A model generated the notes under the pieces. That model had not been told where the DNA came from and searched no databases. It saw only the letters and a list, made by a program, of their open reading frames with translations. A stretch of 11,474 nt of DNA, taken from an uncultured Defluviitaleaceae bacterium. GTDB lineage: Bacteria; Bacillota; Clostridia; Lachnospirales; WRBF01. Positions 1-11,474 of the stretch are shown one piece after another; within the stretch, counting starts at the first letter, position 1; the number at the start of each line of letters is the position of its first letter. Location of the stretch: positions 1 through 11,474 of the forward strand of contig CAYMOU010000084.1 in the NCBI GenBank assembly GCA_964392115.1. The letters run 5' to 3'. A program made the translations under genes and the position numbers.

Positions 1-179
1 ATACTTGCACAAATTATTATATCATATTTGTAACTAATATGAAAGATTTTAACATACAAAAATTAGTTTACTTAACATTTTCTTATAAATATGTGTAAAT
101 TTTATGTAAAGCAGAATATAAATTCCATTTAATTACTAAATATTACATCCTACTAAAATAAAGGTGATTAATAAAGTGT

Positions 180-207
180 TTGAATGTAGTTGCTTTTTTG
201 ATATAAT
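180..207 (+). promoter_or_regulatory. Candidate sigma-A promoter for the LysR-family gene: -35 TTGAAT (180-185), 16-nt spacer, extended -10 TGaTATAAT (199-207).
   Basis: Read directly from the sequence; perfect TGnTATAAT lies ~130 nt upstream of the 341 ATG. The A/T-rich background makes chance matches possible. Confidence 0.4.
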
Positions 208-340
208 AGTCAGCGGCAAAGCTATATATACAAATAAATGCACAAAATATTTATTAATACACTGCGGATATATAGTTGTTTTTCCCAATTAATATTATTT
301 CTTAATAACTGAATCGGTTTTTATAATTAGGGAGAGTGTT

Positions 341-1231
341 ATGTTAGATTACAGGTTTGAAACATTTTTGGTCTTGAGCAAGTTGGGTAGCTATACCAAA
401 ACCGCTCAGTACCTACATATAACACAACCGGCTGTATCGCAACATATAAAATATTTGGAAGAATACTACGGCTGTAAATTATTCTATTATGAAGGCAAGA
501 CCCTAATGCTTACCCCACGGGGTAAAATGCTAAACGATTTTGCCGTTACAATGAATTCGGACAGCATAAGAATAAAAGAATTGATGAACAAGGAGGAGTT
601 CAAGAGCCTTCCGTTGGAATTCGGTGTAAATTTAAGCATAGGCGAATACGTAATGCCAAAGGTAATAAAAAAATTAATAAAAATATATCCAAACCTAAGT
701 ATTACAATGATAGTTAACAACACACAAAACCTGTTGGAAAAATTAAGGGACGGAGAGCTGAGCTTTGTTATACTGGAAGGATATTTCGATAAATCAAGGT
801 ATGATTTTGAAGTATTGTCCGTTGAAAGTTTTATACCGGTTTGCTCTTCGGATTATCCCCTTGCAGATAAAAAAATAAATTTTAAGGAGATTTTAAACCA
901 TAGACTGTTTGTACGAGAAAAGGGTTCGGGCGTAAGAAATGTTTTTGACGAAATACTGTACGAAAACAATTACACTCCGGAAAATTTCGAGAATATAACC
1001 GTTATAGGTAATACCAATGCAATAAAACAACTGGTATCCGAAGGTTTGGGCATAAGTTTTTTATATAAAACATCTGTTGTAAACGAAATTGAAAGAGGAG
1101 ATTTACGCCAATTACAAATAGAAAACTATCAAATGAAGCATTATTTCAGCTTTGTTTATTTAAAGAACAGCCTCAATAAAATAGAATATTTGAATTGGTT
1201 AAGGTTTTTTAAAGAAACTGTAAATTCCTGA
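341..1231 (+). CDS. LysR-family transcriptional regulator (N-terminal wHTH, C-terminal substrate-binding domain).
   Basis: 296-aa ORF. The N-terminus (FETFLVLSKLGSYTKTAQYLHITQPAVSQHIKYLEEYYGCKLF) is the canonical LysR HTH signature. RBS GGGAGAG sits 7 nt upstream of the ATG. Confidence 0.85.
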   Translation: MLDYRFETFLVLSKLGSYTKTAQYLHITQPAVSQHIKYLEEYYGCKLFYYEGKTLMLTPRGKMLNDFAVTMNSDSIRIKELMNKEEFKSLPLEFGVNLSIGEYVMPKVIKKLIKIYPNLSITMIVNNTQNLLEKLRDGELSFVILEGYFDKSRYDFEVLSVESFIPVCSSDYPLADKKINFKEILNHRLFVREKGSGVRNVFDEILYENNYTPENFENITVIGNTNAIKQLVSEGLGISFLYKTSVVNEIERGDLRQLQIENYQMKHYFSFVYLKNSLNKIEYLNWLRFFKETVNS

Positions 1232-1259
1232 TAAAATTACACATTTTACATTATATTTA

Positions 1260-1287
1260 TTGTAAAAAACAATCCGTATGTTATAAT
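1260..1287 (+). promoter_or_regulatory. Candidate sigma-A promoter for floT: -35 TTGTAA (1260-1265), 16-nt spacer, extended -10 TGtTATAAT (1279-1287). Predicted TSS ~1294, so the 1298-1395 repeat element would be transcribed into the floT 5' leader.
   Basis: Read directly from the sequence; a perfect extended -10 just downstream of the lysR stop. Confidence 0.45.
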
Positions 1288-1297
1288 AGAGACATAA

Positions 1298-1395
1298 TAC
1301 TAATTCCATTTAAGACAATAGGTAAAAATTTGCAACTCAGACAAAGATTCAAGGATAATTTGCAAATTTTTAACCTTCGTTATATGGAATTAGTA
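1298..1395 (-). repeat. Copy A of a ~100-110 bp palindromic element bounded by 12-bp terminal inverted repeats TACTAATTCCAT / ATGGAATTAGTA, core AAGGATAA-N11-TTATCCTT around a TTTGCAAA palindrome. This copy is reverse-complemented relative to copies B and C.
   Basis: The reverse complement of 1298-1395 aligns base-for-base over most of its length with 6430-6540 and 11420-11474. Confidence 0.65.
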
Positions 1396-1445
1396 TAAAT
1401 CATGTTTTTCGATACTCTAAAAATTCTAATACAGGGGGTCATAAA

Positions 1446-2954
1446 ATGAGTATGGAAATATTGTTAATGACAATAGGGAGGGTGGAATTTAACATGGAAT
1501 TAATATGGATAGTCTTAGGCGTTATCTTGGTTTCTGTCTTTTTGGCAATATCCTACATAAAAGCACCGCCGGATATAGCTTACATAATTTCCGGCTTTAA
1601 AAAAGGTAAAGACAAAAACAGCGGTGCCAGAATTATTGTGGGTAGAGCAACTATCAGGATTCCCTTTTTCGAAAGGATAGACAAATTAAGACTTAACCTT
1701 ATGCAGGTAGACATTAAAACCAACTCCGCCGTACCTACCAGTGAATATATCAACATTTTCATTGACGGCGTTGCCAACATCAAGGTAGCCTCCGACAAAG
1801 ATTCTATACTTCGTGCCGCAGAAAACTTTTTAGGCAGACGCCAAGAAGAAATAGGCATTGTTGCCCAGCAAGTTCTCGAGGGCAATATGCGTGAAATTGT
1901 GGGACAAATGAAACTTTCGGACTTGGTGCAAAACAGGGACTTGTTTGCAGCAAAAGTCTTGGAAAATGCCGCCGACGACATGAGGAGAATGGGGCTTGAA
2001 ATAATAAACCTTACTATACAAAACTTTGTAGACAAAGAAGGCATTATTCAAGACCTGGGTATAGATAACATTGCAAGAATCAGAAAAGATGCAGCTATTG
2101 CAAAAGCCAATGCTGAAAAAGACATAGCTGTGGCTCAAGCGACCGCTATGGAAGAAAGCAACAAGGCAAAGGCTCTGGCGGATATTAACATAGCTTTGCA
2201 AAACAAGGAAGTTGAAATTAAGAAGTCCGAGTTTAAGATAGACCAAGACGTAAAAAAGGCAGAAGCCGACGCCGCCTATGCTATACAAGAACAGGAACAA
2301 CGTAAGAGCATAGAAACTTCATCGGTTAATGCAGACATTGCCCGAAGAGAACGTGAAGTTGAATTGAAAGAAAAAGAAATAGCTTTAACCGAAAAATCCT
2401 TGGATGCAGAGGTTAAGAAAAAAGCCGAAGCCGAAAAATATGCTATAGAACAACAGGCCCAGGCTGATAAATACAAACGTGAACAGGCTGCAATGGCCGC
2501 CAAAATCGAACAGGAACAACAGGCAGAAGCTGACAAAATCAAAGCCTCCGCTAAAAGGTTTGCCGATGAAGAAGAGGCAAAAGGTATAGAAGCCAAGGGC
2601 CGTGCCGAAGCAGAAGCAATCCTTGCAAAGGCAGAAGCTATGAAAGCCATGGGCGAAGCATCCGTATTGGAAATGTACCTTCAAGTATTGCCTGAAATAG
2701 TCAAAAATGCGTCCATACCTCTTGCTCAAACCGATAAGATTATAATGTACGGTGACGGCAATTCCACTAAACTTATCAAGGACGTAATGTCCTCCGCAAA
2801 CCAAATAACCGAGGGCATTGCGGAATCCACCGGGATAGATGTTAAATCCCTGTTAAGTGGATTTATCGGCGGAAAGGCCGCATCAGACCTCAATTTAGGT
2901 CGTCAAAGTACTTCAACTCCATCAGAACCCACACAACCCGGCGATAACAATTAA
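1446..2954 (+). CDS. floT: Flotillin-like SPFH/band-7 membrane-microdomain scaffold protein (FloT/YuaG-like). It has an N-terminal hairpin-membrane segment, an SPFH domain, and a long A/E/K/Q-rich coiled-coil (flotillin) region.
   Basis: The 502-aa ORF is co-linear with my recollection of B. subtilis YuaG (membrane anchor, then GPDEALIVTG-like motif, EA-repeat coiled coil, C-terminal tail). The true start may be the ATG at 1494 (MELIWIVLGV...), which has a stronger RBS (GGGAGGGTGG) and better N-terminal alignment. The 1446 ATG has RBS AGGGGG. Confidence 0.85.
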   Translation: MSMEILLMTIGRVEFNMELIWIVLGVILVSVFLAISYIKAPPDIAYIISGFKKGKDKNSGARIIVGRATIRIPFFERIDKLRLNLMQVDIKTNSAVPTSEYINIFIDGVANIKVASDKDSILRAAENFLGRRQEEIGIVAQQVLEGNMREIVGQMKLSDLVQNRDLFAAKVLENAADDMRRMGLEIINLTIQNFVDKEGIIQDLGIDNIARIRKDAAIAKANAEKDIAVAQATAMEESNKAKALADINIALQNKEVEIKKSEFKIDQDVKKAEADAAYAIQEQEQRKSIETSSVNADIARREREVELKEKEIALTEKSLDAEVKKKAEAEKYAIEQQAQADKYKREQAAMAAKIEQEQQAEADKIKASAKRFADEEEAKGIEAKGRAEAEAILAKAEAMKAMGEASVLEMYLQVLPEIVKNASIPLAQTDKIIMYGDGNSTKLIKDVMSSANQITEGIAESTGIDVKSLLSGFIGGKAASDLNLGRQSTSTPSEPTQPGDNN

Positions 2955-2964
2955 AATACATAAT

Positions 2965-3000
2965 AAAAAATGGTATAACTACGGGTTATACCATTTTTTT
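2965..3000. terminator. Bidirectional intrinsic terminator: A6-TGGTATAAC-tacgg-GTTATACCA-T7. It serves floT (+) and the convergent anti-sigma gene (-).
   Basis: Perfect 9-bp stem extended by an A-run/T-run on either side, lying between convergent stops (2954 and 3012). Confidence 0.7.
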
Positions 3001-3011
3001 GTGTGCATTGA

Positions 3012-4403
3012 TTAACTTGTTTTGTTTTTTATCTTATAGTAATGCCTATATAAAAATATGGGTGTAAATATAACAACGGCTAACAAAAGGGGTATACTGA
3101 TTCTCACCCAAAACAAAATGAATTCCTTGAAAAAGTTTATGGTACCTGCGGCGGATTCATTAAACGCCATACTGATTTGAGAAGGCATATCCATAACAGC
3201 CGGGTTTTCGGTAACATATATTCGAACGTTAGAAACATTGTTGTCCTGTAAAGCCATTTGACCTTGTAAGTCTATAATCTCGGAATTAATTTGCGAAAGC
3301 CTGTCTTCCAAAGCTAAGGTATCGGCAACGTTGCCTGCGTTTTCGGTCAACATCACTTTGATACGCTGTTCTTCGTCCTGCTTTAAATTAATCCGGGATA
3401 TTAAGGCTGAACTGTAACTTTCATCGTTGCTGTATTCCTCAACGCTTAACAGCACTTCTTTGTTATTATCAACAAAGGCTTCGATGCTGCGCTTTAAAAC
3501 ATCGTATTCACCGGTGGGAATTTCTACGGATACATAAAAGGTTTTAGCATTGTCAATATAGCTTTGCTCGGTAATGTTGGGTGTTAAGTTTAAGTCTGTA
3601 AACATAGCTTCTATGCCGGTGACAAAGCTTGCGTAATTGCCTGTACTTAGCTTGTATTCAGCGGTTTTTTTGATGGTATCGCCGGAGTTTACATAAATTT
3701 TTGCCGGTTCGGTCGAATTATTGTCGTAGATGTTGCCGGTTGTTGCCTCATCGGCATTATATTGGTATTGCATGGGTGCTTGTTGAGAATCGGAGGTAAG
3801 GCTCTCCGGTGGTTGCCCGGCAGAGGTGATGGAAACTATTCCCTCGTTCCCGTTGCCGGTCTGTTTTGGGGATTCAACCTCCATGTTATACATCTGTACA
3901 GAGCGTCCATATTCCGTAGCCACTTGCTCGTTTCCGGGCGGACTTTGTTTACCGCCCAAAATAAACTCATCGTTAACAGCACTGCTTTTCCCAAATAACA
4001 TCAGCCCAACAGTAGAAACTACCATAAGGGCGGCGAAAGTATAGGCAAAGGCACCGGCAAGTCTGCGGAAGAAAGGTATTTTTACGACTTTCTTAGGATG
4101 CACCTGCATTATTCGTTTAGCCGGCGTGGATGGTGTTTTTTCCATAAACAACTGCACTTGCTGCTCTTGGCGGTGCAGTTTTTCCATCAGTTCGTCGTGA
4201 TAACCTTCCGGCAGTTCAACCTTGGACAACTCTTGCAAGTCATTGAGAAGGGCTTGCATTTGTTCCAATTCGCTTTTGCAACCGGGGCATTTATCTATAT
4301 GAGCCAAAAAATCCGCTTTTTCTTCTTTGTTTAATTCGTTGTCCAAGAACGCCGTGATAATCAGCTTATATCTCTCACAATCCACTCTGTTACCTCCTTC
4401 CAT
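3012..4403 (-). CDS. Anti-sigma factor. It has an N-terminal zinc-finger anti-sigma (ZAS-like HxxxCxxC: AHIDKCPGCK) domain, a TM helix, a large extracytoplasmic DUF4349-like domain and a C-terminal TM segment.
   Basis: 463-aa ORF overlapping the 3' end of the ECF sigma gene. Hydrophobic segments are AFAYTFAALMVVSTVGLMLF and ISIPLLLAVVIFTPIFLY. An alternative GTG start at 4385 (VDCERYK...) is preceded by GGAGG and begins 4 nt after the sigma stop. Confidence 0.7.
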   Translation of the reverse strand: MEGGNRVDCERYKLIITAFLDNELNKEEKADFLAHIDKCPGCKSELEQMQALLNDLQELSKVELPEGYHDELMEKLHRQEQQVQLFMEKTPSTPAKRIMQVHPKKVVKIPFFRRLAGAFAYTFAALMVVSTVGLMLFGKSSAVNDEFILGGKQSPPGNEQVATEYGRSVQMYNMEVESPKQTGNGNEGIVSITSAGQPPESLTSDSQQAPMQYQYNADEATTGNIYDNNSTEPAKIYVNSGDTIKKTAEYKLSTGNYASFVTGIEAMFTDLNLTPNITEQSYIDNAKTFYVSVEIPTGEYDVLKRSIEAFVDNNKEVLLSVEEYSNDESYSSALISRINLKQDEEQRIKVMLTENAGNVADTLALEDRLSQINSEIIDLQGQMALQDNNVSNVRIYVTENPAVMDMPSQISMAFNESAAGTINFFKEFILFWVRISIPLLLAVVIFTPIFLYRHYYKIKNKTS

Positions 4404-4992
4404 CTATAATAACGTTATTTTGAGAGTTTTGTTCCTTCTCGTACAATTGTTTTAATCGGCGTCTTGCACGTGATAATCTTGATTTTACCGTTCCCAAGTT
4501 ACTGTTGGTTACCTCCGCTATTTCGTTATAACTCATTCCCTGTATATCCCTTAATACTATTAAAGTCTTGTAATCGTGAGAAAGCTTGTGTATAGCCGAA
4601 ACCAATTCCTTTTGTTTTTCCGATTCTATGGCGCTTTCTTCCGGGGTGCTTTCTTTTGAAGGGATTTGTATAATTTTAAGCCCCTCTTCGCCGTCCTTTG
4701 TTTCGTCCAGACTGACGGCTTCTTTCCGCCGGCGTTTACGCAGCTCGTCTATACAAGTATTTGTTGTTATTCTGGCTACCCAGCTTTTGAAATAAGTAAT
4801 GTTGGAAAATTCATGCAGATTTTTGTATATCTTAATCAATACCTCTTGGGATATATCCTTGGCATCTTCGCTGTTTGGCAACATTCTGTAAGCAATGGCA
4901 TACACGAACTTTTCGTACCCCAGGATTAATTGCTCAAATGCTCCCATATCTCCTTCGGTGGCTTTTATCAGTAAGTAAGCTTCATTATCCAA
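4390..4992 (-). CDS. ECF (sigma-70 family, group IV) RNA polymerase sigma factor.
   Basis: 200 aa with region 2 (GDMGAFEQLILGYEKFVYAIAYRML...DISQEVLIKIYKNLHEF...SWVARITTNTCIDELRK) and region 4 (LRDIQGMSYNEIAEVTNSNLGTVKSRLSRARRRL). The start codon is TTG (minus-strand RC of 4990-4992) with RBS AAGGAG 8 nt upstream. Confidence 0.85.
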   Translation of the reverse strand: MDNEAYLLIKATEGDMGAFEQLILGYEKFVYAIAYRMLPNSEDAKDISQEVLIKIYKNLHEFSNITYFKSWVARITTNTCIDELRKRRRKEAVSLDETKDGEEGLKIIQIPSKESTPEESAIESEKQKELVSAIHKLSHDYKTLIVLRDIQGMSYNEIAEVTNSNLGTVKSRLSRARRRLKQLYEKEQNSQNNVIIDGRR

Positions 4993-5045
4993 TTCCTTCG
5001 CTCCTTCTTTCCTTTCTGTTTGAGAATCGTCCTTAATTCTTTATT

Positions 5046-5074
5046 ATAATACCAAATTTTTTGTTATTTAACAA
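5046..5074 (-). promoter_or_regulatory. Candidate sigma-A-type promoter for the ECF sigma operon (- strand): -35 TTGTTA, 17-nt spacer, extended -10 TGgTATTAT.
   Basis: Read from the reverse complement of 5046-5074; it lies ~50 nt upstream of the TTG start at 4992. Confidence 0.3.
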
Positions 5075-5115
5075 CAGCTTCCTAAAACACATAAAAGTTT
5101 CACAGTGATAGAAGG

Positions 5116-5144
5116 TTGTAAAGCGGTAACGGTTGATATATAAT
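5116..5144 (+). promoter_or_regulatory. Candidate sigma-A promoter for the AsrC-like gene: -35 TTGTAA (5116-5121), 17-nt spacer, -10 TATAAT (5139-5144).
   Basis: Read directly from the sequence; consensus -10 at the right spacing, ~110 nt upstream of the start. Confidence 0.4.
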
Positions 5145-5252
5145 TAATATGAAACATTGCTTCAATTTAACGGGTCTGCAAGCCTAAAACAACAAATCAC
5201 ACATATGTACTTTGATAGCATAAGATAAACACCTATAAGTATGGAGGAAAAA

Positions 5253-6176
5253 ATGAACGAGCAAAAAAAATTAACCCCTGAACAAATTAAAAACGTTAAA
5301 GGTATGGGATTTTTACATAACAGAGGAACCGGCTCTTTTTCGGGCAGGGTAATTACGGAAAACGGCGTTTTAACGGCTAAGGATATGGCGGTTTTGTCTC
5401 AAGCGGCGGAAAAATTCGGTAATGGCAAGGTTACCTTTACCGTCAGAATGACCTGTGAATTACCGGGCATAGAGTACGATAACATAGAACCCTTCCGTGA
5501 ATTTTTGGCGAAAGAAGGCCTGCAAGTCGGCGGAACAGGCCCTAAAGTGCGCCCCATCGTAGCCTGCAAGGGAACCACCTGTGTTTACGGGCTTTACGAT
5601 ACTCAAGCTATGGCAAAGGAAATACACAAGCGTTTCTTTGAGGGATATTCCAAAGTTATGTTGCCTCATAAATTTAAAATTACTTCCGGCGGCTGCCCGA
5701 ATAATTGTGCAAAACCGGACTTAAACGACGTGGGCTTGGTTGGTCAACGCATACCCAAGTTTAAAGCCGAAGATTGTAAAGGCTGCAAGAAATGCGTGGT
5801 CAGTGAGGGTTGCCCTATGAAAGCGGCTACCCTTGATGACGGAAAATTATCCATAGACGAAAACATCTGCAACAGTTGCGGTAAATGCACCAGAACCTGT
5901 ACTTTCAAAATTTTTGAAGATAACGAAACTTTATATAAAGTCTACGCCGGCGGTAAATGGGGTAAACAAATCCGAGTTGGTACTCCCATAAGCAAATTGT
6001 TCACCAAAGAAGAAGCCCTTGATGTAGTTGAAAAATGCATCCTCCTCTTTAAAAAAGAAGGCATTAAAGGCGAACGCTTCGGCGATACCATAGACCGCAT
6101 AGGTAAAGAAAAAGCCGATGAATTACTTATTTCAGACATTTTGTTAAACGAAAAAGAAGAAATAATTAATTCCTGA
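5253..6176 (+). CDS. Stand-alone AsrC-like protein (anaerobic sulfite reductase subunit C-like): a nitrite/sulfite reductase ferredoxin-like half-domain plus siroheme/4Fe-4S domain, with an inserted 2x[4Fe-4S] ferredoxin motif.
   Basis: Cys motifs CKGTTC...CPNNC are the SiR/NiR-type cluster, and CKGCKKCVVSEGCP...CNSCGKCTRTC is the ferredoxin dicluster. Architecture matches AsrC. The ORF track starts at 5241 (ATGGAGG...), but that ATG overlaps the RBS GGAGG for the ATG at 5253, so 5253 is preferred. Confidence 0.7.
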   Translation: MNEQKKLTPEQIKNVKGMGFLHNRGTGSFSGRVITENGVLTAKDMAVLSQAAEKFGNGKVTFTVRMTCELPGIEYDNIEPFREFLAKEGLQVGGTGPKVRPIVACKGTTCVYGLYDTQAMAKEIHKRFFEGYSKVMLPHKFKITSGGCPNNCAKPDLNDVGLVGQRIPKFKAEDCKGCKKCVVSEGCPMKAATLDDGKLSIDENICNSCGKCTRTCTFKIFEDNETLYKVYAGGKWGKQIRVGTPISKLFTKEEALDVVEKCILLFKKEGIKGERFGDTIDRIGKEKADELLISDILLNEKEEIINS

Positions 6177-6200
6177 AACTATAATTAATAATCTACATAT

Positions 6201-6227
6201 AAAAAAGCCGACAAATCGGCTTTTTTT
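6201..6227 (+). terminator. Intrinsic terminator after the AsrC-like gene: AAAAAAGCCG-acaaat-CGGCTTTTTTT.
   Basis: Hairpin plus a 7-T run 25 nt after the stop; the A-run upstream makes it potentially bidirectional. Confidence 0.65.
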
Positions 6228-6249
6228 AATCCACTCAAACAGAATAACG

Positions 6250-6303
6250 AAATGCACCAAATGCACCAAATGCACCAAATGCACCAAATGCACCAAATGC
6301 ATC
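6250..6303. repeat. 9-bp tandem repeat (AAATGCACC)x5 plus one degenerate copy (AAATGCATC).
   Basis: Perfect head-to-tail copies read directly. It translates as (MHQ)n or (FGA)n in spurious ORFs. Confidence 0.85.
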
Positions 6304-6391
6304 GAATACCTTTAATACAATGTAGGGTCGGGGCTCTGCTCCGACCGCTCTACGACCACGGCAACCTTTATCTTTCATCCATCCAATCCAC

Positions 6392-6427
6392 AAAAAAGAG
6401 GAGTGCCACGAAACCGCAAGCACTCCT
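6392..6427 (-). terminator. Intrinsic terminator for the - strand transcript (end of the acid-sugar operon/glxK remnant). Minus-strand RNA reads AGGAGUGC-13 nt loop-GCACUCCU followed by CUUUUUUG.
   Basis: 8-bp perfect GC-rich stem followed by a U6 tract on the - strand; it abuts repeat copy B. Confidence 0.6.
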
Positions 6428-6429
6428 TA

Positions 6430-6540
6430 TACTAATTCCTTATTTAATGAAGGTTTAATGAAGGATAAAAATTTGCAAATTATCCTTAAATCTTTGTCAA
6501 AATTGCAAGTTTTTATCTACTGTTTTAAATGGAATTAGTA
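6430..6540 (+). repeat. Copy B of the TIR-bounded palindromic element (TACTAATTCCT...ATGGAATTAGTA). It contains an internal 10-bp duplication (TTAATGAAGG x2). A further partial fragment lies at ~6561-6590 (TACTAATTGCAAAT on the - strand).
   Basis: Aligns with copy C and with the reverse complement of copy A. It sits between the glxK pseudogene stop (6598) and the - strand terminator. Confidence 0.65.
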
Positions 6541-6597
6541 TTAATAAGGGGTTTTGGAAATGAAATTGTTAATTACTGATTTGCAATTAGTATAAGT

Positions 6598-7724
6598 CTA
6601 TTTTACGCAATTTATGCTTTTCATCAAGCGCAAAATATTGTCAACGGTAAACTCTAAATTTTTAGCACTGTGAACCTTACTTTGGGCAAATTCCATGGGA
6701 AGCTTGTTTATGGTGAATATGGAGCCCACACCCATTTCATAAGCTTGTTCTATGTTATCATCCTCACCGCCCACAATTACCGTTAAGGGTACGTTTTGTT
6801 TCCTGGCCCGTTTTGCAACGCCTATAACAACCTTGCCACTAAGGCTTTGCGTATCTATCTTTCCTTCGCCTGTAAAAATCATATCCGCATGGGCAATTCC
6901 CTTATCAAAATTAACCGTATCCAATACTGTCTCTATGCCATTTGCAAACGTGAACCAAAAAAATACCAACATTCCGGCACCCATTGCCTCGGCAGCCCCG
7001 GAACCGGGAACGAAGCTTATATCGCTGCACAAGTCTCTTGTAATAATTTTGCTCACATGCATCAAGCCTTGGTCGAGGCTCTCTACCATTTCCGGGTTAG
7101 CGCCTTTTTGTGGGCCGAATATGTAAGCTGCACCTGTTTTGCCGTACATGTGGTTGTCTATGTTGCACATGGTAATTATTTCTACCGTTTAAGTCATTAG
7201 ATTTTTGGGAAATGTCTATTCTGTCTATTTCTGCAAGGGTTACGCCTGTGGGTACAAGAGCCTTGTGAAACTTTACGCCTACAGCGGCTGCGGCACCTGT
7301 ACCGTCATCATTGGTAGAACTTCCGCCAAGTCCCACGATTATTTTTTAATGCCCTCTTCGGCGGCGGCAAGAATTAGCCGGCCCACGCCAAAGGTTGTGG
7401 TTTTACCGGGGTCTTTTCTGTCCTCTGCAAGGGTAACCCGGCACAGCTTGCCAATTCAATAACGGCGGTGGATCCGTCGTTTAAAATGCCATAAAATGCT
7501 TCCACATCCTCGAAATATGGATTTTCAACGGTTAGGTATTACTTTTTGCCGCCTACGGCAGACAGAAAGCAATCAACGCTGCCTTCACTGCCGTAGGCAA
7601 CGGGTATGGAGACAACATTGCAATCGCTGTAATGCTATTTGATTTTCCGGCTGATAATATTGTAAATTTGCGCAGAACTTAAAGTTCCTTTAAACGAATC
7701 GGGTATTAATACCGCTTTTTTCAT
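6598..7724 (-). pseudogene. glxK: Glycerate kinase (GlxK/GarK family) pseudogene. It has at least two in-frame nonsense codons (TAG after ...IISRKIK, TAA after ...SAVGGKK) and at least three frameshifts. Two of the frameshifts are in homopolymer runs: A6 where A7 is needed at the IKKIIVGLGG junction, and the A/C run near KTP/GKTTTFGVG.
   Basis: Pieces translate to MKKAVLIPDSFKGTLSS..., HYSDCNVVSIPVA.GSEGSVDCFLSAVGGKK, VEAFYGILNDGSTAVIEL, KTTTFGVGRLILAAAEEGIKK, IVGLGGSSTNDDGTGAAAAVGVKFH... and the intact C-terminal 190 aa (GAAEAMGAGM..., TGEGKIDTQSLSGKVVIGVAKRA). All are co-linear with glycerate kinases but in three different frames. The nonsense substitutions argue against pure sequencing error. 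Confidence 0.75.
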
Positions 7725-7783
7725 ATACGTCTCCTGTAAAGAATATTTTTCGGTTCAACCGGTAAGTTGTCTATGAACAAATC

Positions 7784-7817
7784 TTGAGGGAAACTCCTAT
7801 TGAAAAGTTTCCCTCAA
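7784..7817 (-). other. Conserved hairpin TTGAGGGAAAC-(12 nt)-GTTTCCCTCAA in the larA-glxK intergenic region, 17 nt after the larA stop. It is a possible weak terminator/attenuator or RNA-stability element.
   Basis: Perfect 11-bp inverted repeat. The identical stem with a different loop recurs at 11362-11399. Confidence 0.4.
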
Positions 7818-7833
7818 ATTTATGCGTTAATAT

Positions 7834-9108
7834 TTAGATTACGATTACAGACACACCGTCCGGTATAGCCAGAATTTTGGCGTCCTTTTGGCCCAGAATT
7901 TCGTCTGCCTTTTGTACGGCTTCTTCTATAGAATGGGCCGGTATCATATGAAGCTCTTCAACCAATTGGTCGGGAGCATCGGAAACGTAAACTACTTTCG
8001 AATTCATAAGTATACGGGCGAAAATTTGGGATTGCCATTGGTCAACTATGGTTTCGGTGGCTTTTGTGGAAAGGAAACTTTCCATTAATTTAAGAGCGTC
8101 TTTTTCTTCCCTAAAGGTCTTGTGGAAGGCGCTGCCGCCGTGACCGTCGTTGGATTTGGCAAGCATAATGATTACGCCGCCTTTGTTAAGGGTGGCTTCA
8201 GCGGCGGTCATGCCTTTTACAGCTTGATAAATATTTTGGTCAAGAGGATAACCGCCGTTGGTGGTGATAACTATATCCGAGGGTAAACTTTTTACCTTAC
8301 ATTTGCTGCAAAGGAATTCACGGCCTTGAATGTGGGCAAGGTCGCAGTCTCCGGCTACGGCATAAATGGCTTCCTTGTCGGAATTGATAACAACGTTGCA
8401 AATAAAGTCAAGACGGGCAATTCTTGCACCGTAAAGCATATCAACGTGAATGGGGTTTTTATCTATAATACCGGTTCTGGCGTATTCGCTGGAAATAAAG
8501 TCGGCGTTGTGGTTGTATAAAACGGTTTTGCGGCTTGCAATACCGGGAAGTACGCTCTTTCTGCCTCCGGAGAATCCCGCAAAGAAGTGGGGTTCTATAA
8601 AGCCTTCTGCAACCAGAAGGTCGGCTTCAATTGCCATTTTATTAATAATCAAATCGCCGCCTGAAGGAAGCTTACCAAGGTTTACCAGCATGGACTCGTC
8701 GTCGCAGTCATGAATATAAATTTTCTCATTTTTAACGATGTCTTCGCCGAATTTGCCTATTAATTCTTCCTTGGTGGTTTCTCTGTGACAGCCTGTGGAA
8801 ATAAGGAAGGTAATATCCGCATCGGGGTTGCCTTTTCTTATTTCTTCAAGAATTAAGGGCGCTATAACTTTGGAAGGCACCGGGCGAGTATGGTCGCTGG
8901 CGATAATAACTACTTTGTTTTTACCCTTAGCCATTTCGCAAAGGCGTGGCGTGCCGATGGGGTTTTCAAGGGCTTTGCGTACCAATTCGGTTTGAGAAAG
9001 TTCCGGCTTGTAGTGATGCATTTCGGAGACAAGCTCTCCGGCGAATCTGTTTTCTGGTATATCGTAAGTTAAATAATCTGTTCCGTAAGGAAATTTAACG
9101 GTAGGCAT
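7834..9108 (-). CDS. LarA-family nickel-pincer nucleotide (NPN)-dependent 2-hydroxyacid racemase/epimerase (DUF2088 fold). The substrate is unknown, so it is not annotated as a lactate racemase.
   Basis: 424 aa. It conserves the LarA catalytic/cofactor motifs as I recall them from L. plantarum LarA: STGCHR (catalytic His), EPHFFAGFSGGRK (NPN-tethering Lys) and a downstream YNHN His. RBS AAGGAGG is 7 nt upstream of the ATG. Confidence 0.85.
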   Translation of the reverse strand: MPTVKFPYGTDYLTYDIPENRFAGELVSEMHHYKPELSQTELVRKALENPIGTPRLCEMAKGKNKVVIIASDHTRPVPSKVIAPLILEEIRKGNPDADITFLISTGCHRETTKEELIGKFGEDIVKNEKIYIHDCDDESMLVNLGKLPSGGDLIINKMAIEADLLVAEGFIEPHFFAGFSGGRKSVLPGIASRKTVLYNHNADFISSEYARTGIIDKNPIHVDMLYGARIARLDFICNVVINSDKEAIYAVAGDCDLAHIQGREFLCSKCKVKSLPSDIVITTNGGYPLDQNIYQAVKGMTAAEATLNKGGVIIMLAKSNDGHGGSAFHKTFREEKDALKLMESFLSTKATETIVDQWQSQIFARILMNSKVVYVSDAPDQLVEELHMIPAHSIEEAVQKADEILGQKDAKILAIPDGVSVIVI

Positions 9109-9144
9109 GGTTTTTCCTCCTTTATTTGAAAAGCACTTTGAAGA

Positions 9145-10110
9145 TTATAATTTTTCGCCGATTTCTATTGCTTTTAGTAGACTTTCTTCGTTAGCCGTAA
9201 GTTTCCCGGCTATGTCAAATGCGGTGCCGTGGTCGACAGAGGTTCTTACAACATCCAGTCCTACGGTAATGTTTACGCCGCTGTCAAAGGCAAGCAGTTT
9301 TAAGGGAATATGACCTTGGTCGTGATACATGGCAACCACTATGTGGTATTTTCCTTTTAAAGCCTGTAAAAATACCGTATCCGGCGGAATCGGCCCGTAT
9401 ACGTCCATACCGGCTTTTTTGCATTCGTTTACAGCCGGGATAATTTCGGTTATTTCTTCGTCTCCGAAGATGCCGTTTTCGCCGGCATGAGGGTTAAGCC
9501 CGGCTACAGCTATGCGTGGTTTATCATAACCGGCCTTGGTCAAGGTGTTATGAGCCAGCATGATTACTTGACATATTCTCTCCTTCTTAGCTGCATCACA
9601 GGCTTTTCGCAAGGAAACATGAGTGGAAACGTGAATTGTTTTCAGTTTGTCGCTCCAAAGTAGCATGGCGTATGAATCGCCTTTTAAATATTCTCCGAAA
9701 ATCTCCGTATGGCCGGCAAATTTGTAGCCTGACAAATGCAGGGCTTCTTTATTTAAGGGCGCCGTAACCACCGATGATATTTCTTTATCTAATGCAAAAT
9801 CTATGGCGGCTTTTACGCTTAAAAAGGCGCATTTCCCACCGGTTTCGGAGACTTTGCCTATCATGCCGGGGTCAAAGGTTATGGGGTTTGCATCAAAAAT
9901 ATTAACGCAATCCGTAAGGGTCTCGGAAGCGGCTTTTACCGGATTAAATTTTAAGCCGTAACCCAGTAATTTATTGTAATGCTCCAACACATCCAAACTC
10001 CCGAAAACTATACACCTTCCCAAATACTCGGGGTGTTTATGCAAGGCTTTTAAGGTGATTTCGGGGCCTATACCAAAGGGATCGCCCATAGTTAAGCCGA
10101 AAACTCTCAC
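9145..10110 (-). CDS. pdxA2: PdxA-family NAD-dependent 4-phospho-hydroxyacid dehydrogenase, most likely PdxA2-type 4-phospho-D-threonate/erythronate dehydrogenase (decarboxylating, DHAP-forming).
   Basis: 321 aa with PdxA motifs TMGDPFGIGPEI, HVSTHVSL, AGLNPHAGENG and MYHDQGHIP. GTG start with RBS GGAGG 7 nt upstream; the GTGA overlaps the upstream stop. Genomic pairing with a DUF1537 kinase is the hallmark of PdxA2 rather than the PLP-pathway PdxA. Confidence 0.85.
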   Translation of the reverse strand: MRVFGLTMGDPFGIGPEITLKALHKHPEYLGRCIVFGSLDVLEHYNKLLGYGLKFNPVKAASETLTDCVNIFDANPITFDPGMIGKVSETGGKCAFLSVKAAIDFALDKEISSVVTAPLNKEALHLSGYKFAGHTEIFGEYLKGDSYAMLLWSDKLKTIHVSTHVSLRKACDAAKKERICQVIMLAHNTLTKAGYDKPRIAVAGLNPHAGENGIFGDEEITEIIPAVNECKKAGMDVYGPIPPDTVFLQALKGKYHIVVAMYHDQGHIPLKLLAFDSGVNITVGLDVVRTSVDHGTAFDIAGKLTANEESLLKAIEIGEKL

Positions 10111-10760
10111 AAAACCACCTCCTTAATCTTACGCATACTGAAACTGACGGCATCCTCCTTGCCAAAGGCACCGGCCTTTGTGATAACCTTTAATCCGTCA
10201 AAGTCTCCGCCTTTAAGGCTCATCATGGGTATACCCAAGGATACCTCGGTCAAAACAGAGGAACCCACGGAATTAAGCTCGTTGAAAAAGCCTATGGCGG
10301 TGTCTCCACCGGTGAGAAAAACGCCCGAAACCTTAACTTTGGTAAGAATTTCCTTTGAGGCTTCCGCCAACTTTTTCTGAATGAAATTCCCTATTTCCTC
10401 GTTGCTCACGCCGGATTTTTTGCCGGTTTCGTTGGTAAGTTCATGCTCTTCGGCATCGTAGGAAGATGAGGAGCATAAAATCAGGTCTTTGCCTGCTTTT
10501 AATGTCTCCTTAGCTGCGGAAACATAGTCTTTTATATCCTTGCCGGTTAATATTTCATGAAAAGGCACCTTTATTACGGATATGCTGCTTTGTTCCGCAA
10601 ATTTTACTTGGCTTCTTGTAACCGAACTTACACTGCCCACCAAACCCAAGGCCGGCGGAGCTTTTCTTTCCTCGTCAAACAAAATATCTGCCATTGCCGC
10701 CGAGCCAATCCAAAGAATGCGTTTTTGGGTAGCTAAGGCGGAGACGATGATATTTTTCAT
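10107..10760 (-). CDS. C-terminal (nucleotide-binding) domain fragment of a four-carbon acid sugar kinase (DUF1537; OtnK/DtnK family). This is the downstream half of a gene split by a frameshift; its reading frame is actually open up to 10832.
   Basis: Upstream of the annotated ATG the same frame reads ...GQRNKINLSQGRIYTFDALTNADMKNIIVSALATQK, a continuous kinase-like sequence (compare the E. coli YgbK GIIVVDAVEERDLTLIAQAA region as recalled). C-terminal motifs GVFLTGGDTA and KAGAFG are present. Confidence 0.7.
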   Translation of the reverse strand: MKNIIVSALATQKRILWIGSAAMADILFDEERKAPPALGLVGSVSSVTRSQVKFAEQSSISVIKVPFHEILTGKDIKDYVSAAKETLKAGKDLILCSSSSYDAEEHELTNETGKKSGVSNEEIGNFIQKKLAEASKEILTKVKVSGVFLTGGDTAIGFFNELNSVGSSVLTEVSLGIPMMSLKGGDFDGLKVITKAGAFGKEDAVSFSMRKIKEVVL

Positions 10761-11326
10761 GTCTGCGTTGGTAAGAGCATCGAAGGTATATATTCTACCT
10801 TGAGACAGATTGATTTTGTTTCTCTGACCGAGTTAAGGTTGATGTGGGTAACAGACTCCGTAAAAACTTTGCTTAAAATAGCCTGTAAATTATCTTCCAT
10901 AACCGGGTTTTTCGGGTCTCTTGCAAGCTCGGTTTGGGTTATGGGCGTTCCGTTAAGCAGGTGAATTCCTTCAAGGGTAGTGCGGTTAAGATCGGGCAGA
11001 GCCGGGGCAAAGATTATAAGCTCGCTTTTGCAACAGTTATCCACAGCCTTGACTTCGTGGGCTATGTTGCCACGCAAGGTAGAGTCAACCTTTTTCATGA
11101 TATATTTAAAAACGGATAAATCTATATCTTTTACAAGACCGGACACTTTATTGAAGGCTTCCTCCGGAGACAGGCTTCTGCTTTCCGTATCCAGCACATA
11201 AGAATTTTCGTTATTGATAAGTTCAGTTGAAAACACCACATCGGTGGGCACTCCTCGGCGTTTTAATTGAACGCCGGTGTCGTTGGCACCGGTAAAATCA
11301 TCTGCAACTATTAAATATCTGTTCAT
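10757..11326 (-). CDS. N-terminal domain fragment of the same four-carbon acid sugar kinase (DUF1537, OtnK/DtnK family). It is truncated by a +/-1 frameshift in a T4/A4 run near 10811-10822.
   Basis: MNRYLIVADDFTGANDTGVQL is the family's N-terminal signature (IADDFTG.ND). The start ATG at 11326 has RBS GGAGG 7 nt upstream; the ORF-track ATG at 11344 contains that RBS. This frame then decays into the non-homologous SICLKVEYIPSMLLPTQT* tail. Confidence 0.7.
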   Translation of the reverse strand: MNRYLIVADDFTGANDTGVQLKRRGVPTDVVFSTELINNENSYVLDTESRSLSPEEAFNKVSGLVKDIDLSVFKYIMKKVDSTLRGNIAHEVKAVDNCCKSELIIFAPALPDLNRTTLEGIHLLNGTPITQTELARDPKNPVMEDNLQAILSKVFTESVTHINLNSVRETKSICLKVEYIPSMLLPTQT

Positions 11327-11361
11327 TAGCCGGCCTCCAAACATTTAGAAAATAATAAACC

Positions 11362-11399
11362 TTGAGGGAAACATCTTCCGGAGAAAAAGTTTCCCTCAA
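11362..11399 (-). other. Second copy of the TTGAGGGAAAC/GTTTCCCTCAA hairpin (16-nt loop), located in the 5' leader of the kinase-pdxA2-larA operon. On the mRNA strand it is followed by GGUUUAUUAUUUUCU and then the RBS, so it is a terminator/attenuator-like leader structure.
   Basis: Perfect 11-bp stem identical to 7784-7817 with a divergent loop; a U-rich tract follows on the - strand, 20 nt before the GGAGG RBS. Confidence 0.4.
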
Positions 11400-11419
11400 A
11401 CACCCTGAATGTTAAATTG

Positions 11420-11474
11420 TACTAATTCCATATTTAATGAAGGATAAAAATTTGCAAATTATCCTTGAATCTTT
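11420..11474 (+). repeat. Copy C (truncated by the window end) of the TIR-bounded palindromic element, upstream of the - strand operon.
   Basis: TACTAATTCCATATTTAATGAAGGATAAAAATTTGCAAATTATCCTTGAATCTTT is near-identical to 6430-6500 and to the reverse complement of 1345-1395. Confidence 0.65.

Follow-up and report, generated by a model that had tools for sequence, protein, structure and literature searches.

Three short palindromic repeats near flotillin, glycerate kinase and acid-sugar kinase genes are very probably copies of a ~100-bp non-autonomous DNA transposon

The 11,474-bp stretch of DNA analysed here (hereafter the window), a complete MAG contig of 40.5% GC whose closest named relatives are Clostridia/Oscillospiraceae MAGs, carries three copies of a short palindromic sequence in its intergenic regions. 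This raises the question of whether the sequence is a mobile element that has landed beside these genes or an RNA or DNA signal that the host maintains for their expression. A first-pass annotation of the letters had left its class between MITE-like and REP/BOX-like, and had suspected selection for a function at the RNA level. Our analysis indicates that the repeats are very probably copies of a ~100-bp non-autonomous DNA transposon (MITE) that were inserted recently, presumably with the help of a DDE transposase supplied in trans.

All three reported copies are present, with unchanged coordinates (Table 1). The reverse complement of copy A aligns with copy B at 88% identity over 85 nt (E=1.5e-23) and copy A matches copy C at 93% over 55 nt (E=6e-15), while copies B and C are 98% identical over 42 nt. 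Six occurrences of the terminal string TACTAATTCCAT, with at most one mismatch, were counted in the window where 0.07 are expected, a number reached in 0 of 200 shuffles. The 12-bp terminal inverted repeats described before are there, perfect in A and with a single mismatch in the left repeat of B. The annotated internal palindrome AAGGATAA-N11-TTATCCTT is exact in B and C but has one mismatch in A. An internal duplication had likewise been seen in copy B; read directly and compared with copy C, it accounts for the surplus length of B and measures 11 bp, not 10 bp.

Each complete copy, A and B, folds into the single long hairpin that had been proposed, on either strand (folding z = −3.3 to −6.6). 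The element also lacks coding capacity, as annotated: its longest open frame has 32 codons, and element-derived peptides had zero homologues among 5.8 billion proteins. Concatenated peptides from its open frames, searched for gene calls crossing other copies, returned nothing at E ≤ 10. Copy C is truncated by the end of the contig, and an independent assembly of the same organism (Logan contig L034, SRR10912418) stops 5 nt outside the terminal repeat of this copy. That both assemblies break at copy C is the expected behaviour of an assembler at a multi-copy repeat.

Table 1. Features of the window, in order of position
Feature	Coordinates	Strand	Remarks
LysR regulator	341-1231	+	
Extended -10 promoter of floT	1260..1287	+	TTGTAA-16-TGnTATAAT; putative function
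Target-site duplication of A, left	1295..1297	.	TAA on + strand = TTA in element orientation
Copy A (probable MITE)	1298..1395	-	98 bp; opposite orientation to B and C
Terminal repeats of copy A			TACTAATTCCAT / ATGGAATTAGTA; perfect, 12 bp
Target-site duplication of A, right	1396..1398	.	TAA
Flotillin (floT)	probable start 1494	+	alignment with homologues; RBS GGGAGGGTGG
Anti-sigma factor, ECF sigma factor	between floT and reductase gene	-	
NIR_SIR-type reductase	5241-6176	+	own terminator further upstream of copy B's hairpin
Terminator-like hairpin	6399..6427	-	AGGAGTGC / GCACTCCT, then T6 on minus strand; conserved in the relative L017
Target-site duplication of B, left	6427..6429	.	TTA; overlaps terminator stem base
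Copy B (probable MITE)	6430..6540	+	111 bp; left terminal repeat TACTAATTCCTT, one mismatch
Tandem duplication in copy B, 11 bp	6443..6464 (6443-6453 and 6454-6464)	+	TTTAATGAAGG x2
Target-site duplication of B, right	6541..6543	.	TTA
Solo end-like motif	6577..6592	+	TGATTTGCAATTAGTA; 1 mismatch to right terminal repeat
Glycerate kinase (glxK)	7724-6598	-	disrupted; at least four ORF pieces (29, 43, 79, 190 aa)
LarA-like, PdxA-like	after glycerate kinase in gene order	-	
DUF1537-type four-carbon acid-sugar kinase	10107-11344	-	two ORFs: SBD_N, NBD_C
Copy C (probable MITE)	11420..11474	+	left 55 bp only, cut by contig end

Flanking target-site duplications, which the first-pass annotation had proposed looking for, are present at both complete copies: TTA-element-TTA at A, read in element orientation, and the same at B. 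The flank of copy C on its sole visible side is TTG. Protein cluster look-ups led us to Logan L034 and to a relative, GCA_964468805.1 (contig CAYXWM010000030.1, hereafter L017; 38% GC); exact-protein look-ups with LysR, the N-terminal kinase ORF, LarA and floT yielded no other contigs. L017 and a second contig, L018, are syntenic with the window from LysR to the reductase gene, with 80–86% nucleotide identity in shared genes. The site of copy A is empty in both contigs, and that of copy B, before which L018 ends, is empty in L017, where it reads CACTCCTTTATTTAGGGG. The spacer between LysR and floT measures 214 bp in the window and 117 bp in L017. Once the element and one flanking triplet are taken out, window and L017 are colinear at each of the two junctions. 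These sequences indicate that A and B were inserted after the lineage split from its nearest sequenced relative.

L017 has two decayed sister copies of its own, with the same termini and a different core. One of these (13701-13799) is missing from the syntenic region of the window; we set it aside as a clean empty site because the indel there exceeds the element. More distant floT loci (L012-L016) lack both the element and the synteny.

To look beyond this lineage, we scanned JGI metagenomes with the termini only, TACTAATTCC-N60-90-AAATGGAATTAGTA, allowing element lengths of 84–114. This gave 15 loci, 13 of them independent, and every element was 101–103 bp long. The first 11–14 nt are common at each end, while the interiors belong to five or more unrelated groups, every member being a near-perfect hairpin. 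The host contigs range from 40 to 62% GC, and the composition of the interior follows that of the host. A single 102-bp subfamily accounts for eight insertions at independent metagenome loci, a dispersal to be set beside the three copies within the 11.5 kb of the window. By its sequence, the element can be assigned to a family whose members share only termini, a size of ~100 bp and a fold-back architecture, the interiors differing between hosts.

The flanks of the 15 complete independent insertions (A and B of the window and the 13 metagenome loci) reveal the target. Identical 3-bp TNA flanks occur in 13 of them (TGA 5, TTA 4, TAA 2, TCA 2), and the flanks of the remaining two agree at two of three positions (TGA/TGT and TAA/TAG). 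TNA is present in 15/15 left flanks and 13/15 right flanks. A pyrimidine precedes the duplication in 14/15 insertions and a purine follows it in 11/15, which defines the target as Y-TNA-R. The MITE-like half of the original classification is borne out by the terminal repeats, the 3-bp duplications, the empty sites of a related genome and the wider family with its common termini. The REP/BOX-like half finds no support; terminal repeats and duplications are both present.

Searches of other collections returned no further members. A 19-nt core, AAATTTGCAAATTATCCTT, had 11 hits in unrelated taxa among GTDB representatives (one genome per species), which we regard as chance because the match is confined to the core. 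The plasmid and phage collections yielded only short chance matches in BLASTN, scans of viral contigs contained no complete element, and Rfam had no match for the related copies. In the literature searched, the terminal-repeat strings appear in no relevant paper and no matching MITE family is named; the family seems to be undescribed. Some of the metagenome copies adjoin genes for a MazF toxin, a holin, a phage integrase or a nucleotidyltransferase, that is, accessory or mobile regions. One contig with a copy of the 102-bp subfamily (L021) also carries an M-box (magnesium) riboswitch at 1663-1849 on the minus strand (145 bits), unrelated to the element. M-box riboswitches are commonest in Firmicutes, and this one may hint at the host.

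We propose that a DDE transposase, supplied in trans, would bind the 12–17 bp terminal inverted repeats (TACTAATTCCATTT...), and that the element would be excised and then inserted at Y-TNA-R, with duplication of the central 3 bp. A 3-bp TWA/TNA duplication, including the context C-TNA-G, is a hallmark of the IS5/PIF-Harbinger superfamily (PMC4482050). The Y-TNA-R target with its 3-bp duplication therefore suggests an enzyme of the IS5/PIF-Harbinger type. Ends of the IS5 family usually start with GG or GA, not TAC, which counts against an IS5-type assignment. We infer both the transposase family and mobilisation in trans, since the loci examined contain no autonomous IS with these termini. The termini did not pair at IS-like spacing anywhere in 146 kb of loci, and of the 70 matches to a 17-nt terminus in viral contigs, all of them single and attributable to chance, none combined an inverted partner with a matching duplication.

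Three of the 13 metagenome copies lie inside or beside DDE_Tnp_1 genes, each MITE with its own duplication. The copy in L023 (1055-1155) interrupts an IS4-like DDE_Tnp_1 transposase gene, that in L024 (184-284) is 111 bp from an IS5-family transposase gene (NF033581), and that in L025 (525-627) splits a third DDE_Tnp_1 transposase gene in two. Compared directly, the L023 and L024 transposases are unrelated to each other. The IS5-family enzyme of L024 was considered as a partner and set aside, as the L024 MITE is flanked on either side by a TAA duplication of its own; the enzyme's match, NF033581, we take to be the IS5 group proper, which makes 4-bp duplications. From their sequence context, we read the transposases at these three loci as probable insertion victims or neighbours, not partners.

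The element is thus short and non-coding, bounded by terminal inverted repeats, flanked by a duplication of fixed length, dispersed in several copies and missing from empty sites; the 3-bp duplication at a TWA/TNA target adds a feature of elements mobilised by IS5/PIF-Harbinger (PHIS) transposases. Every testable MITE feature is present bar an identified autonomous partner, and the repeats are an ordinary kind of selfish DNA.

What the copies may do to their neighbours depends on where they landed. Alignment with homologues places the floT start at 1494, behind its RBS, rather than at 1446. Copy A lies 10 nt downstream of the -10 hexamer of the extended -10 promoter, and L017 has such a promoter at the corresponding intergenic position too (TTGAAA...TGATATAAT). 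Copy A is therefore very probably at the 5' end of the floT leader, in agreement with the first-pass prediction that it belongs to the 5' UTR. The predicted leader starts a few nucleotides before the 98-nt hairpin of copy A, which folds as an independent domain and leaves the RBS unsequestered. In this model, an incidental effect of the hairpin on the floT mRNA is likely: at the 5' end, it could stabilise the mRNA or be a substrate of RNase III. The sequence at the probable floT start itself, ATGGAATTAATA (1494-1505), matches the right terminal repeat of the element at 11 of 12 positions, and its L017 equivalent, ATGGATATAGTA, at 10 of 12. This likeness is probably a coincidence, if a curious one at ~100 bp from an insertion.

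Copy B does lie between the glycerate kinase stop (6598) and the terminator-like hairpin at 6399-6427, as annotated. Because glycerate kinase is broken into several frames, however, this is the 3' region of a decaying gene and not the mRNA leader in which all copies had been said to sit. A Logan assembly likewise contains the 190-aa glycerate kinase fragment. L017 is without the whole glxK-larA-pdxA-kinase block and keeps ~45 bp of the glxK 3' end (L017 15165-15210); this remnant, together with the broken glxK of the window, indicates that the block has been deleted in L017 and is decaying in the window. Downstream of the reductase gene's terminator, at 6238-6309, the window has about seven copies of a 9-bp tandem repeat, ACCAAATGC, which is missing from the equivalent region of L017.

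Copy C had been placed beside a leader hairpin of the acid-sugar operon. It is indeed upstream of a hairpin that precedes this operon, but the hairpin is terminator-like and no promoter is visible. A stem, TTTGAGGGAAAC...GTTTCCCTCAAG, is common to two terminator- or attenuator-like hairpins with T-rich tails on the minus strand, at 7783-7818 and 11357-11400. One is located between larA and glxK, the other ahead of the first acid-sugar operon gene, and they may be copies of a regulatory hairpin or of a further small repeat family. The SBD_N and NBD_C ORFs of the acid-sugar kinase overlap by ATGA at 10757-10760 with an identical split in Logan L034, and this could be a real split gene or a frameshift.

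A further piece, at about 6561-6592 and ending in TTTGCAATTAGTA, had been taken for a degenerate fragment of the element. It is kept at the same place in L017 (15130-15165) and must therefore be older than copies A and B; it is not a decaying copy of either. The solo motif within it, TTTGCAATTAGTATAAG (6577-6592 in the window, 15150-15165 in L017), is present in both genomes. It resembles the end of a second element in L017 (14917-15060), which is ~145 bp long, bounded by inverted repeats with related termini (TATACTTAATTGC...GAAATTAAGTATA) and located just upstream of the terminator common to both genomes. This suggests several related MITE families in this lineage.

One alternative to a selfish insertion is that the element is kept in one orientation within transcripts because its RNA hairpin is under selection for a role in cis, for instance in stabilising or processing the mRNA or in binding a protein. 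We consider this very unlikely. Given the directions of the genes, the same element strand would indeed be transcribed in 3/3 window copies, as had been noted, but such an agreement has p = 0.25, and the 102-bp subfamily shows no orientation bias, with five antisense and three sense copies relative to the neighbouring genes, of which each locus has at least one confirmed by Pfam. Copy A, very probably in the floT 5' leader and folding independently, would suit an RNA function. The positions of the other two would not: copy B follows a frameshifted gene, and a terminator-like hairpin stands between copy C and its operon. The nearest relative, without A and B, has the same floT promoter, terminator and genes, so these genes function in its absence. 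The strand presumed to be in the mRNA folds worse than its complement in A as well as in B (−27.9 and −19.4 against −30.2 and −27.7 kcal/mol). The forward strand of the 102-bp subfamily always folds better, yet 5/8 copies put the reverse strand in mRNA.

Two further arguments for an RNA role come from structure and precedent. Correia and ERIC elements alter mRNA fate via RNase III and RNase E (PMC10969869), and related subfamilies of the present element carry hairpin-preserving substitutions. However, interiors are unrelated between subfamilies, and the compensatory changes do not follow the transcribed strand. The sole Rfam hit of the element, to Drosophila roX2, is a chance match (26.7 bits against a gathering score of 55, E=0.46). 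The first-pass annotation had itself named what would reduce the element to simple selfish DNA: duplications, random orientation relative to genes and no structural covariation. Duplications are found and the wider family has no orientation bias, but compensatory changes do exist. We infer that any effects on neighbouring genes are by-products of the landing sites. A role at the DNA level, with an outward promoter (TTGCAA-18-GATAAT) or the palindromic operator AAGGATAA-N11-TTATCCTT co-opted for adjacent genes, is more improbable still. Our promoter scan did find TTGCAA-N18-GATAAT in copy A, aimed at floT, and the same motif in copy B; copy C retains a GATAAT aimed at the acid-sugar operon, the rest of its motif lying beyond the contig. 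Sigma-70-like promoters are also documented in Correia and other prokaryotic MITEs (PMC10969869). Against this, the match is weak (9/12, with an 18-nt spacer), and promoter-like hits in the window are not in excess (33, against 27.5 ± 4.6 in shuffles). The motif of copy B aims into the terminator and away from genes, floT already has a conserved strong promoter just upstream, and the motifs are confined to the window subfamily and missing from other family members. Hardly credible, finally, is another class of short repeat (REP/BIME with RAYT, an IS200/IS605-derived palindrome or an integron attC site) or an assembly artefact. The strong palindrome, conserved ends and variable interior superficially resemble attC sites and REPs, but those classes make no target-site duplication, whereas 13/15 copies here have exact 3-bp duplications, variable in the middle base, at their flanks. 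The element has true terminal inverted repeats, its copies lie outside cassette arrays, and it recurs in independent NCBI, Logan and JGI assemblies.

The reading as a MITE leaves a question about the hairpin itself. Between the copies of L023 and L024, which are 78% identical, there are seven double compensatory changes, transversions included. Within the 102-bp subfamily (L019-L033), compensation between G-C and A-T is complete at three pairs, transitions on a single side of a stem pair (five or six) invariably produce G.T on the forward strand, A.C being absent, and a single change disrupts the stem. The skew between G.T and A.C has roughly p = 0.03 in a small sample and with phylogeny ignored. 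The hairpin-preserving substitutions run against a purely neutral model of selfish DNA, barring a filter for transposition competence or an origin by fold-back. Either of these, the filter or the independent fold-back birth of elements from diverged IS ends, could explain the symmetry without a host function. Selection on structure is kept open by the constant length of 101–103 bp, the fold-back retained despite turnover of the interior, the compensatory changes and the one-strand G.T skew. We regard it as unlikely that the hairpin is under strand-specific structural selection across the family and not a passive by-product of inverted ends. If true, such selection would point to a mobility intermediate in the form of a single-stranded DNA hairpin, or to an RNA from one element strand, and would make this a MITE-like class with structure-dependent propagation.

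Comparison with known small elements places the probable MITE among several precedents. RUP of Streptococcus pneumoniae is ~107 bp long and non-coding, has terminal inverted repeats, resides in a Gram-positive genome and is thought to be mobilised in trans. The present element resembles it in size, lack of coding capacity, terminal repeats, Gram-positive genome and presumed mobilisation in trans, but RUP and IS630-derived MITEs duplicate TA only, whereas here 3 bp with a free middle base are duplicated. Correia elements (CREE/NEMIS), known from Neisseria only, end in 26-bp inverted repeats and duplicate TA; ERIC copies mostly occupy fixed orthologous sites and show little sign of recent mobility. 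Unlike Correia, the element described here has 12–17 bp repeats, a 3-bp TNA duplication and no sequence similarity to them, its hosts are Clostridia-like and other anaerobes, and its RNA is only a possible substrate of RNase III. Unlike ERIC, to which it is unrelated in sequence, it shows presence/absence differences between close relatives. The TA duplication expected of Correia and IS630-derived MITEs was not observed, nor does the element conform to REP/BIME and IS200/IS605-derived elements, which are expected to have neither terminal repeats nor duplications.

The likeness to Correia elements lies in a size of ~100–150 bp, absence of coding capacity, terminal inverted repeats, a mostly intergenic location and frequent co-transcription (PMC10969869). 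Correia RNA forms long hairpins that are RNase III substrates in Neisseria, and promoter-like boxes are possible (PMC10969869). ERIC and IRU elements are similar in being imperfect palindromes (ERIC ~127 bp) that are transcribed from intergenic regions with a possible effect on mRNA stability (PMC10969869). Tourist-type or PHIS MITEs resemble it in target, with a 3-bp TWA/TNA duplication in a C-TNA-G-like context, small size and a fold-back structure (PMC4482050); they differ in that Tourist elements are eukaryotic and have other terminal repeats. A partner of the IS5 or Harbinger type with TACTAATTCC termini was not found at the loci examined. By analogy, then, the element may be grouped with Correia, RUP and ERIC-type MITEs in architecture and likely effects, and with Tourist and IS5-type elements in its target signature.

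Overall, the result is solid and ordinary, and holds no surprise for a specialist. Its use lies in annotation: repeats of this kind break assemblies and make insertion differences between close relatives, and recognising these MITEs prevents their being misread as riboswitches, operators or small RNAs. The family termini are common to hosts of very different base composition, and the target signature points to an IS5/Harbinger-type transposase. Copy A at floT offers a natural experiment on MITE insertion and mRNA fate in Clostridia, comparable to that of Correia elements in Neisseria.

Follow-up and report, generated by a model that had tools for sequence, protein, structure and literature searches.

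The window analysed, an entire contig of 11,474 bp, carries on its minus strand the genes of a LarA-family protein, a PdxA-family decarboxylase and a DUF1537 kinase, together with the remains of a glycerate kinase gene, hairpins and copies of a MITE-like repeat. The features are as follows:

6427–6543, plus strand: MITE-like repeat copy A, complete, directly downstream of the operon (−29.3 kcal/mol, z −5.4)
6598–7724, minus strand: class I glycerate kinase (PF02595) pseudogene, from tblastn with intact orthologues
7784–7817, minus strand: terminator-like hairpin after LarA and ahead of the glycerate kinase pseudogene (−20.6 kcal/mol, z −5.4)
7834–9108, minus strand: LarA gene, intact, 424 aa, from Pfam, NCBIfam and active-site alignment
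9145–10110, minus strand: PdxA-family (PdxA2-type) NAD-dependent oxidative decarboxylase gene, intact, 321 aa
10107–11344, minus strand: DUF1537 four-carbon acid-sugar kinase gene with one frameshift, in two ORFs
10814–10830, minus strand: kinase frameshift site; tblastn with intact orthologues places the frame switch at 10826–10814
11362–11399, minus strand: stable hairpin and U-rich tail, lying 35 nt before the start of the kinase (−23.1 kcal/mol, z −4.4)
11417–11474, plus strand: MITE-like interspersed repeat copy B, directly upstream of the operon and cut by the contig end

State of the genes and flanking elements

A preliminary description of this DNA had proposed a three-gene minus-strand operon. 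LarA and PdxA are indeed intact and co-oriented, but the DUF1537 kinase is split over two ORFs. The gene junctions are as described there: the kinase stop overlaps the GTG start of PdxA in a GTGA at 10110–10107, and 36 nt separate the PdxA stop from the LarA start.

In Pfam, Lar_N (PF09861, residues 8–213, profile positions 1–204 of 204) and LarA_C (PF21113, residues 272–423, profile positions 1–152 of 152) together span the full length of LarA. The protein scored 620.6 bits on the NCBIfam equivalog model Ni_dep_LarA (NF033504; cut-off 460) and stayed under the cut-offs of the NCBIfam malate racemase, LarAH10 and hexonate models, with 21 bits on the hexonate-epimerase model NF052594 (cut-off 500). 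It has only one deviation at columns at least 95% conserved. No match to LarB, LarC or LarE was found within the 11,474-bp contig, in agreement with the preliminary description.

PdxA matches PF04166 with 343.9 bits (profile positions 4–285 of 286) and TIGR00557 with 344 bits, above the cut-off of 290, and stays at 340.5 bits on the D-threonate-4-phosphate dehydrogenase equivalog NF002891, under the cut-off of 583. Its five deviations at columns at least 90% conserved are in the range shown by homologues. The co-oriented DUF1537 kinase gene adjoins it, a pairing kept in relatives.

The kinase gene is a single in-frame gene in relatives. Here the SBD_N domain (profile positions 2–173 of 230) is carried by the ORF at 11344–10757 and the NBD_C domain by that at 10760–10107 (Pfam), and since the ORFs are in different frames the two domains do not form a single polypeptide. 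The simplest cause would be the loss of one A in the A run of GAGAAAACAAAATC; the lesion puts the conserved GRIYTFDAxTxxD stretch in the wrong frame. The true start is likely the ATG at 11326, which is preceded by GGAGG at 11338–11334. When repaired, the 406-aa kinase scored 290 bits on the NCBIfam D-threonate kinase model (cut-off 450), and the intact orthologue of relative L002 scored 247 bits. Because the kinase and PdxA both fall under the D-threonate equivalog cut-offs, the substrate given for the pair is a predicted one.

Next to LarA, the glycerate kinase mentioned in the preliminary description turned out to be a pseudogene with multiple lesions. Reading 7724–6598, we found two in-frame stops (TAG at 7637–7635 and TAA at 7541–7539), at least three frameshifts giving four frame segments in tblastn with intact orthologues, a 4-residue deletion, and AYGSEGS in place of ADGGEGS. 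No intact frame of about 380 aa exists there; the ORF covers only the C-terminal 190 aa (profile positions 189–372). The lesions recur with 100% identity in Logan contigs that were assembled separately from run SRR10912418, L081 for the kinase frameshift and L082 for the glycerate kinase.

The hairpins upstream of the kinase and after LarA have a common stem, TTGAGGGAAAC...GTTTCCCTCAA, which is matched 4 times in the window with 0.23 expected. Copy A of the MITE-like repeat has the terminal inverted repeats TACTAATTCC...GGAATTAGTA; copy B is 98% identical to 6454–6495 over 42 nt, and 93% complementary to 1343–1385.

LarA and its characterised relatives

Alignment with characterised enzymes showed that catalytic His108 (STGCHR) and His174 and cofactor-binding Arg75, Lys184 (GFSGGRK) and His200 are retained, and the two motifs singled out in the preliminary description both stand at aligned positions. 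Residues 175, 176, 358 and 359 are F, F, W and Q, in accordance with the published LAR specificity signature of F, F, W and E/Q (PMC11770544). From its sequence, LarA looks like a nickel-pincer-nucleotide 2-hydroxyacid racemase that belongs to the LAR group and to its Gln359 subtype, similar to LarAH43, with activity to match predicted.

LarA is 63.4% identical to LarAH43 of Enterocloster asparagiformis DSM 15981, and 19 of the 20 active-site positions carry the same residue in both, Gln359 and the whole F175/F176/W358/Q359 signature among them. The two proteins agree in their domains, in both catalytic histidines and in their NPN-binding residues; residue 355 is Pro in LarAH43 and Val in the window LarA. 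LarAH43 is a lactate/glycerate racemase of the LAR group (Urdiain-Arraiza et al. 2024, PMC11770544), with a kcat/KM of 1.14e5 M-1 s-1 for glycerate and 8.3e4 for lactate, and its preference for glycerate was credited by the authors to Gln359 (PMC11770544). The LarAH43 gene is itself among the related loci, as L062, because both published cloning primers match exactly. It lies beside genes for a PrpR-type regulator, a TAXI/TRAP transporter and an alpha/beta hydrolase, and within 10 kb of it KdgT, glycerate kinase, DUF1537 and PdxA genes are all absent; Gln359 alone is therefore no proof of a role in glycerate metabolism.

The lactate racemases of Thermoanaerobacterium thermosaccharolyticum (LarA_Tt; 2YJG) and Lactiplantibacillus plantarum (LarA_Lp; 5HUQ/6C1W) align with LarA over the full length (53.7% and 52.9% identity, E-values about 1e-140), and Arg75, His108, His174, Lys184, His200, Tyr294, Gln295 and Lys298 are identical in all three. 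Residue 359 differs, being Gln in the window LarA, Glu in the T. thermosaccharolyticum enzyme and Thr in that of L. plantarum. The two racemases are found with larBCDE or lactate utilisation genes (Etf, FAD oxidase, lactate permease) and not with sugar-acid genes. Clustering with lactate racemases had been named beforehand as speaking against a tetronate epimerase; with the equivalog cut-off passed and 53–54% identity to two solved lactate racemases, such clustering is what we observed.

The D-gluconate 2-epimerases GntE1, GntE2 and LarAH15 show that an NPN-dependent enzyme can epimerise a sugar acid at C2, the type of reaction put forward in the preliminary description. At 175/176/358/359 they have E, V, A and H, unlike the F, F, W and Q of the window LarA, whose F175/F176/W358 pocket is of the small lactate type. 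The LarA activities listed in the preliminary description were out of date, as LAR-group enzymes were shown in 2024 to racemise glycerate and to epimerise 4-deoxy-threonate/erythronate (PMC11770544). With the 4-deoxy-tetronates the kcat/KM of LarAH43 is only about 1e2, some 700-fold poorer than with glycerate (PMC11770544). Since threonate and erythronate lie outside the published LAR-group substrate panel (PMC11770544), LarA may have a tetronate side activity.

Gene neighbourhoods of related LarA genes

Among 80 loci related by LarA, counted with no correction for shared ancestry, sugar-acid neighbours (a KdgT-family permease, glycerate kinase and/or DUF1537/PdxA) were found beside this LarA type in 39, the permease in 31, glycerate kinase in 27, and a DUF1537 kinase and/or PdxA within 7 kb in 24. 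About 10 gene orders occur, in Oscillospiraceae, Lachnospiraceae, Clostridiaceae, Sedimentibacter, Defluviitaleaceae and spirochaetes. The co-location of LarA with kinase/PdxA is far beyond chance, so the conservation on which the preliminary description had made its proposal depend was borne out, and a functional link of the LarA, PdxA and DUF1537 genes is supported.

The intact cluster consists of a sigma-54 PrpR-type activator, a KdgT-family permease, the DUF1537 kinase, a PdxA2-type dehydrogenase, LarA and glycerate kinase. Its stable core is permease-LarA-glycerate kinase, which occurs without kinase/PdxA in L003, L004, L044, L022 and L017; permease and glycerate kinase are the most constant partners of LarA, which argues against its being a dedicated tetronate epimerase. 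The slot after LarA is taken by either a class I (PF02595) or a class II (DUF4147+MOFRL) glycerate kinase, two unrelated classes that alternate. The KdgT permeases form one orthologous group, with or without kinase/PdxA, and the kinases beside the core belong to at least two divergent lineages, 33–39% and 44–65% identical to the window kinase. In Proteiniclasticum, kinase-DeoR-PdxA is a separate unit beside activator-KdgT-LarA-GlxK-larE-larB-larC; larE-larB-larC also come after the cluster in relative L011. LarA-GlxK-KdgT sits between kinase and PdxA in L033, L039 and L080, and a UxaA-type dehydratase lies just upstream of the cluster in Sedimentibacter.

The neighbours differ with residue 359. 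Gln359 LarAs have sugar-acid neighbours in 38 of 62 loci and lactate permease/Etf/FAD-oxidase neighbours in none, whereas Glu359 LarAs have EtfBA, FAD oxidase and lactate permease beside them in 7 of 12 and sugar-acid genes in none. In an alignment of the related loci, no active-site difference was found between LarAs linked and unlinked to kinase/PdxA. Searches of the accessible literature found no description of a recurrent LarA/glycerate kinase/DUF1537/PdxA cluster. We conclude that this is a widely conserved, apparently undescribed sugar-acid gene cluster of anaerobic Bacillota and spirochaetes.

Proposed role of the cluster and comparison with known routes

We lean moderately towards the view that the window holds a decaying copy of this cluster, in which LarA, acting as a glycerate racemase, would feed glycerate kinase beside a parallel tetronate-to-DHAP branch. 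One permease and one regulator would be common to both branches. In the first, the constant core, LarA would convert L-glycerate to D-glycerate, and also racemise lactate, by proton-coupled hydride transfer via His108 and His174 of the nickel-pincer enzyme, and glycerate kinase would make phosphoglycerate for glycolysis. In the second, accessory branch, D-threonate or D-erythronate would be 4-phosphorylated by the DUF1537 kinase and the product converted to DHAP by PdxA2 through oxidative decarboxylation, by analogy with the DtnK/PdxA2 route. The frequent weaving of kinase and PdxA into the same operon is left unexplained by this scheme and counts against it.

On this contig LarA and PdxA alone of the cluster enzymes are intact, and neither permease nor activator is present on its 11,474 bp; with the kinase frameshifted and the glycerate kinase a pseudogene, the pathway is probably not functional here. 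The surviving LarA is probably a lactate/glycerate racemase, provided that another part of the genome supplies the cofactor. As LarA is well conserved and the glycerate kinase decayed, the use of LarA must not depend on that gene.

It seems unlikely that LarA is a tetronate 2-epimerase that, by converting D-erythronate and D-threonate into each other, lets one kinase/PdxA2 pair use both epimers, and that possibly racemises glycerate too. The linkage to kinase/PdxA in many gene orders, the single operons in which LarA is flanked by kinase and PdxA, and the divergent kinase/PdxA lineages adjoining the LarA core would fit such an enzyme, as would the 4-deoxy-threonate/erythronate epimerisation by LAR-group enzymes and the panel that leaves room for threonate and erythronate; Gln359 could hydrogen-bond the extra hydroxyl. 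However, the active site is that of LarAH43, poor on 4-deoxy-tetronates, the pocket is not that of the gluconate 2-epimerases, and kinase/PdxA-linked LarAs have no distinguishing residue. The core found without kinase/PdxA also opposes this scheme, which leaves glycerate kinase of either class without a role and requires a kinase that is frameshifted on this contig. The dedicated tetronate 2-epimerase proposed in the preliminary description as the main function of LarA is accordingly not upheld.

Rather less probable still is a plain lactate racemase whose neighbours are co-regulated or hitch-hiking and metabolically unlinked. The equivalog score and the high lactate activity of LarAH43 (PMC11770544) are consistent with it, and conservation of LarA amid decay of kinase and glycerate kinase is expected for an independent job, but the absence of lactate permease/Etf/FAD-oxidase neighbours from all Gln359 loci, and an adjacency to permease and glycerate kinase that survives many rearrangements and non-orthologous kinase replacement, argue otherwise. 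Least probable is a series of all four enzymes on one hydroxy-acid imported by the KdgT permease, with chemistry outside the DtnK/PdxA2 or glycerate routes: the single permease and activator of the whole six-gene operon, the sub-cut-off kinase and PdxA scores and the Sedimentibacter dehydratase could suggest it, but the modules occur separately and no linear scheme could be devised in which a phosphorylated acid gives glycerate through a beta-oxidative decarboxylation of the PdxA type.

The glycerate kinases of relatives give one point of comparison. The class I enzyme (GlxK/GarK) is intact in relative L002, with 413 bits on TIGR00045, whereas the window copy is a pseudogene, and the class II (MOFRL) proteins of relatives match glycerate 2-kinase models.

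The other comparison is with the DtnK/PdxA2 route from D-threonate (and D-erythronate) to DHAP, reportedly the work of Zhang et al. in PNAS in 2016. The route is also covered in two further papers (PMC9997740, PMC10580937). The window shares with that route the two families, the gene order and the translational coupling, and the best NCBIfam matches of its pair are D-threonate kinase and D-threonate-4-phosphate dehydrogenase. Unlike DtnK/PdxA2, the window pair falls under the equivalog cut-offs (290 versus 450 and 340 versus 583), has a frameshifted kinase, and lies inside a cluster with LarA and glycerate kinase.

The LarA operon and its lesions

Four co-directional genes on the - strand, from 11344 to 6598, encode a DUF1537 four-carbon acid-sugar kinase, PdxA, a homologue of the nickel-pincer-nucleotide (NPN) racemase LarA and a glycerate kinase; two of them are intact and two are broken.

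Genes of the operon
11344-10757, - strand: DUF1537 kinase, ORF 1; SBD_N domain, cut short at profile position 173 of 230
10760-10107, - strand: DUF1537 kinase, ORF 2; NBD_C domain, in a frame different from that of ORF 1
10110-9145, - strand: PdxA, 321 aa, intact; full-length Pfam PdxA domain; TIGR00557 344 bits (cut-off 290)
9108-7834, - strand: LarA homologue, 424 aa, intact; full-length Lar_N and LarA_C domains; NCBIfam Ni_dep_LarA 620.6 bits (cut-off 460)
7724-6598, - strand: glycerate kinase pseudogene with in-frame stops, frameshifts and a deletion

The preliminary description was correct on the GTGA stop/start overlap of kinase and PdxA (10110-10107), the 36 nt spacer between PdxA and LarA, the STGCHR and GFSGGRK motifs of LarA, and the absence of the NPN biosynthesis genes larB, larC and larE, none of which was found within the window. 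It had also taken the DUF1537 kinase as one gene, but this is split into two ORFs in different frames. A search by tblastn with intact orthologues as queries placed the frame change at 10826-10814, and if the A run in GTCAGAGAAACAAAATC is lengthened by one, a 406-aa kinase results with the conserved GRIYTFDALTNAD stretch in frame again; the true start is likely the ATG at 11326, which is preceded by GGAGG. The adjacent glycerate kinase which it had listed is a pseudogene, with stops at 7637-7635 (TAG) and 7541-7539 (TAA), three or more frameshifts, the loss of 4 residues and an altered ADGGEGS motif.

The lesions in both genes look real. Sequencing or assembly error was rejected, as none of the seven other window genes of 200 aa or more is damaged, the stops in the glycerate kinase arose by substitution, and two separately assembled Logan contigs of run SRR10912418 (3.1 kb and 1.8 kb) agree 100% with the window over 11416-8327 and 8350-6518, although both assemblies may share reads. 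An alternative genetic code was rejected too: TAG and TAA are the stops that fall in frame, and TGA occurs in frame in none of the intact genes. For the kinase, a programmed -1 frameshift was dismissed on inspection (GAA-ACA-AAA is no slippery heptamer), as was transcriptional slippage, the A run being too short. Exact-protein look-up with LarA, the flotillin and the sulfite-reductase-like protein gave no match by which to extend the contig, and with PdxA and the glycerate kinase fragment it returned only Logan contigs lying inside the window. NCBI has the identical LarA protein in just one contig, of 11474 bp, and the window is accordingly a whole contig, probably of a metagenome-assembled genome.

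Deviations at highly conserved alignment columns, one in LarA and five in PdxA (the typical range), gave no sign of relaxed selection on either protein, and both look to be still under constraint. The single lesion of the kinase suggests a recent event; the glycerate kinase, by contrast, is heavily decayed. Since LarA was kept while the glycerate kinase decayed, its role here would be independent of the neighbouring glycerate kinase, and would most simply be lactate/glycerate racemisation with a partner kinase or dehydrogenase encoded elsewhere. This decay of the cluster with retention of LarA is the main interest of the window copy.

Repeats and hairpins around the operon
1295-1398, - strand: MITE-like repeat copy of a family of about 105 nt
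6427-6543, + strand: MITE-like repeat copy, one of two direct copies bracketing the operon
11417-11474, + strand: MITE-like repeat copy, the second bracketing copy, cut by the contig end
11399-11362, - strand: hairpin 1, -23.1 kcal/mol, 35 nt upstream of the kinase start, with U-rich tail
7817-7784, - strand: hairpin 2, -20.6 kcal/mol, between LarA and the glycerate kinase pseudogene, with U-rich tail

The MITE-like repeat, present in three copies per 11.5 kb that are 89-98% alike, ends in inverted repeats (TACTAATTCCAT...ATGGAATTAGTA) and encloses the palindrome AAGGATAA...TTATCCTT; its copies may have been involved in the loss of permease and activator genes, or in the assembly break. The segment kinase-PdxA-LarA lies between two hairpins sharing the stem TTGAGGGAAAC/GTTTCCCTCAA, a motif with 4 matches against 0.23 expected, and these are candidates for a terminator, an attenuator or a repeat element. 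They alone stood out in a promoter and terminator scan of the window, where counts did not exceed those in shuffled sequences, and no Rfam family matched the window at gathering thresholds.

Outside the operon, 5.8 perfect copies of the 9-nt unit AAATGCACC stand in tandem at 6250-6301, in the intergenic region between the MITE-like repeat and a gene at 5241-6176 (+ strand). That gene encodes a protein of 311 aa, standing alone, whose domains are of the sirohaem-type NIR_SIR and ferredoxin families. Sulfite reductase subunit C gave the best match to this protein, but at 117 bits it falls far short of the cut-off (324); no partner subunits were found in the contig, and the adjacency of the gene to the cluster is not conserved in relatives. 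At 4992-3012 (- strand) the gene for a 200-aa ECF sigma factor overlaps by 14 nt with that for a 463-aa anti-sigma factor carrying zf-HC2 and DUF4349. Adjacent to this pair are a gene at 1446-2954 for an SPFH protein resembling flotillin and one at 341-1231 for a LysR regulator; all four are unrelated to the LarA cluster finding.

Gene neighbourhoods of LarA in 80 related loci

All ORFs within 7 kb of LarA were clustered in 80 genome loci (L001 to L080) whose LarAs are 62-78% identical to the query, the nearest relative of the window LarA, after itself, being 78% identical. Close homologues number more than 7900 in all.

Genes found near LarA
KdgT-family permease: 31 of 80 loci
PdxA: 23 of 80 loci
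DUF1537 kinase: 22 of 80 loci
Class I glycerate kinase (GlxK): 21 of 80 loci
Class II glycerate kinase (DUF4147 and MOFRL): 6 of 80 loci
PrpR-type sigma-54 activators: 13 + 8 loci

Examples of gene orders (K, DUF1537 kinase)
Activator-KdgT-K-PdxA-LarA-GlxK, the full form: L002, L007, L010 (Pseudoflavonifractor intestinihominis), L035, L038 (Sedimentibacter saalensis DSM 13558)
K-LarA-GlxK-KdgT-PdxA: L033, L039, L080 (Enterocloster clostridioformis AGR2157)
PdxA-K-LarA-GlxK-KdgT: L036
K and PdxA divergent from KdgT-LarA-GlxK: L027, L034
LarA-K-PdxA: L023

As the preliminary description had supposed, the association of LarA with PdxA and the DUF1537 kinase is non-random: linkage survives about 10 different gene orders in Oscillospiraceae, Lachnospiraceae, Clostridiaceae, Sedimentibacter, Defluviitaleaceae and spirochaetes, and its retention through so much rearrangement argues for a functional link.

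The constant core of the cluster is permease-LarA-glycerate kinase. LarA has permease, kinase/PdxA and glycerate kinase as neighbours in 16 loci, permease and glycerate kinase only in 5, glycerate kinase only in another 5, and kinase/PdxA only in 2; the core stands without kinase/PdxA in L003, L004, L044, L022 and L017. At 50-75% identity the permeases make up a single orthologous group, in which those without kinase/PdxA are interleaved with those having both. The slot after LarA holds either of two unrelated glycerate kinase classes, class II taking the class I position after LarA in L008, L016, L022, L024 and L072, and upstream in L017. This swap is a non-orthologous displacement, and it is hard to explain unless the metabolite is glycerate.

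In Proteiniclasticum, kinase-DeoR-PdxA forms a separate unit adjoining activator-KdgT-LarA-GlxK. The P. aestuarii locus (L011) is the only one of the 80 with the complete cofactor pathway co-located, larE, larB and larC following directly after LarA-GlxK (12770-15597); rpoN and a DeoR regulator lie inside its kinase/PdxA part. A LarC-like gene is found upstream in L003 and L004.

Another recurrent context of LarAs with Gln at position 359 has, directly upstream of LarA, a thiamine-diphosphate (ThDP) enzyme of 556 aa, an iron-containing alcohol dehydrogenase, or both, as in L018, L042, L045 and L074 (spirochaetes) and in L013, L021 and L051. In Sedimentibacter saalensis (L038) a UxaA/GarD-type dehydratase with GD_AH second and C-terminal domains (5517-6683) immediately precedes KdgT, which hints at a wider sugar-acid regulon in this species.

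Substrate of the cluster LarA

The window LarA passed every sequence-based test for the lactate racemase (LAR) group, with end-to-end identities of 53.7% and 52.9% to the solved enzymes of T. thermosaccharolyticum and L. plantarum, respectively. Enzymes of this group accept very small 2-hydroxy acids promiscuously (Urdiain-Arraiza et al. 2024, PMC11770544). In that study LarAH43 of Enterocloster asparagiformis had a kcat/KM of 1.14e5 M-1 s-1 for glycerate, 8.3e4 for lactate, 1.7e2 for 4-deoxy-D-threonate/erythronate and 0.8e2 for 4-deoxy-L-threonate/erythronate; its glycerate preference was ascribed to Gln359, within the LAR signature F, F, W, E/Q at 175/176/358/359.

Domain content, catalytic residues, cluster conservation and the pseudogene state in this contig were observed, and the enzyme functions of two branches we infer. 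On the most likely mechanism, LarA would interconvert L- and D-glycerate, and racemise lactate also, through NPN hydride transfer, with the glycerate kinase capturing D-glycerate. In a parallel branch the DUF1537 kinase and PdxA2 would turn a D-tetronate into DHAP in the fashion of DtnK/PdxA2, a route that has reportedly been established; the KdgT permease and sigma-54 activator would be common to both branches. The kinase and PdxA score below the D-threonate equivalog cut-offs.

The preliminary description had proposed that LarA is a tetronate 2-epimerase feeding the kinase and PdxA2. Synteny is strong, and epimerisation of 4-deoxy-tetronates is measurable in the LAR group, threonate and erythronate themselves lying outside the substrates assayed (PMC11770544). 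The pocket, however, is of the small lactate type, activity on the C4 analogue is about 700-fold below that on glycerate, and the glycerate kinase is left without explanation; nor do the aligned active-site positions differ between LarAs linked to kinase/PdxA and those with permease and glycerate kinase only. A double role of the Gln359 LarA, with physiological 2-epimerisation of D-erythronate/D-threonate added to glycerate racemisation, thus seems unlikely. If it existed, one nickel-pincer enzyme would funnel the 'wrong' C3 and C4 aldonic-acid stereoisomers to glycerate kinase and a single DUF1537/PdxA2 pair; tetronate catabolism would gain its first NPN-dependent step, and the LAR group its first physiological pathway besides lactate racemisation.

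A plain lactate racemase with unrelated neighbours we consider rather improbable, being at odds with the strict partition of gene contexts by residue 359. Sugar-acid neighbours, meaning KdgT, glycerate kinase, DUF1537 or PdxA, accompany LarA in 38 loci, and each of these belongs to the 62 loci with Gln359, none to the 12 with Glu359, while EtfB-EtfA, an FAD oxidase and a lactate permease stand beside LarA in 7 of the 12 Glu359 loci, with no overlap between contexts (Fisher p = 6e-5 and 4e-7, phylogeny ignored). In the tree, Glu359 clades are nested among Gln359 clades. One serial pathway of the four enzymes on a single unidentified substrate is improbable, as no chemically sensible scheme could be constructed.

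Comparison with known systems

The glycerate racemase reading, if confirmed, would assign nickel-pincer enzymes to the use of small sugar acids by anaerobes of gut and sediment, remove the blanket label 'lactate racemase' from a large subgroup, and identify intact clusters for a clean test of the tetronate epimerase idea. Glycerate racemisation by LAR-group LarA was reported in vitro in 2024, its physiological meaning being left open (PMC11770544); the comparative data offer a testable answer, as they point to a core of permease, LarA and glycerate kinase that is widespread, controlled by sigma-54 and often joined to a tetronate branch of DUF1537 kinase and PdxA2.

Full-text search of the literature found no description of the cluster. 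For group 1, Table S1 of Desguin 2020 gives LarB/C, Etf, FAD dehydrogenase and lactate permease as neighbours, and PdxA, DUF1537 and glycerate kinase are not listed there. With both silent, the cluster and the Gln/Glu359 partition appear to be undescribed. The plasmid collection, source of the LarB/C/E query sequences, held only ordinary larA loci (at most 54% identity).

The LarA gene of locus L062 matches both published LarAH43 cloning primers exactly, so that the proteins could be compared directly. LarAH43 is 63.4% identical to the window LarA and equal at 19 of 20 active-site positions (positions from Desguin et al. 2020), with position 355, variable in every context group, as the sole exception. 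All proteins of the cluster are of known families; what the cluster and the Gln/Glu359 partition add is an extension of an activity already published in vitro, and no new kind of system.
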